Assembly (NCBI GenBank): GCA_038832865.1
Contig: JAWBJE010000003.1
Span: 30,775 to 94,774 of the forward strand
Origin: Sulfolobales archaeon
Lineage (GTDB): Archaea; Thermoproteota; Thermoprotei_A; Sulfolobales; NBVN01
Length of the DNA stretch: 64,000 nucleotides
Direction: 5' to 3'
Shown: in pieces, positions 1 through 64,000 of the stretch
Position numbering within the stretch: the first letter of the stretch is position 1
Layout: each line of letters opens with the position of its first letter
Program-made: the position numbers and the translations under genes
The notes under the pieces: model-generated
What the model was told of the DNA's origin: nothing
The model's input: the letters and a program-made list of their open reading frames with translations, nothing else
Database searches by the model: none

Positions 1-1177
1 CCATTAGGAAACACAGGAGGCACATCAAAATTATTGTTGGAGGTCCAGGAGCGTGGCAGATCTCCGACGAGGACGCCAGGTCTCTTGGAATCGACACCGT
101 TATTCTTGGTGAGGGAGAGGAGGTCGTCGCAGAGGTCTTTAGGAGGGCTATTAGGGGAGAGAACCTGCCTGCTAGATTGTACACGAAGCCAGTTGAAGCC
201 CGATCTATACCTCGAATTATTAAGCCAGCAAGAAGTGGACACGTTGAGATAACTCGAGGTTGCGGTCGCGGGTGTCAATTCTGTACGCAGACTGCCAGAA
301 GATGGGTGAGCTTTCCATTAGATCACATTATCGAGGAGGTTAAAGTTAACGTTCGCGGCGGAATAAGCTCCGTGTGCTTTATATCCGATGACGGATTACG
401 CTACGGGTCAAAAGACCTCAACGTCGATTACGGCGCTGTCTTGAACCTATATAAATCGGTATTAGCGGTCGAGGGGGTAAGGTCGGTAAGCGTCACGCAC
501 ATTTCGTTTCCAAACGTAGTCCAAGCCCCAAACCTAATACGCTCTCTAAGTGAGATGTGTGGGTACAACGAGAAAAACCCCCTCTTCGGTCCACAGATAG
601 GCTTAGAGACGGGAAGTCCTAGACTAATTGAGAAGTACATGATCGGGAAGCCTAAGCCATTTACGCCTAGGGATTGGCCGAAGTGGTCGTTCAGGCCACT
701 CACATACTCAACGAAAATCATTGGTATCCATGTACTACTCTAATAATCGGGCTTCCGGGAGAGAGCGAAGACGACATCACGAAAACCCTAGAACTTGTGG
801 ATGATTTAAGGAGCTATAGGAATTGGCTCTTCCCCCTCTTTTTCTCAGCTATGAGTCCAAGTAGGTTGGAAAAGGAAGAAGCATTCACCATAAGCCGTAT
901 GACGAACTCCCACTGGGAGCTGATCTTCAGATGCTACGAACACGATATAAGGTACACAAAGGAGATCATCGATAAATTGATTATTCCCGAAGGCATATTT
1001 GATAGAAGGGTGGCTATAAGAGAGCTGTTGAAGATGAGCGTCCAAGTAGTGGAGAAATACTTCGACAGATTTAAAAAGAATCCAATAGAGGCTGTAAGTT
1101 ACATGAGTTCTCTAAATATGAGGTCTGTTTGGAATTTGCTGAAACTATTACCACTACTAATCAAGACTATTTGGTGA
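1..1177 (+). CDS. B12-binding-domain radical SAM protein, 5'-partial, split into two overlapping ORFs by a frameshift near 667-680
   Basis: Frame 3 is open from the window edge. EITRGCGRGCQFC carries the CxxxCxxC radical-SAM cluster motif. ORF 674..1177 continues the same domain (TLIIGLPGESEDDI) in the -1 frame. TAG at 666-668 closes that frame upstream. Confidence 0.7.
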
Positions 1178-1980
1178 GTGGCACCACCTCTCTAAGGTGT
1201 TTGGGACCCGTCCTTCGCCGGTGCAATATGTATAGCGCGCTCAACAAGAACTTGAGAGTGGACTTATTTCTAGCGCCCCAGCACGCTACACTAACCGCGT
1301 TCTCTACATAGACAAACGCGCACACCAAAGCCGCGATGCTCTCTTGGTCAGGCTACAGTAGACGCTACACCCGAAAAACTTATGCTCTTCACTAAAATGT
1401 GTATCGAGCTACGCCATACTCTTCATTGGGTAAGACCGTGCGCCGTATACTACCTACTCCCCAGCTCATAAAGCTTTGAGCACAGCTTGTCCTCGCGCAG
1501 GTGCGCATTATTTTGCGGGTTAAGGGTGTAGGAATATAGTACGCAGCGTTTGATCTCAGCTCGCGGGACTCGAGTCTCGTTTCAGTTTTCAGCTGTGACG
1601 GTTTTACATAATGTACGGTCTGCTTTGATTAATTTGATCGAGAGAATGCTTATACTAAGTCTGCGTATGTAGTTGAGCGAGAACAGACTTGTCCCAGGTT
1701 TTGGTTAAAGGCAGTTAATAGAAGCTATTTCTGTATCGAAAAGCAAAAGCGAACACACCACTTCTAAAACGCTCTCAACAACAAACTTAAAAGCAATGCA
1801 GTAGCCCCCTTGGACCACCTCTCCTGATCCTCAGCTATCTTCAGAGAAAGCAGATAGATAGGATAAAATCGTGGATTGTCCTCTCCATAACAGTCTCAGC
1901 CTAGTCCCTGTCGACACGGAGCACGCACCATCAAGAGGAATAAATGCGGAATTGGGGGCAATACAATTCTATCGGTATAT

Positions 1981-2068
1981 TGGTGCGGGGGGTGGGATTT
2001 GAACCCACGCAGGCCTACGCCATCGGGGCCTAAGCCCGACCCCTTTGACCTGGCTCGGGCACCCCCGC
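1981..2068 (-). tRNA. tRNA-Leu (anticodon UAG), class II with long variable arm, CCA encoded
   Basis: Reverse complement reads GCGGGGGTGCCCGAGCCAGGTCAAAGGGGTCGGGCTTAGGCCCCGATGGCGTAGGCCTGCGTGGGTTCAAATCCCACCCCCCGCACCA. Anticodon stem is TCGGG/CCCGA and the loop is CTTAGGC. T-arm is GTGGG-TTCAAAT-CCCAC. Confidence 0.9.
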
Positions 2069-2174
2069 CACAGAAACCTACAGTAAAAACGTAATAAGCT
2101 TTAGCTCATGCAGTTCCCGACAGCCTAGCTGCTTAGGCTTAGTTATGTCTATATTCGTGCGTACGCTGTAGTCT

Positions 2175-3083
2175 TTGGTATATGACGTGATGAGAAGCGA
2201 GTGGAGTAGGGTAATTAGGGAATCGTTAAATTTGGATCGCGAGAAGGAGGTGGTCCTGGACTTAGTGAGGAAAGTTCTTGATGGAAAGAGGCATGCCATA
2301 GTTAGCTCCGTGGGACTCTTTAGGAGTGTGGGTAGATACTTTACCCAGTTAGTGAACTCCTTGACTAGCGTGAGCGCTTTCTACGTAGAGCCTTATGAGT
2401 TGACGTATTATATAGCACCGTACGACGAGGGCAGAGAGCTTGATATACTGATAGTGTCTACTCCCGACGGTGCTAACGACCTCTACGTACTGCTCGACCA
2501 GCTGACTCTTACAGGGCATAGAGTAGCACTCATATCCGAGCCTCTACCTGAGGCTCTTAAGCAGAGGTTCTCTTGGGTCGAAAGAGCCGAGATTTCCTGG
2601 GGGAGCATGGGCTTGCTTAAGCTACTTAGTCTACTTGCCTACACAGCGTCTAGCTTGGGTAAGCGGGAGCTACAGGTTAGAACTAAGAGGATTAAGGAAG
2701 AGTGCTTAACTCTCGCTGAAGTGGCTGACGACTTAGTCGAGAGGTACGATAGGGAGCTAAAGGCGGTTAGAGAAGCTCTCTCAGAACCCTACTTAATCAC
2801 TTACACACCGACTCTTGAGCCCGCCGCAGAACTGGCTTCACTAGTACTTAGTAGGAGCGTTGCCGTAGCCGTTGGAGTTCCCACATCCCATCTCTACGTT
2901 GGTAAGGTCTCCAGCAAGGTACTCGCTTTCACGACTGACGTTGAGGTGTACACAGTTAGGTACTACTTCAACAAGATAGTGGAGAAGGGTGGTACTATAA
3001 GTGAGGTTAGACTGAGGACGGACCCCCTCACGGCACCTTTATACGCACTGCTACTCCTCTACTACGCAGCAGCAGGGAATTAG
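2175..3083 (+). CDS. conserved hypothetical protein, possibly a two-domain SIS (sugar isomerase)-like fold
   Basis: 302-codon ORF with no competing ORF, followed 1 nt later by the next gene. Only a weak by-eye resemblance to SIS-type proteins. Start is uncertain (TTG 2175 or ATG 2190). Confidence 0.45.
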   Translation: MVYDVMRSEWSRVIRESLNLDREKEVVLDLVRKVLDGKRHAIVSSVGLFRSVGRYFTQLVNSLTSVSAFYVEPYELTYYIAPYDEGRELDILIVSTPDGANDLYVLLDQLTLTGHRVALISEPLPEALKQRFSWVERAEISWGSMGLLKLLSLLAYTASSLGKRELQVRTKRIKEECLTLAEVADDLVERYDRELKAVREALSEPYLITYTPTLEPAAELASLVLSRSVAVAVGVPTSHLYVGKVSSKVLAFTTDVEVYTVRYYFNKIVEKGGTISEVRLRTDPLTAPLYALLLLYYAAAGN

Positions 3084-3084
3084 G

Positions 3085-3792
3085 ATGAACCTAGCTCTTC
3101 TGACCGGTTCAACAGGTGTTTTGGGGAGAAAGCTCGTTCCCTATTTAGCAAAGAGCTATAAGCTAGTGCTTCACTACAGAAGCTCTGAGGAAGTTTTCAA
3201 CACACTCCTAGGTGACCCATCAGTTAGAAGTTCATTAATTAAAGCAATAAAGTGGGACTTCGGTAAGGAGAGCCTCAGCGGATTTGTAAATGAAGTCGTT
3301 AGAGTGGGTATACCTAGCTTAGTAATCCTTTCGGCATCACAATACGATTCAACTCCTCTGAGTAGGGTAACTGAGGAACTGTTTGACTACTTAGTAAGAG
3401 TAAACCTAGTAGCACCTACCTACATAGCTCTAAAGTTAGGCATGATCATGGAGAGAGGTCTAATAGTTTTTCTAACAGACATGATAACAACGTCCGGCCA
3501 CGAAGTGTACGCTGGTATAAAGCCTTCACTACCTTACGTAGCGTCTAGAGGTAGCTTCTATCATATTGTCAGGTACTTGTCTAAGGAGTTAGCACCTAGA
3601 GTGAGGGTAGTTGGAATCGCTGTTGGCTGGGTAGACAACCCTAAAGCCAGTAGGGAGCTGAAAGATTTGGCCATCAGGACCATACCAACCAAGACCTTCG
3701 TAGACCCTGAAGAAGTCTATCGCCTCATAGAGCTAGCAAAAGACTCTCCGAGTCTCAACGGAGTGTTCCTAACACTAAGCGGGGGAATATAG
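3085..3792 (+). CDS. short-chain dehydrogenase/reductase (SDR) family protein
   Basis: N-terminal Rossmann motif LLTGSTGVLGRKL (TGxxGxxG). Length of about 235 aa. A Y-x-x-S/K-like segment PYVASRGSF sits at the expected position. Confidence 0.65.
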   Translation: MNLALLTGSTGVLGRKLVPYLAKSYKLVLHYRSSEEVFNTLLGDPSVRSSLIKAIKWDFGKESLSGFVNEVVRVGIPSLVILSASQYDSTPLSRVTEELFDYLVRVNLVAPTYIALKLGMIMERGLIVFLTDMITTSGHEVYAGIKPSLPYVASRGSFYHIVRYLSKELAPRVRVVGIAVGWVDNPKASRELKDLAIRTIPTKTFVDPEEVYRLIELAKDSPSLNGVFLTLSGGI

Positions 3793-3976
3793 AATGATGC
3801 TCAGCCGCGGGTTCTGATATCACCATTCATCCCTTGTAAGACTCATCACGTTGCTAACCACTCTCCTAGTCTATACCCAGTTACGCGAGACTTTATAACC
3901 TAATGTAGCCTCTTGCTCAAGGACCTGCGGTATTAAGGTTATTTCAGTTAGTAAAACAGTATATGGGATTAGGATA

Positions 3977-5197
3977 GTGGAAGACGTAGTTGCCGAAGTG
4001 ATAAAGAAGGCCTTGAGTGAGAGCCGCATCTTTAGGAATAGAGAAGCTCTCGCAAGCGATTACGTGCCAGATAAGCTTCCACATAGAGAGGAGTACATTA
4101 GAAGGATCGCCGAGCTGCTGTCACCCGCTTTAAGAGGTGAGAAGCCTAGCAACATACTCATATACGGCCTCACCGGGACTGGTAAGACCGCTGTCGTAAG
4201 GTACGTTATGAAGCGCTTCGAAGAGCATGCTGAGAAAGTAGGTATTGATGTGTTTAAGTTCTCATACGTAAACTGCCGCAACGAGGACACGAACTACAGG
4301 GTTCTATTTAAGGTAGGGTCAGACCTAGGCGTTAAGATCCCGTTTACGGGTCTGTCTGTAGCCGAGCTCCACAATAGGCTCCGCGAGTATATCGACTCTA
4401 GAAAGCTCTCCGTAACCATAGTTCTTGACGAGATAGACTTTTTGGTAAAGAAGGTTGGTGACGACCTTCTGTACAGACTAACTAGGATCAATGACGAACT
4501 CACGCGGAGTAAGGTCAGTATAGTGGGTATAACCAACGACGTCAAGTTCGTGGAATCTCTCGACCCCCGCGTTAGGTCAAGCCTAGGGGAAGTTGAGGTG
4601 ATTTTCCCGCCTTACGACGCACTTCAGCTCGCGGACATACTCAGGGAAAGAGCCGCACTAGCATTTAAGGAGGGGGTACTCGAGGAGGGCGTTATAGAGT
4701 ACTGCGCGTCTGCGGCAGCTAGAGAGCACGGAGATGCTAGGAGGGCTCTAGACCTCCTGAGGTTTGCTGGAGAAATTGCGGAGCGCGAGGGGGCCTCAAG
4801 GGTGAGTGTGTTACATGCTAAAAAAGCTCGTGAAGAGCTAGAGGTAAACGCTGCTATGGAAATCATTCGGACTCTACCTTACCACAGCAAGCTACTACTC
4901 CTATCTTTAGCTATCATGAGGGGATTTGCGGAAAGCACCGGTAGCCTTTACCTTACTTACCGAAGAATATGCGAGACCCTCGGGGTAGAACCCCTTACCC
5001 AGAGGAGAGTTAGCGACCTAATCAACGAACTCGACATGCTCGGGGTCCTAACGTCTAGAGTTGTCAATAGGGGTCGCTACGGTAAGACTAAGGAAGTAAG
5101 CTTGGGATTAGATCCTGCCACATTACTAAAAGTGCTTAGCTCGGACTCTAGGATCGGTGAATATGTTAAGTCGATTAAGGTTAGTGGGGATAGATGA
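3977..5197 (+). CDS. cdc6: Orc1/Cdc6 replication initiator
   Basis: AAA+ Walker A GLTGTGKT and Walker B IVLDEID. N-terminal LxxDYVPDKLPHREEYI signature. C-terminal winged helix (RRVSDLINELDMLGVL). Confidence 0.9.
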   Translation: MEDVVAEVIKKALSESRIFRNREALASDYVPDKLPHREEYIRRIAELLSPALRGEKPSNILIYGLTGTGKTAVVRYVMKRFEEHAEKVGIDVFKFSYVNCRNEDTNYRVLFKVGSDLGVKIPFTGLSVAELHNRLREYIDSRKLSVTIVLDEIDFLVKKVGDDLLYRLTRINDELTRSKVSIVGITNDVKFVESLDPRVRSSLGEVEVIFPPYDALQLADILRERAALAFKEGVLEEGVIEYCASAAAREHGDARRALDLLRFAGEIAEREGASRVSVLHAKKAREELEVNAAMEIIRTLPYHSKLLLLSLAIMRGFAESTGSLYLTYRRICETLGVEPLTQRRVSDLINELDMLGVLTSRVVNRGRYGKTKEVSLGLDPATLLKVLSSDSRIGEYVKSIKVSGDR

Positions 5198-5771
5198 CGG
5201 GTTCTTCCCTCCTGAGTACAAGGAGCTAAGGCTAAAGACCGTCCTAGTAGGAACTCTCTATAGGGGTAGGAGGCCGATAGATATAAAGTTGAGAACCGTG
5301 ACCGTGGACGGTACTGATGGTACCGAGAGAGCTATTGAGATACTCAAGAGCCTAGGTGAGTCTGATGTTGTTTTCCTAGATGGTGTAACCGTAGCTGGGT
5401 TCAATGTTGTAGACCCTGAAGTCCTCCTAGATCTCAGTAAGTCGGTAGTGGTTATCTATAAGTTCGAACCCAACATGGAAAGAATAGAAAGAGCCCTCAA
5501 ACTCCACTTCAGCGACTGGAGGTTCAGGTACGATATAATACTCAAAGCATACTCGAGGTCTGGCTTCGTGAGAACTAAGTGGAAAACTATGAGAGTAGCT
5601 GTCTTCGGGAGTAGTAATGTGGAAGTCGGAAACTTGATCTCGTATACTCAACTCGTTTCGTCGATTCCAGAACCTCTTAGAGCGTCGGACATTATAGCTT
5701 CAGCCATATCTAGAAACCCGGCTCTGCTGAGCAGAATATCTACTGAGCAACTAACTTCCTCTCCGCCTTAG
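5157..5771 (+). CDS. DUF99/UPF0215 family protein (EndoV-like fold)
   Basis: LVGIDDGFF N-terminal motif and about 200 aa length are typical of archaeal UPF0215. Overlaps the cdc6 3' end by 41 nt. Confidence 0.6.
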   Translation: MNMLSRLRLVGIDDGFFPPEYKELRLKTVLVGTLYRGRRPIDIKLRTVTVDGTDGTERAIEILKSLGESDVVFLDGVTVAGFNVVDPEVLLDLSKSVVVIYKFEPNMERIERALKLHFSDWRFRYDIILKAYSRSGFVRTKWKTMRVAVFGSSNVEVGNLISYTQLVSSIPEPLRASDIIASAISRNPALLSRISTEQLTSSPP

Positions 5772-5947
5772 GGGCGGTTGATCATTTCCCACATCTCTCC
5801 GTATTTATACCCTTATCATTAGAGTAGCTAAGATGACAGCAGGCCTCCACTCTGGTGTCACACTAAGGCAGAACGTCTGCGTAGCCTTCGGTACCCTCAC
5901 AGCACGCGGGTCGGATTTCATAATGTAAAGAGCTTCGGGTAGTCCAT

Positions 5948-6538
5948 CTACAAAATTTCCTCTGTAGAGAACTCCTCAGTAACTTCTCTTAGCGCACCTA
6001 TCTCATCTAATTTCTTGTAGATGTTCTGAACAGCTAAAACAACTTCTTCCTCACTTTTAGCACCAGTAATGACCATCTTGCCGCTGCTGAATATCAGAAG
6101 AACCACCCGCGGGTTGTTCATCTTGTGTATCAACCCCGGAAACTGCTCCGGTTCATACATCACGTTATCTAGATATTCTGCAGCTATCTCCAAGTTAACC
6201 TCGGTGTTTAAGTTAGCTGAAGCAACAACGTTCTGAATCTGTATTCTCGGCTTCCCGGTTATGAGAATTCCATGTTTGTAGAATAGCCTGAGTATTCTCT
6301 TAAATCCCTTAATGAGCATCTCGGTTTTTTTAGCGCCTGTAATGACCATCTTGCCGGTCCCAAAGACTAGAGCGGTAAGCTTAGGGTTATCAAGCCTTAG
6401 AACTAACCCCGGAAATTCCTCCGGGTCGTACTCGACGTTGGGTATAGACCTAGCTATAGCCCCCAAGTCGAGTCCTTGCTCTAGCGTGACCGTAGCAACG
6501 ATATTCTCGATTTTAATTAAAGGAGTAACCCTACTCAT
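5948..6538 (-). CDS. tbp: TATA-box binding protein
   Basis: Two direct TBP repeats ([16 protein letters not shown]... and [16 protein letters not shown]..., each followed by GKMVITGAK). Acidic C-terminal tail. Confidence 0.92.
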
Positions 6539-6555
6539 ACTACACCCTATGTAGG

Positions 6556-6586
6556 AGATTAATAAGGCTTATAAGGCTTATAAACC
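6556..6586 (-). promoter_or_regulatory. TATA-like promoter region of tbp, with a tandemly repeated AAGGCTTAT unit
   Basis: On the minus strand, TTTATAAGCCTTATAAGCCTTATTAA lies 20-50 nt upstream of the ATG at 6538. The proximal TTATTAA is about 25 nt from the start. Confidence 0.4.
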
Positions 6587-6683
6587 CGACCCCCTCCCAG
6601 GTTATCCATAACGCTATCGGGGACTCAATGAAGCCTGCGGCTGACTGTTCCTATTCTCATTATCCTCGTTATAAGCTATCTAA

Positions 6684-7466
6684 ATGAGACTTGTTGGAGT
6701 GAGAGAGCTGGAGCTGGTGCCCGGGCTAGAGATAGTGGGTGAGCTTCCGGTAGCCTATTCTACGAAATATAAGACACTTATTCTTGCTGATGTTCATATA
6801 GGGTTCGAGGAGGAGATATTATCGAGAGGAGGGTTCATACCCCGCTTTCAGCTTAAGAACACCATCAGAATACTGGAAGAAGCCTTCTCTAGAGTTAACG
6901 TCGAGAGAATAGTATTCGCTGGGGACTTAAAGCACTTATTCGATACTCTTGGCAAACTGGAGAGAGTAGAACTAATGGAGTTACTAACTTACGTCAAGAA
7001 GCATGTGGATAGCGTGGTTGTAGTTCGCGGGAACCACGACAACTTCTTGCCCGCGATGAGGAGGTGGATAGAGTTCGATATAGTGGACAGCTACCATATG
7101 CCACCTTACCTGGTAGTACACGGACACAAACCTCTCAAAGGGGAGGTACTCCATCACCAGTGGGAGTACTTAATCATAGGGCACGAACACCCTAGCATAG
7201 CACTGAGAGATCCTATCGGCATCATCGGAAAATTCTCGTGTTTTCTCGTCGGAATAATGCCGACCATTAAGAAGAAAATAGTCACACTACCAGCTGTTGG
7301 AGCATACCAGACGGGGTCTAAAGTAACTTTAATGCGTGAGACCTACCTCTCGCCAATAATCAGGGAACATGTGGACATTGAGACCATCAAACCTGTAGTC
7401 GTCGGTGCCGATATCGGGGTCGTCGAGTTTCCAACGCTTAAAGAGCTTTACGACATAATAGTGTAG
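6684..7466 (+). CDS. calcineurin-like metallophosphoesterase
   Basis: Motifs ADVHIGFE, GDLKH, RGNHD and HGH/GHEH appear in canonical order. Confidence 0.75.
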   Translation: MRLVGVRELELVPGLEIVGELPVAYSTKYKTLILADVHIGFEEEILSRGGFIPRFQLKNTIRILEEAFSRVNVERIVFAGDLKHLFDTLGKLERVELMELLTYVKKHVDSVVVVRGNHDNFLPAMRRWIEFDIVDSYHMPPYLVVHGHKPLKGEVLHHQWEYLIIGHEHPSIALRDPIGIIGKFSCFLVGIMPTIKKKIVTLPAVGAYQTGSKVTLMRETYLSPIIREHVDIETIKPVVVGADIGVVEFPTLKELYDIIV

Positions 7467-7734
7467 AAACTATCTCCACTAACCTATTATGCTCCCAAAG
7501 GTGGGGCTATCAATCGCGGCTCATGTCGCTAAGCGGTATAAACTGAAGCGATTAACGGGGTCGCGTGAATCGAAGCCCTTCCTGCTTGGCACGCAGTTCG
7601 ATTCGCACTTACTTAAGGCAAGACTGCCGATAGCCGGGAAACAACAGCGTTAAACGACTAGCGCGGTTCAGAGTGAACTAGAGTCTTCACCTCTCTAAGG
7701 CTGCCCACTTCATCATCCATGTTGTAGTTGGTTT

Positions 7735-7780
7735 AATACTATAAAAATATTTTATTTTTATACCGTTTTACTAATTTAGT
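7735..7780 (+). promoter_or_regulatory. AT-rich promoter region with TATA-like boxes upstream of the ABC ATPase pair
   Basis: ACTATAAAAATATTTTATTTTTATACCGTTTTACTAATTTA lies 25-65 nt upstream of the ATG at 7802, within an otherwise GC-balanced spacer. Confidence 0.4.
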
Positions 7781-7801
7781 GTGAATAAAGCGGTGTCGTG
7801 A

Positions 7802-8764
7802 ATGCCGCCTGCTTTACTTAGCATAAGCGATGTGAGGATATACTATTATACGCTCACCGGGATAGTCAGAGCAGTTGATGGTGTCAGCTTCCAGCTAGAA
7901 GAGGGAGAGGTTCTTGGAATCGCTGGAGAGTCAGGTTGCGGGAAGTCTACGTTGGGCTACGGTCTTCTGGGTCTAGTCCCGCCTCCGGGTAGGATCGTGC
8001 GTGGATCTATCGTTTTAGACGGTGTTGACATAGTTAAGCTTAAGCCAGCTGAATTAAGAAAGGTGAGGTGGGCTAAGGTCAGCATGGTCTTCCAGGGAGC
8101 GATGAACGCTTTAAACCCCGTGTATACGGTAGGTCACCAGCTCGCCGAGCCGCTAGTAATCCATAAAGGCTTAAGCGTTAAGGAGTCTCTAGAAATAGCT
8201 GCCGAGATGCTCAAAAGGGTGGGTCTGAGTCCGGAAGTTCTCAAGAGATATCCTCACGAGTTAAGTGGGGGCATGAAGCAGAGAGTTATGATAGCTATGG
8301 CCTTGCTTCTAAAGCCTAGGTTGATCATAGCTGACGAACCTACTACGGCACTCGACGTCGTAATTCAGGCGCAGATAATGAATCTGTTTAAAGAGATCAG
8401 GCAGGTAGAGAGAAACGCTATGATTTTTATAACCCACGATCTCAGCTTGATTGCCGAGATAGCTGATAAGACGGGCATTATGTACGCAGGAAAAATGGTT
8501 GAGCTTGGAACCTCTGAGGCCGTCTTTGGCTATCCTCTCCACCCGTATACTCAGGGGCTTCTCAGGAGCATTCCAAGACTGAGGGGGAAGGAAAAGATCA
8601 CTTGGATACCGGGAGTTCCCCCAGACCTAAGAATGCCTCCTCCGGGGTGTAGGTTCCACCCGAGGTGTCCGTACGCAATGGACATCTGCAGGTCTGAAGA
8701 GCCTCCAGAGATAGAAGTAGAGAAAGGGCATGTAGTTTCTTGCTGGCTCTACGCGAAGAGGTGA
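7802..8764 (+). CDS. ABC transporter ATP-binding protein, oligopeptide/dipeptide (OppD/DppD) type
   Basis: Walker A GESGCGKST, signature LSGGMKQR and Walker B LIIADEPTTALD. C-terminal Opp-type Cys motif PPGCRFHPRCPYAMDIC. Confidence 0.85.
   Translation: MPPALLSISDVRIYYYTLTGIVRAVDGVSFQLEEGEVLGIAGESGCGKSTLGYGLLGLVPPPGRIVRGSIVLDGVDIVKLKPAELRKVRWAKVSMVFQGAMNALNPVYTVGHQLAEPLVIHKGLSVKESLEIAAEMLKRVGLSPEVLKRYPHELSGGMKQRVMIAMALLLKPRLIIADEPTTALDVVIQAQIMNLFKEIRQVERNAMIFITHDLSLIAEIADKTGIMYAGKMVELGTSEAVFGYPLHPYTQGLLRSIPRLRGKEKITWIPGVPPDLRMPPPGCRFHPRCPYAMDICRSEEPPEIEVEKGHVVSCWLYAKR
8636..8761 (+). repeat. copy 1 of a near-identical ~125-nt segment shared by the two ABC ATPase genes
   Basis: 89 identical nt, then 3 mismatches within 5 nt, then 30 identical nt when compared with 9701-9826. 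Confidence 0.9.
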
Positions 8765-8770
8765 TAAGTC

Positions 8771-9826
8771 GTGAGCCCCAAGCTTATAGTAGAGAAAGCC
8801 TATAAGTACTTCCCGTTGAGAAGGTCTCTAGTCGAGATACTAACGTTTAAGAAGCCTAGATACGTTAGAGCTGTAGATGGAATAAGCTTCACCGTTGACG
8901 AAGGCGAGGTATACTGCCTGGCTGGCGAGTCCGGCTGCGGAAAGACGACTACCGGCAGACTTATAGTTAGGCTGATAGACTTCACCGGAGGTAGAGCTCT
9001 CTACATGCCGAGGAAGGAGCTACTCTCTGAGATACCCTCGGAATTCTTAATTGACGGCAAGTACGTGGACTTAACGGAGAAGTTACCGAGGTACATAGAT
9101 AAGCTACTGAGAAGGGACATCCAGATAATATTCCAGGACCCCTACGGGTCCCTTAACCCCAGGATGAGGGTTTACGACATCTTAAAGGAGCCTTTGGACA
9201 TACATGGGATAGGGTCTACGGAGGACGAGCGAAGAGAACTGGTCTTTAAGGCCTTAGAAGAAGTAAAGATGACGCCGCCAGAGGAGTTCGCCGAGAGATA
9301 CCCCCACATGTTATCCGGCGGTCAGAGGCAGAGGGTAGCCATAGCGAGAGCTTTAATACTCAACCCGTCTTTAGTGGTAGCCGACGAGCCTGTGAGCATG
9401 CTGGATGTTTCCATAAGAGCCGAAATATTACAGCTAATGATGGACTTAAAGGCCACGAGAAACCTTACTTACATATTCATTACTCACGACCTCGCGGTTG
9501 CCGCTTACATCTGCGACAGGTTAGCCATAATGTACTTGGGTACCATAGTCGAGAAAGGCTCTATATCTAGCATAGTTGACGATCCGCTCCACCCGTACTC
9601 TAAGGCGTTGATAGCTGCTGTCCCGGAGCCCGACCCTAGAAATAGGTTCAAAATTAGGGAGGTTCCAATAAAGGGAGAAATACCTAGTGCCGCCAACATA
9701 CCTCCGGGGTGTAGGTTCCACCCGAGGTGTCCGTACGCAATGGACATCTGCAGGTCTGAAGAGCCTCCAGAGATAGAAGTAGAGAAAGGACGCGTAGTTT
9801 CTTGCTGGCTCTACGCGAAGAGGTAG
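8771..9826 (+). CDS. ABC transporter ATP-binding protein, oligopeptide/dipeptide (OppF/DppF) type
   Basis: Walker A GESGCGKTT, signature LSGGQRQR and Walker B LVVADEPVSMLD. Same C-terminal Cys motif as the upstream gene. Confidence 0.85.
   Translation: MSPKLIVEKAYKYFPLRRSLVEILTFKKPRYVRAVDGISFTVDEGEVYCLAGESGCGKTTTGRLIVRLIDFTGGRALYMPRKELLSEIPSEFLIDGKYVDLTEKLPRYIDKLLRRDIQIIFQDPYGSLNPRMRVYDILKEPLDIHGIGSTEDERRELVFKALEEVKMTPPEEFAERYPHMLSGGQRQRVAIARALILNPSLVVADEPVSMLDVSIRAEILQLMMDLKATRNLTYIFITHDLAVAAYICDRLAIMYLGTIVEKGSISSIVDDPLHPYSKALIAAVPEPDPRNRFKIREVPIKGEIPSAANIPPGCRFHPRCPYAMDICRSEEPPEIEVEKGRVVSCWLYAKR
9701..9826 (+). repeat. copy 2 of the near-identical ~125-nt segment
   Basis: Direct alignment to 8636-8761. 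Encodes PPGCRFHPRCPYAMDICRSEEPPEIEVEKG(H/R)VVSCWLYAKR in both genes. Confidence 0.9.
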
Positions 9827-9895
9827 TTCGTACAGTTTATATAAGGACCTTTTAGTCAACTTATTAAAACTTATATACCGTGGTCTAACACATTT

Positions 9896-10960
9896 GTGGT
9901 AATTCCGTTGGAAGCCGGCATTAGAGGGTGGGGAGTATACGTACCGAGGTTTCGGCTGAGCGCGCACGACGTAGCTACTCTCTGGGGCTATGACAGTAGA
10001 CTGCCTAAGGCTTTAGGCATCATAGAAAAGGCTGTCGCAGAGGAAGACGAAGATTCCGTCACTATGGGTTGGTACGCTGCTAGAGTGGCTATACGGCGAG
10101 CTGGAGTGAGTGGTGAAGAAATAGATGCGGTATTCTTCGGTACTGAATCCAAGCCTTACGCTGTAAAGCCTTCTGCAACGATCGTGGCTGATGCCTTAGG
10201 GATAAAAAAGAGGAAGCTCGCAACAGACTTAGAGTTCGCATGTAGGGCTGCTGGCGAGGGGATAAGGATCTCCATAGGACTTGTGAAGAGTGGTCTTGCG
10301 CAAAACACTCTCGTTATAGGCTCGGATACAGCTCAAGCTAACCCGGGAGACTTACTAGACTTTACTGCGTCATCGGGAGCCGTAGCGTACGTAATAGGTC
10401 CACCCACTAGTTCGGTAGCCACAATAGAAGCTAGCGTAACCTACATTACGGACACCCCCGATTTCTGGAGGAGGGACAGATCTCCTTACCCTGAACACGC
10501 AGAGATATTCACTGGGGAGCCGGCGTACTTTCACCACATAGTTACTGCGGTCAAGCTCTTACTCGAAGAAACAGGCCTGAAGGTAACCGACTTCGACTAT
10601 GCTGTCTTTCATCAACCCAACGGTAGGTTTCCACTTCAAGTAGCCAGGCTGCTTGGGATCCCGCAGGAAAAAGTCGTACCGGGGCTCGTCGCCCCGTATA
10701 TAGGCAATACTTATAACGCATCAGCCCTCATAGGGTTGGCTAAAGTTCTCGAGGAAGCGCGCCCGGGTAGCAGAATTCTCGTGGCTACCTTCGGGAGCGG
10801 TGCTGGAAGCGACGCCTTTAGCGTGGTCGTTAATGAAGCCGTACGCGAGGCAGTAAATAAGGGTCCGAAGGTTTCTGATATGATAAACTCAAGGATCCAG
10901 ATATCCTACGGGGAGTATAGTAAGTTTAGAGGTCTCCTCTTGAGGAACGTAGGTGGTTGA
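9896..10960 (+). CDS. hydroxymethylglutaryl-CoA synthase (archaeal type)
   Basis: GIRGWGVYVPRFRL N-terminus and thiolase-like fold, with the active-site region ATDLEFACRAAG. First gene of the conserved HMGCS/thiolase/DUF35 operon. Confidence 0.85.
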   Translation: MVIPLEAGIRGWGVYVPRFRLSAHDVATLWGYDSRLPKALGIIEKAVAEEDEDSVTMGWYAARVAIRRAGVSGEEIDAVFFGTESKPYAVKPSATIVADALGIKKRKLATDLEFACRAAGEGIRISIGLVKSGLAQNTLVIGSDTAQANPGDLLDFTASSGAVAYVIGPPTSSVATIEASVTYITDTPDFWRRDRSPYPEHAEIFTGEPAYFHHIVTAVKLLLEETGLKVTDFDYAVFHQPNGRFPLQVARLLGIPQEKVVPGLVAPYIGNTYNASALIGLAKVLEEARPGSRILVATFGSGAGSDAFSVVVNEAVREAVNKGPKVSDMINSRIQISYGEYSKFRGLLLRNVGG

Positions 10961-12047
10961 TTTGAGAGTCTACATCGTCGGGGGTTCGGTTGTTAAAGTA
11001 GATAGACACTTCGAATTAGGCTATAGAGACTTAGCCTATAGGGTGGTTAAAGACTGTCTTGAGTGTTCTGATGTAGATTACATAATAGTTTCGTCAGCCT
11101 TTCCAGAGCTGTCGGCACGCCAAGTAGACTTAGGTACTCATATAGTTCAGTGGATTGGTAGGAGGGTCCCTGTAGCTAGAGTAGAGTCCGGCGAGTCATC
11201 TGGCCTAGCCGCTATAGAGCTTGCCGCATCGTTGGTAGCCTCCGGTGCGTACAGACGAGTCATGGTCATCGGAGTCGAGAAAGTTACCGAATACCCAACT
11301 TATGTGGCTAACTACTTTTACTCATTGACTCTAGACTACGAATACGAGGTCCTTAGGGGCGTTTCCCCACCAGTTTACGCAGCTTTAGCCATGAAGGAGC
11401 TCATCAAGTCTGGTGTTAGAAGGGACTGCTTTAGTAACTGGGCGATTAGGATGCACGAAAACGCCATATCAGTGCCTCATGCGATGCTTAAGTTCAGGAT
11501 AACGCACGAGTCCTTTAAAGATGCTCAGGTACTATCGGATCCGCTAACGCTTTACGACAGCTTTGCTTTTGGTGATGGAGCCGCCGCTGTGGTAGTATCA
11601 TCGACACCAGACAGAAACAGTTCCTCCGTTGAAATAGTATTGAGTAAAACCGAGGTCGGTCTACCGGCATACGCTAGAGACAATGTATCAGACTTTCTCG
11701 CTTCCACGAAGCTCCTAAAGGAGGTTATTGAAAAGTTTGAACTAGACTTGAGGAAAGCGGCTGTCGAGCTCCACGATAGCTACACGACGTACCCTATAGC
11801 TATCCTCAGAAGTCTTGGATACGTAGACGATAGGTGCGACCTTACCGAGTTCGAGTTCTTGAATACGAGTGGTGGACTGAAAGCTAGAGGTCACCCAGTA
11901 GGTGCCACCGGCGTATATCAAGCTTACGAAGTCTTCAAGACTCTAACGGACGGCTTAGGTGGTAGGAGAGCTCTATCTGAGTACGGCTTAGTTCACTCGA
12001 TGAGCGGTCCTGATAACTTGTCTCGAGTGCTCGTCTTAAGGAGGTGA
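10953..12047 (+). CDS. acetyl-CoA C-acetyltransferase (thiolase)
   Basis: Thiolase-like protein ending in GGLKARGHPVGATG. Its start overlaps the HMGCS stop and its stop overlaps the DUF35 start. Confidence 0.8.
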   Translation: MVDLRVYIVGGSVVKVDRHFELGYRDLAYRVVKDCLECSDVDYIIVSSAFPELSARQVDLGTHIVQWIGRRVPVARVESGESSGLAAIELAASLVASGAYRRVMVIGVEKVTEYPTYVANYFYSLTLDYEYEVLRGVSPPVYAALAMKELIKSGVRRDCFSNWAIRMHENAISVPHAMLKFRITHESFKDAQVLSDPLTLYDSFAFGDGAAAVVVSSTPDRNSSSVEIVLSKTEVGLPAYARDNVSDFLASTKLLKEVIEKFELDLRKAAVELHDSYTTYPIAILRSLGYVDDRCDLTEFEFLNTSGGLKARGHPVGATGVYQAYEVFKTLTDGLGGRRALSEYGLVHSMSGPDNLSRVLVLRR

Positions 12048-12457
12048 GGTCCCTGAGGCTATCTGCCCCCCAGTTTTGGAGGGTTAAAGAGAACCAATAT
12101 AGACTATTCATAACGGTTTGCAATGAGTGCAGTAGAAGGACTATATTCAAGAGGCCCGTATGTCCCCACTGTGGGTCTAGTAAGGTCGAGTATATAGAGT
12201 CTTCGGGAACGGGGGTAATTGAGAGCTTTACTAAAGTCTACTATAAGACGAGCTCTAGTGAAGACAGATTACCCGAACTAGTTGGAGTAATCAGATTAAG
12301 CGAGGGGGTTAAAGTAATTGGAGAAATCGTTGGAGCGAGGGAGGACGAGCTCAGGGAGAATATGAAGGTCGAGGCCGTCTTAAGGAGGTACTTATCGGAC
12401 GACCCGCATGGAATCATATACTACGGCATAAAGTTTAAACCAGTTTTAACTCACTGA
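12044..12457 (+). CDS. DUF35 OB-fold/zinc-ribbon protein (scaffold of the thiolase/HMGCS complex)
   Basis: CNECSRRTIFKRPVCPHCGS zinc ribbon followed by an OB-fold-sized C-terminal part. Conserved operon position. Confidence 0.8.
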   Translation: MRSLRLSAPQFWRVKENQYRLFITVCNECSRRTIFKRPVCPHCGSSKVEYIESSGTGVIESFTKVYYKTSSSEDRLPELVGVIRLSEGVKVIGEIVGAREDELRENMKVEAVLRRYLSDDPHGIIYYGIKFKPVLTH

Positions 12458-12520
12458 AAGCTTCTATAATGCGATAAAAAAGGCTTATTTTGTGTATTAT
12501 ACTATATCCACGGTGTTCAT

Positions 12521-13732
12521 GTGGATTACGGTAGGTTCGTAGCTAAAGCATCTGAGCTTTTTAGAGCCTCAGAGATCCGTGAGTTACTTAAAGTCGTTGA
12601 AGCCCGAAAAGTTATCAGCTTTGCTGGAGGCTACCCAGACCCTCAGACTTTCCCGCGAGAGTCTCTAGCTAGGATAGCGTACGAAGTCATACTGAACTAC
12701 GGAGACAAAGCCCTTCAGTACTCCCCAACTAAAGGGGTCACTGCCTTCAGAGAGACTCTAGTTAAGTACTTAAAGAATAGTGGGGTGAAGGTGACTAGTG
12801 AAGACGACATCATAATTACGTCCGGTTCGCAGCAAGGACTGGACCTAGTATCTAGGACCCTAATTGACCCAGAGGACTATATAATTACGGAGAACCCAAC
12901 GTACTTGGCAGCTTTAACTGCCTTTAGGACGGCCAGGCCGAACATAATCGGGATACCCATTGATGGTAAAGGGATGAAGACCGAGGTACTTGAGGAAAGA
13001 CTTAAGGAATTGAAGTCTCTCGGAAAAAGAGTCAAGTTTCTATACACGATTCCGATAGCTCATAATCCGGCTGGAACCACCATGAGTCCGGACAGAAAGA
13101 AGCACTTACTTGAGCTAGCATCCCAGTACGACTTCATCGTTATCGAGGACGACCCGTACTCTTTCTTCGTGTACGACGAAGCCGATGTAACTCGGTTAAA
13201 GACTTTAGACCAAGAGGGGAGAGTCATCTACATGAGTACTCTAAGCAAAATACTGTCTCCAGGCCTTAGAGTTGGGTGGATGCTGGGTCCCCGCCAACTC
13301 ATCGACGTGTTCGAGAGAGCTAAGCAGAGCATGGACCTGCACACGTCCACTCTATCGCAGTACATAGCTAAGGAAGCACTAGAGAGAGGCGTCGTTAGTG
13401 AAACCATAGATAGGGCTAAGAGAGTGTATAGAGTGAAACGTGATACTATGTTGAGCGCGCTATCGGAGAACATGGTAGAAAACTCTTGGTGGGCTAAACC
13501 AGTAGGAGGGCTCTTCTTAATGGTATGGCTACCACCTGGTATCGACACTAAGGCCATGCTGCCTGAGGCTGTGGATGAGGGTGTAGTGTACGTACCTGGA
13601 GCGCCGTTCTTTGTCGATGAGAGCGGTAAGAACACTATGAGGCTGAACTTCAGCTATCCGAGCGTTGATGAAATAAGAACGGGAGTAGAGATCCTTGGAA
13701 AGTTGGTTAAGAAAAAAGTGGGGAAGGCGTGA
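12521..13732 (+). CDS. PLP-dependent aminotransferase, class I/II (AspC/LysN-like)
   Basis: About 400 aa fold-type I pattern: NPTY, HNPAGTTMS, and STLSKILSPGLRVGW containing the PLP-lysine motif. Confidence 0.8.
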   Translation: MDYGRFVAKASELFRASEIRELLKVVEARKVISFAGGYPDPQTFPRESLARIAYEVILNYGDKALQYSPTKGVTAFRETLVKYLKNSGVKVTSEDDIIITSGSQQGLDLVSRTLIDPEDYIITENPTYLAALTAFRTARPNIIGIPIDGKGMKTEVLEERLKELKSLGKRVKFLYTIPIAHNPAGTTMSPDRKKHLLELASQYDFIVIEDDPYSFFVYDEADVTRLKTLDQEGRVIYMSTLSKILSPGLRVGWMLGPRQLIDVFERAKQSMDLHTSTLSQYIAKEALERGVVSETIDRAKRVYRVKRDTMLSALSENMVENSWWAKPVGGLFLMVWLPPGIDTKAMLPEAVDEGVVYVPGAPFFVDESGKNTMRLNFSYPSVDEIRTGVEILGKLVKKKVGKA

Positions 13733-14045
13733 AGTTTTGAAGTAGTCTATAGAGCTAGCTATGGTTTCTTAGTTTGAAAGTGTTTGCATCGTCTCGTCTT
13801 ACTACCTCGAATTGGTAGCTTGCGGAGCTCAACACTTGTGTTCCAGGTTTCATGGTGGTTTATATCGGTTAATGTCGCTCCTCTGCTATGGCTAGTAGGT
13901 GAACCCCTTCCCGGGTCTAGCGGAACATTTTTGCGAGCTTCTCTACGTAGCGTAATAATCGGGGCTATCCGATGAGAGGTCGGGAGTCTCGTAGAGGCAG
14001 GTCTAAGTCTTGTAGCTAAAGCTGTTACTATTTGAGGAGTGTGTA

Positions 14046-14939
14046 TTACCGGCTACCGGACTCGCTAGGAGGTATGTAAGCTATATGTGTGTAATACTTA
14101 GCGGATTCCACTACAGCTTTAAGGTTGTCTACCACCTTAAACATGTCCTCTATTTCACTACTTACTCTCCGAGCTACACTCAATGCTTCAGCTATATTGG
14201 GTTTAGCCCTAGATAGGAACACTACCTTCTTTAGACCACCTCCTATGGTCACAAGATACTCTGGAACCAGTGGTGATATATAGAGGGAGTCTGCGCACTT
14301 ACTTATTGCTACGTTGTTTACGTAGGGGTCTAGAGACGATACGTAGACTACGTCAAATTCTCCTCCTACTCTATCGCGTAAGTAGGCTCTCACTCCAAGT
14401 CTAGAGACCCTCCGTAGACCAATCTCGCTAGCGCAAATAGCCTCTGTTTTAATCTCGTCCTTAACTAGCTTTATTAGTGCTACTGCTTCGTAGCCACAGC
14501 CGGTCACTAGTAGTGAAGACCCGGAAAGGCTTGACACAACTAGGGGTAAGTGAGCCAGTAGGGAAGTATAGAGGCCCAACAGACTGGTGAGAGACTGGGG
14601 CACAGGCTCTAAGCAACTAGTGTCTACACTGGCTTGGTCTGCCATAATGCCGTTCTTTACGAGAGCTAGCCTAATAAAGCATCTTGGAGATACTACGGCG
14701 TTCTCCCCGACTACTAAATTGGTCGCTCTATTGCCTAGGTCCAGAACTCTAACCAGTCCTGCTGAACCGACGACCTTCCCGTAAGCATATGGAGTGTAGC
14801 CTCTAGCAGCAGCAACGTCTAGAGGTGTTAGGGCAGCTGAGAGGACTTTGACTAAAGCTTCATCTTCTCTAGCGGGTGGTGGAGGTAGCTCAGAGTATCT
14901 TAACTCACCAGCCAGAACAACAGCACCTATGGTTTTCAT
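14046..14939 (-). CDS. MDR-superfamily (ADH/quinone oxidoreductase-like) protein without obvious zinc ligands
   Basis: GroES-like N-terminus (EDEALVKVLSAALTPLDV) and a Rossmann-like LLVTGCGYEAVALIKL segment. Confidence 0.45.
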   Translation of the reverse strand: MKTIGAVVLAGELRYSELPPPPAREDEALVKVLSAALTPLDVAAARGYTPYAYGKVVGSAGLVRVLDLGNRATNLVVGENAVVSPRCFIRLALVKNGIMADQASVDTSCLEPVPQSLTSLLGLYTSLLAHLPLVVSSLSGSSLLVTGCGYEAVALIKLVKDEIKTEAICASEIGLRRVSRLGVRAYLRDRVGGEFDVVYVSSLDPYVNNVAISKCADSLYISPLVPEYLVTIGGGLKKVVFLSRAKPNIAEALSVARRVSSEIEDMFKVVDNLKAVVESAKYYTHIAYIPPSESGSR

Positions 14940-14981
14940 ACTCTATCTGTATAGGTTAATTAACCTAGCTAAAAATGTAAG

Positions 14982-15557
14982 TTGGGTGGTGTATTGTTTG
15001 AGGAGTTCGCTGGTAAGTTCTACTATCTATTACACCCGAGACCCACGATAGTTATAGGAACGCTATGCCCGAACGGTCGCACCAACTTCATGCCCGCAAG
15101 CTGGAACACCCCCGTTAGCGAAGAACCTCCGACGGTGGCGGTGGCTGTGAATTCTGAGGCGTATACCCGGGAGTGTCTTGATTACTGTGGTGAAGCGAGC
15201 CTCAATATTCTTAGCCTAGATGATGTTCAGCTGCTCTACGATCTCGGTTCTGTGTCGGGTAGAGACGTTGATAAAGTCTCTAAGTTCAGGCTAGAGCTAC
15301 TAGAGAGTCTGAGTATAAAGCCTCCAGGGATCTTGCGGTCCCTAGCAATACTAGAGTCTAAAGTAGTGGGTAAGTATATTATTGGTGAATCCGTCCTCTA
15401 CGTATTCGAGGTAAAAAAAGTGAGGGTTCGCAGTGGAGTTGCGGACAAGTTCGGTTTCATATTATCCGAAAAGGTAAACCTACCGCTCCACGCTAGTGGC
15501 CGTTATTTCTACGGGGTTGGCCAGAGAAAACTGGCTACGAGGAAGACGTCTCCTTGA
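14982..15557 (+). CDS. flavin reductase-like FMN-binding (split-barrel) domain protein
   Basis: HPRPTIVIGT...NFMPASWNTPVS pattern is typical of the flavin reductase domain family. Confidence 0.65.
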   Translation: MGGVLFEEFAGKFYYLLHPRPTIVIGTLCPNGRTNFMPASWNTPVSEEPPTVAVAVNSEAYTRECLDYCGEASLNILSLDDVQLLYDLGSVSGRDVDKVSKFRLELLESLSIKPPGILRSLAILESKVVGKYIIGESVLYVFEVKKVRVRSGVADKFGFILSEKVNLPLHASGRYFYGVGQRKLATRKTSP

Positions 15558-15913
15558 GTAGTAAGCTGATGCTCTCGAGTGGTAAGGTCTTCGGGGACTA
15601 CTCGCTATTAGAGAGATATCTTGAAATCTGCCAAGAAAAGAAAGCCGAGGCTCTTCCGAATTCGTCCGATATAGAGTTCGTAAAGCGCATCGCTAACAGA
15701 GGTCCTGCTTCTCTGAACGAGCTCCTCGGGGAGCTAGCCAAGAGGTTCAAACATAGGGTCGATCCGTCATGCTCCGTCAGAGCTTCTAAGGAGGTACTGA
15801 GTATGGAGCTAGCGGAAGACCAAGCATCTCAGTTGGTCGCAACACAATTAGCCGGTTGGACGCTCGAGATAGCGGAAGCGCTTGGGATCATTAAGCTTAA
15901 GAGGTTATCATGA
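15554..15913 (+). CDS. hypothetical protein
   Basis: 119-codon ORF whose start overlaps the preceding stop by 4 nt. No recognisable motif. Confidence 0.35.
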   Translation: MSSKLMLSSGKVFGDYSLLERYLEICQEKKAEALPNSSDIEFVKRIANRGPASLNELLGELAKRFKHRVDPSCSVRASKEVLSMELAEDQASQLVATQLAGWTLEIAEALGIIKLKRLS

Positions 15914-16000
15914 TCTAGGTCAGAGACGCTTTCTTATCACGACCGCATCCCTAACTATGTTTTCAAGATAGAGAGCTTAATTTTATAAGACCTCTCTCCG

Positions 16001-17053
16001 CTATTTCAACCTAAGTACTGCTGACCCCCTAATTTTAGCCAACTTTAGGTCCCTGAGAGCCCTGTTCACCTCTTCGAGAGAGTAGACCTGGACTTCAGTT
16101 TTTAGACTGTACTTCGATGCGATACTCAATAGCTCTGTTACGTCCCTTCGCGTAACGTTAGCAACACTCCGAACTGTCTTCTCGAGCCATAGGTGGTTAG
16201 TGTAATCTAAGGCGATCGGTGTCTGCTTTCTAATCACGTTCACCACTAAAATTCCTCCTCTATCTAGTAATTCGAGAGCTCTAGTCGTTATCTCTCCAAC
16301 CGGCGTGAAGTCTATGGCTCTATCGAGCTTCTTAGGTGGTGTATCGTTCGGGTGACCAGTCCAGTCTGCTCCCAGCTTTTCTGCCAGCTCTCTATGCTCT
16401 AAGCTCCTACTGAACACGTAAACCTCGATATTTGGGAAGAGCTTTTTGACTACCTGCAGTATGATGTGTGCACTAGCACCGAAACCGAAAAGTCCTAGCC
16501 TCGATCCGTCTTTAAGGTTTGCGAGCTTGAGGGCTCTATAGCCGACTGCGCCAGCGCAAAGCAGTGGTGCTACACTAACGTAGTCAGCACTTTTAGGGAT
16601 CGGGTAAACGAAGTCAGCATAGGCTACTACGAATTCGGCATATCCACCGTTAAGGTGGCATCCGGTCGCCATAAACTCGGCACAAAGGTTTTCTAACCCA
16701 GTTGTACAGAAGCTGCATCTCCCACAAGTCTTTCCAACCCAAGCTACACCTACTGTTTCACCGATCCTTGGGTAATCACCCTTCACTCCGGGTCCTACCT
16801 CAACTATTCTACCCACTACCTGATGCCCTGGAATTATCGGGATCCTGCAACGTACTCTTCCCTCAATTATGTCTATGTCGGTATAGCACACACCACAAGC
16901 TAGAACCTCTAGAACGACTTGGCCTGGACCAGCAGTAGGGTGTGGGTAGTCTTCAATAGATAGAGGATTTTCGCGCCAAGGTAGCTCTGGATACCTTCGA
17001 GATAATCCATCGGTTTTGATTTCCGCGACTTCGCGTAAAACTGCGGCCTTCAA
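16001..17053 (-). CDS. zinc-dependent alcohol dehydrogenase
   Basis: Catalytic Zn motif CGVCYTDIDI...GHQVVGRIVEVG, structural Zn cluster CGRCSFCTTGLENLC, and Rossmann motif GLFGFGASAH. Confidence 0.85.
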   Translation of the reverse strand: MKAAVLREVAEIKTDGLSRRYPELPWRENPLSIEDYPHPTAGPGQVVLEVLACGVCYTDIDIIEGRVRCRIPIIPGHQVVGRIVEVGPGVKGDYPRIGETVGVAWVGKTCGRCSFCTTGLENLCAEFMATGCHLNGGYAEFVVAYADFVYPIPKSADYVSVAPLLCAGAVGYRALKLANLKDGSRLGLFGFGASAHIILQVVKKLFPNIEVYVFSRSLEHRELAEKLGADWTGHPNDTPPKKLDRAIDFTPVGEITTRALELLDRGGILVVNVIRKQTPIALDYTNHLWLEKTVRSVANVTRRDVTELLSIASKYSLKTEVQVYSLEEVNRALRDLKLAKIRGSAVLRLK

Positions 17054-17198
17054 CCACTTCCCCTAAGCTTTTGGTTGTTATACTTAAAACTAAGTCCATA
17101 GCTAGTCGCCTACGCTTTTGAGGATTTCTTTACCCCACTGTTAGAGCACTAGTTTGAGGAGGTCGTTTAATATGATTTAATATCTCGCGTGAACAGAT

Positions 17199-18161
17199 TT
17201 GGAGACTGCGATGAGGTGTAGCGTAAAGACGCCTCAGTCTCTTCTTGTAAAAGGTATTGGAATGGTGCTAGAGTGCCTAGATGTAGGTATGAATCTCGCA
17301 AACCCCATCGACGACATCAAAGCCTTCTTAATCGACCTAATCGACGATTACGTTAACGTTGGTGTGGTCAAGGTAGAGTTTACTGAGAACGAACCTATAG
17401 GAACGAACTACGTTATCTTTAAGTACCACCTGTTTAATGAGTCCGGCTTTATTTCATCTTGTAGGGCTGTCTTGAGGAAGAAGGTGCTTGAGGAGGTGCT
17501 GTGCACTTTTGGTGCAGGTAAAGCAGTTCGTGTTCAGAGGGGCTCTACTAGCGAAGCATATGAGCCTAAGCTACCACCAGCTGATAAGCGTTCCTCGAGC
17601 GGTCCAGCTCCAGGTCAATACTATATAGACCACTTCATTATCTACAGAGTCTTAGGCACTCCAAAGATAGACTTAAACTCCTGGAAGCTCAGAGTTGAAG
17701 GTATGGTGAGGAACGCTCTAGAGCTGACGTTTAGCGACATAGAGAAGTTGCCTAAAACATCTTTAATAAGAGACTTCCACTGCGTTACAGGCTGGTCCGT
17801 CAGTTCAGTCAAGTGGGAAGGAGTTAAGCTAAAGCTGATAGTCGATGAGGCAGGACCATACGAAAGAGCCAAGTGGGTGTTTGTTACGGGTTTAGACGGA
17901 TACTCGTCCGTTATCCCCCTAGAAGATTTTACTTCAGAAGACGCGCTACTAGTCATTAAGATAAACGACAGACCCCTTACGGTAGAGCAGGGATTTCCGG
18001 CTAGGATCTTCGTACCACACCTATACGGCTGGAAGAGCGTGAAGTGGGTTAGTCGGATAGAGTTTATTGATAGATACGTAGACGGATACTGGGAGGCTCT
18101 AGGCTACCACGAGAGGGGTAACGTGTTCCTAGAGGAGAGATTCAAAAAGACTCTACTTTAG
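17199..18161 (+). CDS. molybdopterin-binding oxidoreductase (sulfite oxidase/YedY family)
   Basis: FHCVTGWSVSSVKWEGV and GFPARIFVPHLYGWKSVKWV are hallmark segments of the Mo-co binding domain. Confidence 0.75.
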   Translation: METAMRCSVKTPQSLLVKGIGMVLECLDVGMNLANPIDDIKAFLIDLIDDYVNVGVVKVEFTENEPIGTNYVIFKYHLFNESGFISSCRAVLRKKVLEEVLCTFGAGKAVRVQRGSTSEAYEPKLPPADKRSSSGPAPGQYYIDHFIIYRVLGTPKIDLNSWKLRVEGMVRNALELTFSDIEKLPKTSLIRDFHCVTGWSVSSVKWEGVKLKLIVDEAGPYERAKWVFVTGLDGYSSVIPLEDFTSEDALLVIKINDRPLTVEQGFPARIFVPHLYGWKSVKWVSRIEFIDRYVDGYWEALGYHERGNVFLEERFKKTLL

Positions 18162-18717
18162 ATTCTTCACTAGACTTTCGCGAGAGCCTGAACCCACTAG
18201 CTAGAGTATGCCTACACCGCTTCTTTAAGCTATAGCGGATCTTACTGTACTTAATCTTAACTCTCCACAGTTTCTCCTGGATTGCGTAGCTAGCTGTACC
18301 TATAGCTATAGCTAATGATACTGCTACTACCGCATGCGCAAAGTAGCTCGTGAAGTACGCAAATGCAGAAGTACCTAGTATCGCATACGGCAAGTACCCT
18401 CGCCTTCTTGACAGCATATACAGGGTAAACGCCAGTACTACTGAGACCGCTACAGCATGCCCGTAATCCACGCGCAACCCAGTTAGCTGGTAGACGGCGT
18501 GTAGGAGGACAACTGAGGCAGAAACAGATATGGCAACTCTATGGAGAAACAACCCTAAAACAAAAAATACTACGAATATAGGAATAGCTACAGCTATAAC
18601 AATGCTATCTACCCCTAGTTGCGCACTTAAAGCAGAGCCGGCTAAAAATAACGCAGTAATAGCTAGCGAAATAGCTGAGACTATTCTTCTAGCGCTATAT
18701 CCGAAGACCGACACCAA
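18142..18717 (-). CDS. integral membrane protein, unknown function
   Basis: 191-codon ORF with about five hydrophobic helices and a basic C-terminal tail. Confidence 0.45.
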   Translation of the reverse strand: MVSVFGYSARRIVSAISLAITALFLAGSALSAQLGVDSIVIAVAIPIFVVFFVLGLFLHRVAISVSASVVLLHAVYQLTGLRVDYGHAVAVSVVLAFTLYMLSRRRGYLPYAILGTSAFAYFTSYFAHAVVAVSLAIAIGTASYAIQEKLWRVKIKYSKIRYSLKKRCRHTLASGFRLSRKSSEESKVESF

Positions 18718-18764
18718 GACGCTAAGGGACGCTAGTAGGTAAGCAAGTATCGTGCTGGAGCACC

Positions 18765-19919
18765 TTATGCTTTAATCTCTTTACCTATTAGTGTTTCAAG
18801 AAACGCTATCCTCTTCCACACCGGCGGGTGAGTGGATAGAAGCTCCTCCAACCCTATAAATGGCTCAGTGAAGGCGTAGATGAAGAGAGTCCTGAGTTTA
18901 CTATTCGCTATAGTCGACTTACCGAAGCGCTTATAGAACCCGTCAAGGGACCGTAGAGCGCCGATCATGGCAAACGGAGACGTTACTTTAGCTCCATGCG
19001 CATCAGCGTAGAATTCCCTCAATCTCGATAGAGCTAGCACGGCAAACTGTATCAGTATGCTTAAGGCCATTACGACTCCTCCAACAGCAACTAACAGAAG
19101 ACCCGAGCTTCCATTGCGTCTCCTGCTACCATCCGCGTACCTACCAGCGTATAGTCCGATATACAGAAGAAACCTGCCCATGTAGTATATGACCGTGGGA
19201 AGAATCCCAAATACCATCATAACTGAGTTGTCTCTATGTTTGTGGTGACCGAGCTCGTGTCCTATAACAGCCTTAAGCTCTTCTTCATTTCTGAGAGTTC
19301 TGAGTAAGCCGTCAGTAACAGCAATAAACCTTCCAGCTATAGGAGATGAATATGCGAATGCGTTTGGCACCGTCATGGACGACCTCATTGCCTTCGGGGG
19401 CTTAATTCCGGCCCTCCTAGCTACTTCACTAACTAGCTTCTGTAACTCGGGGTCGTACCTGCAACCGTAAAATGCGTTAACTAGAAACGGGGAAAAGAGC
19501 CAGGTGACCACTGAAGGAATTACGGCGAATAGGAATGCTATTGATGCCAAACTAACGGTTAGCTCCTCACCTAGAAGGTAAGATACCAACCCGAATACCA
19601 GAACTACACCACCGATTACAGCAGCCGCCGTAGATATCATCGAAGCTCTTAGAGCATCCATATCTGCCGGAATCCTCTTCTCTATAAACCTACCCAGTAT
19701 TACACCGGAGAGGACTAGTGTTACTATAGCTATGACGTACCCTAAGACGTCTACGAGCCACCACAGCCACATGAACCTAAAGATACCAAAGGGAGCTACA
19801 TACCCTGGCGCAAAGTAGTAGAAAAGTAATTGTATGGCTAGCAACGTCACGACAGCTATAGAGAGCAGAGATAGAGCTAGGAGGACCTTTGTCTTCATCT
19901 GGTTCACCACTCCAAACAT
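18765..19919 (-). CDS. M48-family (HtpX/Ste24-like) zinc metalloprotease
   Basis: HELGHHKHRD (HExxH) motif embedded between multiple transmembrane helices. Confidence 0.8.
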   Translation of the reverse strand: MFGVVNQMKTKVLLALSLLSIAVVTLLAIQLLFYYFAPGYVAPFGIFRFMWLWWLVDVLGYVIAIVTLVLSGVILGRFIEKRIPADMDALRASMISTAAAVIGGVVLVFGLVSYLLGEELTVSLASIAFLFAVIPSVVTWLFSPFLVNAFYGCRYDPELQKLVSEVARRAGIKPPKAMRSSMTVPNAFAYSSPIAGRFIAVTDGLLRTLRNEEELKAVIGHELGHHKHRDNSVMMVFGILPTVIYYMGRFLLYIGLYAGRYADGSRRRNGSSGLLLVAVGGVVMALSILIQFAVLALSRLREFYADAHGAKVTSPFAMIGALRSLDGFYKRFGKSTIANSKLRTLFIYAFTEPFIGLEELLSTHPPVWKRIAFLETLIGKEIKA

Positions 19920-20620
19920 CTTCCCTTGTTTTCGCTTAAAAATCTTCCTTGAGCTCTTATGACGCTATCAAGCGCCTCCTTAGGAGATGGAGCTGCGACA
20001 ACCCTACTGCCGACTATTTCTACGTCAGCTCCATTGCATAAAGCTTCACCGGGCTCAGCTCCAGCTGCAAATATTCCGGGCGAGAGAATAACATATCTGC
20101 TTCTGAAGGTCTCCCTTAGGTCTCGTATAATCGTGGTCTTACCTGCTGGAACAATAAGCCCGCTAGGGTCTATCAGCGGGATCATCCTCTTGATATCCGG
20201 GTACCTGCTATCGATCATGAAGGAGGCCGGATGGTCGAAGGTCACCTGAAGCAGTAGGTCTAGTCCTATGCTCCTACACTTCCTTGACGCTCGGTCTAGC
20301 ACACCCTCGTATCCCATGAAGGCATTAACTACAACCCCATTGAATCCGGCGTCTCTCACGAGCTCTACCGTATACTCTATTATCTGAGCCACGTCGCTGA
20401 GTTTTAGATCGGCAATAAAGTATGTACTCGGCGATGAGTCTATGAGGCTTTTTAGAGCCTTTAACCCCTTACTCAGTATAAACGGTGTTCCTATTTTGAA
20501 TCCGGCAACAAGACTCTTCGTACTGGACACCAGGTCTGCCACGAAGCCTAAGTCCAGCTTGGGGTTGTCTATGGCTATCATCAACCTACTTTGAGCCCTG
20601 CTAATGGCGTCTCGTATCAT
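19904..20620 (-). CDS. pyrF: orotidine 5'-phosphate decarboxylase
   Basis: LMIAIDN, FKIGTPFILSKG, FIADLKLSDV and LSPGIFAAGAEPGEAL...IVGSRVV align by eye with the archaeal ODCase motifs (AxD, KIG, DxKxxD, PG.GAQGG). Confidence 0.8.
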   Translation of the reverse strand: MIRDAISRAQSRLMIAIDNPKLDLGFVADLVSSTKSLVAGFKIGTPFILSKGLKALKSLIDSSPSTYFIADLKLSDVAQIIEYTVELVRDAGFNGVVVNAFMGYEGVLDRASRKCRSIGLDLLLQVTFDHPASFMIDSRYPDIKRMIPLIDPSGLIVPAGKTTIIRDLRETFRSRYVILSPGIFAAGAEPGEALCNGADVEIVGSRVVAAPSPKEALDSVIRAQGRFLSENKGRCLEW

Positions 20621-20820
20621 TCCTCAGCACCAAACCCTAAACTCATAGACAGGCTTAAAACCGTCCGCCATGCACCAAAACTAACCCGACTTTGTTTCTC
20701 ACGGAGGTTCATGTTGCACCAGGAGGACTACTGGAATTCAATTCTCGAGAAAGGGTCTGATGAAAATCTCGGTTAACCCGTAGGAATGGATCTGATGACC
20801 GTAAAGGTTTTAAGAGTATC

Positions 20821-22248
20821 TTGCCAACCACGAGTCTGGAGAGCGGTATAGGTGGGATTTCATTGTATGACCTGGTCGTACTGGGTGGCGGTCCGGCAGG
20901 GTACTTGGCCGCAGCTAGAGCTAGCTCCCAAGGACTTAGAGTTGCCTTAATCGAGAAAAAACTTCTTGGTGGTGAGTGCACCAACTGGGGTTGCATACCT
21001 ACTAAGACCTTAATAGAGGTATCTGAGAGTTTCCATAAATTAAAGCTGATGCGGCAAGCAGGTTTTTCTCTTGATGTTAAGTCAATAGCGTGGGAACAGC
21101 TATCTGAGTACATCTCTAGAGCGGTTTTACGATCTCGAGAGGGGGTTAAGACTCTTCTTAGTGACGTCGAAGTAATTGAAGGGTTTGGTAAACTCGCTAG
21201 CCCCAGAAGAGTTAGAGTGAAAACTAGCGGGTCGGTTAGAGACCTGGAGTCTAGATATATCTTGGTAGCTACTGGCTCAGACCCTAAGGACATCCCATCC
21301 GCTAAAATAGATGGTGAATACGTGATCACAAATAGAGAGTTTTTCGAGTTAAAGCGGATTCCAGACTCTATAACCGTGATTGGTGCTGGAGCTGTCGGAG
21401 TAGAGATAGCTACGGCGCTAGCCATGTTGGATAGAGAAGTTTACCTAGTTGAAATACTAGAAAGACCTCTCTACTTCGCTGATCCGGACGTTTCAGCTGT
21501 AGTCGAGAGAAGCCTTAGGAGATTGGGCGTTAAAGCGTTCTTTAAAGCTGTCACTAAGAGTGTCGAGATAGTAAATGGAACAGCCGTTACGACGATATCT
21601 CTAGGTGACGGGTCGGTAAAGGTCTTAAAGTCGGAAAAAGTGCTGGTGGCCGTAGGGAGAAAACCTAACGTAGAAAACATCGGTCTCGAGATTGTTGGAA
21701 TAGAGTACGACACCAAGTCCGGTATAAAGGTAGGTGAGAACATGGTTACAAACGTGCCGAGTATCTTAGCCGCCGGTGATGTAACTGGTCCACCCCAACT
21801 GGCTCACAAAGCGCTGAGAGAGGCCGTCATCGCTTCGGACTACGTCATGGGATACGCAAACCTGCCACCGAGGACCCCCATTCCCCAGGTCGTATTCTCC
21901 CATCCGCAGGTAGCTCTTGTAGGACTAACAGAGCAGGACGCAGCGACAGCAGGCGTAAGCTACAGAGTCTTCAAATTCCCCTACGTAGCCCTTGGGAGAA
22001 ATACTACGGCGCTAGCTAAGAGTAGCGAAGGCTTTGTTAAGGTTCTAGTGGGCGATAGTGGAAAGATACTAGGGGCCCAAATAGTGGGTAACGAAGCGTC
22101 GGAGTTGATACATGTCTTCTGTTTAGCTGTAGCTAAGAATCTGAGTATTAAGGATGTCGCTGACGTAATCTACGCCCATCCTACATACTCGGAGGTGATA
22201 GGTGAGGTGGCCAACCTAGCTTTAGGACGACCGATGCACATAAGATAA
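20821..22248 (+). CDS. dihydrolipoamide dehydrogenase-family pyridine nucleotide-disulfide oxidoreductase
   Basis: FAD motif VVLGGGPAGY, redox-active disulfide GGECTNWGCIPTK, NAD motif VIGAGAVGVE, and C-terminal HAHPTYSE dimerisation motif. Confidence 0.8.
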   Translation: MPTTSLESGIGGISLYDLVVLGGGPAGYLAAARASSQGLRVALIEKKLLGGECTNWGCIPTKTLIEVSESFHKLKLMRQAGFSLDVKSIAWEQLSEYISRAVLRSREGVKTLLSDVEVIEGFGKLASPRRVRVKTSGSVRDLESRYILVATGSDPKDIPSAKIDGEYVITNREFFELKRIPDSITVIGAGAVGVEIATALAMLDREVYLVEILERPLYFADPDVSAVVERSLRRLGVKAFFKAVTKSVEIVNGTAVTTISLGDGSVKVLKSEKVLVAVGRKPNVENIGLEIVGIEYDTKSGIKVGENMVTNVPSILAAGDVTGPPQLAHKALREAVIASDYVMGYANLPPRTPIPQVVFSHPQVALVGLTEQDAATAGVSYRVFKFPYVALGRNTTALAKSSEGFVKVLVGDSGKILGAQIVGNEASELIHVFCLAVAKNLSIKDVADVIYAHPTYSEVIGEVANLALGRPMHIR

Positions 22249-22256
22249 CTGCTTTA

Positions 22257-23129
22257 CTACGACCCCCCTTTCCTAGAGAAAACCTCTAGCCCCCTTATCC
22301 TCTCACTAGGCGGTTCCGCTAAAGAAGCCACACATTTCACGGCTAGCCGTGTGCATATCTCTGTAAAGGCTTTGACGACAGATGACCACCAAGTCTTGTT
22401 ACTCGCTAAGGACTCTATCTTCTCGAAGTCCCCAACGACTGAACCGAGGGAGCTGCGCACTCTGGGAGTAACCCTTAGTTTATCCATGAGAACTAAGCTC
22501 ACATGCCCATAAACGGCCTCAAGAACTCTTGCGAATGAGGCCACATCGTCGTTAAAGCCCGGGACCACCGGTCCGTAGAAAAGCCACGTCTTCAAGCCTT
22601 CTTCAGATACCTTGGTTAAAGCTCTAACTCTCTGCGCAGGTGACGGGGCACCCGGCTCTAGTAGAGAAGCCACGCTAGAGTCTAGAGTTATGATCGTGAA
22701 ACCCACGTCAACCATATCTCTGAAGCTCCTAAGAATGTCGATGTCTCTCAGGACCAGGGGAGACTTCGTCTGGATGCTTACCCTAAAGCCCCGCTTTAGT
22801 AGCAGTTCTATGGACCTACGCGTTAATTTTTCGACAGACTCGACCGGTTGGTAGGGGTCTGTTATAGTTGAAATGCCTACAGTACCCGGCCTAAGCTTCC
22901 TGGTCTCCCTCTCTAGTATACTGAGGAGGTTTTCTTTAACGCACACGAGAAATCCCCAATTTTCAGCGACTTCCGGTCGTCTCGTATAGTCTCTAGCGTA
23001 ACAGTAAAGACAGCCGTGTGAGCAACCGACGTAAGGATTGAGCGAGTAGTCTAGGTCTGGCAGACCGGACCGAGATAGAGCAGTTCTAACGCTTATCCTA
23101 GTTATTCTAGCTCCAGGGTGTTCAGTCAA
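22257..23129 (-). CDS. radical SAM protein of the SplB/'DNA repair photolyase' type
   Basis: NPYVGCSHGCLYCYA cluster motif. Overlaps the upstream Nre-like gene by 8 nt. Paralog at 44875..45810. Confidence 0.7.
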   Translation of the reverse strand: MTEHPGARITRISVRTALSRSGLPDLDYSLNPYVGCSHGCLYCYARDYTRRPEVAENWGFLVCVKENLLSILERETRKLRPGTVGISTITDPYQPVESVEKLTRRSIELLLKRGFRVSIQTKSPLVLRDIDILRSFRDMVDVGFTIITLDSSVASLLEPGAPSPAQRVRALTKVSEEGLKTWLFYGPVVPGFNDDVASFARVLEAVYGHVSLVLMDKLRVTPRVRSSLGSVVGDFEKIESLASNKTWWSSVVKAFTEICTRLAVKCVASLAEPPSERIRGLEVFSRKGGS

Positions 23130-24345
23130 AGAGCCTCTTACCTCTGGTTAGGAGGCCTAGTATCCTCGAGCGAGAGACTATATTTTCTATTGGAACCTTA
23201 GTTATACCTCTAAGGTCTGCGAGAAGCTCTCTCAGGGTTTTGTAGCTCCTATACTGAGTACTCAAAAGTGCTCTAACCATCTCTCTCACGAACCACACAC
23301 CTACCGGGACGTTAAAGCTTGGATAGATCTCCCTATAGAGTACTGCTCCAGCTTGTCGCCCAAGCCTATTTAGATACTCAGCCACAGCTAGTCTTGAAGC
23401 ATAGTAACATCCTCCTATGGAGGGGTACTCCCTTCTCTTGCTCGTAACCTCCCAGTCTCCTTCCACTACGACTTCTCTACCAAAGAGGTTCCAGGTCGAA
23501 CCCGGAAACCATGCTTCCATCCACTCAAACATCCAGCGAGTAGGTAGTAAGATTGCTACAAACAGGTTCCCGCTTCTCGACAAACAGTACAACCTGAAAT
23601 CGTTTATTGTAGGTTTATCCACTATCTTCTTTATCAAGGCCTCCGATATGGTTGAGTCAACGGCCGTTATGGCCCACCTGGTGGGCACGAGCTTCCTTCT
23701 GCTCTCTAGTCCTAAAGAACCTATAGATAACAACCTCATAATCATGGATACCGGCACGGACGACGTATAGAGATAGAGAATGGCGCTTCTAGCATCTAAA
23801 TCTCTGTCCCCGTATACCTTCTCAACATGCCTATTCACATAAGGGTTAGAAGTGAGGTCTAACCTCTTAACTGGTGCTAGAGGACCCATCGGCGGCACGT
23901 GTTCATCTAGTAAGACCCTCGGCCTAATACTTTTCTCAAAAAAGACCTCCACGTCGACGGGCTTAGAGGATAAGGCGATCTCCCTTATCTTATTCACGAA
24001 ACTGTTACTTACATCATAGACTCCGAGAGTCTTTCCTCCACGAATCAGAGTCAATCTAAACCTCAGCACTTCGTCTAATGGTAGGTCTAACCACTTCTCT
24101 GGTTGGTCGTATACTGATGTATCACCAACCTCTGGTGGAAGACCTGCTGCCACAATAACGCGGGGATAGCCCATCCAACTCACAAAAACGGAAGGTGGCG
24201 ACGTGCTTGAAAGCTCGTAGGAGACTCTCTTCAGAGTATAAAGAGAGGAAGTCCTAATGAGGACTGGGCAGTACTCTAAGCCGCAGAGCCTTCTCGAACC
24301 CCCGCGGCATAAAACGCATAGTCTGCTGTCTATCAACTTCCTCAT
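23122..24345 (-). CDS. Nre-family protein (DUF650/DUF651, putative DNA-repair associated)
   Basis: N-terminal CVLCRGGSRRLCGLEYCP zinc-ribbon-like motif and about 400 aa length match my recollection of archaeal Nre proteins. Not verifiable without a search. Confidence 0.55.
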   Translation of the reverse strand: MRKLIDSRLCVLCRGGSRRLCGLEYCPVLIRTSSLYTLKRVSYELSSTSPPSVFVSWMGYPRVIVAAGLPPEVGDTSVYDQPEKWLDLPLDEVLRFRLTLIRGGKTLGVYDVSNSFVNKIREIALSSKPVDVEVFFEKSIRPRVLLDEHVPPMGPLAPVKRLDLTSNPYVNRHVEKVYGDRDLDARSAILYLYTSSVPVSMIMRLLSIGSLGLESRRKLVPTRWAITAVDSTISEALIKKIVDKPTINDFRLYCLSRSGNLFVAILLPTRWMFEWMEAWFPGSTWNLFGREVVVEGDWEVTSKRREYPSIGGCYYASRLAVAEYLNRLGRQAGAVLYREIYPSFNVPVGVWFVREMVRALLSTQYRSYKTLRELLADLRGITKVPIENIVSRSRILGLLTRGKRLFD

Positions 24346-24687
24346 ATGTATTGAGGCAATGTGGCTAATATTACCGCTACAACTCTGCCTTCATTGATAG
24401 CCGATATTTACGAGTCCTCCGGATTTCGCGCTCTGGGGAGGCTTCTACCTCACACTCTCTTTGGCTATATTAAGCATGCTCTTAGCCGTCTATGGCTGAG
24501 AGCCGTCTATAGAACGCCTCCATAGGCTCTCGCTAGCGTTATACGCGTGTCCACAGAGTTCGCACAGCTACCGTAGCCCGAAACCTTGAAATTGAGACCA
24601 ATGAGCTTTCGAAAAATAAACCCGTGGTGTCTATGTGTAGCGCTGCTTTTCTAAAGTGTCACCATAAGCTAACTTACGGGCTGGCAC

Positions 24688-25155
24688 TTGGCAGTTCCTC
24701 CACAATTACTACTAGGGCTAGGGTTCTCAGCAGAACAGCTGGATTGCGCCGGTGTAAAGCTTACTCTCTGCGAAGTTTACTGTTTCGGCGGAGGTGGGGA
24801 AGTCCTCCCGGAGAGTAAGAAGATTCCACAGTACTTAGAGTTAAAGCCGAGGGATGATGGAGTGTTCACTTTAGAGAAAGGTGCTTACTTGATTCGATAC
24901 TGTGAATACGTTAAAGTACCCGAGGACGCCATGGCTCTGGCAATCCCGCGCTCCAGCTTGCTGAGGTCGGGAGTCACGATCTTTACAGCCGTATGGGACC
25001 CAGGTTACGAGGGAAGAGGGTACGGACTGATGCTCGTCCTAAACAATCACGGGATAAAAATAGGTGTTAAAGCTCAGGTAGCTCAGCTAGTGTACTTGAG
25101 GCTCAGCGAAAAATCGGCGATCCCATATCGGGGAACTTATTATCTTGAGAGGTAG
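24688..25155 (+). CDS. dUTPase/dCTP deaminase-superfamily protein
   Basis: PRSSLLRSGV and VWDPGYEGRGYGLM segments are typical of the DCD/DUT beta-barrel. TTG start, and the true start is uncertain. Confidence 0.7.
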   Translation: MAVPPQLLLGLGFSAEQLDCAGVKLTLCEVYCFGGGGEVLPESKKIPQYLELKPRDDGVFTLEKGAYLIRYCEYVKVPEDAMALAIPRSSLLRSGVTIFTAVWDPGYEGRGYGLMLVLNNHGIKIGVKAQVAQLVYLRLSEKSAIPYRGTYYLER

Positions 25156-26568
25156 CTACTCATAGGTACCGCATTTATTGACTATTTTAATTATTTTGTC
25201 TAAAACATCGTTCGGATCCTTCCCGAACACCCTAATCATGGGTTCTTTGCCAATATCACCCAAGTCTGCTAGAACGTCCGGCACCCTACCCAGCTGCTCA
25301 ACGGCTTTTCTCAGCATCCACGGGAGCGACGCTCCTTCGACTCTCCTGACCTCCTCGGGCTCCTCCCTTCTATCGATCACTACCACGGACATCCCCAGCT
25401 TTCTAGCCGCTTCTACGAGTTCGCTGCTGTACCTTATGTTCATGGCTGACCTAGTGCTAGGATCGTACTTCATGGCCTCGAGTACGAGTCTCGCGACGTG
25501 TTCTGATGCCCCAGCTTGTGGATATGCGTACACCTTAACTCTGCCGGCATGCTTGACGATCCTACCCGGAACCCCCACGACGTCTGCTGTGCTGAGAGCT
25601 AGATGTTTAGGTACCGCATAGACGAGATTCGATTGAACTTCCGGAATTACTTGCGCTAGTTTTCTGGAGAGGTGCTCTGAGGACATTCTGTCTAGCGCTT
25701 CTGCGAGAGTCCTCTGAGCTCTATAGAGTTCCGCATCAAGCTCGATAAAGGCTATCGGATTGACCGGACAAGACCCTTTGCCAACCTTATAGGAGCGAGT
25801 TATCGCTACGACAATGAAGTTCTTGGCCTCAACTATAGAATCCAATATTGGAAGACCTCTAGCTAGATTAGCTGCTATGGCTGCTGAAAAAGAGCAGCCT
25901 GTACCGTGGGTGCATCCATCAACTCTAGGCGATTCGATGCGCTTAATGACCCCACCTACGTAAACAACGTCGATAGCTCTTGGCCCTTGATGTATGTGTC
26001 CGCCCTTAACTACTACTGCTTCAACACCTAGCTCTCGCGCGATGACCTTAGCCGCTACTTCAGCATCATCCAACTTCTCGATCTTAACGCCCGAGAGGAT
26101 TTCAGCCTCGGACCTATTCGGTGTGACTACTTTAGCCAGCGGAAGTAGGTCTCTCTTGAGAGTCTCTATAGCTTCGTCAGCTAAAAGCTTAGCTCCACTT
26201 TTTGCGACCATCACTGGGTCGACAACGAGCGGGAAGCCGTAGCTCTTAACGGACCTCGCTACAGCTCTAACTATCGGTGAAGAACTGAGCATGCCCGTCT
26301 TTGCCGCATCAATTCCCATATCCTCCCATACTGCCTTGATCTGTAGCTCCACAAACTCTGGCGGAACCTCGTGAATCCCTATGACTGAGTAGGTATTTTG
26401 GGCCGTCAAAGCCGTTACTGCTAGCGTCCCGTGAACTCCCAAAGCGGCGAACGTCTTTAAGTCGGCAGCTATACCGGCTCCACCGCTGGAGTCGACGCCA
26501 GCTATGGTCATAGCCACAGGAATCTCTCGCCCTCCCATCTTTCCCCCAATATGAAGCCGCCTAAACAT
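25156..26568 (-). CDS. thiDN: bifunctional HMP/HMP-P kinase ThiD fused to the ThiN thiamine-phosphate synthase domain
   Basis: N-terminal ThiD signature MTIAGVDSSGGAGIAADLKT...GTGCSFSAAIAA. An additional ThiN-sized domain of about 190 aa follows at the C-terminus. Confidence 0.85.
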   Translation of the reverse strand: MFRRLHIGGKMGGREIPVAMTIAGVDSSGGAGIAADLKTFAALGVHGTLAVTALTAQNTYSVIGIHEVPPEFVELQIKAVWEDMGIDAAKTGMLSSSPIVRAVARSVKSYGFPLVVDPVMVAKSGAKLLADEAIETLKRDLLPLAKVVTPNRSEAEILSGVKIEKLDDAEVAAKVIARELGVEAVVVKGGHIHQGPRAIDVVYVGGVIKRIESPRVDGCTHGTGCSFSAAIAANLARGLPILDSIVEAKNFIVVAITRSYKVGKGSCPVNPIAFIELDAELYRAQRTLAEALDRMSSEHLSRKLAQVIPEVQSNLVYAVPKHLALSTADVVGVPGRIVKHAGRVKVYAYPQAGASEHVARLVLEAMKYDPSTRSAMNIRYSSELVEAARKLGMSVVVIDRREEPEEVRRVEGASLPWMLRKAVEQLGRVPDVLADLGDIGKEPMIRVFGKDPNDVLDKIIKIVNKCGTYE

Positions 26569-26609
26569 TTAATAGCATCCACCGGACTCCCTACACCAAG
26601 TTAGGACTC

Positions 26610-29600
26610 GTGATTCTTATTAACCTTGTTTTAAATAAAGCTATGACGTGCGGTGCTAGAGCTATGAGTACTGTAGACGAGTTCATAGTCTTTCTGAGGA
26701 ACCTGGCGGAGAAATGGTCGCGTCTCTACCACGAAAGCAGGGTATTCGAAGCGGATCCACTAGAGGGAGTCCCGAAGTACTTTCTGACGGCAGCGTACAT
26801 GTATCCAAACGCACCTATTCACGCAGGCCACGGCAGGACTTACTTGATAGCCGACGTACTAGCTAGGTACAAGAGGCTCCTCGGCTACAACGTCCTTTTC
26901 CCGATGGGTTTTCACTATACGGGGACCCCGGTACTAGTGAGAGTGGAAGCTATTCTGGAGAACAACACTAAGGAAATAGAGGTTATGTCAAAGTCTTTCA
27001 ACGTCGATGTAGAGACTTTAAAGAAGCTGAGAGACCCGATAAGCTTTGCTAGATACTTCCACGAGCTATCTAAGAACGTAATGAAGAAGTACGGACTCAG
27101 CATTGACTGGAGGAGAGAGTTCACCACGGTAGACCCTGAATACAAGGCATTCATACGATGGCAGTTTAGTAAACTCCTCAAGTTAGGACTACTAATAAAG
27201 GGTACTTACCCTGTCGGCTGGTGCCCAAGGCACGGAATGCCTGTAAGCATGCACGACACTGAAGGGGATGTTGAGCCGGAAGTCGGAAACTTGACAATAA
27301 TAAAGTTCACAGACGAGCGTGGGGTAGTGTTCCCAGCTGCCACTCTGAGACCCGAGACAGTTCTGGGTGTCACAAACATCTGGATAAACCCGGAAGCTAA
27401 GTACTGCTTATCTAGAGTGGGTGACGAGAAGTGGGTTATATCTTGCGAAGCCGTTAGTAAGCTAAGACACCAGCTGAAGAAGGTTGACGTCTTAGAGGAG
27501 GTAGCTGGTTCCACCCTCATTGGCAGAGAGTTGTTGAATCCGGTCACAGGTGAGAGAGTCAAGATACTCCCGGCCGCATTCGTTAACCCGAGGTTTGCCA
27601 CCGGCATCGTGATGTCGGTCCCAGCTCACGCGCCGTACGACTACGTCGCCCTCCGCGAATACGTAGAAAAGAACCTCGGGGGTGTGTGGACAAAGGAGCT
27701 CACTCCACGTCCACTAATTGAAGTGCCAGGCTACAGCGACCTGCCGGCTAAAGACGTTGTGGAGGAGCTCGGGATATCCGGTCAGAACGATATAGCTCGC
27801 TTAGAGGAGGCTACAAAGAGGATATACAGGGAGGAGTTCGAGAGAGGAGTTGTCAGACGAGACGTAGTCTCCTACGTTGCTAGTCAGAACCCTGTGGTAC
27901 TTGAGTACCTAGAAAAGCACGTAGCCGGAAAGGCCGTTCGGGAGGCTAGAGAAAACATCAAAACTTTACTGGGGAAGCTCGGGGCCATGGACTCTATGTA
28001 CGAGGTAATTAACGCACCCGTACGCTGCCGTTGCGGTACAGAGGTCATCGTAAAGGTTTTAGAGAACCAGTGGTTCATCGATTACGGAAACGAGAACTGG
28101 AAGAGCCTGGCCAAGAAAGCCTTAGCAGGTATGAGGATAATTCCCGAGGAAGCAAGAAAGGGTATCGAGGCTACTATTGATTGGCTAAGGGAGAGGGCGT
28201 GCGCTAGAACTAGAGGATTAGGTACAGAACTGCCATGGGAGCCTGGGTGGGTCATAGAGGCCTTAAGTGATTCGACAATATACATGGCTTTCTATACAGT
28301 TATTCACAAGATTAGGAGCTTGGGTATACAAGCGGATAAGCTGGATGAGTCCTTCTGGGATTATGTGTTCTTAGGATTAGGAAACGCCGAGGAAGTGGCG
28401 TCCAAGGCGGGTATTAAAGTAGAGGACCTGAACTCGATTAGGAAGGAGTTCCTCTACTGGTATCCACTCGATTCCAGACATAGCGGTAAGGACCTGATAC
28501 CTAATCACCTAACCTTCTTTATATTTAACCACGTGGCGCTATTTCCAAGAGAACTCTGGCCAAAACAGATAGTAGCAAACGGGTGGGTTCTCATAGAAGG
28601 GGCACGGATGTCTAAATCTAAAGGTAACGTTAAGCTATTGGGTAACCTCATAGATACCTACTCCCCCGATGCACTGCGATTAGGGTTGGCAATGAGCGCT
28701 GAAGTTGACCAAGACCTTGACTTAAGCGAGGACACGATACTGTCCGCAGTCAAGCAGCTCATGAGGATCTACAACACCATTCGCGAGATACTTAATAGAG
28801 CAACCGACGAAGACGGTAGATTGCCTGATGAGTGGTTGAGGAAGGTTCTTTCTCGGCACGTAGCTGGATACATAAGCGAACTCGATAACGTGAAGCTGAG
28901 GGCCGCGTCCATTAGGGTATACGTTAGGATGCTAGAAGACCTGGAGACTTACGTAAAATGGGCTGGTATTCCGGGAAAGGCCGCTAGAGAATACTTAAGT
29001 ACCTGGGTGAAGATGATGTCCCCTATTACTCCCTTTATAGCTGAGGAGCTCTGGAGCTTGATTGGGGGTTGTGGCTATGTAGCTAAAGCTGTAATAGATA
29101 AGGAGCTAGCACGCGTAGACGAGCTCTTTGAGGTAGAACAAAGATACGTTGACTTAGTTACTGAGGACATAAAGTCCGTTCTCGAGGTAGTTAGTGGAGA
29201 CACTGTGGTCATTTATACTCTAGATAAGGAATCTGCGTGGATAGCAAAGAGAGTAGCTGAAGAAATGCTCAGTGGAGCTGAAATGAGCAACATTATTAGG
29301 AGGCTGTCGCGTGAACTAGCCGAGTCAGGCATAAGGCAACCGGATAGAGTGATCAGAACGGTCTACGAAGTAGTAAGTTACTTAGGACCCGAGAAACTAA
29401 TCAAGTACTTTGAAACATCCAAAGAGTTCGATGAGTTCAGCGTGTTGACTAAGTACCGAGGACTTATAGTCACTAAGCTCGGTCTAAAAGACCTAGTTGT
29501 TTATAGAGCTAGTGACCCTGGAGCACCTGATCTCGGCGGGAGAAAGAGCAGGGCATCTCCACTCAAACCCGGAATCTACGTTACGTCGAGTACTAGCCGA

Positions 29601-29612
29601 CCTTCTACGTAA
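26610..29612 (+). CDS. leuS: leucyl-tRNA synthetase
   Basis: Class I HIGH-type motif PIHAGHGRTY, KMSKS-type RMSKSKGN and a CP1 editing insertion. About 950-1000 aa. The start is probably a downstream ATG (MSTVDEF...). Confidence 0.92.
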   Translation: MILINLVLNKAMTCGARAMSTVDEFIVFLRNLAEKWSRLYHESRVFEADPLEGVPKYFLTAAYMYPNAPIHAGHGRTYLIADVLARYKRLLGYNVLFPMGFHYTGTPVLVRVEAILENNTKEIEVMSKSFNVDVETLKKLRDPISFARYFHELSKNVMKKYGLSIDWRREFTTVDPEYKAFIRWQFSKLLKLGLLIKGTYPVGWCPRHGMPVSMHDTEGDVEPEVGNLTIIKFTDERGVVFPAATLRPETVLGVTNIWINPEAKYCLSRVGDEKWVISCEAVSKLRHQLKKVDVLEEVAGSTLIGRELLNPVTGERVKILPAAFVNPRFATGIVMSVPAHAPYDYVALREYVEKNLGGVWTKELTPRPLIEVPGYSDLPAKDVVEELGISGQNDIARLEEATKRIYREEFERGVVRRDVVSYVASQNPVVLEYLEKHVAGKAVREARENIKTLLGKLGAMDSMYEVINAPVRCRCGTEVIVKVLENQWFIDYGNENWKSLAKKALAGMRIIPEEARKGIEATIDWLRERACARTRGLGTELPWEPGWVIEALSDSTIYMAFYTVIHKIRSLGIQADKLDESFWDYVFLGLGNAEEVASKAGIKVEDLNSIRKEFLYWYPLDSRHSGKDLIPNHLTFFIFNHVALFPRELWPKQIVANGWVLIEGARMSKSKGNVKLLGNLIDTYSPDALRLGLAMSAEVDQDLDLSEDTILSAVKQLMRIYNTIREILNRATDEDGRLPDEWLRKVLSRHVAGYISELDNVKLRAASIRVYVRMLEDLETYVKWAGIPGKAAREYLSTWVKMMSPITPFIAEELWSLIGGCGYVAKAVIDKELARVDELFEVEQRYVDLVTEDIKSVLEVVSGDTVVIYTLDKESAWIAKRVAEEMLSGAEMSNIIRRLSRELAESGIRQPDRVIRTVYEVVSYLGPEKLIKYFETSKEFDEFSVLTKYRGLIVTKLGLKDLVVYRASDPGAPDLGGRKSRASPLKPGIYVTSSTSRPST

Positions 29613-29791
29613 CGTTGAGGTTTTACCCTAAACATCCCAACTATAAGCCCCCTAGGGAGGAGCTCTACACGAAAGATGTTGTGCCCTTAAAAGCGTAATC
29701 AGATGAAGAAAGATTATTTGGATTTCATCACTGCCAGCCTTTATTTGTGGGTATATACCTCATATCTCTTGGTGGCTAAATATTACTTAAG

Positions 29792-30895
29792 GTGGCGTGT
29801 ATGACTCGGGTAAGAGATGTTCTAGAGATACCGTATTGGAAGCTGAGACCTGGACCCAGAAATTCCATTTCAGACGTTGAAGGAGTTCGTGTAGGTCATG
29901 TAACCCTAATCGAAGGCAGAGGACCCCTGGTTCCCGGAAGAGGTCCGGTTAGAACGGGAGTTACTGTTGTACTACCTCATAGCGGCAACCTCTACAAAGA
30001 GAAAGTAATTGCTGCAGCTCACGTGATTAACGGCTTCACTAAAGCTGTTGGTTTGATACAGGTTGAAGAGCTTGGATTGATCGAGACCCCCATAGCCCTC
30101 ACTAACACCTTGAATGTAGGTTTAGTGGCAGACGGGCTCGTAGAGCTCTCAATTCAATCTAACCCCGAAATCGGAGTTACAGCCCCGACTGTTAATCCTT
30201 TAGTCCTAGAGTGCAACGATGGGTATTTAAATGATATTCAGGGGAGACACGTAAAGCAACACCACGTCCTTGAGGCAGTGAAGAAGGCCAGTGCGGACTT
30301 TGCGGAGGGATCCGTTGGTGCTGGAACCGGGACGATAGCCTTCGGGTTTAAAGGAGGTATAGGAACCTCTTCTCGCGTGGTAACTACCTCTTTGGGGACT
30401 TATATCGTAGGTGTGCTCGTTCAAACCAACTTCGGTAGAATGGAAGATTTAACTATAGGCGGTGTCCCAGTAGGTAAGTACTTGAGGGGCTTAGAATACA
30501 GCATGTTTCCTGGCTCCGTTAATGTCGTTGTAGCTACTAATGCCCCCCTCACCTACAGGCAGCTGAAGAGGGTAGCGAAGAGGGTTCAATCCGGTCTAGC
30601 TAGAGTAGGTGGATACTCCTACCATGGAAGCGGAGAAGTTGTTGTAGCATTCACGACTGCGTATAGGATTAGGCACGGAGTTAAGGATTTATTAGACCTT
30701 AAATCGCTACCCGACGAAGAACTTAATGAGTTCTTCCGGGGAGTTATAGAAGCTACTGAAGAAGCTACTCTGAACTCTATGTTTAACTCAGTTACTCTTG
30801 ACGGAAGGGACGGACATGTGGTCTATCAAATACCCGTTGAAAAAGTGGTAGAAATTACTGGAGAATATTGCAAACGCATCTTTGTGCAGAAATGA
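29792..30895 (+). CDS. DmpA/S58-family aminopeptidase (Ntn-hydrolase)
   Basis: SISDVEGVRVGHVTL...TGVTVVLP N-terminal pattern and GTGT/GG.GTSS autoprocessing region. Confidence 0.75.
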   Translation: MACMTRVRDVLEIPYWKLRPGPRNSISDVEGVRVGHVTLIEGRGPLVPGRGPVRTGVTVVLPHSGNLYKEKVIAAAHVINGFTKAVGLIQVEELGLIETPIALTNTLNVGLVADGLVELSIQSNPEIGVTAPTVNPLVLECNDGYLNDIQGRHVKQHHVLEAVKKASADFAEGSVGAGTGTIAFGFKGGIGTSSRVVTTSLGTYIVGVLVQTNFGRMEDLTIGGVPVGKYLRGLEYSMFPGSVNVVVATNAPLTYRQLKRVAKRVQSGLARVGGYSYHGSGEVVVAFTTAYRIRHGVKDLLDLKSLPDEELNEFFRGVIEATEEATLNSMFNSVTLDGRDGHVVYQIPVEKVVEITGEYCKRIFVQK

Positions 30896-32305
30896 GATAG
30901 ACCAAGCTGAAACTTGTCTTACCGCGAGCTTTCGCTTATATCTTCAACCACTCCTCTCAATAGCGGCTCTGCTAAATCACGACCCAAACCTCATCACAAT
31001 CTAGCACTTTAAAACATCCTGACTGCCTTTCTGTCCGCTAATCTTCACACAATACAATTCTTTTGAACTACTTTCTGTCAACACCTCTCCATACTCGAGA
31101 AACTCCAAAACATGGGAAAAGTCAGCAAAAGAGGCTCCTCGAGCCGTCCCATGCCGTAGGTGTGGACAGAGTTCATAGCAGAAGAAGTCCGGGACTGGGG
31201 TTACGGGAAAATGAGTCTAGCTAAGCTCAAAGTCAGGACCACTACGATGCTTTTACTACAGCAATTCGGGCCGTTAGCTCTCGAGCGCCAAAACTCAGCG
31301 ATGCGGCTTTGAAAAAGGTAAGCTACACTAGGTATCTCGAGTTCGCGGTGAAACGTAATTCTATGAACACGGAGGAGCAAGCGATTGAACCCGAACCACC
31401 AAGAGTTTAAGGTTCATATCGTTACCCGAGGAGTCAGCTAATACCTCTGAGACTGCGCAAAGTTTTCCCAGGAGGCCTGGGTCATACGCTGAGGTGACCA
31501 CAGGGGCGATCGGTCTCCTCAGGTTGTTAGAGCCTTTGTCCCCATATATTCCGCGCGGGCGTGGTTGCGTTAGACCTTATGGCAAGTCCCGGCGATGCGA
31601 CAAAGCTATGCTAGCGGACGTAAGCTACCATGCCACGACCATAACTCCACACGGGCTTTATCGACTGGGGGTCTGCAAAGAAGGGAGCAGCTTAGCGAAA
31701 CCTGAGGAGTAGATAGAGTGCTAAGTATTCGGAGCGGGATCCGTCATGGAAACGCAAGAAGCTGTCCCTGATTAGCGGCAACTCGATAGGCCTCGTGGCC
31801 GCACTCTACTGGAACGCCATCTGATATAACCATGCTAGTGAAGTTGAAGGAAATCTCTCGAGTGCGAGAACTTTAGGGGAGTGCTTGAAGTTGATGAAAG
31901 AAGCCGTCGCGGAATCGTACGGGGCTCCGGGACTAAGGGAGTATCTCGGTATTCTAGTGGGTGGTGCTGGAGTCCGTAAGCACTATGCCCCTATGCCTAG
32001 CTACGTACTCTAAGCTTTCCAAATTTCGGCTTCATACTCATAATCATAGAGGAAGTAATCAGAGAGTAATACAAGATGAAGCCCGTTTATGGAAGTGCAG
32101 AGCTAAGGAAGAATCGTTTCTGCTAGTGTACTGTGAGAAACTATAACGTTTTCAGAAAACCTATGCGATGCTAATGAATCGAGCAAACGTAGGTGTACAA
32201 ACAGGTATATAAGAAGTCGTGTGTTGGCGCACCGTGCTCGAGCTTAGCGTTTTTAGTTGTACTCTATATTCGCTCTGAGGAAGCAGTTTTAAGACGCTAG
32301 AACAC

Positions 32306-32866
32306 ATGAACTTGATGCGCGCACTGATACTATCAGACTCCCATATACCTGAGAGAGCTGTTTGGCTCCCGAAACCTGTCGAGGATTACATATTAAGCGA
32401 GAGTTTCGACCTGGTAGTACACGCTGGGGACGTCATCGAGGAGAGATTAATAAGGTTTATCAAAGAGAAAGTGACTAAAGACATCTTCGTAGTCAAAGGC
32501 AACATGGACTACCTAAAGCTCCCGCGTTACGTGAAAATTCAACTAGAAAGCGTTGAACTAGGGGTAACCCACGGTGATAAGGTATATCCTAGGGGTAATA
32601 TAGCTGTGCTAACCAGGTTCGCCCGTACTATTGGAGTGAGAGTGCTCGTGTCCGGGCATACTCACATGCCGTTCATAGTGTACGACAAGAGTGGTGTCCT
32701 CCACGTCAACCCGGGTAGCGTCACGGGCGTCTGGGGTGGGGGTGGTGGGACCGGAATTCCATCTTTCGCCGAGTTAACTGCGAACTCGAGAACCGTCACG
32801 GTAACGGTCTTCGAACTAGTAGGGAATTCTATACTAAAGAAAGAAGCGTACTCCCACGTTTTTTAA
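32306..32866 (+). CDS. YfcE/MJ0936-type metallophosphoesterase
   Basis: ILSDSH, HAGD, GNMD and GHTH motifs in order. About 185 aa. Confidence 0.75.
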   Translation: MNLMRALILSDSHIPERAVWLPKPVEDYILSESFDLVVHAGDVIEERLIRFIKEKVTKDIFVVKGNMDYLKLPRYVKIQLESVELGVTHGDKVYPRGNIAVLTRFARTIGVRVLVSGHTHMPFIVYDKSGVLHVNPGSVTGVWGGGGGTGIPSFAELTANSRTVTVTVFELVGNSILKKEAYSHVF

Positions 32867-32907
32867 CCTCTATTTTCACTCATTAAAGAATAAGGAATCC
32901 AGTTCAA

Positions 32908-33357
32908 CTACGAAAGAGGTCGTTCAGCGGGACCGGAACTGCTAACTTGAAGGAAGAATAGCCTAAGTTTAGTTGTCGAGGTTAATGAACAGCCATCTAC
33001 CGAAAGACGGTAACTAAGAAGAGGTCTTGGCCTATATCTAACCCGGGGCGCTCTACGCCATGGGCTACCTCTCCAAACCTGAGTCCGGAACTCTTCCTCA
33101 GTATATACTTCCTTTCTAACAATGTTCCTTTCTATGTTTGTTAGAACATTGTGGTGAGCTACTTCGTCTGCATGTATAGCGGACACTATAATCCTTACTC
33201 TAGGGTCTGCCACCTGACCCAGCAGTTTCTTAGTTTCTTCGGCCATCATGGCTTCAGCACGTATGTGGTCTGAGATCCTATTAGCGATCTCCTTAACGTC
33301 TTCTGCTGTAAGGAGTGGCTGTATTTCAGTTAGTAATTCCACTACGGCTTTGTACAT
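32908..33357 (-). CDS. hypothetical helical protein with a ferritin-like ADEVAHH segment; the C-terminal third looks non-native
   Basis: The first ~95 codons look like a helical bundle. The remaining ~55 codons are Arg/Pro/Ser-rich (WRRAPRVRYRPRPLLSYRL...), suggesting a lost stop codon or a frameshift. Confidence 0.4.
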   Translation of the reverse strand: MYKAVVELLTEIQPLLTAEDVKEIANRISDHIRAEAMMAEETKKLLGQVADPRVRIIVSAIHADEVAHHNVLTNIERNIVRKEVYTEEEFRTQVWRGSPWRRAPRVRYRPRPLLSYRLSVDGCSLTSTTKLRLFFLQVSSSGPAERPLS

Positions 33358-33709
33358 CTAACCGTGTTTAACGTGTTTAACGAGTCTCCAGCTATAGCAC
33401 CTAAGAGGGCCTTCAAAACGGGTGCCTTAACTTTTCGGGTAGTACTTTAACTCCGAGGCGTACTTTAGCTCTAAGTCTGATAGCTTCTGAAAGTGTTTTA
33501 CTAACTCCTCTCCGCTTAGTCCAACCATATTCATCTCCGCAATTTAACTATGATAGAGACTAGCATATATAGGTCTGCTGACACATGTCGGCAGTCATTA
33601 TCTAGCTTGTATAAGGTACTCGAAGATATTCCATATCGATGTAGTACTCTCAATCGGTCGGCGGTACGCTTTCAGAAGCTCTTTTAGCTTACCTCTTAGT
33701 TAATGTGGG

Positions 33710-34756
33710 TTGGTGTTAAGATTGAGCGAGGTCATTATAGTTGCGGGCCTAGCGCTTTCAGCATGTATAGCTTGGTCTATAGGGTCCAACGACATGGCCA
33801 ATTCTACCAGCATAGCAGTTGGCTCCGGTGTTTTGAGGATGAGGACCGCCATGCTCATTTTCGCAGTTATGTCGATCCTAGGTGCGGTTCTCCAGGGCTT
33901 CATGGTGATGAAAACTTTGGGGCGGGGAGTCGTGTCGGATATGGATATATACTGCGCTATCTCGTCGTCTCTAGCTGCGTTCACTTGGATTATGGTAGCT
34001 ACTGCTCTCGGTTTACCTATTTCAACGTCTCACAGTATAACGAGTGCTGTTGTTGGAGCGGCTTTAGGGCGCCTTCTCTCGGGTAGAGATGGCACGATAA
34101 ACATTCACGTATTTAGCACGATCATTCTCAGCTGGGTTACCTCCCCTCTGGCCGCAGCAGCCCTAGCCGTTCCATCGTACTTTGTGTTAGAGAAATTGTT
34201 TAAGAAGCCGTTATCTGGGGAAGACGGTGTCGCTAAAGCTGCCGTAATCGCTCTAACAGCGTTTTCCGCCTACTCGTTCGGAGCTAATGATGTGGCAAAC
34301 GCGACCGGTGTCTATGTGGGTGCTATTTCTAAGTATCTTGGAACACCTGACCTCTATACTATGAGACTCTTATCTCTCTTTTCTTCTGTGGTTATAGCTC
34401 TCGGCGGTATAGTAATGGGTAGAAAGGTATTAGTGACTCTAGCATACAGAATCACTAGGCTGGACATCCAAATGGCTATAGCGGCGGGACTAGCTAACGC
34501 CTTTACCGTCTGGTTTTTCACCACTATTCCGTACCTGCTCTTTGGCTACGGGTTACCTATATCTACGACTTACGCAGCTGCTGGAGCTATCATGGGTGCG
34601 TCTATAGCGAAGAATAGGGGGTTTAGAGGTGTTAGAGTTCGCCAGGTAGTTATAATAGTTGTCGCTTGGATGTTGACATTACCGATAGCTACCGCCCTCG
34701 GCTTAGGCATATACTACTTTTTAAATTACTTATTACTACGACTCCTAGTGGTGTAA
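33710..34756 (+). CDS. inorganic phosphate transporter, PiT family
   Basis: Duplicated GSNDMANS / GANDVANATG signature motifs in a polytopic membrane protein. Confidence 0.85.
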   Translation: MVLRLSEVIIVAGLALSACIAWSIGSNDMANSTSIAVGSGVLRMRTAMLIFAVMSILGAVLQGFMVMKTLGRGVVSDMDIYCAISSSLAAFTWIMVATALGLPISTSHSITSAVVGAALGRLLSGRDGTINIHVFSTIILSWVTSPLAAAALAVPSYFVLEKLFKKPLSGEDGVAKAAVIALTAFSAYSFGANDVANATGVYVGAISKYLGTPDLYTMRLLSLFSSVVIALGGIVMGRKVLVTLAYRITRLDIQMAIAAGLANAFTVWFFTTIPYLLFGYGLPISTTYAAAGAIMGASIAKNRGFRGVRVRQVVIIVVAWMLTLPIATALGLGIYYFLNYLLLRLLVV

Positions 34757-34757
34757 C

Positions 34758-35420
34758 ATGTCCTTCTGGGTTTGGATGTCGGGTAGGAGGAGGAGGGACG
34801 TGCTTAAGTTCTTCATCGATCACGTGTCAGAGGTCGAGAGAGTAGTCGAGAAATCCAAGAATGTGATCGACGAGCTGGTTAAAGGAAACGCTGACCTTGT
34901 GGCTGTACTTTGGGGGGAGGTATTCGAGTTGGAGAGGAGAGCGGATAGCATCAAGAGGAGACTTCTAGCTGAACTAGCCAGTGAGACCTTCCACCCAATA
35001 GATAGAGAAGAGATCGTGAGGTTGGTCCTCACAATGGACGATGTAGCAGCTTACGCTAAGGCCTGGAGCCGTAGGGCTATACTCTATTTGCCTGACCGCT
35101 TACCCCAAAATATAGGTAATGCCTTCGTGACGATGGCGTCAAAAGTTCACGAAGCCGTTAAGTACATAAAGCAGGCAGTTGAGATACTCTCCGAAAACCC
35201 AAGGGGAACGTTAGACCTAGCCAATAAGGTAGAATCCCTAGAGGAGGAGGTAGACGACATTAGACATGAGGTGTTTAGGGAGATACTAAGGTTCTGCGAC
35301 AGCAGTAAAAGCTCTAAGTGCATGCTAACAAAAGAAATAATGGACTCTATAGAGAATGCCGCAGACCGCTGTGAGGATGTGGCTGACGTTTTAAGAAGCA
35401 TAGCGCTTTTGACGATCTAG
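34758..35420 (+). CDS. DUF47/PhoU-like phosphate transport regulator
   Basis: About 220 aa helical protein starting 2 nt after the PiT stop. The PiT-DUF47 gene pair is a conserved association. Confidence 0.75.
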   Translation: MSFWVWMSGRRRRDVLKFFIDHVSEVERVVEKSKNVIDELVKGNADLVAVLWGEVFELERRADSIKRRLLAELASETFHPIDREEIVRLVLTMDDVAAYAKAWSRRAILYLPDRLPQNIGNAFVTMASKVHEAVKYIKQAVEILSENPRGTLDLANKVESLEEEVDDIRHEVFREILRFCDSSKSSKCMLTKEIMDSIENAADRCEDVADVLRSIALLTI

Positions 35421-35591
35421 CTACTAGTTGAATTATCCTACAGTATTGGTAGATGCGTTGTTTAGACTCTGCGACAGTTGTTGAGGAAGAGCCTTAACGC
35501 TTTTCGGCTCTTAATGCTTTGAAGACTTCGTAAATTAACTGTAGCTACTTAAACTTCTCTAAATAGACCATATAGAGCAAGAGTGGAGTCC

Positions 35592-37553
35592 TCAAATTAC
35601 TAACGCAAGCGAGTCGAGCACTCTAGGTACTAGTATCTCCACGTTCGGTAGTAACCCGATTTCCTTAGCCTTCTTAGACAGAGTATTCTTCAAGCCCTCT
35701 AGTGCTGAGGGTTCTCCGTGGTTTATTATTATCCTCTTCGGCTTAGTCTCTATGTCTCTTAGGTACTTTAAGATTTGCGTCCTGTCCGAGTGCCCCGAGA
35801 AGCCTTCAATAGCGTGTACCTCTAATGCGACTTTAACTAGTTCTATTTTATCACCTACAAGAACGTGAACCTCTCTAGCACCATCCCTTATTCTCCTCCC
35901 TAGAGTTCCCTCTACTTGGTAATTAACGAATACGAGTGAGTTATTCGGGTTTTCAGCCATTAGTCTAAAGTACTCGACGGCCGGACCTCCATTAAGCATT
36001 CCGGAGGTTGCCAGTATTATACACGGATCTCTGGATTCGACTATTTCCGACCTTGCTACACCCCCACCGACTATCTCAAAAGTGCTGTGCATAAACGGGT
36101 TTTCGGAATTATATATCCTATCCCTTAGCTCTTTGGAGAGAAGCTCTGGATAAGCCGTATGTATAGCTGTGACTTCATTGATCATCCCGTCGATATATAC
36201 TGGAACCTCTGGCAGCTTACCAGCCCTCATAGCGTCAGCTATAATTAATAGGACCTCCTGGGACCTGCCTACAGCAAGGGATGGTATGAGTACCTTTCCG
36301 CCCCTCTCTATGGTTCTTTTTATTATCTCCACCAACTTCTCAGCAGACTCCTCTCTGCTCGGCTGATCGGAATTACCGTATGTACCTTCTATTATCAAGG
36401 TGTCCACTCTTGGGAACTTGTTGTTCGCCTTATCGAGCAGTCTGGTCTTATCGTACTTGAAGTCGCCCGTGTAGACTATGTTGTGCAACCCATTACCTAT
36501 ATGTAGGTGAGCTATCGCTGAACCAAGAATATGTCCGGCATTATAGAGCGTTAGCCTGACGTCCGGTGCGATATCGGTGACCTCGCCATACTTTAGAGTT
36601 ATTGTGTGCAGTAACGCTTCTTGAACATGGCGCGACTCGAAGGGTAGACTCCTCCCCTCTCTCCTCGTTAATTCTAACAGATCTTTCTCGAGAAGAACCA
36701 TCAGGTCCCTAGTTGCTTGAGTCATGTACACCGGACCTCTGTAGCCGTACTTGAAGAGATACGGCACAAGACCAACGTGGTCTAAGTGGGCATGAGTTAC
36801 GACAACAGCGTCTATCTCCTCAGGCTTTATTCCGACAGCATCTATCCTGGGGACGAAGCTCTTAAGGAGGCTGGTTCCCGGGTTTAATCCGAAGTCTAGC
36901 AGTATCTTCGACTCAGCTGTTTCAACGAGTATAGAAGACCTACCGACCTCCATGAAGCCCCCGAGGGCTGTAATTCTAACGTAGTTATCCTTAAATATTA
37001 CTTCTCTATGTATTCTCTCTCCAACAGCTCTCAGAAACTCGAGTCTCTCGGCCGATTGCCTGATGACGTAGTTTAACTCGGACTCAAGTATCAGCGACTT
37101 AAGAGGAGGCTTCCTGACTATCCTAGGCCTCCAGCCGGTCTCAACGAATATCTCTTTAAACAGCTTTCTGTCATTATCCATGAACGCTTGAGGCTGCGGT
37201 GTCTTTATGACAACTTCACCCAGCACATCGTCGAACACTATGTCGGATTCGCTCTCAATGTACTGCTTAGCCTTAGACATTATGAGTTTTCTAGCCTCAC
37301 TCTCCCGACTCCTCCTCGAGCTATCGACTCTAACAACGATCCTCTTCTTTATAGTCTTAGCCAGGCTTCTTACCGCTTCTTCGTTCTCCACTATGAACGA
37401 TACATTCCTAACGTAAACGACTACTTCGGGGCCCTCAAACTCTACTTTAGTTACTTGAGCTTCCGGTGGAAGCTTGGCGAATACCTCGCTCCTTATGGTC
37501 TCACGAATGTCGTCTATAAACCTTAAGTCCTTCACTACCATAAAGTCTACCAA
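35592..37553 (-). CDS. aCPSF1 (FttA) KH-domain beta-CASP metallo-beta-lactamase ribonuclease
   Basis: Two N-terminal KH-like domains, MBL motif VVTHAHLDHVG and beta-CASP region. 653 aa. Adjacent to the proteasome beta gene, as in many archaea. Confidence 0.9.
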   Translation of the reverse strand: MVDFMVVKDLRFIDDIRETIRSEVFAKLPPEAQVTKVEFEGPEVVVYVRNVSFIVENEEAVRSLAKTIKKRIVVRVDSSRRSRESEARKLIMSKAKQYIESESDIVFDDVLGEVVIKTPQPQAFMDNDRKLFKEIFVETGWRPRIVRKPPLKSLILESELNYVIRQSAERLEFLRAVGERIHREVIFKDNYVRITALGGFMEVGRSSILVETAESKILLDFGLNPGTSLLKSFVPRIDAVGIKPEEIDAVVVTHAHLDHVGLVPYLFKYGYRGPVYMTQATRDLMVLLEKDLLELTRREGRSLPFESRHVQEALLHTITLKYGEVTDIAPDVRLTLYNAGHILGSAIAHLHIGNGLHNIVYTGDFKYDKTRLLDKANNKFPRVDTLIIEGTYGNSDQPSREESAEKLVEIIKRTIERGGKVLIPSLAVGRSQEVLLIIADAMRAGKLPEVPVYIDGMINEVTAIHTAYPELLSKELRDRIYNSENPFMHSTFEIVGGGVARSEIVESRDPCIILATSGMLNGGPAVEYFRLMAENPNNSLVFVNYQVEGTLGRRIRDGAREVHVLVGDKIELVKVALEVHAIEGFSGHSDRTQILKYLRDIETKPKRIIINHGEPSALEGLKNTLSKKAKEIGLLPNVEILVPRVLDSLALVI

Positions 37554-38152
37554 CCCGCGGAATACGACCGCTCCTCGATCCCATTGGGTTTAACTATGGC
37601 CACATCTACCGCTTCACCGGTAAAAACATCTCTCCTTATAGACGATCTAACGGCTTTTACCGCTAGAGCTACGGCTTCGTCTTCACTCATATCAGCCCTA
37701 TATTCTGACTCGAGGATACCTATCGCAACGGGGGACCCCGACCCGGTGGCCGTATAGGTCTCCTCGAAGTAGTCGCCGAAGAGCTCTATGTTGTATAGCC
37801 TCGGTCTGTCGTCGTAACCAGCGAGTATGAACTGGACTATGAACGGGTAGTACTTATAGCTATTAAGTATTATCGAGAGGTAGGCTGCCAGAGACTTGAT
37901 CGGGATCTTGGCCTTATTCGATATTGCGTACTCTGTTGCCTTAATTCGTAGTAATGATGCTAGCACTTGCGTATCGGCTACCAATCCTGCCGTAGTTAGC
38001 ACGGCGTGCTCAGATATTCTAACTATCTTTTTTACCGCTTTGTGAGCTATATACGTCCCACTACTAGCCCTCCTGTCGGCAGCTACTATTGCCGCCGTTT
38101 TTGTCACTAAACCTACTGTTGTTGTTCCGTAGAGAACCTTCACTTTCAGCAC
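37547..38152 (-). CDS. psmB: proteasome beta subunit
   Basis: Propeptide followed by the catalytic GTTTVG Thr1 site. About 200 aa Ntn-hydrolase. Confidence 0.9.
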   Translation of the reverse strand: MLKVKVLYGTTTVGLVTKTAAIVAADRRASSGTYIAHKAVKKIVRISEHAVLTTAGLVADTQVLASLLRIKATEYAISNKAKIPIKSLAAYLSIILNSYKYYPFIVQFILAGYDDRPRLYNIELFGDYFEETYTATGSGSPVAIGILESEYRADMSEDEAVALAVKAVRSSIRRDVFTGEAVDVAIVKPNGIEERSYSAGW

Positions 38153-38215
38153 ACCTTCCGAGCTAGATTCCCAAGCTTAAAAGTATTGCCAGCTTATAAG
38201 TTTTAGTGAAACCGA

Positions 38216-39271
38216 TTGAGGCACTCTATAGACCTTTTCAAAAAGGTGGTCATAGGCTACGGAGTTAGCAGAGAGCTAGGAGCACTAGTCTCAGAACTAG
38301 GAGCAAGGAACAGGTTGGCCATAGTCACCGGGCCCAATGTAAGGAAGACCATCGTAGAGACCTTGGTAGAGGAAGCCTTGAGTAGCTTTAGTGTCGACAT
38401 ATTCGAAGCGGCCTCATCCTCCATTGAGGTCGCTGAAGGCGTAACAGACTTAGTTAACTCCTTTAAACCCTCTTTATTGATAGCTATCGGTGGTGGTAAG
38501 AGCATTGATATCGCTAAGTACGCTTCTCGAAAAATAGGTATAAACTACGTCAGCGTTCCTACGGTTACATCTCATGACGGCATAGCTTCACCATTCGCTT
38601 CTCTAAGGGGTATGGAGACCGTCTACTCAGTGAAGGCTTTCCCCCCTATAGCGGTAGTAGCCGATATAAAGATCATAGCTCAAGCCCCTAGGAGGCTTGC
38701 TATAGCAGGAGCCGGGGACCTCATAGCTAAGGTAACTGCCGTAAGAGATTGGAGGTTGGCTAACAGGCTCAAGGGTGAGTACTATGGGGATTACGCTGCA
38801 TCTCTAGCCCTACTATCCGCTAAGCACGTACTTACGTTCAGCAAGACTATAGCGAAGCACACTCCCGCCGGACTCCGAATACTAGTCGAGGGGCTGATAA
38901 GCTCGTCGACAGCTATGTGTATAGCTGGCTCTACTAGACCAGCGAGCGGCTCTGAGCACTTATTTAGCCATGCGCTAGACATGGTAGCTAACTATCCAGC
39001 ACTCCACGGAGAGCAGGTAGGTCTCGGGACTATAATCATGGGCTACATACACGGAATAAACTGGAAGAAGATCAAGAAGACTCTGAGAAAGCTCGGATTG
39101 CCCACAACAGCGCGAGAGCTCGGAGTCAAAGAAGAGCACATAATTGAAGCTCTTACGATAGCACATAAGATAAGGCCTGATAGGTACACAATACTAGGAG
39201 AGAGCGGTTTAACTAGGAACGCTGCAGAAGAAGTGGCCCTTAAGACCGGTGTAATAGGAGATGATAGTTAA
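38216..39271 (+). CDS. egsA: NAD(P)-dependent glycerol-1-phosphate dehydrogenase
   Basis: Iron-ADH/DHQS-like fold with [11 protein letters not shown] and HGEQVGLG motifs. About 350 aa, as in archaeal EgsA. Confidence 0.85.
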
Positions 39272-39704
39272 GACCTTAGTGAGCAGATATGTCGCTAAAG
39301 AAGGGTATAAGTTCCTCTTCTCTGGTCCCATGACCGAGTGCCTCAGCTGCCGGTTCAAGTATGCCTGCGTAGACAATCTTAGGGAGGGTGTAGCATACGA
39401 AGTAGTCAAAGTTTACCGAGTGATCAACAAATGTCCGGTGCTTGGGGAAGTCGTTACGGTCGATGTAAAACCTGCCGAAGTAGATGTGGCTCTGGACCCT
39501 AAAGCGGCAATAGAGGGAGCTGTAGTAACGTATACTCATCAAAACTGTGGTGCGCCCTGTCGCTATGGCGAGCTATGCAGAAACCCACTAGTAAGAAGTA
39601 AAACTAAAGTGAAAGTCGTTTCGGTCGGAGGTAGAATAACCTGCAGAACTAATAAAAACCTTGTTAAAGCAACAGTGATTGTGTGGCTTAGCTCCTCTGC
39701 TTAA
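39261..39704 (+). CDS. UPF0179-like cysteine-rich protein
   Basis: About 147 aa with [14 protein letters not shown] and CGAPC cysteine motifs. Overlaps the egsA stop. Confidence 0.5.
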
Positions 39705-39739
39705 ATATATGTCTCTTCTATTAGAGGTAGGTGTACTGA

Positions 39740-40387
39740 GTGGCCACGTTTAAGGTAGTGGTCGGGGACCCGGAGGCGAAGGACCCTAAGGAGGTTTACG
39801 TGAGAGTTGTGGAATCGAGCGAATTGAAGCTGACTGAGGCTATGAAAGAGGGAAGAGAACTTTTGAGAGCTAGAGCCAACCCTAAGTTGATCGAGACCCT
39901 TAAAACGCCTTACAGGATTGCCACCATAAGAGTATGGAAGGATAAGACTAAGAAGGAGAAACTAAGCCTAACAGTAAAACTAGAACCAGACAGTGGTGTT
40001 CCCGAAGGCGTCGTTTATATTCCGGTAGGCCCTCTCTCAGAAAAACTCGGGAGCAGTGAGGCACTAGCGGAAATATTTAGAGCAAAGAGCTTCCAAATAG
40101 TTGTGAACGGTTCTAAGGCTGCCGCCTTCATAGGAAAGAAGATAGGTGACACCTTAGATGCCTCTATTATCGGCATACCTGGTAAGAAGCTACTAATAAC
40201 TGGAGGCTCCGACTCCTCCGGCTTCCCGATGCTTCAAAGCGTTCCCGGCTCAGCAAAGAGACCTCTCCTACTCTCATCACCACCTGGGTACCACCCGCGC
40301 AACGAAGGCGAGAGAAGGAGGAAGATAGTAAGAGGAAACACCATAAGTGAGGACATAGTTCAAATAAATACGAAGCTTATCGACTAA
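39740..40387 (+). CDS. rps6e: 30S ribosomal protein S6e
   Basis: FKVVVGDPE... N-terminus, GGSDSSGFPM, and a basic C-terminus with RRRKIVRGNTIS. Confidence 0.9.
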   Translation: MATFKVVVGDPEAKDPKEVYVRVVESSELKLTEAMKEGRELLRARANPKLIETLKTPYRIATIRVWKDKTKKEKLSLTVKLEPDSGVPEGVVYIPVGPLSEKLGSSEALAEIFRAKSFQIVVNGSKAAAFIGKKIGDTLDASIIGIPGKKLLITGGSDSSGFPMLQSVPGSAKRPLLLSSPPGYHPRNEGERRRKIVRGNTISEDIVQINTKLID

Positions 40388-40522
40388 GGCACGTACTATT
40401 GGCGATGCGGATAGTCGTGTAGATGCGGTATGCTCGCAGTCACAAGAGAACATCTTCAACTGCGACTACACTCTAGCAATCGATAGCTTAGTGTGCGAGT
40501 CAACCAGATGCTGTAGCTATCT

Positions 40523-40779
40523 TTATCGGCTTAGTTCCTCGATCTTGCTTATGAGCTTTTCTACTCTTTCCGGGTCTTGAAGAACTTTTAGGAAGAACTC
40601 CCCATAGTCCCCAAGCAGGATCAGGAGTGGTTGTAGATAGAGCCTAGCGAGCTGGGCCCAAACTCGACCCATAGGACCGAGTGAACTAAGTAAAAAACAG
40701 CTATTGTATCGAGTTTCGAGCTGACTATCTTTCTCGCCAACTTCTCTAACAGCTCGTCCTCGCTAATACTCCCCGACAT
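40523..40779 (-). CDS. small protein gene, apparently frameshifted at an A6/T6 run (last gene of the membrane operon)
   Basis: The ATG at 40779 gives MSGSISEDELLEKLARKIVSSKLDTIAVF..., then junk and a stop. The +1 frame continues LLSSLGPMGRVWAQLARLYLQPLLILLGDYGEFFLKVLQDPERVEKLISKIEELSR to a TAA at 40523. The frames switch at the homopolymer at 40692-40697. Confidence 0.45.
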
Positions 40780-40906
40780 GATTACCTCTTTCTCAGGATG
40801 CCCATGATTATCGCTATGGCGGCTAGGATTGCTGCTATAATAGAGGCCCACGCTTGTGGCTGTATGTATATTAGATAGATGGATATCAGGAACCCCACTC
40901 TAGTCA

Positions 40907-41548
40907 TTATTGTGTTAGCAAAGAGCGCCCGAAGCCGACCATCATTCCGTAGATGCCGATGTAGTAGAGAGCTCTGTAGACTAGATATTGGGGAGAAGCT
41001 CTAGAGCCCTCCACTCTCCTTGGAAATATAGTAAAGAGGAAGTAAGTTAATCCACCCAGCGTTATCAATACCAGGATCCAATTGTTTAAGACCTTAACAG
41101 GGTCAGAACCCCAGAGAGGGACGATGGTGGCGGTGATCTGCCTAACCACGTTCGCTATAGGCACGGTTCTAAGAGCTAGACCAGTACCTACAGCTATGTT
41201 GATAGCAACCGCGTACCTAGCTAGCCAGTAGTACTTTCTGGAGTATTTAGCGAACATTAGCACGCCCAGTACGGTTGGGATTATGTAGTGCCACGAGGTG
41301 GTCAAGAAGGTCTGAGGACTTCGAACCGCCGGTGAAACAAGTACTCTATTTAAGCTATCCAGAGCCAAGGCTATAGAGTAGCCGGCGGCTGTACCCACGA
41401 ACATGTGCTCAGCTACCTTATAGAACACGTTATCCCTATAGACAAAGCTGTATATCCAGACCACCATGGAAGCGCAGAGCCGGGCCCCGAACAAGTCCCA
41501 GCTAATCATTTTGAACCACCCTTCTTGGATGAAACCCTCTTGCCCCAA
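40907..41548 (-). CDS. polytopic membrane protein, unknown function (operon gene 4)
   Basis: 213-codon ORF with about six hydrophobic helices. Its start overlaps the upstream gene by 43 nt. Confidence 0.55.
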   Translation of the reverse strand: MGQEGFIQEGWFKMISWDLFGARLCASMVVWIYSFVYRDNVFYKVAEHMFVGTAAGYSIALALDSLNRVLVSPAVRSPQTFLTTSWHYIIPTVLGVLMFAKYSRKYYWLARYAVAINIAVGTGLALRTVPIANVVRQITATIVPLWGSDPVKVLNNWILVLITLGGLTYFLFTIFPRRVEGSRASPQYLVYRALYYIGIYGMMVGFGRSLLTQ

Positions 41549-42366
41549 TATATGGCGTTCCCTATGATGATGAACGCTACAATTAGCATGTGAGACGTGC
41601 TTTGCGCGTCCATGGACGCTATACCTAAACCGAGCCGCCCTACTAGAACCTCGTACTCGGCTGCAGACCTCTGACCAACAAGCATCCCCACGGCCTGCTT
41701 AGCGCCCACAAACGGCTCTATAGAGGGAGCTATGACACTAAGAGCCACAAACAAAAGGGGTGCTCCATAAGGTGTATGCCACTGCCTGATGTAGTAAGAG
41801 AACACGTCAGTACCAGACGAAACTATGATCACTAGGTCGAAGTCTGTTGCCTTATCTACTTCTCTCATCAGTGGAAGGTCTTCTAATCTGTTGCCGTAGT
41901 TGTCGACGCTAATCGTACCCTTAATGCTCTTAGCTAGAGAAGCCGACGCCGCCTCTCCGCCAGCTATGTAGCCAAGATATACGTAGTCCTTACCGTACTC
42001 TTTGCCTTCAAACAGGTCTGGAGCCATAGATTTGAAGAGGGAGAAAGCTACTACACCGAAAGCCCCTAGTGAGCCGTAAACTATCTTGCACCCCTTGTCG
42101 AAGAGGTGCTTTGTTAAGGCTATCAGGTTCGGTTCCAGCTCTCCTCTGGCAGCAACCTCGTAGTATACCTCTATGTACACATGACAGCCTGGACGCAAGT
42201 TCTTTTCGATATAGTTGTACGCGTCTCGAGTTCTCTGGGAGATCTCGATTGGGATCCCAAGGGGGTGTAGTATCGGTAGGATAACTGAAAGTAGTAGGAG
42301 AGTGTAGAGGAGTTCTTTAGACCCCAAGACCTTTTCCAAAGAACTTAACCCGCTCATTTTACTCAC
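41506..42366 (-). CDS. membrane-anchored protein with a large extramembrane domain, unknown function (operon gene 3)
   Basis: N-terminal TM helix, a soluble domain of about 200 aa, and a C-terminal TM helix. Same architecture as gene 1 of the operon. Confidence 0.55.
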   Translation of the reverse strand: MSKMSGLSSLEKVLGSKELLYTLLLLSVILPILHPLGIPIEISQRTRDAYNYIEKNLRPGCHVYIEVYYEVAARGELEPNLIALTKHLFDKGCKIVYGSLGAFGVVAFSLFKSMAPDLFEGKEYGKDYVYLGYIAGGEAASASLAKSIKGTISVDNYGNRLEDLPLMREVDKATDFDLVIIVSSGTDVFSYYIRQWHTPYGAPLLFVALSVIAPSIEPFVGAKQAVGMLVGQRSAAEYEVLVGRLGLGIASMDAQSTSHMLIVAFIIIGNAIYWGKRVSSKKGGSK

Positions 42367-43048
42367 ACCTCCCCATCCAGCTTACCTCCCTCCATGTTAG
42401 CAACCTCAGGCCTAAGATTATGGTTCCTAGACCGGCACCTATCGTAATCGGCCTGAAGGCGGCAGTGTTTGGAACAGTCATTATCCAGTCTCTCAGGGGC
42501 AAGAAGCCCGGCCAGATTAGCCCACCAATAGTGGTGTTTCCGAAGATCACGATGAGCGCAGTAACGAGGAGCAGTAAGGCCATCGGGTTTCTAACCCTAA
42601 ACGCTCTATACGAGGCCGAAGCTATGTAGAACACTAGTATTGAGTACATAGCGGCGTCTGCTGGCGCGTAGATGTTTAGGTATAGCCATCTAAACTGAGG
42701 CTGCGTAGTTATCGTAATACCCGCCTTGGGGTCAACGTAGCTCAGGAACCAGCCGTGTAAAGCGAAGAGTACCATAACCACTAGTAGCCCTATAGTTACC
42801 GCACTAAATGGTGCCTGCTTTAGTCCTTCCCTCCTCAACCTCAGCAAGTGGAACCTTAGTATATCGATACCTCCGACTATCAGCGCGAAGCTCGTGATTA
42901 TTACGGCCCAGTCGCTCAGGGCCTTATCGGCCGTAGCGAAAGACCCTGCCACATCTTTATTGATGTAGAGGTAGTAGAAAGCTACGGTCAGTACGATTAT
43001 GACGGTGACGATGAGCTGAGGGATATGTCTTCTAACGACTAAACTCAT
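42359..43048 (-). CDS. polytopic membrane protein, unknown function (operon gene 2)
   Basis: 229-codon ORF with about six TM helices. Overlaps the downstream gene by 8 nt. Confidence 0.55.
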   Translation of the reverse strand: MSLVVRRHIPQLIVTVIIVLTVAFYYLYINKDVAGSFATADKALSDWAVIITSFALIVGGIDILRFHLLRLRREGLKQAPFSAVTIGLLVVMVLFALHGWFLSYVDPKAGITITTQPQFRWLYLNIYAPADAAMYSILVFYIASASYRAFRVRNPMALLLLVTALIVIFGNTTIGGLIWPGFLPLRDWIMTVPNTAAFRPITIGAGLGTIILGLRLLTWREVSWMGRCE

Positions 43049-43052
43049 GTTC

Positions 43053-43946
43053 TCACCCCACCTTCCATACCCAGTTGAGAGAATCTACTAGCTTGAAGCC
43101 TCCTAAGAGTAAGAGTATCCCTAGGATAATCAATATTATCGATAAGAGCTTACCTACGTCCTGCCCCCTTATCGAGGCTAGCGTTTCCCGATCTCCTGAA
43201 GCCAGTGCTCCGGCAGCAAATATTTCCTCTCCTATGAACGAATAGTCTGCTACCAGAACGAAGAACGGGATCTGGGTTTCTCTAGCTGTTCCAGCTATCT
43301 GGAAGGCGTTGACCATGTTTCCTGCCTCCATGAATATTAGAGACTCAGCATAGAAGGGGCCTACAACAATGTTTGCTCCTACGTTTTCTCTGATAAGTGT
43401 CGCTTGTACTGCTGAGGCATAAGCGAACTGCTGGTCTGTTAAGTACCTCACGTTGTAAGTGGGGTCGTACAGCTCCGGTCTACCTGAGGAGTAATAACCC
43501 TCCCTGACGATCTCCTCCGTTGTAGCTATTGCCTCGGGTACACCTAGGGTAGCGATCAACTTTGCTCCATACTTACCGCACAGCCTAGCAACATGCGATA
43601 GCACTCCGAGTCCGGCAATAAACTGAGGCGCCATAGCAGACGATATTGTTCCAAAGCCGAACGTCATGTGCACTGGTCTACCCATCTCGACCGATCTAGC
43701 TACTGCCTCCTCAATGGCGTCGAAAGCAGGTATCTTCCTCACGGGGAACTCTTTACCAGACCTGGCTTCGTTCATGAAGACGTAGCCCGCTACCAGTAAG
43801 ACAAGGAGTATTACGAAGGCTGAGAGAGGAGCACGCGTTGAGTAGAGCTGGACACCCAACAACCAGCTGACACCGGACACAATACATACAAGTAGTAGAA
43901 TTGCTACAGCTAGTAGCACACCTAAAGGTATCTTCAGATATGTCAC
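43053..43946 (-). CDS. membrane-anchored protein with a large extramembrane domain, unknown function (operon gene 1)
   Basis: Two N-terminal TM helices, a soluble domain of about 200 aa, and a C-terminal TM helix. 4-nt gap to gene 2. Confidence 0.55.
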   Translation of the reverse strand: MTYLKIPLGVLLAVAILLLVCIVSGVSWLLGVQLYSTRAPLSAFVILLVLLVAGYVFMNEARSGKEFPVRKIPAFDAIEEAVARSVEMGRPVHMTFGFGTISSAMAPQFIAGLGVLSHVARLCGKYGAKLIATLGVPEAIATTEEIVREGYYSSGRPELYDPTYNVRYLTDQQFAYASAVQATLIRENVGANIVVGPFYAESLIFMEAGNMVNAFQIAGTARETQIPFFVLVADYSFIGEEIFAAGALASGDRETLASIRGQDVGKLLSIILIILGILLLLGGFKLVDSLNWVWKVG

Positions 43947-44227
43947 TCATTACAGATTTACGAACAAAGGTTTAAATACTTTAGGCAATCTAAGCCCCTG
44001 AGTACGTTAGAGAGCACGTTTTCCACGGTAGTCAGAGAGGCCGTCTCCGATCATCCAGCTTCGGGAGTTGGCCGGTCGCATTCATGTAGCTCCTGGTGAT
44101 ACTCGCGACAACGAGTGAACTCCAACGACCTAGCCTTACTCCCGCCCCCTATCTTATATGACGTCTCGCTAGAGTTTCACGGGAGTTCGTATAAACCACC
44201 TAAACAACCGACAGTTGAAGTGAGATC

Positions 44228-44755
44228 GTGAACAAAAGGTCTGTGATGCTGGTCTCGGCGGTTACACTAACTCTAGTAGCTTTGCTGGCTACAGGTGCCG
44301 CACTAGTTCACGCTAGAAATGCTAGCGAAAGAGGGTTTTTCGGAGGACCGTGCGTAGGCGTGTTTAGCGGAATTAAGCCCCAGGTGAACGCTGACCCAAC
44401 TAGTAAACTAGCCAACCCGTTCAGGACGGGGTTACTATATGAGAGAATAAAGCTCGCGAAAGTTCTTGGACCGAGAGTTGAGGTTAGTGAGGAGTACAAA
44501 GAGAAAGTTCTCAAGATAGCTACGGGAGACGCTGACGTATCTAAATTCCTCGAGGATGGCTACAACATAACGGGCATAAGACCCGTCATTAAGGCATACG
44601 TTGAGGCTGATGGCTCGGTTAGTCTCAGAGCTGATGAAGCTCTAGTAATACTGCGAAAAGAGAATGGCATCGCAGTAGCTCTAATAAATTTAAAGGAGGA
44701 AAGAGTAACTAAAATAGTAGTCTGCTCCTTCTCAGTGAACGTAATAGAGAAGTAA
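44228..44755 (+). CDS. secreted or membrane-anchored hypothetical protein
   Basis: N-terminal signal/anchor sequence MNKRSVMLVSAVTLTLVALLATGAALVHA. No recognisable domain. Confidence 0.5.
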   Translation: MNKRSVMLVSAVTLTLVALLATGAALVHARNASERGFFGGPCVGVFSGIKPQVNADPTSKLANPFRTGLLYERIKLAKVLGPRVEVSEEYKEKVLKIATGDADVSKFLEDGYNITGIRPVIKAYVEADGSVSLRADEALVILRKENGIAVALINLKEERVTKIVVCSFSVNVIEK

Positions 44756-44770
44756 ATAAAGTAAGTCATT

Positions 44771-44807
44771 CTCTTTTTACTCTTTTTATTTAATTTTTAT
44801 TTTTATA
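44771..44807 (+). terminator. oligo-T terminator tract, which also serves as the AT-rich promoter region of the next gene
   Basis: CTCTTTTTACTCTTTTTATTTAATTTTTATTTTTATA lies 16 nt after the stop at 44755. Archaeal termination uses T-runs. The TTTTTATA box lies about 70 nt before the GTG at 44875. Confidence 0.5.
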
Positions 44808-44874
44808 CACTTTTGCCCGCATTCATAATGTCATACATCATACAAAATCACAGTACGTAAATAGGCATACGGTA

Positions 44875-45810
44875 GTGAGCATATTATACGAACTAGCATG
44901 TTGCACTATGGCTATGTATGTAGTACGACCCTTCGACCCCTGGAGGTCCCCCCTGTGTACATGTCCCACCAAGTACGTACTTCACCCCTACACCGGGTGC
45001 GGGCATAGATGTCTATACTGCTACGCTAGTAGCTACATACGCGACTTCTTTAACCCGCGACCTAAGAAGGACTTAAGAAGTAAGCTAATCAAAGACCTAA
45101 AGCTCATTTCTCCAGGCAACATAATCGAGGTTTCCACGAGCAGTGACCCCTATACACCACCGGAGGAGAGCTTATCGATTACTCGAGAAGCTATATTTGA
45201 GATACTGAAGCAAGGCTACAAACTGCTTATAACAACTAAGAGCACACTAGTCCTTAGAGACCTAGACCTACTATTAAGGTATAAGGATAGAGTAGCTGTA
45301 GCTATCACTATTACTACCTTGGACAACAGAATAGCTTCTGTTCTCGAGCCAGGTGCCCCTAGAGTAACGGAAAGACTTAAGGTAGTAAAACTGTTAAGTA
45401 AGTCTGGAATACCTACTCTGGTTAGAATAGACCCGATAGTGCCTTACGTTAACGACGATTTCACAGGAATAGTCAAGTTGGTAGAGCGTGTAGCGGAAGC
45501 GGGCGCCATCCAAATTACCAGCTCAACCTATAAGGCTAGACCCGACAGCCTAAAGAGGCTACTAAAAGCCTTTCCAGAGATTTCATCGCTGCTGTTAGAA
45601 GCCTACAAAACTGGAGACAAGATAGGGGGCTACATGTATTTGAGAAGCGAAGACCGTCTCGAGTACATGAAGAAAGTGAGGGACGCCGCTACAGGTGCTG
45701 GCTTGGCGTTTAATACGTGTAGGGAGGGGTTTCCTGAGCTAGCTACGAAGGATTTTAGTTGTGATGGTTCTTCACTAATAGGTAGATATAGGTCGGTCGT
45801 TAAAACCTAG
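44875..45810 (+). CDS. radical SAM protein of the SplB/'DNA repair photolyase' type (paralog of 22257..23129)
   Basis: HPYTGCGHRCLYCYAS cluster motif. Collinear similarity with the other paralog (STSSDPYTPPE vs STITDPYQPVE; LEPGAP in both). Confidence 0.7.
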   Translation: MSILYELACCTMAMYVVRPFDPWRSPLCTCPTKYVLHPYTGCGHRCLYCYASSYIRDFFNPRPKKDLRSKLIKDLKLISPGNIIEVSTSSDPYTPPEESLSITREAIFEILKQGYKLLITTKSTLVLRDLDLLLRYKDRVAVAITITTLDNRIASVLEPGAPRVTERLKVVKLLSKSGIPTLVRIDPIVPYVNDDFTGIVKLVERVAEAGAIQITSSTYKARPDSLKRLLKAFPEISSLLLEAYKTGDKIGGYMYLRSEDRLEYMKKVRDAATGAGLAFNTCREGFPELATKDFSCDGSSLIGRYRSVVKT

Positions 45811-46287
45811 CGCCGCTCTATACTCCTTACTTAGACTCTCAAGCTTCTTCAATACTTCGGGGTCTCTCTCTACAATCTCGTTTACCAAACTGAGGTACCT
45901 CGCAGCTCTCACAGCGTTTGGGGACACTCTAACGAGCTCTTTTCCGTTTACTACTACGAAGTGTTCTTTATTTACCTTCTCACCAAGTATGTACTCTGCC
46001 TCGTTAGCACTCGCATGTAGTGTGAAGCAGTGTGGACTTCCATCTATAGTTACTATGGTGATCCTCCTCGGCTTTGATGATCTAATTATGCTCGCTATCT
46101 TACCATAGTGAGTCGGGCTCTCACGCTCGGGGCAGGCCAGCAGTACTGTTCTACCTTGCGATAGTTGCGTAAATAGCTTCGGGTTAACCACGGGCAGACA
46201 CGCTGAAACTATTAAGATATCTGAGTTCTCTAGTACTGGTGCTTTAACCCAGGTGCTCCACAACCAAGAACAAGAACCGCAATCCAT
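45775..46287 (-). CDS. cysteine-containing hypothetical protein translationally coupled to thiC
   Basis: The ATG at 46287 lies 1 nt after the thiC stop (46289-46291). Begins MDCGSCSWLW, followed by LLACPERESP and DGSPHC motifs. No family recognised. Confidence 0.45.
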   Translation of the reverse strand: MDCGSCSWLWSTWVKAPVLENSDILIVSACLPVVNPKLFTQLSQGRTVLLACPERESPTHYGKIASIIRSSKPRRITIVTIDGSPHCFTLHASANEAEYILGEKVNKEHFVVVNGKELVRVSPNAVRAARYLSLVNEIVERDPEVLKKLESLSKEYRAALGFNDRPISTY

Positions 46288-46288
46288 G

Positions 46289-47629
46289 CTACCACGCCAA
46301 GCTACCACCTTCGCCGTACTTCTCCAGCAGCTCATCCTTATTTAGCCGTCTCCCACTTAAGTATTTCGATAACAGTATGAAGACGCAGTACTGTCCACAC
46401 ATAGTGCAAGAACTTAGATCTTGCTGAAACTGCGTTTTCAGCTTCATGGCTCTCTCTGGGTCGTAGGACCTAGACAACTGATAGTCCCAGTCTAGAGAAG
46501 CCCTCCTAATACTCATTTCTACGTCTTCGTAAGCTACCCTCTTGCCCAGCTTTACTAAGTCACCAGCATGAGCAGCTATTCTAGCCGCTATCAGACCCTC
46601 CTTCACCTGCTCTACCCCCGGAAGCCCTAGGTGCTCTGACGGCGTGAGATAGCATATGAGGTCTGCGCCTGCGGCAGCAGCTATAGCGGCTCCTATAGCT
46701 GAAGCTATGTGGTCGTACCCGACGGCGATATCCGTAACTAGCGGACCGAGCACGTAGTATGGTACACCACCGCTGAGAGACTTCATTAGCCTTACGTCTG
46801 CTACTACTTTATCTAGAGTCATGTGCCCTGGTCCCTCTATCATTACCTGAATTCCTCTACTCACAGCATCCCTAGCCAGCCTAGAGTTGTTCAGTAGCTC
46901 CTCTATCTGTAGCTCGTCGTGAGCGTCAGCCGTCGCTCCAGGCCTTAAAGCGTCGCCTAGGCTTATCACAGCATCGTACTCCTTAAACAGCTCTAACAAA
47001 TAATCCCAATGCTTTAGGTACGGGTTCTCTTCTCCATTCTCTATCATCCAAACAGCTAACATACTCCCACCCCTACTGACTATCGGGGCGATCCTTCGGC
47101 TCCTTACGGACTTCCTAGCTAGCTCTAGGGTAATCCCAGCGTGTATAGTCATAAAGTCCACTCCATCCTTAAGGTGTCTCTCTACAACCGTTAGAAACCA
47201 CTCCGATGGTATGTTAATACCTCCATATTTTTTGACGCCCTCGATCCAAGCCTGATACGTAGGTACGGTACCAAAAGGTATTCCACTGGAGGCCTCCAGC
47301 AGCCTCGCTCTAATCTCATCCAGGTTACCGCCGGTGCTTAAGTCCATTATCGTATCTGCCCCGTGTTTTACCGCTATCCTCGCTTTCTCTACTTCTAAAT
47401 CAACATTAACTATCGTACCGCTCGTTCCCACATTCACGTTCACCTTAGTCCTCAACCCCTCTCCAACTGCCGTAGGTCTCACTTTGGGTCTCTTAGTGTT
47501 TCTTACGACAATCACTCTACCCAGACTTACCCTCCGCCTAAGGGTCTCATAGTCTACGCCCTCCGCCTTAGCTATGACGGCTAACTCATCTACATTGCCA
47601 TTACGTCTCGCTTCAGTTATCACACCCAA
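46289..47629 (-). CDS. thiC: phosphomethylpyrimidine synthase ThiC
   Basis: About 445 aa with IMDLSTGG and TIHAG segments, and the C-terminal CTMCGQYCV (CxxCxxxxC) Fe-S motif. Confidence 0.9.
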   Translation of the reverse strand: MGVITEARRNGNVDELAVIAKAEGVDYETLRRRVSLGRVIVVRNTKRPKVRPTAVGEGLRTKVNVNVGTSGTIVNVDLEVEKARIAVKHGADTIMDLSTGGNLDEIRARLLEASSGIPFGTVPTYQAWIEGVKKYGGINIPSEWFLTVVERHLKDGVDFMTIHAGITLELARKSVRSRRIAPIVSRGGSMLAVWMIENGEENPYLKHWDYLLELFKEYDAVISLGDALRPGATADAHDELQIEELLNNSRLARDAVSRGIQVMIEGPGHMTLDKVVADVRLMKSLSGGVPYYVLGPLVTDIAVGYDHIASAIGAAIAAAAGADLICYLTPSEHLGLPGVEQVKEGLIAARIAAHAGDLVKLGKRVAYEDVEMSIRRASLDWDYQLSRSYDPERAMKLKTQFQQDLSSCTMCGQYCVFILLSKYLSGRRLNKDELLEKYGEGGSLAW

Positions 47630-47751
47630 GGTTTCAACCGTGATACATTCTATGAGCTACCTTATATATGACTTGATTCTAGGACGTTTAGAACCAGGTT
47701 ATAGAGATAGGCTGATGCTGTAATACGTAGCTTATTTAGCTGTGTGAAGCA

Positions 47752-48708
47752 GTGCAATCATTGGGACGTAGGTTGTTGCCAGGACTCGAGAAGTACTTAA
47801 GTGATGAGCTCTTCGGCTACGCTATGTTGGTTGCGGGACCCCAATACCCTCATACCTGTTCCTCATTTGAATACCCTGCCAGGTATATCATATCTATTAG
47901 AGAGAACTCCAACGCATCTCTACTCTTCCTAGTTTTAAGGGGAAGGGATAGAGCTGAAGATATCAGCTGGAGAGTCTATATCAATGGAGTAAAAGTATCG
48001 AGAGTCTTCAAGCCGCAACACTTCCTCGAGATACGTGGTGACCTATATTACGCTTATGTCGCCGACGTCTCACCCGTCGTTAAAGACGCTAATACCATCG
48101 AGATATTAGTGAAGTGTCACGCGAAAGACACCCGCATAGAGTCAACAGGTTTAGTGGCTCTCCTCCCCGGCGAAACCAAAAGCAGGGTGAGTGCTTACTT
48201 AGGCGTATCGAGGGTCGAGGGGGGATATAGCCTTCAGGTGGGAGAGCGTGGTTTCGCTATCATCAGTATAGTTGGTCGTGGAAACGGCGGGACTATTGCT
48301 ATAGGTGGTACGTCGAAGAAGATTAATAACTCGTTCGAGATATCGGAACTGCTCCCAGACAACAGAGTAAGCATCTCAGGACCGATCAACGTGTACGCCA
48401 TGGTTGTGAACGTATACACCGGTAGACCACCAGATGTCTCTATATCCAGCATCTTAGCAGAGCAGGGCAAATTCAGGTTGACGCTAACTAATTCGGGTGA
48501 CTACGTGGCCAGCAACATCGAGCTAAAGTTCCTGCGTGGTGCACAAGCAGTTCAAAGGTTAACTATAAAGCGAATAGGACCTAAGGAGAGTAGTGAAATA
48601 GAGCTAAGTAGTCCAGTAGCTAGAGCTACAGCAATAAAAATCACATACGAGTTTTCCGGACATACATTCACACGAATAATTCAGTTAGGTCAGTCGCGGA
48701 CTAGCTAG
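47752..48708 (+). CDS. hypothetical protein
   Basis: 318-codon ORF with coding-like composition, beta-rich. No motif recognised. Confidence 0.45.
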   Translation: MQSLGRRLLPGLEKYLSDELFGYAMLVAGPQYPHTCSSFEYPARYIISIRENSNASLLFLVLRGRDRAEDISWRVYINGVKVSRVFKPQHFLEIRGDLYYAYVADVSPVVKDANTIEILVKCHAKDTRIESTGLVALLPGETKSRVSAYLGVSRVEGGYSLQVGERGFAIISIVGRGNGGTIAIGGTSKKINNSFEISELLPDNRVSISGPINVYAMVVNVYTGRPPDVSISSILAEQGKFRLTLTNSGDYVASNIELKFLRGAQAVQRLTIKRIGPKESSEIELSSPVARATAIKITYEFSGHTFTRIIQLGQSRTS

Positions 48709-48893
48709 CACACGCCTCCAAATCTCATGAGCTCTTCACTTCCATATACCCTGAGATAAAATCAACAACGTCGATTCCATTAGCACCCTCAGGTATCCGC
48801 ATTGTAGCTCGCGAGGTGCGTTCTATCTAGTCGGAGGATTTAGACCAGCAGCTGTAGTTACTAGGACGAAGAACTCCTGAGAATGACTGTAAA

Positions 48894-48970
48894 TGGTGGA
48901 CCGGCCGGGATTCGAACCCGGGACCTCTCGGATGCCAACCGAGCGCTCTTCCAGGCTGAGCTACCGGCCC
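48894..48970 (-). tRNA. tRNA-Ala (anticodon GGC), CCA encoded
   Basis: Reverse complement reads GGGCCGGTAGCTCAGCCTGGAAGAGCGCTCGGTTGGCATCCGAGAGGTCCCGGGTTCGAATCCCGGCCGGTCCACCA. G3:U70 alanine identity pair. Anticodon loop is TTGGCAT. Confidence 0.92.
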
Positions 48971-49025
48971 CCTTTTACACATTTAATATATCTGGTTTTA
49001 AGCTTTTAAGTATTGGAGGCCCGAT

Positions 49026-49550
49026 GTGTCGATAAAGCTAACTTATAGCGCGCTAAGGAAGAAGGACTCTAAGCAACTGATTGAGAAGTTTTGTAGAATG
49101 TACCCCAAAGTCTGTCTAAGTATCGGAGCGAGCCCTTCATCACTAGTTTACGTAGCCGTATTCGATGGTGAAGTAGTTTACGTAGTTGATGGTGTTCCAG
49201 CTGTCTTTAAAAGTGGGGAAATACTGGCTCCAACACTCGTTTCCGCTAGGATGGCCGGAATCGAGGCGTCTCACTATGCCGTCGTAGACGAAGGAGCCGT
49301 GAAGCCAATACTAAACGGGGCAGACGTCATGGCTCCAGGCATACTAAGAGTTAGCGACTTTAGTGTTGGTGCGATCGTAGTTGTTTGGTCTAAAGACGAA
49401 AGAACGCCTCTTGCTGTAACTCAGGCGCTAATGAGCTCCGGTGAGGTGGTGTCTAAGCGGAGGGGTAAGGCCTTAAAGAACTTGCACTACGCAGGTGACG
49501 ACATATGGAAAGCCTCTCTTGAAGTATTAAAGAAGTTTGGGAAAGTCTGA
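49026..49550 (+). CDS. PUA-domain RNA-binding protein (MCT-1/Tma20-like)
   Basis: C-terminal AVVDEGAVKPILNGADVMAPGI...VVVW is a PUA-domain pattern. About 174 aa. Confidence 0.7.
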   Translation: MSIKLTYSALRKKDSKQLIEKFCRMYPKVCLSIGASPSSLVYVAVFDGEVVYVVDGVPAVFKSGEILAPTLVSARMAGIEASHYAVVDEGAVKPILNGADVMAPGILRVSDFSVGAIVVVWSKDERTPLAVTQALMSSGEVVSKRRGKALKNLHYAGDDIWKASLEVLKKFGKV

Positions 49551-49599
49551 CCTCCTCCCCGCCCTAAAGGACGGGGCTTTCGGGTTATAACCTTCGATT

Positions 49600-49612
49600 A
49601 AGGTTTATAAGC
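49600..49612 (+). promoter_or_regulatory. TATA box of the Sm/L37e operon
   Basis: AAGGTTTATAAGC is centred about 34 nt upstream of the ATG at 49641. Confidence 0.45.
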
Positions 49613-49640
49613 TTTATCATACGGTTTTGGAGGGTCTGCT

Positions 49641-49868
49641 ATGAGCGATGCTGCTCAGCGCTTACTGGGTGAGAACTTAGGTCAAGACGTGCTAGTAAAG
49701 CTGAGGTCGAGCGAGTTAGTTAGAGGAAAGCTTAAGGGCTTCGACCAGCACTTGAATATCGTACTAGAGGATGCTTACGAGCTAGTAGAGAACAAGCCTA
49801 GAAGACTAGGTACGGTAGTAATAAGAGGAGAAAACATAGTGATGATATCTCCAGCAACCACCGGGTGA
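49641..49868 (+). CDS. Sm-like (LSm) archaeal protein
   Basis: Sm1/Sm2 motifs ([29 protein letters not shown]...[11 protein letters not shown]). 75 aa. Confidence 0.9.
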
Positions 49869-49872
49869 GAAC

Positions 49873-50058
49873 GTGAAGGGCACTCCTTCGATGGGTAAGA
49901 GAAGCAAGGGGAAAACTCACATAAGGTGTAGAAGATGTGGGAGACACTCGTATAACGTAGCTAAAGGTTACTGCGCTGCCTGTGGTTTTGGGAGGAGTAG
50001 GAGGCTTAGGAGGTACTCATGGGCATCCAAGAAAGTAAACAGAGTTAGAATTAGATAG
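49873..50058 (+). CDS. rpl37e: 50S ribosomal protein L37e
   Basis: KGTPSMGKR...[22 protein letters not shown] zinc ribbon. Follows the Sm gene, as in the conserved Sm-L37e operon. Confidence 0.9.
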
Positions 50059-50070
50059 TGGTATACTGAA

Positions 50071-50328
50071 ATGCCCCTCAAAAAGATAGTTCTTGACGTA
50101 CTAAAGACTATAAAAGGCACATCTCTAGTAGAACTTGCCGAGATGATTGTTAGACTAAATGGTGTAAGCAGAATATCGATTAACGTGAGTGAAGTAGATG
50201 TGGAGACCATAACTCTCAACGTTACTATCGAGGGTAACAGCATAGATTTTTCTGAAGTAAGAGATGTCATAGAGAAAGCCGGGGGCGTTATCCACAGCAT
50301 AGATTACGTTATAGCTGAGAAAGATTAA
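50071..50328 (+). CDS. DUF211 family protein
   Basis: About 85 aa with the KKIVLDVLK...SINVSEVDVETITLNVTIEG pattern, typical of archaeal DUF211. Confidence 0.65.
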   Translation: MPLKKIVLDVLKTIKGTSLVELAEMIVRLNGVSRISINVSEVDVETITLNVTIEGNSIDFSEVRDVIEKAGGVIHSIDYVIAEKD

Positions 50329-50350
50329 ATAAAACTAAACCGACTGTAGA

Positions 50351-51490
50351 ATGGTGCTTGGAGAGCTAGCTCTAATATTACTCTGTGTCGCACTATCTCA
50401 CGTAGCTTCTCTACCTCTCCTACTGCTTAAGCTACCTCCGATACCAGCCTATATAGCTGTTGGCATTTTGTTGCGGTCTACTCTTTCCGACACCCCCGGA
50501 ATAGTCTGGGAGAACTTAGTCAGCTTTTCACTAGTTTTCGTAGGTCTCCACGCTGGACTCTCATCTAAGATCAGGCGGGACAACATAAAGAGAATTGCGC
50601 TAGCATCTTTAGTCAACGTCGGTGTCTCTGCGGCAACTGTTTACATGCTCTTAGTTCTCCTAACAGGCGACTTCATTAAGAGCTTTTTAATGAGTATACT
50701 GCTAGCTAATACCGCTACCGAGGGGGTATTAAGCTTGTCTAGGTACACTAAGCATAAGAGCGACACAGAGGTCGCTTTAGAGATATCGATCGGAGACGAT
50801 ATCGCAGTACTCTTGCTATCCACTGCAGTTCTAGCGCTCATGGGTACCCAGCAGACTTACGGGATACTAGTCTCTGCCGCAGTTATAGCAGGTGTCATAA
50901 CGTTCCTCAGCGTGTTTTTAAGGAAGAATGTTGATCGTGCTATACTTAACACTGTATCCATAGCAATCCTCTTCATTCTTGTCGCTTTAACAGCAGATAA
51001 TATCGGACCGCTAGTGGGGGGATACATAGTTGGCATATCACTAAGCTCAGCAGCATCTTCAGGTGACCCGCTTTTAAAAGTAGCTAGAAACGTTGAAGCC
51101 TTAGTTGATGGACTGGAACACGTCAACAGCTTAGTGTTTCTACCCTTAGTGTTTACGTACATAGGGCTAGGAGTTAGCATATCTGGGGCTAGCACACAGC
51201 TAGTTTGGTTAGGCTTACTCGGGGCTGTAATAGGGAAACACGCAGCTACATTATTATTAAAGAAAATGAATCTCGTGACCCCTCTTAGCGTTCGTGAAGT
51301 AGCAGCACTAATTACGGTCAGGGGCTCTCTAGAGTCAGCAATAGCTTTAACAGCACTAAAATCTAACTTATTTACAGCTGAAGAATTTACGGCATTAATC
51401 ATAATATCTTTCTCAACCTACCCTATTTCAACGGCACTAATAGCACTTAGCAGAAGGTCTGTTTCTAAAGCGTTTCAAGTGCTTACCTAG
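50351..51490 (+). CDS. cation:proton antiporter (Na+/H+ exchanger family) membrane protein
   Basis: About 380 aa, with 10-12 hydrophobic helices and a CPA-like N-terminal helix pattern. Confidence 0.65.
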   Translation: MVLGELALILLCVALSHVASLPLLLLKLPPIPAYIAVGILLRSTLSDTPGIVWENLVSFSLVFVGLHAGLSSKIRRDNIKRIALASLVNVGVSAATVYMLLVLLTGDFIKSFLMSILLANTATEGVLSLSRYTKHKSDTEVALEISIGDDIAVLLLSTAVLALMGTQQTYGILVSAAVIAGVITFLSVFLRKNVDRAILNTVSIAILFILVALTADNIGPLVGGYIVGISLSSAASSGDPLLKVARNVEALVDGLEHVNSLVFLPLVFTYIGLGVSISGASTQLVWLGLLGAVIGKHAATLLLKKMNLVTPLSVREVAALITVRGSLESAIALTALKSNLFTAEEFTALIIISFSTYPISTALIALSRRSVSKAFQVLT

Positions 51491-51597
51491 CCTCTCAAAT
51501 AGAATTTGCGCACATACAGTAAAAGCGGGTCAGCTCCCTCACTCAACCACTCGGTTATTGTGATATAACGTTCTGAAGACTTGGAGAGGGTTCGAGG

Positions 51598-51850
51598 GCT
51601 GTTTCTTTTATTTAGTTTTTTGTAGGTTTCTCTAGGGTGCTTAGAGCTCTTGGTGTGATCAAGTCAAGCAGGGTTTGTAAATCAGCGAGTACGCATAGAT
51701 GCTTTGGTGACTTCGGGCTTCTGAGACCCACGGCAGAACGTGGAGGGGGAGTTCGGGGAAACCGTGATAATCCACCCTAGGAAAAACTAAAAGAAAACTA
51801 GGGCGGGAAACAATTGGATCTCTCTTAGCAACTAGTTGTGCGAGCGAAAC
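51598..51850 (-). mobile_element. ORF-less insertion-like block I3, 17 nt downstream of the subtilase stop
   Basis: The minus strand starts (A)GTTTCGCTCGCACAACTAGTTGC and ends AAATAAAAGAAACAGCC, a degenerate copy of the I1/I2 end motif. CCCTAG...CTAGGG hairpin with an A/T-rich loop at 51775-51803. Boundaries are approximate. Confidence 0.35.
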
Positions 51851-52170
51851 TGGTTTGAGGTTTCCGCCTAGAGGTTTAACGACCTTAGTACTAGGCTGTG
51901 TGCGTCTACTAGTCCGTAGCCGGTCTCCTGGTCGTAGCCTGGGAGACCTAGGTCTGCAGCTGTAGACCTGACTAAGTCTATTATCTGTGCTGGTGCGAGC
52001 TTCTGCCTACCTGAAGCAAGCCTTACCGCTTGAGCTAGTGCGACGGCGGCTGATGCGTGTGGGCAAGCCATGCTGGTACCGCTCGCTACGACGTGCTCGT
52101 TTCCTATCCACGTCGAAAGCACCCCGGACCCCGGTGCCACTACGTCCGGGTTCCTATTGCTCCAGCTGGG

Positions 52171-52419
52171 CTGTTTTCTTCTTGATGTTTTTAGGAAATG
52201 CTTATAAGCATTGTTTTTGCTCTATGTTTATTGGAAGCCCCGGTGGTGATGGGAGCATTGCTCCAAGCCACCCGGGCTTGAGCTAGATGGGAGCCCCGTG
52301 CCGTTGGGCTCGACAGCCACCCATGAACCCATACAGATACCGATATCTGTATGGGCGAGGTGGAAGTCCCTGGATACGAAAGAACATAAACAAACAAAAA
52401 TAAATATCCAGGGACAAAC
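52171..52419 (-). mobile_element. interrupting block I2 (249 nt, possibly two modules flanking a short exon remnant)
   Basis: The minus strand starts GTTTGTCCCTGGATA. Perfect 11-bp stem at 52366-52376/52405-52415. Perfect 12-bp hairpin at 52328-52355. 16-nt palindrome at 52197-52212. Ends AAACATCAAGAAGAAAACAG(CC). In-frame stops at 52228-52230 and 52222-52224. Confidence 0.45.
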
Positions 52420-52668
52420 GGTTGAGCCACCGGAGTTACCGGATGCCGCAACCAGGACTGCTCCAGCAGTATAGGCGTACCTAATAGCGTCGTAGACTAC
52501 AGAGCTAGAAGGTCCACCAAAGGACATCGAGATGACGTCGGCGTCGTCCTCCGTACCGACAACTCCATCGGGTCCCCTCACCGCCTCGATTATGCCTCGA
52601 GCTATGTCGCTCGCGTATCCCTTCCCAGAGGAGTCGAAGACTCTAACAGCGTACAGAACTACCTTAGG

Positions 52669-53039
52669 GCTGTTTTCTTTTTGATGTTTACTTGTGTTGT
52701 TCGTGTGCTTTGCGACTGTTCATGATCTTTTCGTCTCGGAGGTGTTTGAGTGCTATTAGGTATGCTGATGCTGTGTGCCTGTCCAAGCCGTGCTTCTCCA
52801 TTACGAATCTGTGCTCTTGCGAGCTGGAGGTCCCCCTGAGCTCATAAAGTTTTTAAACCTAAAAACTTATGTAGTTAGCGTGCCCTCGGGGGTTCCAAGA
52901 CCCGTGGAGCGGTGAACCGTAGGTGACTACGGGGAGCCTCCGCGGTGAGGGGCTCCGAGGAGACCGTTGAGAGGTAGATGGCTGGGAGGTTGGATATAAA
53001 AGAGCATGAAAGCCTATGAACAGCCATCTACTGAGAAAC
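52669..53039 (-). mobile_element. interrupting block I1 (371 nt), a cleanly delimited insertion in the subtilase gene
   Basis: The minus strand starts GTTTCTCAGTAGATGGCTG. Perfect 11-bp stem at 52974-52984/53021-53031. Ends AAACATCAAAAAGAAAACAGC. Deleting it joins ...GIAGVA to PKVVLYAVRV... in frame. No ORF, TIR or TSD. Confidence 0.55.
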
Positions 53040-54216
53040 GGCTACACCGGCGATACCCCAGTTGTTTAACCTAGCGGCGGCTATCCCGGCTACGTGTGTT
53101 CCATGTCCGTTCGGGTCAGCACACTGAGATAGGTCGCTACCTCTGTAGAGAGTGCCGTTTAACGAAGAAACACACCACACTACAGCACCGGCGAGGTCTT
53201 GGTGCGTGTAGTCTACACCTGTGTCCACTATGGCTAGCTGAACTACTACGCTGTACCCGTATGCTGAGTCACCGTACTGGACACTCGTCGCCCAGACCTT
53301 AGTAGCGTTGATCATCTGGACGTTCCACCCGATCGTGTCGCTGTACGCTGTAGATGGAGGTGGACTCGGGGTCTCCGAAGTGGGTACCACAACTCTTACG
53401 GTTACAGTAGCTGATGCGTAAACAGTACCCTGACTACTGGAGTCTACTACTGCTAGTGTCCAGCTGTAGGTGCCCGCCGCACTCGGTGCTGTGAACTCTA
53501 GCCTTCCTGAGTAGCTTGAGCTCGGTGGTAAAGCTACGGTGTCCGTTCTCGCGACAGCTATACCTCTCTCGTTCCGTAGCTCTACGATAACCGAGACGTC
53601 CACTTTACCTACGTTCTTGATAGTGAAGGATACCTCGCCGTTTGCACCTACAGCTACCGTGACATCCCTCGTGTAGTCAGTTATACTTACTCTAGGTCTA
53701 CTAGCTCCCGAAGGTTTACTGCTTATCTCTAGTGTTACGTCTTCCTCAACGTACCTAGCGAAAGCGAGTCCCCGCAGGCGCTCGACAGCGTTCTTCGGTA
53801 TTGACAGAACTACGACCCCTATCTCAGGTATCTCCTTCTCTACCGACCCAAACTGCCCTAAGACAGCTTTGACCTTTCTTAGGTTAAACCCTTGACGCAC
53901 GGCCACTACCGCCCTGACCTTGGTAACAGAAATAGCTTCCACGACAGTCGATAGTGTGGATACGACCACTAAGGTTACTAAAACTAGCACAACGATTCTC
54001 TCCATCGTTTCCACCAATTAATGAAGAGCTATCGTTCTATCACCACACCATTACAGTCTTCAAGCTCGCTACTATGGCTTCGCAGATCAGGACCTAATCA
54101 CTTTTACTGGAGGAAACATCTTAAACGATGAAATCTCCTACGACAGGTCCTCAGGAATTCGAGCAAACCTGTGTGGTGTTTAAGTGTACTAGAGCTACTA
54201 GCCTAGACCCTAGTAG

Positions 54217-54315
54217 TGCGGGGGGTGGGATTTGAACCCACGCAGGCCTACGCCATCGGGGCTCTCACTTTAGGTCCTGAGCCCGACCCCTTCGACCTGG
54301 CTCGGGCACCCCCGC
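54217..54315 (-). tRNA. tRNA-Leu (anticodon CAG) with a 14-nt intron at the canonical 37/38 position
   Basis: Reverse complement reads GCGGGGGTGCCCGAGCCAGGTCGAAGGGGTCGGGCTCAGG[ACCTAAAGTGAGAG]CCCCGATGGCGTAGGCCTGCGTGGGTTCAAATCCCACCCCCCGCA. CUCA pairs with the intron UGAG to form the central helix of a BHB. CCA is not encoded. Confidence 0.88.
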
Positions 54316-54431
54316 GCCATTAAATGTTAGTTGATGCGGGGTTATAAGTTTCTACTTGGTTGCCTGACGGACTGCGGTCTTTAACGAGAGTTATATAAAT
54401 TAGACGGAGGATTATAGTACCAGGGCTCTAA

Positions 54432-55823
54432 ATGAGCTCCAAGAGGCTTTTTGGAACCGATGGAGTTAGAGGGGTAGTGAACGTCGATTTGACTCCTGAA
54501 GTAGCTTTAAGGCTCGCACTAGCTATTGGAACGTACTTCCGCCCCGGGTCGAGACTAGTTGTCGGTTCAGATGTAAGAGCTGGTAACAGCTTTTTAACTA
54601 AGATAATTATCGGCGGCTTGATATCTACTGGAGTAAAGGTAGTTGACGCTGGTCTAGCGCCTACACCAGCCCTCCAATTCTACGTGAAGTCTAGAGGATT
54701 CGATGGCGGTGTAGTAGTTACAGCATCCCACAACCCTCCTGAGTACAGCGGCATAAAGGTAGTAATGCCCGATGGGGTCGAGGCGCCGCGCAAGGTTGAG
54801 GAAGAACTCGAGGAGATATACTACGAAAGCAGGTTCAGGAGAGTGCCGTGGCGTGAGGTCTCGGGTGATGCCGCGAGAGTTTACGATGTGATCGATCACT
54901 ACTTGAATAACATAGTTGAGCTCGTCGATAAAGAGAGAATACGCGAGACCGGCTTGAAAGTCGCTGTCGACCCCGCTAATAATGTTGGAACTCTAGCAAC
55001 ACCTAAGCTGATGAGAACTCTGGGAGTTAAAGTGGTTGTTATAAACGGTGACCTAAGCTACATACCCTCTAGGAGCCCGGAACCAGCTCCAGAGAACATT
55101 GAAGACCTTATTTCCGTAGTTAAGTCCGTCGGTGCTGATCTCGGTGTCGCCCACGATGGTGACGCAGATAGAGCTATATTCGTTGCTGATGGTGGGCTCT
55201 ACGTACCCGGAGACATATCGGCACTGCTGTTGTGCAAACACATAGTAGAAAACCGGAGAGAAGTCTCTCCACCTAGAGTAGTAACCGCTGTTTCCAGCTC
55301 TACGCTGGTTAGTAAAGTACTATCGACATACGGGATCGAGGTCGTCTGGACTAAGGTCGGGAGTATAACTATATCGAGAACTATGATGGAGCTTGGGGCT
55401 ATTGCTGGCTTTGAAGAGAACGGGGGCTTCATCTACCCGAGGCACCAGTACGTACGGGATGGAGCTATGAGCCTTGCCCTAATGGTCGAATTACTGAGTT
55501 ACGAAAGAACCCCTTTATCGAGTTTGCTCGAAACGTTACCGAAGAGGTATGTAGTAAAAAAGAGGGTGTATGTAGGGAGGGAGCTATTGCCGAGGGTTTA
55601 CGAAGAAATAAGAAATAGGTTTAGCGAAATAACAGAATTTATCGATGTAGACGGTCTCAAGGGTATCTCAAGTAGGTATTGGTTCTTAGTGAGACCAAGC
55701 GGTACTGAACCTTTAGTTAGAGTTTTTGTTGAGGCCGATAGCCAGCAACTGGTAAACGAGGTATTAAAGGAGCTATTAGACATCTTTATGGAGGTGTACG
55801 GAAGTGAGGTACGTGTTGCTTAA
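54432..55823 (+). CDS. phosphohexomutase (phosphoglucosamine/phosphomannomutase family)
   Basis: LFGTDGVRG N-terminus, active-site serine loop TASHNPPEYSGIK, Mg loop AHDGDADR, and C-terminal RPSGTEP. Confidence 0.88.
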   Translation: MSSKRLFGTDGVRGVVNVDLTPEVALRLALAIGTYFRPGSRLVVGSDVRAGNSFLTKIIIGGLISTGVKVVDAGLAPTPALQFYVKSRGFDGGVVVTASHNPPEYSGIKVVMPDGVEAPRKVEEELEEIYYESRFRRVPWREVSGDAARVYDVIDHYLNNIVELVDKERIRETGLKVAVDPANNVGTLATPKLMRTLGVKVVVINGDLSYIPSRSPEPAPENIEDLISVVKSVGADLGVAHDGDADRAIFVADGGLYVPGDISALLLCKHIVENRREVSPPRVVTAVSSSTLVSKVLSTYGIEVVWTKVGSITISRTMMELGAIAGFEENGGFIYPRHQYVRDGAMSLALMVELLSYERTPLSSLLETLPKRYVVKKRVYVGRELLPRVYEEIRNRFSEITEFIDVDGLKGISSRYWFLVRPSGTEPLVRVFVEADSQQLVNEVLKELLDIFMEVYGSEVRVA

Positions 55824-56217
55824 TCTACTTGCCTGCCCCATGTGCAAAGGCTTCCCACTGAGGCTACTGGTCTTCGAGGAGGGAGTCATAGATAAGAAGT
55901 TCAATGTTAAGACCCCCTTCTGCGACCTATACTGCGGACTGAGAGGTTCTTACTTAAAGGACCTTAAAGTGGAGGAATTGAACTGTAGTGAGTGCGTTAG
56001 GCACGATGTTCTCTGGGGTATACTTCACTGCTCTCACTGTGGGAGATGGTACCCGGTGATCGATGGAATACCCTTTATGTACCCGGACGACCTAAGGGCG
56101 AAGCCCAGGATTAAGAGTAAAGAAGAGCAGTTCATCAGCAAGTACGCTGATAGGATACCCGCTGAGATAACCGAAAAAGACCCTTTGAAAATTTTAAGGC
56201 CTAAAACCGAAACATAG
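55804..56217 (+). CDS. Trm112-like zinc-ribbon protein
   Basis: LLACPMCKG ... LHCSHCGRWYPVIDGIPFM matches the Trm112/DUF343 pattern. Confidence 0.6.
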   Translation: MRYVLLNLLACPMCKGFPLRLLVFEEGVIDKKFNVKTPFCDLYCGLRGSYLKDLKVEELNCSECVRHDVLWGILHCSHCGRWYPVIDGIPFMYPDDLRAKPRIKSKEEQFISKYADRIPAEITEKDPLKILRPKTET

Positions 56218-56632
56218 CCGCCCTAGGCACTCCATCAACGTAAACTACGCGTATCTTAGCGATCAGTTCAACGCCCCCCAAGACCTCCAGCTCTCTCCTC
56301 AAGGTCTGCAGGGCAGTCAATTTGTTGTTCAAGTTCTCGATGGCGACCTCAAGAGCTGTCTGCTCCTGTTCTGCCGTAGGGTTGAATATGAGCGTTAAAC
56401 CCCTAAGAGAGACGGTATTGGTTACTACTTCAGACTTTACCCCCAGCTTCCCTAATAGCTCCTTGATCTTTCTCTCCTGCTCAGCCTTTATCCTCAACTC
56501 CTCGAGCCTCTTCAAGAGGTCTCCCATTCTCCTTCTCAATTCGGCGATGTCCTCGTCTATATCTTTAATAAACTCGGCGACACTATTGAACTCCTTAATC
56601 TCCGTTGAAGCGAGGTCTTTATGCGAAGACAT
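56201..56632 (-). CDS. coiled-coil protein, unknown function
   Basis: 143 codons, rich in heptad-like E/K/L segments (IAELRRRMGDLLKRLEELRIKAEQERKIKELL). Confidence 0.45.
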   Translation of the reverse strand: MSSHKDLASTEIKEFNSVAEFIKDIDEDIAELRRRMGDLLKRLEELRIKAEQERKIKELLGKLGVKSEVVTNTVSLRGLTLIFNPTAEQEQTALEVAIENLNNKLTALQTLRRELEVLGGVELIAKIRVVYVDGVPRAAMFRF

Positions 56633-56775
56633 AGCGACACCTATATAGGGTTTGTCCCCAAGGTATTTATATGCTCTGGCCTATTAAGAGCAGAACCAGC
56701 TTGTAGAACGACGAATGTGAGGTGTGGCGATAGCTCTAGTTCGCTAGGTTTATCGGCTTTGCGGGGTCCCCCGAG

Positions 56776-56899
56776 ACCGAACGCGGACCCTGTGCCGTTC
56801 GGTTCGAGCCGTACCACGACCCAGCGTGGAGCTCCCGCAGCTACCGCGGACTGCGGGAACGCGCCGACCCGCTGCAGCTGAACCAGCGGGGACGCTGGG
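56776..56899. ncRNA. candidate structured RNA (GC-rich multi-hairpin element); strand and identity unknown
   Basis: 8-bp hairpin at 56776-56783/56796-56803. 8-bp closing helix at 56820-56827/56892-56899 encloses two 7-bp hairpins (56834-56840/56851-56857 and 56868-56874/56884-56890). Markedly GC-rich compared with its flanks, in an intergenic position. Confidence 0.3.
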
Positions 56900-56952
56900 A
56901 ACAGTGGTAGGATACCATTCTCGGAGTTAAGACTGTAGATCCCCGAATTAGC

Positions 56953-58197
56953 CTACGACGTTCGTCGCTCGTCATGTAGAGGAGAGGATATAATAATGCT
57001 TTGAGATCTGAGCTCTGCTACAAGGTCTCTTAAGCTATCTTTGTCCGGAAGTTCAAACACTAGTTCAACTAGCGCGTAACCGGAGGGGATGTCTAGACCT
57101 ATTCTTTCGTGCCTTATTTCTATAATGTTGCACCTATACTTAGCTAAAACTCCCAAGGCTTTGTGCAAGGCGCCGGGTACGTCTTCTAACAATAGAGAAA
57201 GTCTTGCCGCTCGACCCTCAACACTAAGACCTTTTAGAATCACTCTGTAGATTGTGGTAAGGTCGGCGTTTCCGCCACTAACTACAGCTACTACATTCTT
57301 TTTCATACCGTGCAGGAAGCCGCTTAAAATAGCTGCGAGCGGTAGAGCTCCGGCGCCCTCGGCTACCAACTTAGCTCTCTCCATTAGCAAAAACATAGCT
57401 TGTGCTATAGAGCTCTCGTCAACTAGAACTACGTCGTCTACTACCTCACTCATTATCCTATAAGTTAGCTCACCCACAGACTTTGTTATCACCCCGTCGG
57501 CTAAACTTGGGCTGACAGGCACCGCGACGGGTCTTCCGGCAATCCTGGCCTGATAGAACTTTGGAGCGCCCTTCGGCTCCACAGCTACTACCTTAACTCT
57601 GTTACCCAAGATCTTTTTAGCGGCTATAGCTACACCGGATATTAGTCCTCCGCCTCCAACGGGAACCAGTATGTAATCGGCGCTCGCTAAGCTAGTCGCT
57701 ATTTCGACACCGATAGTTCCCTGACCGGCTATTACGTACGGATCGTCAAATGGGTGTATGAATACAGCCCCTGTTTCCTTAGAGATCTCTACAGCTTTCT
57801 CGTAGGCCTCATCATATATACGCCCGTGGAGTACTACTCTCGCACCATATGATTTAGTTGCGTTAACTTTGTATGGAGGCGTGTGTTCGGGCATCACAAT
57901 CGTGGCTTTAATGCCTAACTCTGAGGCGGAATAAGCAACGCCTTGAGCATGGTTTCCGGAAGATGCCGCTACGACTCCATACTTCCTACATCTATCTAGG
58001 TCTGAAGAAATTTTAAAGTAGGCACCTCTAACCTTGAAGGCACCGGTCTTCTGAAGGTTCTCTAACTTTAAGAAGACGGCGTTACCGGATAGCTTAGAGA
58101 AAAACGTTGACTGAACTAGAGGCGTTCGGTGGATGACTCCTTCAATAACTTCATTAGCACGCTTTATTAAATCCCATATCTCGTCTAAAGTATCCAT
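56953..58197 (-). CDS. threonine ammonia-lyase (threonine dehydratase) with a C-terminal ACT-like domain
   Basis: PLP lysine motif LQKTGAFKVRGA, ASSGNHAQG, glycine loop PVGGGGLISG, and a regulatory domain of about 80 aa. Confidence 0.85.
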   Translation of the reverse strand: MDTLDEIWDLIKRANEVIEGVIHRTPLVQSTFFSKLSGNAVFLKLENLQKTGAFKVRGAYFKISSDLDRCRKYGVVAASSGNHAQGVAYSASELGIKATIVMPEHTPPYKVNATKSYGARVVLHGRIYDEAYEKAVEISKETGAVFIHPFDDPYVIAGQGTIGVEIATSLASADYILVPVGGGGLISGVAIAAKKILGNRVKVVAVEPKGAPKFYQARIAGRPVAVPVSPSLADGVITKSVGELTYRIMSEVVDDVVLVDESSIAQAMFLLMERAKLVAEGAGALPLAAILSGFLHGMKKNVVAVVSGGNADLTTIYRVILKGLSVEGRAARLSLLLEDVPGALHKALGVLAKYRCNIIEIRHERIGLDIPSGYALVELVFELPDKDSLRDLVAELRSQSIIISSPLHDERRTS

Positions 58198-58262
58198 ACC
58201 TGCGCGCCGCTATAGTTTAGTGCTTAATAATAATTATTAGTTAACATACAACATACCACTAG

Positions 58263-59264
58263 ATGCCGATGCCCGGTCTTGACCTGATAGCGCTAGTGGC
58301 GATGACTGCTTTAACTAGCTACGCGCTATCTAGAGCAGTGTATCGATTGGAGAAAAGACTCGGCTTCACTACGATAGACCTCCACAAGCCCGAGAAAATT
58401 GTCGTAGCTCGGTCAGGGGGTTTAGCCATAATGGCCGCTCTGGTTCTCGCCCTTATATATTGGGGTGCTCTGGGTAAATTGAACTATATAGTTGTAGTCT
58501 ATACTCTCTCAGCTATATTAGCCGGGCTCATCGGCCTCGTCGATGATGTCGTACACTTAGGCGTCAAACTTAAGCTTCTCCTCTTCTGCTTACCCGCTTT
58601 ACCTCCAGTGCTTCTACACCTCTACGACCCCCATCCGTACATACCGTGGGTAGGACATCTGCGGCTTACGATACTCTACCCACTAGGTGCTATAGCTGCT
58701 TACGACATTACGGCAAACGCATTCAACATGAGTGACACGCACAACGGCTTGGTAGTGTCAGCTTTTTTAGTTTTCGCCACTTCCGTCTTTCTCTCCACAG
58801 TTCTTCCAGGTCCGGACCCTATCGAGGGTTTTGAAACTCTCCTAGCGATATTTCTGTCCGTACTACTGGGTTATCTACCAATCAACATGTACCCGGCAAA
58901 GATGTTGAACGGAAACTCGGGATCGCACCTAATCGGGAGCCTTGCAGCCGCCTTAATCTTAACGTCTCGAAGGGAGTTTCTCTCCCTAATGCTCTTAGCA
59001 CCTCAAATATTGAACGGCTACCTTATCTTGTTCACTACCGGCCTTAAAAGCAAGGAGTCGATAGAGAGACCTACGAAGCTTAAGAGCGGAGGTGTTATAG
59101 CTCCCAACTGTAGCACTAAGTCACCAATAACGCTCGTAAAGCTGTTTGTCATAGAAAGAGAGATGGTTGAGAGCGAACTGGTTAAGAGATACATAGCCCT
59201 TCAGGTGATAACTAGCGTCATCTCGCTTCTCATCTATTGGGTGATGTCTATAATTAAACTCTAG
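58263..59264 (+). CDS. glycosyltransferase family 4 (UDP-HexNAc:polyprenol-P HexNAc-1-P transferase, AglH/MraY-like)
   Basis: Polytopic membrane protein with GLIGLVDDV and NAFNMSDTHNGL motifs. Confidence 0.75.
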   Translation: MPMPGLDLIALVAMTALTSYALSRAVYRLEKRLGFTTIDLHKPEKIVVARSGGLAIMAALVLALIYWGALGKLNYIVVVYTLSAILAGLIGLVDDVVHLGVKLKLLLFCLPALPPVLLHLYDPHPYIPWVGHLRLTILYPLGAIAAYDITANAFNMSDTHNGLVVSAFLVFATSVFLSTVLPGPDPIEGFETLLAIFLSVLLGYLPINMYPAKMLNGNSGSHLIGSLAAALILTSRREFLSLMLLAPQILNGYLILFTTGLKSKESIERPTKLKSGGVIAPNCSTKSPITLVKLFVIEREMVESELVKRYIALQVITSVISLLIYWVMSIIKL

Positions 59265-60231
59265 GACTCGAGATCTGAACAGTGTAGCCTATTTCGGAAA
59301 CCCTACTAATCCAAGAGTCACAGCTTACTCCAGCCCTGTTTAGGCTGCTTAAGATTTCTCTCCGTGCGGCCTCAGCGGCAGCATAGCTATCAGTAAACCC
59401 GTAAATAGCCGGTCCCCAACTGCTCTGCCCTATTCCTCGTAAACCATTTTCGTTCATAATTCTGGCTATTAGCTCTCCATACGGACTGCTAAAATATCCT
59501 CCTTGTGCTTGTGAGAAGTATTTACCAGCAACTCTTTGTATAAATTCGACACCGCGCACAAATAGGTCTATTCTCTCTAATCTGGCTCCGACCATCAGTT
59601 CTACTAAAGCTTTGTACAGCTCTCTTTGCTCGTTGACCGGGGTTGGGTTATTCATAAAATCCGCTTCTTCGCTCTCTCTCAGTCCTCTACCCTCAGGTAC
59701 GACGAGTACCACATACCAATGCCGCGGGAATTTCATTAAAGTCAGAGGCTTGGGTACTCCACCATCATGAAGCTTAACGCCGGTGTCCACGGCCAATCCG
59801 CCGTACAGTAGGGTGTAATAGCCGACGCAACTATATTTGCACCTACCCAGCTTAACCAGTAACTCTTCGAGGTTTAGGTCTGTTTTCTTGAGCATAGCGG
59901 AGGACGCTATTGCCGTAGTTAGGTAGACCCTCGTGAGAGATCCGAGACCCACGTGGTGCCTCAGGTACCCCGATATCTCTAGTACACCATTAGTAAGACC
60001 TAGACTTTTAGCTACTGCGGCAACAGCTTCTCTAGCTTCATCTGTGGGTATCTTAAGGTGTAGTTTTCCATCGTTACTAGGAGCTGTTAGCTTTAGTTCC
60101 AAGTAAGGTTCCTCTAAGGCTATACCTATAGACCCGTATGCTATATCGTCATCTAGGTATCTGTAGAAACCTAGGTGAAGCCTATATCCAGCCTTCACAA
60201 CTATTTTCCAAACACTCAATATCGTACCCAA
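59254..60231 (-). CDS. GHMP-kinase-fold protein, beta-ribofuranosylaminobenzene 5'-phosphate (RFAP) synthase-like
   Basis: N-terminal YRLHLGF...YGSIGIALEEP pattern and GLGSLTR (GHMP motif II-like). Lies next to MptE-like and DUF447 genes. Confidence 0.55.
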   Translation of the reverse strand: MGTILSVWKIVVKAGYRLHLGFYRYLDDDIAYGSIGIALEEPYLELKLTAPSNDGKLHLKIPTDEAREAVAAVAKSLGLTNGVLEISGYLRHHVGLGSLTRVYLTTAIASSAMLKKTDLNLEELLVKLGRCKYSCVGYYTLLYGGLAVDTGVKLHDGGVPKPLTLMKFPRHWYVVLVVPEGRGLRESEEADFMNNPTPVNEQRELYKALVELMVGARLERIDLFVRGVEFIQRVAGKYFSQAQGGYFSSPYGELIARIMNENGLRGIGQSSWGPAIYGFTDSYAAAEAARREILSSLNRAGVSCDSWISRVSEIGYTVQISSPRV

Positions 60232-60901
60232 GATCCTTAAGTAGTAAGAGTAAAATCCTTGACCATGATAGCTTAGCTAGCTTTATAGTCGCATTAACTC
60301 GAATACCCGAAGGCTTTACCCACCTACTAACGGAGCCAAAGTTGAAGCCGTATATGAATACTTTTCTAGCACCATAATAGTACGCAAGGAAGACCGCTCT
60401 GTCTCCATCCGTAAATCCCCCAGGGACCTCGACTCTGTGAGAACATTTATATTGAGCTGTCCCAAGCAATAAGCCCCTCATATTAGGGAAAAGCCTCTCT
60501 AAGTATTCTACATTGTCACCATGCGCGTGAACTACAAATAGGGTATCCCTAATTTTCAAAGAGCTTTCCGATACGCCGTCTAGGTCTGTCGTAACTACAT
60601 CTGGAATCACTCCTACCTCTTGGCACTTCTCGAATGCTGCGTCCGCGGCCACTAGGACGCTTCCTTGAGGCTTTGGACAACCGGAGTCGGCCGAATCTCC
60701 AATCACCACAACGCTTCTTCCTCGAAGGAGCTCTACTAGGTGCCTACGGGACTCCGCGACTATGTCCGTCCTCGTCGATAGGAGTAAGTCTAAAACCCGA
60801 CAAGAGTGATAGTCTCTATTTCTATCGAACCCTAGAGTAGTTAGAATACGGTCGTAAACCCCCTCCCAAAACATGGGGTCTCTAAGGTTCAACCACAACA
60901 C
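60182..60901 (-). CDS. MptE-like (DUF115) 6-hydroxymethylpterin diphosphokinase
   Basis: VVIGDSADSG, VTTDLDG and HAHGDN segments are characteristic of the DUF115/MptE family. Confidence 0.6.
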   Translation of the reverse strand: MLWLNLRDPMFWEGVYDRILTTLGFDRNRDYHSCRVLDLLLSTRTDIVAESRRHLVELLRGRSVVVIGDSADSGCPKPQGSVLVAADAAFEKCQEVGVIPDVVTTDLDGVSESSLKIRDTLFVVHAHGDNVEYLERLFPNMRGLLLGTAQYKCSHRVEVPGGFTDGDRAVFLAYYYGARKVFIYGFNFGSVSRWVKPSGIRVNATIKLAKLSWSRILLLLLKDLGYDIECLENSCEGWI

Positions 60902-61544
60902 CCAGGTCTCTCAGCTCTTCGCATATGAGTTTCGCGCACTCGATAAGTTCGCTCGATCCGAGCTTCTTGACCACTGAAATACTGTACTTTAAAGCGTTCA
61001 ACCACTCTTTAGCATCTTTGTTGGATAAGCTGTTAGTGAACTTGCGGGCCCGCAACTTAGTGAAATAGACTAGAGCCTCGATAAGCATAGAGTTAGCTCT
61101 ACTATAGGAAAAGTACTCTCGAACTCCTTCGTATACCTCCACAACACTCATAAACACTAATGCTCTTTGGTCCTCCAACACGATGCGCTTTGGCAGAGCT
61201 TCAATATAGAGATCTACATTTGCATCAAGGACATAGGTAGACTGCCTTCTTCCGCGCTTAAACCGAAGCCTTGAGGGTCGCATGACTACATCGCAGAATA
61301 CTAGAGCATCGTGGGTAAAAGCAAGAGAAACAGCAGAACCTGCTTTAATGTTTCTATACGTCCTAGTGTTTATGTAGGGATACATGACTACCTCACGACT
61401 AATTAATCTAACCCCCATCGCTGCTGCGTGTGGTTCCCCTGACTCTCCAACAGTAACAGCTATAGCCTCATGGTGACCGAACCTAAGTATTTTCTCCAGA
61501 AGGACCTCTCCGTCTTTCATGGTAAGACCTCTCCTACGTTTCAT
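60882..61544 (-). CDS. DUF447-like protein (FMN-binding split-barrel-like, linked to pterin biosynthesis)
   Basis: About 220 aa with HEAIAVTVGESGEPHAAAMGV near the N-terminus. Overlaps the MptE-like gene. Assignment is from memory of the family pattern. Confidence 0.45.
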   Translation of the reverse strand: MKRRRGLTMKDGEVLLEKILRFGHHEAIAVTVGESGEPHAAAMGVRLISREVVMYPYINTRTYRNIKAGSAVSLAFTHDALVFCDVVMRPSRLRFKRGRRQSTYVLDANVDLYIEALPKRIVLEDQRALVFMSVVEVYEGVREYFSYSRANSMLIEALVYFTKLRARKFTNSLSNKDAKEWLNALKYSISVVKKLGSSELIECAKLICEELRDLGVVVEP

Positions 61545-61980
61545 ACGCGCTACTGACCCACCTACGTACGAGGGGACAGAGGTTCCTCAATGTCGAAGTG
61601 CTTGAAACTGTGAAAACCGAGTTTAACACCGCATCCGACATTAATACACCTCCACCCTTTTCCCAAATAGTGTGGATAGCGCAGAGAGCGAAATCGTTCT
61701 CGCTACACCTAGAGTAGGCTCGTTCCCCATGCTTCAAAACCTTTAACGAATTCAACTCCGTCACCGACTAGGGTACTCTGGGAGAACTAAATAACCTTAG
61801 TACTTCAACTCTGGGCATCGAAAATCGAAGTTTCCGCATATCGTCACGATTCAGTTTGTGTCATCTGGTCTAGTCTTAATATAGAGTATGGTAGTTCGTA
61901 TAGCCCTTAGCACCGGGGTTCAGCTCCGAACCGATACCTAGTTTTTAAACGCCCCGGAGACGTGTCTATGGAGTATAAAT

Positions 61981-62382
61981 GTGAAAAGGCTGGTCGTAAT
62001 CGACTCTAATAGATGTGTTGGCTGTGATTTATGTGTTTACGCTTGTACTAGCAGATATGGTTACGCGGGCGTTAGTAAGTCAGCTATACATGTTAGGTCT
62101 GCCGGAGGCGTTGAGAGAGGTTTTGTTGTGATAGTATGCAGGGCTTGTAAGGATCCGCCATGTGCTAGAGCTTGTCCCGTTAACGCACTTGCACTAAGGC
62201 AGGGTGGTGGTGTGATACTAAACCCAAGTAAGTGCATTGGTTGTGGCTTTTGCGTGAATGCTTGTGATATAGGTGCGGTCATGTGGGACTCCGAGTTCAT
62301 GAAGCCTGTGATATGCTCTCACTGCGGTTATTGTGTGATGTTCTGTCCCCACAACGTTCTATCTCTCGAAGAGGTTGAGTAG
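61981..62382 (+). CDS. 4Fe-4S dicluster ferredoxin-domain protein (AOR-associated)
   Basis: Repeated CxxCxxCxxxC(P) motifs (CVGCDLCVYAC, CRACKDPPCARACP, CIGCGFCVNAC, CSHCGYCVMFCP). The AOR gene starts 2 nt downstream. Confidence 0.85.
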   Translation: MKRLVVIDSNRCVGCDLCVYACTSRYGYAGVSKSAIHVRSAGGVERGFVVIVCRACKDPPCARACPVNALALRQGGGVILNPSKCIGCGFCVNACDIGAVMWDSEFMKPVICSHCGYCVMFCPHNVLSLEEVE

Positions 62383-62383
62383 A

Positions 62384-64000
62384 GTGGTCGACTGGGTAAA
62401 ATCTCTCTCTAGAGTTCTCTATATCGATTTAAGCAGAAAGCTATTCTGGGTCGAAAATAGAGAGGACCTCTTTAGTAAGTGGTTAGGAGGTGTAGGTGTG
62501 GCAATACAGCTATATAGAGAAGAAGTGTCGAGAAGAGCGGACCCGTTGGGACCGGAAAATGCGGTGATCTTCGCTGTTGGCCCCCTTACTGGCGTCTACC
62601 CGATGGCTTCTAAAGTCGTTGCCGTCTTTAAATCCCCTCTCAACGGGTTTGTTGCGGAATCTCATGCTGGTGGTAGGGCTGCTACCGCAATAAGGTTCGC
62701 TGGTTATGGTGCCATAGTCATTAAAGGTGTGAGCGATATGCCAGTCTATGTTGTAGTAGATGAAGAGAGGGTGAGATTCAGGGACGCGGGAGCGCTGTGG
62801 GGCATGAGGAGTTCTGAAACCGTGGGCAGAGTTCTGCGAGAAGCTCTTCCGGGTGCGGGCTATAGGACAATAATGAGGATTGGTAGGGCCGGTGAGAGAC
62901 TCATTAGGTATGCTACCTTAACTGTTGAAACTTACCGTCACTTCGGAAGGATGGGACTTGGCGCCGTGCTTGGTTCGAAGAAACTGAAAGCACTTGTAGT
63001 AATCGGTAAGAAGGGGTTTAAGCTACCCGATATTAAAGCCTACAGAGAGGTCTACAGGGAGCTATACGAGCTAACTAAAGGGCCTGGAACCAGGAAGTAC
63101 CATGACCTTGGGACAGCAGCAAACGTGGTACCACTAGACAAGCTGGGAGCTTTACCAACGAGAAACTTCTCTAGTGGGAGGTTTGAAGGTGCTCGAGAGA
63201 TTTGTGGTGAAAAACTTGCGGAAGAAAATCTCTCCAGAAGGCTGGCCTGTACCGCATGCCCTGTAGCATGCATTCACTTAGCTGCCATAAGAGAAGAGTA
63301 CGAGGACGAGAAGTACTTTTATAAGACGGAGTTCGTCCCATACGACTACGAACCAATCTACTCCCTCGGAAGCAACCTAGGGATTAGTGATAGATATGGT
63401 CTGTTGAAACTAATTAAGGCTGTAGAAGATGAAGGATTAGACGCCATAACTACGGGTGTGGTTCTAGCGTGGGCGACAGAAGCTTTAGAAAAAGAAATTA
63501 TCAGCGTAAAAGAGACTCTCGTTGAGCTCAGATGGGGTAACTGGAGAAACTATATTAAGGCGGTTAATTACATAGTGCTACAACCGAACGAGTTCTATAA
63601 ATCGCTAGGACTAGGAGTAGAAGAAGCTGCTTCAAGATACGGTGGACTGGAATTCGCTCTTGCTTATAACAAAGTTGAACCAGCGGGCTATCACACGGGA
63701 CCTTTATTCCACGCCTCCCTAGTCATAGGGTTTAGACACTCACATTTAGACTCTGGGGCATATAGCATAGATCAGAACCTAGCTATTTCGGGAGCCTCGC
63801 TGCCTAGCCCTGAGGATGCTACGAAATTAATCATAGAAGAAGAATCCTGGAGACAAGTTTTAAATTCGCTGGTGGTATGCCTCTTCGCTCGTAGCGTTTA
63901 TACCGGGAAGATCGTTGAGAAAGCTCTGAAAGCGTTAGGTTACGATATTGATGAGCCAGCGTTAATGAACTTGGGTAAGCGGATATACTTAGAGAAGCAT
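62384..64000 (+). CDS. aldehyde:ferredoxin oxidoreductase family (tungstopterin) enzyme, 3'-partial
   Basis: Not in the ORF track because it runs off the window. My translation from the GTG at 62384 gives VLYIDLSRK...WLGGVGVAIQLY...DPLGPENAVIFAVGPLTGVYPMASK...CTACPVACIH, typical AOR N-terminal and 4Fe-4S regions. The frame stays open to position 64000. Confidence 0.85.
   Translation, partial: MVDWVKSLSRVLYIDLSRKLFWVENREDLFSKWLGGVGVAIQLYREEVSRRADPLGPENAVIFAVGPLTGVYPMASKVVAVFKSPLNGFVAESHAGGRAATAIRFAGYGAIVIKGVSDMPVYVVVDEERVRFRDAGALWGMRSSETVGRVLREALPGAGYRTIMRIGRAGERLIRYATLTVETYRHFGRMGLGAVLGSKKLKALVVIGKKGFKLPDIKAYREVYRELYELTKGPGTRKYHDLGTAANVVPLDKLGALPTRNFSSGRFEGAREICGEKLAEENLSRRLACTACPVACIHLAAIREEYEDEKYFYKTEFVPYDYEPIYSLGSNLGISDRYGLLKLIKAVEDEGLDAITTGVVLAWATEALEKEIISVKETLVELRWGNWRNYIKAVNYIVLQPNEFYKSLGLGVEEAASRYGGLEFALAYNKVEPAGYHTGPLFHASLVIGFRHSHLDSGAYSIDQNLAISGASLPSPEDATKLIIEEESWRQVLNSLVVCLFARSVYTGKIVEKALKALGYDIDEPALMNLGKRIYLEKH

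Follow-up and report, generated by a model that had tools for sequence, protein, structure and literature searches.

Gene-less derivatives of IS607/TnpB elements in a fragmented S8 protease gene of a Sulfolobales archaeon

The window analyzed here, a stretch of 64,000 nucleotides (64 kb) from a Sulfolobales archaeon, contains an S8 protease gene that is split into three parts on the minus strand, at 54017-53040, 52668-52420 and 52170-51868, as a sequence-only reading had recognized. Two blocks (blocks 1 and 2) separate these parts, and a further one (block 3) lies 3' of the gene. These features are the following.

53040..54017, minus strand: S8 pseudogene fragment 1, comprising the signal peptide, the N-terminal domain and the Asp and His regions, terminus ..NNWGIAGVA (ORF and translation).
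52669..53039, plus strand: block 1, b1-type non-autonomous element of 371 nt, from left end GCTGTTTTCTTTTTGATG.. to right end ..CAGCCATCTACTGAGAAAC.
52420..52668, minus strand: S8 pseudogene fragment 2, comprising the Asn region, PKVVLYAV .. AASGNSGGST (ORF and translation).
52171..52419, plus strand: block 2, b2-type non-autonomous element of 249 nt, a 65-nt left end joined to the terminal 185 nt of an element of the IS607 type.
51868..52170, minus strand: S8 pseudogene fragment 3, comprising the Ser region, PSWSNRNPDVVAPG .. GTSMACPH .. stop (ORF and translation).
51597..51811, plus strand: block 3, b3-type element of ~215 nt, 3' intergenic, from left end GGCTGTTTCTTTTATTTAG.. to right end ..CTAGGGCGGGAAAC.

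Fragment 1 is 87-92% identical to an intact orthologue of 531 residues (P0001). In a related species (L006/7/8, 91-94% identical), a 531-residue protease is intact and blocks 1 and 2 are absent. A sister strain (L009, 98.9% identical) is devoid of block 1 and carries block 2 at the same insertion point. At the right end of block 2 (junction 52419/52420), the window has lost 66 nt of the host gene; these 66 nt are retained next to the insertion in L009, the site is empty in L006, and metagenome contigs at flank depth display the 66 nt in place of block 2. Flank-depth contigs of a related strain skip block 1 as well (gap 52668-53044). The blocks are DNA insertions, present or absent at the DNA level, and not RNA features. 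Taking out the 371 nt of block 1 restores the reading frame (..GVA joined to PKVV..). At the block 2 junction, 22 codons (PLCPACYPEVIAVGAVDRYYTV) kept in the orthologues are absent from the window copy, so that the Asn and Ser parts are not neighbors in the protein. Because of these 22 missing core codons, the window copy is a pseudogene; the fragmented gene is a decaying one that gathered transposon relics. Fragment 3 of L009 carries a separate TnpB-bearing IS, which was considered as a source of the blocks and rejected on account of its different ends and of a TnpB identity of only 29%.

The three blocks are co-oriented and each starts, in the sense of the S8 gene, with GTTTC/G followed by a stem, as had been described, and their interiors do not align with one another. 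Block 3 does lie downstream of the gene; it starts at 51811 (GTTTCCCGCCCTAG..) and not at 51851, a limit given by family copies in L041 and L022 and by the metagenome depth profile. The terminal motif that had been reported is identical at 22 of 23 positions between 52667-52689 and 52168-52190, while the third copy (51596-51618) matches at 70%; the 12-mer AAGAAAACAGCC has just two exact matches in the 64-kb window, at the first two of these sites. The orientation adopted previously has to be reversed: the direction of the elements themselves, from tnpA to tnpB, is the plus strand of the window, and therefore the "24-nt end motif" is the left end, and the "GTTT + hairpin" start is the reverse complement of the right end. 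The left end of the superfamily reads (G)GG followed across the junction by CTGTTT(T)C, the reverse complement of that 24-nt motif. GG precedes the left end in all 69 distinct flanks (69/69) and follows the right end in 53/55. Of the AGCC and AACC flanks proposed as a tetranucleotide target 5' of the hairpin end, only CC is meaningful, corresponding to GG on the element strand, and GG alone is conserved, at both junctions.

The absence of terminal inverted repeats and target-site duplications holds true: the two ends have just GTTTC/GAAAC in common, and no duplication is seen in two pairs of filled and empty sites (window versus L009/L006 for block 1, L009 versus L006 for block 2), both in the protease gene and the only ones found among ~200 loci. 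In both pairs, the empty site is GGGG and the filled site GGG..GG, the net gain being the element body plus one G, which is one G less than the body plus two G predicted by a conservative 2-bp GG exchange. GG at both junctions, together with the lack of terminal inverted repeats and target duplication, is read as an IS607 signature, matching the published junction behavior of IS607 (PMC6188088, PMC4058570, bioRxiv 10.1101/2023.11.20.567912).

The further copies and empty sites anticipated by the sequence-only reading were found. The recurrence of the pattern is well beyond chance: a 19-mer of the end motif occurs at about 34 Thermoproteota loci, in the same context each time. Empty sites are those of block 1 in L009 and of blocks 1 and 2 in L006/7/8. 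Family copies amount to 6-7 per genome in three MAGs, and the metagenome depth of the blocks is 10-100 times that of their flanks. Inside the window, a search for other copies (blastn, and a covariance model of 190 positions run with the filters off) returned only a 25-nt right-end remnant at 32985-33009. A tnpA/tnpB partner, which the sequence-only reading had proposed to look for, was found in full-length relatives sharing both ends with the blocks (L060 and L014, ~2005 nt), while the 64-kb window itself contains neither tnpA nor an intact tnpB. These relatives encode an IS607 family transposase and, 3' of it, TnpB. The 216-residue TnpA of L060 matches NF033518 transpos_IS607 (236 bits, cut-off 110) and comprises PF00239 Resolvase and HTH_17/MerR domains; its 437-residue TnpB matches NF040570 guided_TnpB (103 bits, cut-off 100) and PF07282. 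TnpA homologues of this type are found in L014, L018 and L034, whereas L026 and L047 (1495 nt) encode only TnpB.

Block 2 is tied to these parents over its whole length, its nucleotides 1-65 being 86-91% identical to the left ends of L060 and L014, and its nucleotides 65-249 94% identical to the final 187 nt of L060. Aligned with block 2, these parental left ends have the tnpA ATG at nucleotide 72, which suggests a former role as tnpA promoter for the left end of the block. The last ~70 tnpB codons are contained in block 2 on the plus strand, with 94% amino acid identity to residues 367-436 of the L060 TnpB (tblastn). The statement that the blocks hold no ORF is hence right for intact ORFs, of which there are none in any block; it misses this tnpB remnant and the TnpB-like remnant of block 1. 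At least ten further b2 copies (253-259 nt) occur in other genomes, and Ignisphaera/Desulfurococcaceae MAGs are among the carriers of the b2 type. Because copies 94% identical to that of the window, labelled 'Sulfolobales archaeon', are found in MAGs labelled Ignisphaera sp., b2 elements may have spread horizontally and recently. Block 3 is present at the same place in L006/7/8 (89-90% identical), where its right end is still flanked by GG, and has paralogues in L041 and L022 (79-80% identical) with the same end position; at this block, the metagenome depth is raised up to ~51819 only. The search for a long gene-bearing parent of block 3 returned short paralogues only. Block 3 is an older, partly degenerate copy.

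The features within blocks 1 and 2 are the following.

52171..52235, plus strand: block 2 left end, terminal motif CTGTTTTCTTCTTGATG.. and putative former tnpA promoter region, with the TATA-like CTTATAAG at 52201-52208.
52231..52419, plus strand: block 2 RNA module (omega-RNA-like), four helices, last hairpin 52366-52376/52405-52415 and AAAC, then GG and flank; overlaps the last ~70 tnpB codons.
52691..52849, minus strand: TnpB-like (SSO2105-type, PF27229) remnant in block 1, last ~40-53 codons, ..MEKHGLDRHTASAYLIALKHLRDE.., reading towards the left-end motif.
52847..53039, plus strand: block 1 RNA module, TATA-like box 52847-52859, structure from ~52882, terminal hairpin 52973-52984 with 53021-53031; ends GAGAAAC, then GG.

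Over its full length, block 1 shares 93% identity with L067, and its right-end motif is present at more than 120 metagenome loci. Its gene remnant shares 80% identity with residues 320-359 encoded by L189 (tblastn), one of four loci with full-length TnpB-like genes (L108, L180, L145 and L189); a protein search with the 53-residue remnant returned only other MITE-borne fragments. Gene-bearing elements of the b1 type measure 1.3-1.5 kb, and those of the L189 type match the two ends of block 1 as well as its gene remnant. Block 1 is derived from a sister element with a divergent and inverted TnpB-like gene. The matches to the remnant's protein family carry PF27229 (SSO2105_N), and some sources annotate such proteins as 'IS605 OrfB family transposase'. 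A PDB sequence search with the b1-type protein returned no match, and its family's predicted fold resembles Cas12k, Cas12f and TnpB (pLDDT 86; fold search). The SSO2105-type family conserves the RuvC-like D, E and D residues without exception, stays under the thresholds of the TnpB models and is devoid of the zinc-ribbon part of the TNB domain. An SSO2105-type gene is also present in Vulcanisaeta, with a terminus that, at the one end inspected, resembles that of the family. In full-length b1-type elements, the TnpB-like gene and the RNA module point in opposite directions, the module lying upstream of the gene and diverging from it. To our knowledge, such an inverted arrangement of gene and guide has not been described for TnpB and is unlike any TnpB locus studied. 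A guide-RNA scaffold was also sought at the 3' end of the inverted gene, i.e. at the motif end, and rejected, as no conserved structure is present there (alifold -0.5 kcal/mol).

The hairpins at the right ends, thought previously to be ends recognized by a transposase, are instead part of a conserved RNA module located at the tnpB 3' terminus. These modules span ~185-235 nt, overlap the tnpB 3' end in full-length elements, and the RNA ends with hairpin-(G)AAAC, followed by GG. The modules of blocks 1 and 2 both covary and fold strongly. That of block 2 comprises 46 pairs, with compensatory changes at 13 (RNAalifold), and scores 220 bits with covariance model R1 with a folding z-score of -7.0, and the structure of that of block 1 is common to 58 non-redundant family copies, with compensatory changes and many U.G pairs on the plus strand. 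In both modules, the U.G pairs favor that strand. The covariance model of the b2 type finds neither the block 1 nor the block 3 module, and their equivalence therefore rests on position, end sequence and gene remnants. Rfam searches, over the whole window at the gathering threshold and over 51400-53200 at E<=5, reported only tRNAs and one chance match, with no family matching the modules; this lineage need not have a curated family. The depth of metatranscriptome contigs, which have no direction, is highest at 52908-53041. Three raw-read metatranscriptomes contributed 0-12 reads each; the few stranded reads over the modules run opposite to those of the protease exons and favor the plus strand, the RNA evidence as a whole being thin (12 reads, and contigs of no direction). 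An additional search of RNA runs returned nothing new.

The blocks belong to one family, share their ends with tnpA/tnpB elements, hold gene remnants and conserved RNA structure, and are bounded by GG. They are very probably internally deleted, non-autonomous members of one archaeal IS superfamily defined by shared termini, an IS607-type serine-recombinase TnpA and TnpB-type genes. The elements are MITE/PATE-like IS607/TnpB derivatives, a known kind of element and not a new kind of intron. From what is shared between strains, the likely order of events would begin with the insertion of block 3 in the 3' region of the gene, followed by that of block 2 into a coding GGGG run, killing the gene. 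In the lineage of the window, block 1 would then have entered another GGGG run and the 66 nt beside the right end of block 2 would have been lost, while the sister strain L009 likely gained, in place of block 1, the separate TnpB-bearing IS in fragment 3. By analogy with studied IS607 elements, TnpA acting in trans would excise the element as a double-stranded circle and insert it at GG without duplicating the target; for the blocks, such mobilization in trans is suggested by the shared termini. The right-end module would be transcribed on the plus strand from putative start sites; in block 2 it sits ~25 nt beyond the TATA box that formerly served tnpA, and that of block 1 has a TATA-like box of its own. 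The resulting RNA may serve as a guide (omega RNA), its 3' part being provided by the adjoining host sequence, and a TnpB from elsewhere in the genome, partnered with it, would cut the sites left empty, leading to the element being copied back into them. Each block would then retain just what transposition and guide-RNA production need. It is possible, if rather unlikely, that b1-type elements encode a TnpB-like putative nuclease, lacking the zinc ribbon and retaining the RuvC triad, that takes as guide the separately promoted RNA of the opposite end. If this were true, block 1 would be a 'guide-RNA-only' selfish element of that system, and a systematic deficit of one G would point to a variant of IS607 strand exchange.

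The sequence-only reading had placed the blocks closest to IS200/IS605-type (Y1/HUH) palindrome-associated elements, which would move as single-stranded DNA and insert 3' of an AGCC/AACC-like target. It was right in seeing non-autonomous, ORF-less relatives of TnpB-carrying IS, and the lack of terminal inverted repeats and target duplication, the strand-specific insertion, the hairpin near one end and the TnpB of the relatives are all expected of such elements, of which omega-RNA-carrying PATEs are known (PMC10055086). However, the elements that share both ends with the blocks have an IS607-family serine recombinase as partner, no Y1 transposase was seen in full-length copies, the flanks conserve only the GG dinucleotide at both junctions, and the hairpin occurs at a single end, within a covarying RNA module. 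A Y1/HUH origin is largely refuted and very improbable. A domestication of transposon ends into structured small-RNA genes of the host, no longer mobile, would account for the conservation of the RNA modules, for their promoter-like boxes and for block 3 being kept in two species. Yet presence and absence differ between strains that are 98.9% identical, b2 is 94% identical to the Ignisphaera copies against ~60% amino acid identity for the Ignisphaera S8 orthologue (P0007), the insertions destroyed a conserved gene, and the best-conserved parts are the terminal transposase-end sequences, all of which make domestication highly unlikely.

The other proposal of the sequence-only reading, a new kind of intervening sequence, was weighed together with BHB, group I/II and IStron-like introns, any of which would imply that the protease is still made after splicing. 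The restored frame upon removal of block 1, the structured nature of the blocks and the existence of IStrons, which combine IS607 with a group I intron, speak for it. Nevertheless, splicing could not rescue the protease, because the gene still misses 22 conserved core codons once block 2 is removed. In addition, block 3 and the majority of family copies lie between genes or in a variety of contexts, the conserved structure is antisense to the protease, and empty sites exist in DNA. No intron family matched within 51400-53200 (covariance models, E<=5). The lack of a BHB motif stated earlier is borne out at both junction pairs, the best candidate at either block reaching 8/12 pairs, as do 54% of random position pairs. 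With the blocks absent from the DNA of relatives, the gene dead, and neither an intron model nor a BHB motif matching, splicing is an extremely improbable explanation. As for a mis-joining of repeats into the protease gene during assembly of the MAG, the contigs of three sister MAGs do break within the blocks, as repeats tend to cause. However, the region is spanned in full by two independent MAGs (99.8-99.9% identical) and in part by three others, L009 independently displays block 2 at the same junctions, and the blocks are connected with these flanks in metagenome contigs of several studies, leaving an artefact with next to no probability.

As IS607/TnpB derivatives, the blocks can be compared with several known systems. 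The IS607 family (IS607 of Helicobacter pylori, IS1535, ISC1904 of Sulfolobus, CboTnpA/CboTnpB elements) resembles their parents in its MerR-like HTH serine recombinase TnpA followed by tnpB, in lacking terminal inverted repeats and target duplication, in having GG at termini and target, in the G-rich preference 5' of the left end, and in the putative guide-RNA region overlapping the right end. In contrast, the window has gene-less derivatives only, the termini (GG joined to CTGTTTTCTTYTTGATG at the left, hairpin-AAAC joined to GG at the right) are specific to a Thermoproteota lineage, two sites are one G below the 2-bp exchange model, and one sub-family has an inverted TnpB-like gene. The block 1 remnant is a member of the SSO2105-type proteins (PF27229), with their TnpB/Cas12f-like predicted fold and invariant D-E-D residues. 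IStrons are likewise IS607/TnpB elements within coding genes, whose precise removal regenerates the frame, whereas the blocks here (215-371 nt) have no group I intron and the gene is not rescuable. ISC1733 is an IS607-family element, and SMN1 has neither inverted repeats nor duplications. SMN1 of Sulfolobus islandicus, a 320-bp non-autonomous element mobilized by the ISC1733 transposase, is by description similar to the blocks in being a crenarchaeal element a few hundred bp long that contains no ORF and relies on a transposase acting in trans (PMC3718332); the elements here differ in forming at least three sub-families with distinct RNA modules. The PATE-like minimal IS605 elements of Geobacillus stearothermophilus (Meers et al.) encode omega RNAs and, similarly, are protein-less, keep their ends and the guide-RNA gene, and would need TnpB in trans from another element (PMC10055086). 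They depend on a Y1 transposase, single-stranded DNA, hairpin ends and a 5-nt TAM, whereas the present elements belong to the serine-recombinase (IS607) class and have GG as their core.

A family of IS607/TnpB elements and their gene-less derivatives is widespread in uncultured hot-spring Thermoproteota, and the derivatives retain little beyond their two ends, a putative promoter and a guide-RNA-like module. With this finding, one candidate for a 'new intervening sequence' falls away, and the finding is relevant to annotators, as the elements break MAG assemblies and yield spurious small 'hypothetical proteins'. The thermophilic TnpB/guide pairs and the divergent TnpB-like family are a resource for research on RNA-guided nucleases.

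The S8 (subtilisin-like) protease gene lies on the minus strand in three pieces, which, when joined, match in a protein search an intact 531-aa orthologue from a related species (P0001, 87-92% identical), confirming the earlier proposal of a single gene in three parts. The pieces and the blocks between them are arranged as follows:

54017-53040, minus strand: protease fragment 1, ending ..NNWGIAGVA
53039-52669: block 1, 371 nt between fragments 1 and 2, stops in all frames
52668-52420, minus strand: protease fragment 2, PKVVLYAV..AASGNSGGST
52419-52171: block 2, 249 nt between fragments 2 and 3, stops in all frames
52170-51868, minus strand: protease fragment 3, PSWSNRNPDVVAPG..GTSMACPH..stop

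The gene is dead: the conserved core segment PLCPACYPEVIAVGAVDRYYTV, which 66 nt encode exactly at the block 2 site in the related species L006/7/8, is missing from it. Blocks 1 and 2 have a common 23-nt end (22/23 positions alike), of which 51596-51618 is a 70% copy, and their interiors returned no alignment when compared; the shared motif, its degenerate third copy and the non-alignable interiors had all been recognized from the sequence. The third block is real as well, but its extent had been misplaced at 51596-51851: since its paralogues L041 and L022 stop at the equivalent of 51811 (..GCGGGAAAC|GG), block 3 covers 51597-51811.

The window derives from an archaeal MAG of hot-spring origin that bears the label 'Sulfolobales archaeon', and comparison of the orthologous genes in relatives, suggested earlier as a check, reveals empty sites: the blocks are DNA insertions. 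The DNA of L006/7/8 (91-94% identical) contains neither block 1 nor block 2. In the sister strain L009 (98.9% identical), block 1 is absent, its site reading GGTGTCGCT|CCTAAGG, and the 66 nt are present, followed by block 2. Contigs of four DNA metagenomes, at flank depth, skip block 1 and carry the 66 nt in place of block 2; metagenome depth over the blocks is 10-100x that of the flanks. Block 3 also occurs downstream of the intact protease gene in the related species and is thus older. Presence and absence across strains point to a likely order: block 3 came first, block 2 followed and inactivated the gene, and the window lineage later gained block 1 and lost the 66 nt. The lost 66 nt of host gene lay directly beside the block 2 right end (52419/52420 versus L009:7216-7281). 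Its boundary is the 3'-most GG in a run of GGGG then T, the preferred target context of the element family, and the new junction reads AAAC-GG-TTGAGCC. Either the transposase or recombination with another copy close by could have produced such a loss. Elsewhere in the region, L006:5605-5683 holds a reversed fragment resembling block 2 (75% identical), and synteny between the window and L006 breaks off at 54209, right beside a 99-nt tRNA (54217-54315, minus strand; Rfam, 46 bits), which is probably intron-containing because ARAGORN misses it.

Long members with the same ends are L060 and L014 (~2005 nt) and L026 and L047 (1495 nt). L060 and L014 each encode two proteins, on the strand opposite to that of the sequence-only reading: a 216-aa IS607 family transposase (NF033518, 236 bits versus a cut-off of 110; Resolvase domain and MerR-type HTH) and a 437-aa TnpB (NF040570, 103 bits versus a cut-off of 100; PF07282). 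L026 and L047 encode TnpB only. This gene direction sets the elements' own orientation as the window plus strand. The '24-nt end motif' is therefore the left end (GG|CTGTTTTCTTYTTGATG..), and the supposed block start, GTTT plus hairpin, corresponds to the right end (..hairpin-AAAC|GG) read as its reverse complement. The partner genes sought, tnpA and tnpB, thus exist in long relatives, but no transposase or intact TnpB was found within the 64-kb window. The blocks belong to an established kind of element, the IS607/TnpB family; the earlier interpretation caught the general idea but missed the family, the strand and the mechanism. In L009, protease fragment 3 is interrupted by a further insertion of ~1495 nt (L009:7655-9149, window site 52048/52049), encoding a 396-aa TnpB (PF07282; 29% identical to that of L060) in the direction of the protease, with ends that differ from those of the blocks (..CAGCC|TCACGCAACTGTTTCGG ... 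GAGCTGAACCCC|GCTG).

GG precedes the left end in 69/69 distinct flanks and follows the right end in 53/55; G occupies flank position -3 in 64% and never occurs at +3. As had been read from the sequence, no terminal inverted repeats were found at element ends beyond GTTTC/GAAAC, and no target duplication at filled/empty pairs. These junctions resemble those of published IS607 elements, which have a GG target, GG termini, no inverted repeats and no duplication, the TAM being TGGG in one studied system (PMC6188088, PMC4058570, bioRxiv 10.1101/2023.11.20.567912). At both filled/empty pairs (window 52667-52670 and 53039-53041; L009:7280-7285 and 7528-7533; L006:7290-7297), an empty GGGG (element strand) becomes GGG on the left and GG on the right. 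The filled site has thus grown by the element and a single G, whereas conservative 2-bp GG exchange predicts two.

Block 2 joins two parts of an L060-type element, its first 65 nt (86-91% identical) and its last 185 nt (94%); the final ~70 tnpB codons lie within it, at 94% aa identity. With this type, block 1 has in common ~22 nt at its start and the terminal GAAAC|GG. Its parents are 1.3-1.5-kb metagenome elements (L108, L145, L180, L189) with the blocks' termini and a 370-420-aa gene inverted relative to the tnpA-tnpB order, so that it points at the left-end motif. Of this gene, block 1 retains the last 40 codons (80% identical), hence the small ORF 52688-52801. The blocks, described as ORF-less, indeed contain no intact ORF, but blocks 1 and 2 do keep these coding remnants. 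The inverted protein is a member of PF27229 (SSO2105_N) in Pfam, a family common among Thermoproteota and present in the cultured Vulcanisaeta souniana, where the gene is also inverted (L200, AP026830.1; one terminus read, similar end ..GGATTCAGCCC). It scores only below threshold with TnpB models and lacks the zinc ribbon. Its AlphaFold model (pLDDT 86) matches Cas12k, Cas12f and ISDra2 TnpB, and RuvC-like D, E and D residues are invariant. In these long elements a structured RNA module occupies the opposite end and diverges from the gene; no conserved RNA structure was found at the gene's own 3' end.

The stems taken for transposase-type hairpin ends belong to a conserved, covarying RNA module. 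Thirteen distinct right ends of the block 2 type share four helices, with compensatory changes at 13/46 pairs, clearest in the CCATACAGAT/ATCTGTATGG helix. The 58 non-redundant right ends of the block 1 type share an outer stem, an inner hairpin (four pair types) and a long terminal hairpin; in many of them a TATA box precedes the first stem by ~25-30 nt. U.G pair runs assign both structures to the plus strand, where folding z-scores are -7.0 for block 2, -2.4 for block 1 and -2.7 for block 3. An Rfam search returned no family match, and the block 2 covariance model did not detect modules in blocks 1 and 3. Position, tnpB overlap and structure are as in TnpB omega RNAs (PMC10055086 among sources). 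The block 2 module begins at the deletion junction, ~25 nt downstream of what was the tnpA TATA box, so block 2 may be a promoter-RNA cassette. Expression data are thin but consistent with a plus-strand module: in one metatranscriptome, contig depth has its maxima at 52908-53041 and 52238-52371, and in one stranded run the few module reads are opposite in direction to protease-exon reads.

These features bear on the readings first considered for the blocks. IS200/IS605-derived elements moved by a Y1 transposase were held to be the nearest logic, but the relatives' transposase is of the IS607 family and the target does not fit. The alternative, an undescribed intervening sequence removed from RNA, fails too: the protease gene is beyond rescue, empty sites exist as DNA, the conserved structure is antisense, most copies lie outside genes, and no ribozyme or BHB signal was found, the latter as already claimed. 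An assembly artefact, the remaining concern, is excluded by independent MAGs and contigs with the same arrangement, which five sister MAGs (~99.9% identical) cover wholly or partly, three of their contigs having breakpoints inside blocks. The original observation is real.

Further copies, another check suggested earlier, were found. Scanning one genome per species with the 19-mer CATCAARAAGAAAACAGCC gave 70 loci, ~34 of them in hot-spring Thermoproteota (Sulfolobales/Desulfurococcaceae, Ignisphaera, Zestosphaera, Infirmifilum, Bathyarchaeia), always with the same upstream context and C as the next base; three MAGs have 6-7 copies apiece. The remainder are scattered bacterial matches, as chance would give for a 19-mer. 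All-against-all comparison resolves short classes of 253-259 nt (block 2-like) and 373-390 nt (block 1-like), and the block 1 right-end motif has at least 120 metagenome loci, mostly short elements. Some publicly annotated 'hypothetical proteins' of 40-86 aa (P0121-P0139) are C-terminal TnpB-like remnants carried on block 1-type short elements. At 32985-33009 (plus strand), AATGAACAGCCATCTACCGAAAGAC then GG (25 nt, 88% match to the block 1 right-end terminus), with neither partner stem nor left end, looks like a solo right-end remnant. ORF 32908-33357 (minus strand) has this sequence at its 3' end, and its C-terminus reads across it. Copies L033, L055 and L061 from an Ignisphaera sp. MAG are 94% identical to window 52171-52419, but the Ignisphaera-labelled protease orthologue P0007 has only ~60% protein identity, which suggests recent horizontal spread of the block 2 element between differently labelled genera.

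By homology, TnpA from a full-length element elsewhere would excise short elements and insert them at GG. The right-end RNA with adjoining host sequence may guide TnpB supplied in trans, which would cut emptied sites and so bring the element copy back. With the protease gene already inactivated by block 2, later insertions and deletions would have been neutral, and may have accumulated for that reason.

Follow-up and report, generated by a model that had tools for sequence, protein, structure and literature searches.

Transposons of the IS607 family (e.g., IS607, IS1535 and ISC1926) combine a serine-recombinase TnpA with TnpB, lack terminal inverted repeats, generate no target-site duplication and insert at GG or (G)GG targets (PMC6188088). 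Chimeras of IS607 or IS605 elements with group I introns, known as IStrons, are found in bacteria (PMC4227781; bioRxiv 10.1101/2023.11.20.567912), and the preprint documents homing stimulated by TnpB for IS605-family elements. Among the TnpB proteins, the archaeal RHH/MazE-TnpB clade (RIIIr-4) has a rearranged RuvC-III motif with a histidine, no C4 zinc finger, and a small RHH or AbrB/MazE gene encoded upstream (Altae-Tran et al. 2023, PMC10691335). This clade is counted among the non-mobile TnpBs, with a toxin-antitoxin role proposed for it and a possible guide RNA located in the long 3' UTR (PMC10691335). The locus described here, in a Sulfolobales archaeon, very probably represents a recent, DNA-level insertion of a non-autonomous, internally deleted transposon (hereafter, block 1) into a subtilase gene that had already been inactivated by a related element (block 2).

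The window, i.e., the whole 64-kb stretch of DNA that was analysed, carries on its minus strand (54005-51868) a gene for an S8 subtilase that is interrupted at GVA^PKV by the 371-nt block 1 (52669-53039). In the order in which the gene is read, the locus consists of the following features.

53040-54005, minus strand: subtilase segment 1, exon-like, with the signal peptide, the N-terminal domain and the catalytic Asp and His, ending in ...GIAGVA; corresponds to P0006 and aligns with P0001
52669-53039, plus strand: block 1, a 371-nt non-autonomous copy of a transposon denoted type A; in the element sense, GG^GCTGTTTTCTTTTTGATGTTT ... CTGAGAAAC^GG
52875-53039, plus strand: structured RNA module, possibly omega-RNA-like, with a long imperfect hairpin with a GNRA loop, a 12-bp terminal hairpin (52973-52984/53021-53032) and the tail UGAGAAAC that ends at the element boundary
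52846-52868, no strand: AT-rich palindrome AAGTTTTTAAACCTAAAAACTT, a possible TATA-like promoter, some 25 nt ahead of the structured RNA, as read from the sequence
52688-52849, minus strand: remnant of the 3' end of a TnpB-like gene, ...GTSSSQEHRFVMEKHGLDRHTASAYLIALKHLRDEKIMNSRKAHEQHK*, in the frame-1 translation; tblastn match to residues 319-358 of the type A protein P0121, 80 % identity, E 6e-14
52669-52689, plus strand: terminal 21-mer GCTGTTTTCTTYTTGATGTTT, common to blocks 1 and 2, the tnpA-proximal end of an IS607-type element
52420-52668, minus strand: subtilase segment 2, PKVVLYAVRV ... AASGNSGGST, frame 2, with 97.6-98.4 % DNA identity to the related contigs L001 and L002
52419-52420, no strand: junction of a 67-nt deletion, from which 22 codons, PLCPACYPEVI(A/T)VGAVDRYYTV, and 1 nt are gone; present in L001 at 11216-11282
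52170-52419, plus strand: block 2, a type B copy of 250 nt, derived by deletion from an IS607-family element of 2.0 kb and oriented like block 1
51868-52169, minus strand: subtilase segment 3, (P)SWSNRNPDVVAPG ... GTSMACPH ... stop, frame 2, with the ORF at 51868-52140; included in the orthologue alignment

Read downward, segment 1 proceeds to ...HGTHVAGIAAARLNNWGIAGVA and then into GTT TCT CAG TAG from position 53039, and a different frame resumes at 52668 (PKVVLYAVRVFDSSGKGY...). A sequence-only reading of this DNA had described the interruption in these terms, and its description is borne out in detail. Exon 1 (54005-53040) ends with NNWGIAGVA (GGT GTA GCC) before running into the stop codon, the downstream part restarts from 52668 with CCT AAG GTA GTT CTG TAC (PKVVLYAVRVFD), the length of the block (371 nt, or 3 x 123 + 2) is not a multiple of three, and the ambiguity of the junction amounts to a single C. 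The perfect 11-bp inverted repeat GTAGATGGCTG/CAGCCATCTAC (52974-52984/53021-53031), 8 nt from the gene-sense 5' end, and the GGAGCC..GGCTCC and CCGTAG-TCAC-CTACGG hairpins are all there. A protein search with the joined sequence as the query retrieves uninterrupted orthologues, namely, P0001 and P0002, of 531-532 aa, and P0007 (88, 77 and 60 % identity, respectively), which read ...GIAGVAPKVVLYAVRV... across the junction. Judging from these comparisons, the interruption is real and a chance resemblance is ruled out. Block 2, the 67-nt deletion beside it and the plus strand as the strongly folding one did not figure in the sequence-only reading. The window also includes an Rfam-called tRNA (54217-54315, minus strand; 99 nt, 46 bits) that is absent from the ARAGORN output and probably contains an intron or another unusual feature.

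The empty form of the block 1 site is found in several relatives. L001, which is 99.0-99.6 % identical to the window across flanks of about 19 kb, runs uninterrupted through the site (GGTGTCGCT^CCTAAGG). The site is also empty in the DNA of the approximately 90 % identical relatives L002/L003 and in contigs from four hot-spring metagenome runs, in which position 52668 is joined to 53044 and the remainder of the protease gene is intact. The eventuality, raised in the sequence-only reading, that strains or relatives might have no empty site is contradicted by all these alleles. One of the two options offered in that reading, a very recent insertion, is supported by the absence of the block from L001 at 99.5 % identity and by its membership in a multicopy mobile family. 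By these sequence comparisons, the insertion of block 1 is recent and polymorphic.

The flanks of block 1 also bear on another history, in which the filled allele was imported by homologous recombination, possibly by nuclease-stimulated homing, from a strain already filled at this site, so that no de novo transposition occurred in this lineage. The codons that touch the block are GTA GCC in the window vs GTC GCT in L001, L002 and the four metagenomes, all of which are empty alleles, and both changes are synonymous. In addition, the mismatches between the window and L001 are concentrated next to the block, with 10 in the adjoining 250 nt (53040-53290) vs about 1 per 300 nt in the alignment farther off or upstream of the gene; this cluster may represent a recombination or co-conversion tract, and the TnpB-stimulated homing mentioned above would provide a precedent. 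However, a donor allele was not found among the loci compared, and the extra divergence could reflect relaxed constraint in a pseudogene, segment 2 being likewise 1.6 % divergent. Furthermore, the GCC allele of the window creates a CCCC target, which alone is sufficient to explain a de novo insertion. Import of the filled allele hence appears unlikely, and de novo insertion of block 1 is the preferred reading.

Block 1 has many relatives. Full-length copies with 92-94 % identity are present in other genomes and metagenomes (L029, L034, L037, L042 and L046), and in hot-spring metagenomes the depth of block 1 contigs is about 10-50 times that of the flanks. The terminal 21-mer has two matches in the window against 0 expected, and a scan for it across one genome per species yielded 29 loci, 24 of these in MAGs of related Thermoproteota, where a single genome may have as many as six copies. 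The family splits into two subfamilies, type A, to which block 1 belongs, and type B, represented by block 2. The two blocks share a terminus of 21-23 nt (GGGCTGTTTTCTTYTTGATGTTT) and have the same layout at the other end, i.e., GTTT, two bases and an 11-bp hairpin. Among 27 copies (24 archaeal loci together with the window and L001 copies), GG precedes the GCTG end motif without exception, and GG follows the AAAC end in 11 of the 12 copies that were found without using that flank.

Comparison of the filled and empty sites reveals no target-site duplication at either block, so removal of the block restores the GVAP frame exactly; the filled sequence is simply the empty one with the element added, and there is no additional GG. 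No terminal inverted repeats are reported for block 1, the ends of which (GCTGTTTTCTT... and ...CTGAGAAAC) are alike only in a loose GTTT(T)C; by eye, TGTTT/AAACA motifs can be seen repeatedly close to either end. In gene-strand terms, the two insertions and the deletion junction are all at the middle of CCCC. The ambiguity of the junctions is 1 nt at both blocks (52169/52170 and 52419/52420 for block 2; 52668/52669 and 53039/53040 for block 1), with the elements exactly centred in GGGG. Thus, the locus provides clean pairs of filled and empty sites for two related elements and defines their exact ends and the GGGG target. On these sequence features, block 1 is an internally deleted, non-autonomous copy of a multicopy archaeal transposon that keeps both termini, the last ~50 codons of a TnpB-like gene, and an approximately 160-nt structured plus-strand RNA that reaches the element end.

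The closest match among the described transposons appears to be the IS607 family, with which block 1 shares the lack of terminal inverted repeats and target-site duplications and the insertion at GG; moreover, block 1 has both the termini and the target of the parent of block 2. Unlike typical members of that family, block 1 and its long relatives are without tnpA, and their nuclease gene points the opposite way. The junctions differ as well, in that the ambiguity is 1 nt rather than 2 nt and the target looks like the centre of GGGG. Exchange by a serine recombinase over a shared 2-bp GG core predicts a boundary ambiguity of 2 nt; the strict version of this model fits neither site. Block 1 also resembles MITEs and the peel-and-paste derivatives (PATEs) of IS200/IS605 elements in being short (371 nt), multicopy and non-coding, in having originated by internal deletion of a longer element with both ends kept, and, presumably, in being mobilised in trans. 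In contrast to classical MITEs, it has neither the defining inverted repeats nor a target-site duplication and retains an apparently independent structured RNA gene. A strict MITE is accordingly ruled out, and the accurate label is a non-autonomous deletion derivative.

The 1-nt ambiguity, which a 2-bp serine-recombinase crossover does not predict, would be compatible with a PATE proper, that is, a derivative of the IS200/IS605 type moved as single-stranded DNA by a Y1 HUH transposase and not by an IS607 serine recombinase. Precise insertion without target-site duplication or inverted repeats, the subterminal hairpin of block 1 and the presence of only a TnpB-like gene in the type A copies point in the same direction. 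However, among elements with these termini, the sole transposase found is a serine recombinase of the IS607 type, the GG/GGGG target is the one published for IS607 rather than a 4-5-nt motif on one side, and a Y1 tnpA is not seen in any of the loci. Mobilisation by a Y1 transposase is, on this evidence, improbable, and an IS607-like mode of insertion is preferred.

That serine recombinase is encoded by the autonomous type B copies, which are 2006 bp long and are found in L025 and L006. Their 215-aa protein, containing a resolvase domain (PF00239) and a MerR-like HTH, matches NF033518 'IS607 family transposase' with 236 bits (cut-off 110), and their 436-aa TnpB matches PF07282 and NF040570 'guided_TnpB' (103 bits, cut-off 100). 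Both genes read from the GCTGTTTTC end to the hairpin end. L025 belongs to the same MAG as L002, so that the autonomous copy was found in the 90 % relative and not in this genome; there is no tnpA within the 64-kb window.

The type A elements have a different composition. A metagenome scan with the type A hairpin end recovered 24 loci, mostly copies of 370-385 bp, and neither tnpA nor a canonical tnpB lies beside the right ends in any of them; none of the type A copies examined has its own transposase. The long copies with both block 1 ends (L052, 1521 bp; L040, 1522 bp; L050, 2825 bp) encode a protein of 367-372 aa on the opposite strand, with the stop codon abutting the GCTGTTTTC end; the ORF stops 15-100 nt from that terminus, which leaves a short 3' UTR. 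Small ORFs are located upstream of the TnpB-like gene, two of five showing weak Pfam matches to RHH (E ~0.01). The 2825-bp element of L050 (155-2979) contains two paralogous TnpB-like ORFs (377 and 323 aa) and an RHH-like ORF; from its sequence, it could be either a nested or tandem composite or an A1-type parent of block 1.

By sequence, the type A protein is only weakly TnpB-like, with a sub-threshold score of 29 bits against NF040570 (cut-off 100). Its family comprises more than 500 archaeal proteins, which are tagged PF27229 'SSO2105_N' and sometimes labelled 'IS605 OrfB' by JGI. The top Foldseek matches of its AlphaFold model (pLDDT 85, pTM 0.80) are Cas12k, Cas12f and the TnpBs of ISFba1 and ISDra2, with E values from 1e-9 to 2e-5. 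The residues D210, E274, D341 and H343 are invariant, the RuvC-III motif GLDRHTASAY includes an invariant histidine, and the protein has no zinc ribbon or C4 zinc finger. According to the model, the type A protein is a predicted nuclease of the TnpB/Cas12f fold (WED-REC-RuvC, with the catalytic residues) without a zinc finger. In its archaeal distribution, TnpB fold, missing C4 zinc finger, RuvC-III histidine and location downstream of a small RHH- or AbrB-like ORF, it agrees with the RHH/MazE-TnpB clade, and on these features, rather than through a shared accession, the type A family would appear to be identical with that clade (RIIIr-4). In contrast to the published description, the type A genes reside in an element that is multicopy, has defined ends and shows both polymorphic insertions and deletion derivatives, their 3' UTR is only 15-100 nt long, and the structured RNA is upstream and antisense.

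Within block 1, the two halves differ in structure. In the region of the gene remnant (52688-52849), folding detects no significant RNA structure on either strand, whereas the GC-rich half folds strongly. The stronger strand is the plus strand and not the gene strand. For 52869-53039, the plus strand has a minimum free energy of -74.6 kcal/mol (z -5.4) compared with -53.2 kcal/mol (z -2.9) for the minus strand. The plus strand folds better in all 17 type A copies and in 10 of 10 copies at subtype to genus-level divergence. The subtypes A1 and A2 keep the architecture of a long imperfect hairpin, a 12-bp terminal hairpin and an AAAC tail at the element boundary. The long hairpin is capped by GNRA loops (GUGA, GCAA, GCGA and GUAA), with compensatory changes in the helix, and the consensus helix includes two adjacent U.G pairs that are kept in 8-9 of 10 sequences and would be C.A mismatches on the other strand, which indicates that the RNA is plus-sense. 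The terminal hairpin alone is ambiguous in this respect (G.U in five copies favours plus, C.A in two favours minus), so the assignment to the plus strand comes from the long helix with its conserved U.G pairs and from the asymmetry in folding energy.

In L052, L040, L059 and L061-L064, the RNA precedes the TnpB-like ORF and is antisense to it. Beyond the type A copies, five loci, among them a Vulcanisaeta souniana chromosome and an Ignisphaera MAG, have the module in this arrangement with a PF27229 gene. A palindrome similar to the one in block 1 (CTACAGAAA..TTATAA..TTTCTGTAG) is located between the RNA and the small ORF/TnpB-like gene in L059 (1000-1060), L061, L062 and L064, about 130 nt upstream of the PF27229 ORF. 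This conserved palindrome may act as an archaeal promoter in both directions, or the small DNA-binding protein may use it as an operator; its counterpart at 52846-52868 is a candidate promoter of the RNA. The module matches no Rfam family in either the gathering scan or the scan at E<=10. Hot-spring metatranscriptomes (three from 2026 and one older, which contain no RNA reads of this organism) give 0-1 reads or contigs on the locus, and the RNA module is in none of the RNA runs.

Like the omega RNA (reRNA) of TnpB systems, the module is a scaffold of several hairpins whose end coincides with the transposon boundary, beyond which it would extend into the flank as a 3' guide, and the layout of its terminal hairpin and AAAC tail is that of the right end of the canonical IS607 tnpB element (block 2). 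Because of these parallels in position, terminal hairpin and tail, the structured RNA may, by analogy, be an omega/reRNA-like guide scaffold. Unlike omega RNA, it lies clear of the nuclease gene's 3' end and has a divergent orientation relative to that gene, so that encoding in the sense orientation, overlapping or downstream of the tnpB 3' end, does not apply to the type A RNA. To our knowledge, an RNA antisense to the TnpB-like gene is unlike any characterised TnpB system.

The second insertion is a remnant of a type B element. Block 2 aligns with both ends of the 2006-bp elements of L025 and L006, with about 1.75 kb deleted. What remains is approximately 65 nt from the left end and 185 nt from the right, the latter with the final ~50 codons of tnpB, read on the plus strand (94 % identity to residues 387-436), and four strong hairpins (fold z -8.4). 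It is present in L001 and is found neither in L002/L003 nor in the metagenome contigs. Since block 2 is common to the window and L001, it is older than block 1. Directly 5' of block 2 on the gene strand, between GGTGGCTCAACC and GTTTGTCCC, L001 has 67 nt and the window 0. One edge of the deletion is a further CC^CC site (TCAACC^CCGCTC) and the other coincides with the end of block 2, and such a loss is what a transposase-mediated adjacent deletion would be expected to leave. The missing length of 67 nt causes a frameshift. When both blocks are precisely removed in silico (...SGNSGGSTPAGAIGTRT* / ...GGSTPAGAIGTRT*), the frame is still broken and 22 codons are missing; hence the gene is dead, and neither excision nor splicing could bring the protease back.

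In L001, the same gene has been hit a third time, by an unrelated 1495-bp IS (11655-13149) that encodes a 396-aa TnpB (PF07282). This IS, with the ends TCACGCAACTG...GCTGAACCCC, is inserted in segment 3 at CAGCC^GCC, where the window is empty (52048/52049); the flanking codon is GCT in L001 vs GCC in the window and L002. Its candidacy as the parent of the blocks is ruled out, its ends being unrelated and DNA similarity nil. Just upstream of the intact protease gene of L002/L003 (8949-9683), there are degraded fragments that resemble the interior of block 2 and the L001 TnpB IS. From these remains, the protease neighbourhood of L002/L003 is one that has been struck repeatedly. The locus in the window is best annotated as a pseudogene with nested mobile-element damage, neither a split nor a spliced gene, and the NCBI label 'S8 family serine peptidase' for the fragments P0003 and P0006 is misleading.

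The other option in the sequence-only reading, that a working gene requires excision of the element, is not supported, on several counts. Such an element would be an intron (an archaeal bulge-helix-bulge intron, a group I or II intron, or an IStron-like self-splicing transposon) spliced from the mRNA so that the protease is still made. Its appeal stems from the exact restoration of the conserved GVAP strand, the abundance of stable hairpins in the block and the precedent of the bacterial IStrons; indeed, IStrons and the archaeal bulge-helix-bulge introns of protein genes (e.g., cbf5) likewise sit within a coding sequence whose frame is restored when they are removed exactly. However, block 1 differs from these in lacking a ribozyme or a bulge-helix-bulge motif. 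A gathering scan of the window with Rfam 15 gave just three tRNAs, with all intron families below threshold, and at E<=10 over 52100-53100 there were three chance-level hits, none to a group I or II intron. The archaeal bulge-helix-bulge motif consists of two 3-nt bulges separated by a 4-bp helix across both splice sites; in every frame-restoring register of both blocks, the central helix would have only 0-2 of the 4 pairs. Furthermore, the strand that folds strongly is not that of the mRNA but its complement, the joined form is found at the DNA level, and the second insertion and the 67-nt deletion have damaged the host gene beyond repair, with a frameshift left even when both blocks are taken out perfectly. 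On this sequence evidence block 1 is not an intron, and continued production of the protease through splicing is highly improbable. An assembly artefact, in which a repeat was mis-joined into the gene in a metagenome-assembled genome, is even harder to credit: block 1 is a high-copy repeat in which contigs frequently break, but neither junction shows a break in the window, colinearity with L001 extends along the flanks on either side, and the insertion is shown to be real by the independent MAG contig L058 (99.86 % identical), which has the same filled junction and reads through the 5' junction for 166 nt before stopping inside the block.

For the preferred reading, that of a transposon inserted into an already inactivated gene, the order of events can be derived from which genomes share each feature. 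Block 2 was inserted first; the lineage of the window then gained block 1 and the 67-nt adjacent deletion, and L001 instead gained the 1495-bp TnpB IS in segment 3. The type A parent is an element of about 1.5 kb carrying, on one strand, a small RHH/AbrB-like gene followed by the zinc-finger-less TnpB-like gene and, on the other strand, the ~160-nt structured RNA reading outward through one element end. Block 1 has lost these genes except for the last ~50 codons and kept both termini, the RNA and its putative promoter. Its termini (GCTGTTTTCTTYTTGATGTTT ... hairpin ... AAAC) and its target (the middle of GGGG, with no duplication) match those of the co-resident IS607-family element with its serine-recombinase TnpA and canonical TnpB. 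These shared termini and target suggest that block 1 is mobilised in trans by an IS607-type TnpA. Less certainly, the retained RNA could be a guide of the omega/reRNA type, in which case a 3' end that runs on into the flank (GGCUACACCGG...) would enable a TnpB-type nuclease to cleave empty alleles, favouring retention of the element.

The insertion of block 1 into a pseudogene is an ordinary, well-explained event; the architecture of the parent family is less ordinary. As a tentative generalisation, with the odds somewhat against it, the RHH/AbrB-associated, zinc-finger-less TnpB-like genes (PF27229) might be cargo of active transposons that borrow IS607-type ends and transposase, with a guide RNA that is divergent, antisense and upstream and is read outward past the element end; block 1 would then be a guide-RNA-only mini-element, made up of termini, promoter and omega-like RNA, that programs the nuclease in trans against its own empty sites. 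Through this locus, a TnpB clade that has been regarded as non-mobile is tied to a mobile element whose ends are IS607-like, and a conserved RNA of ~160 nt comes to light in an orientation that was not expected. Should this RNA serve as a guide, the nuclease of the type A family would be compact (~360 aa), thermophilic and without a zinc finger, and its guide would be encoded separately, a combination of interest for TnpB mining.
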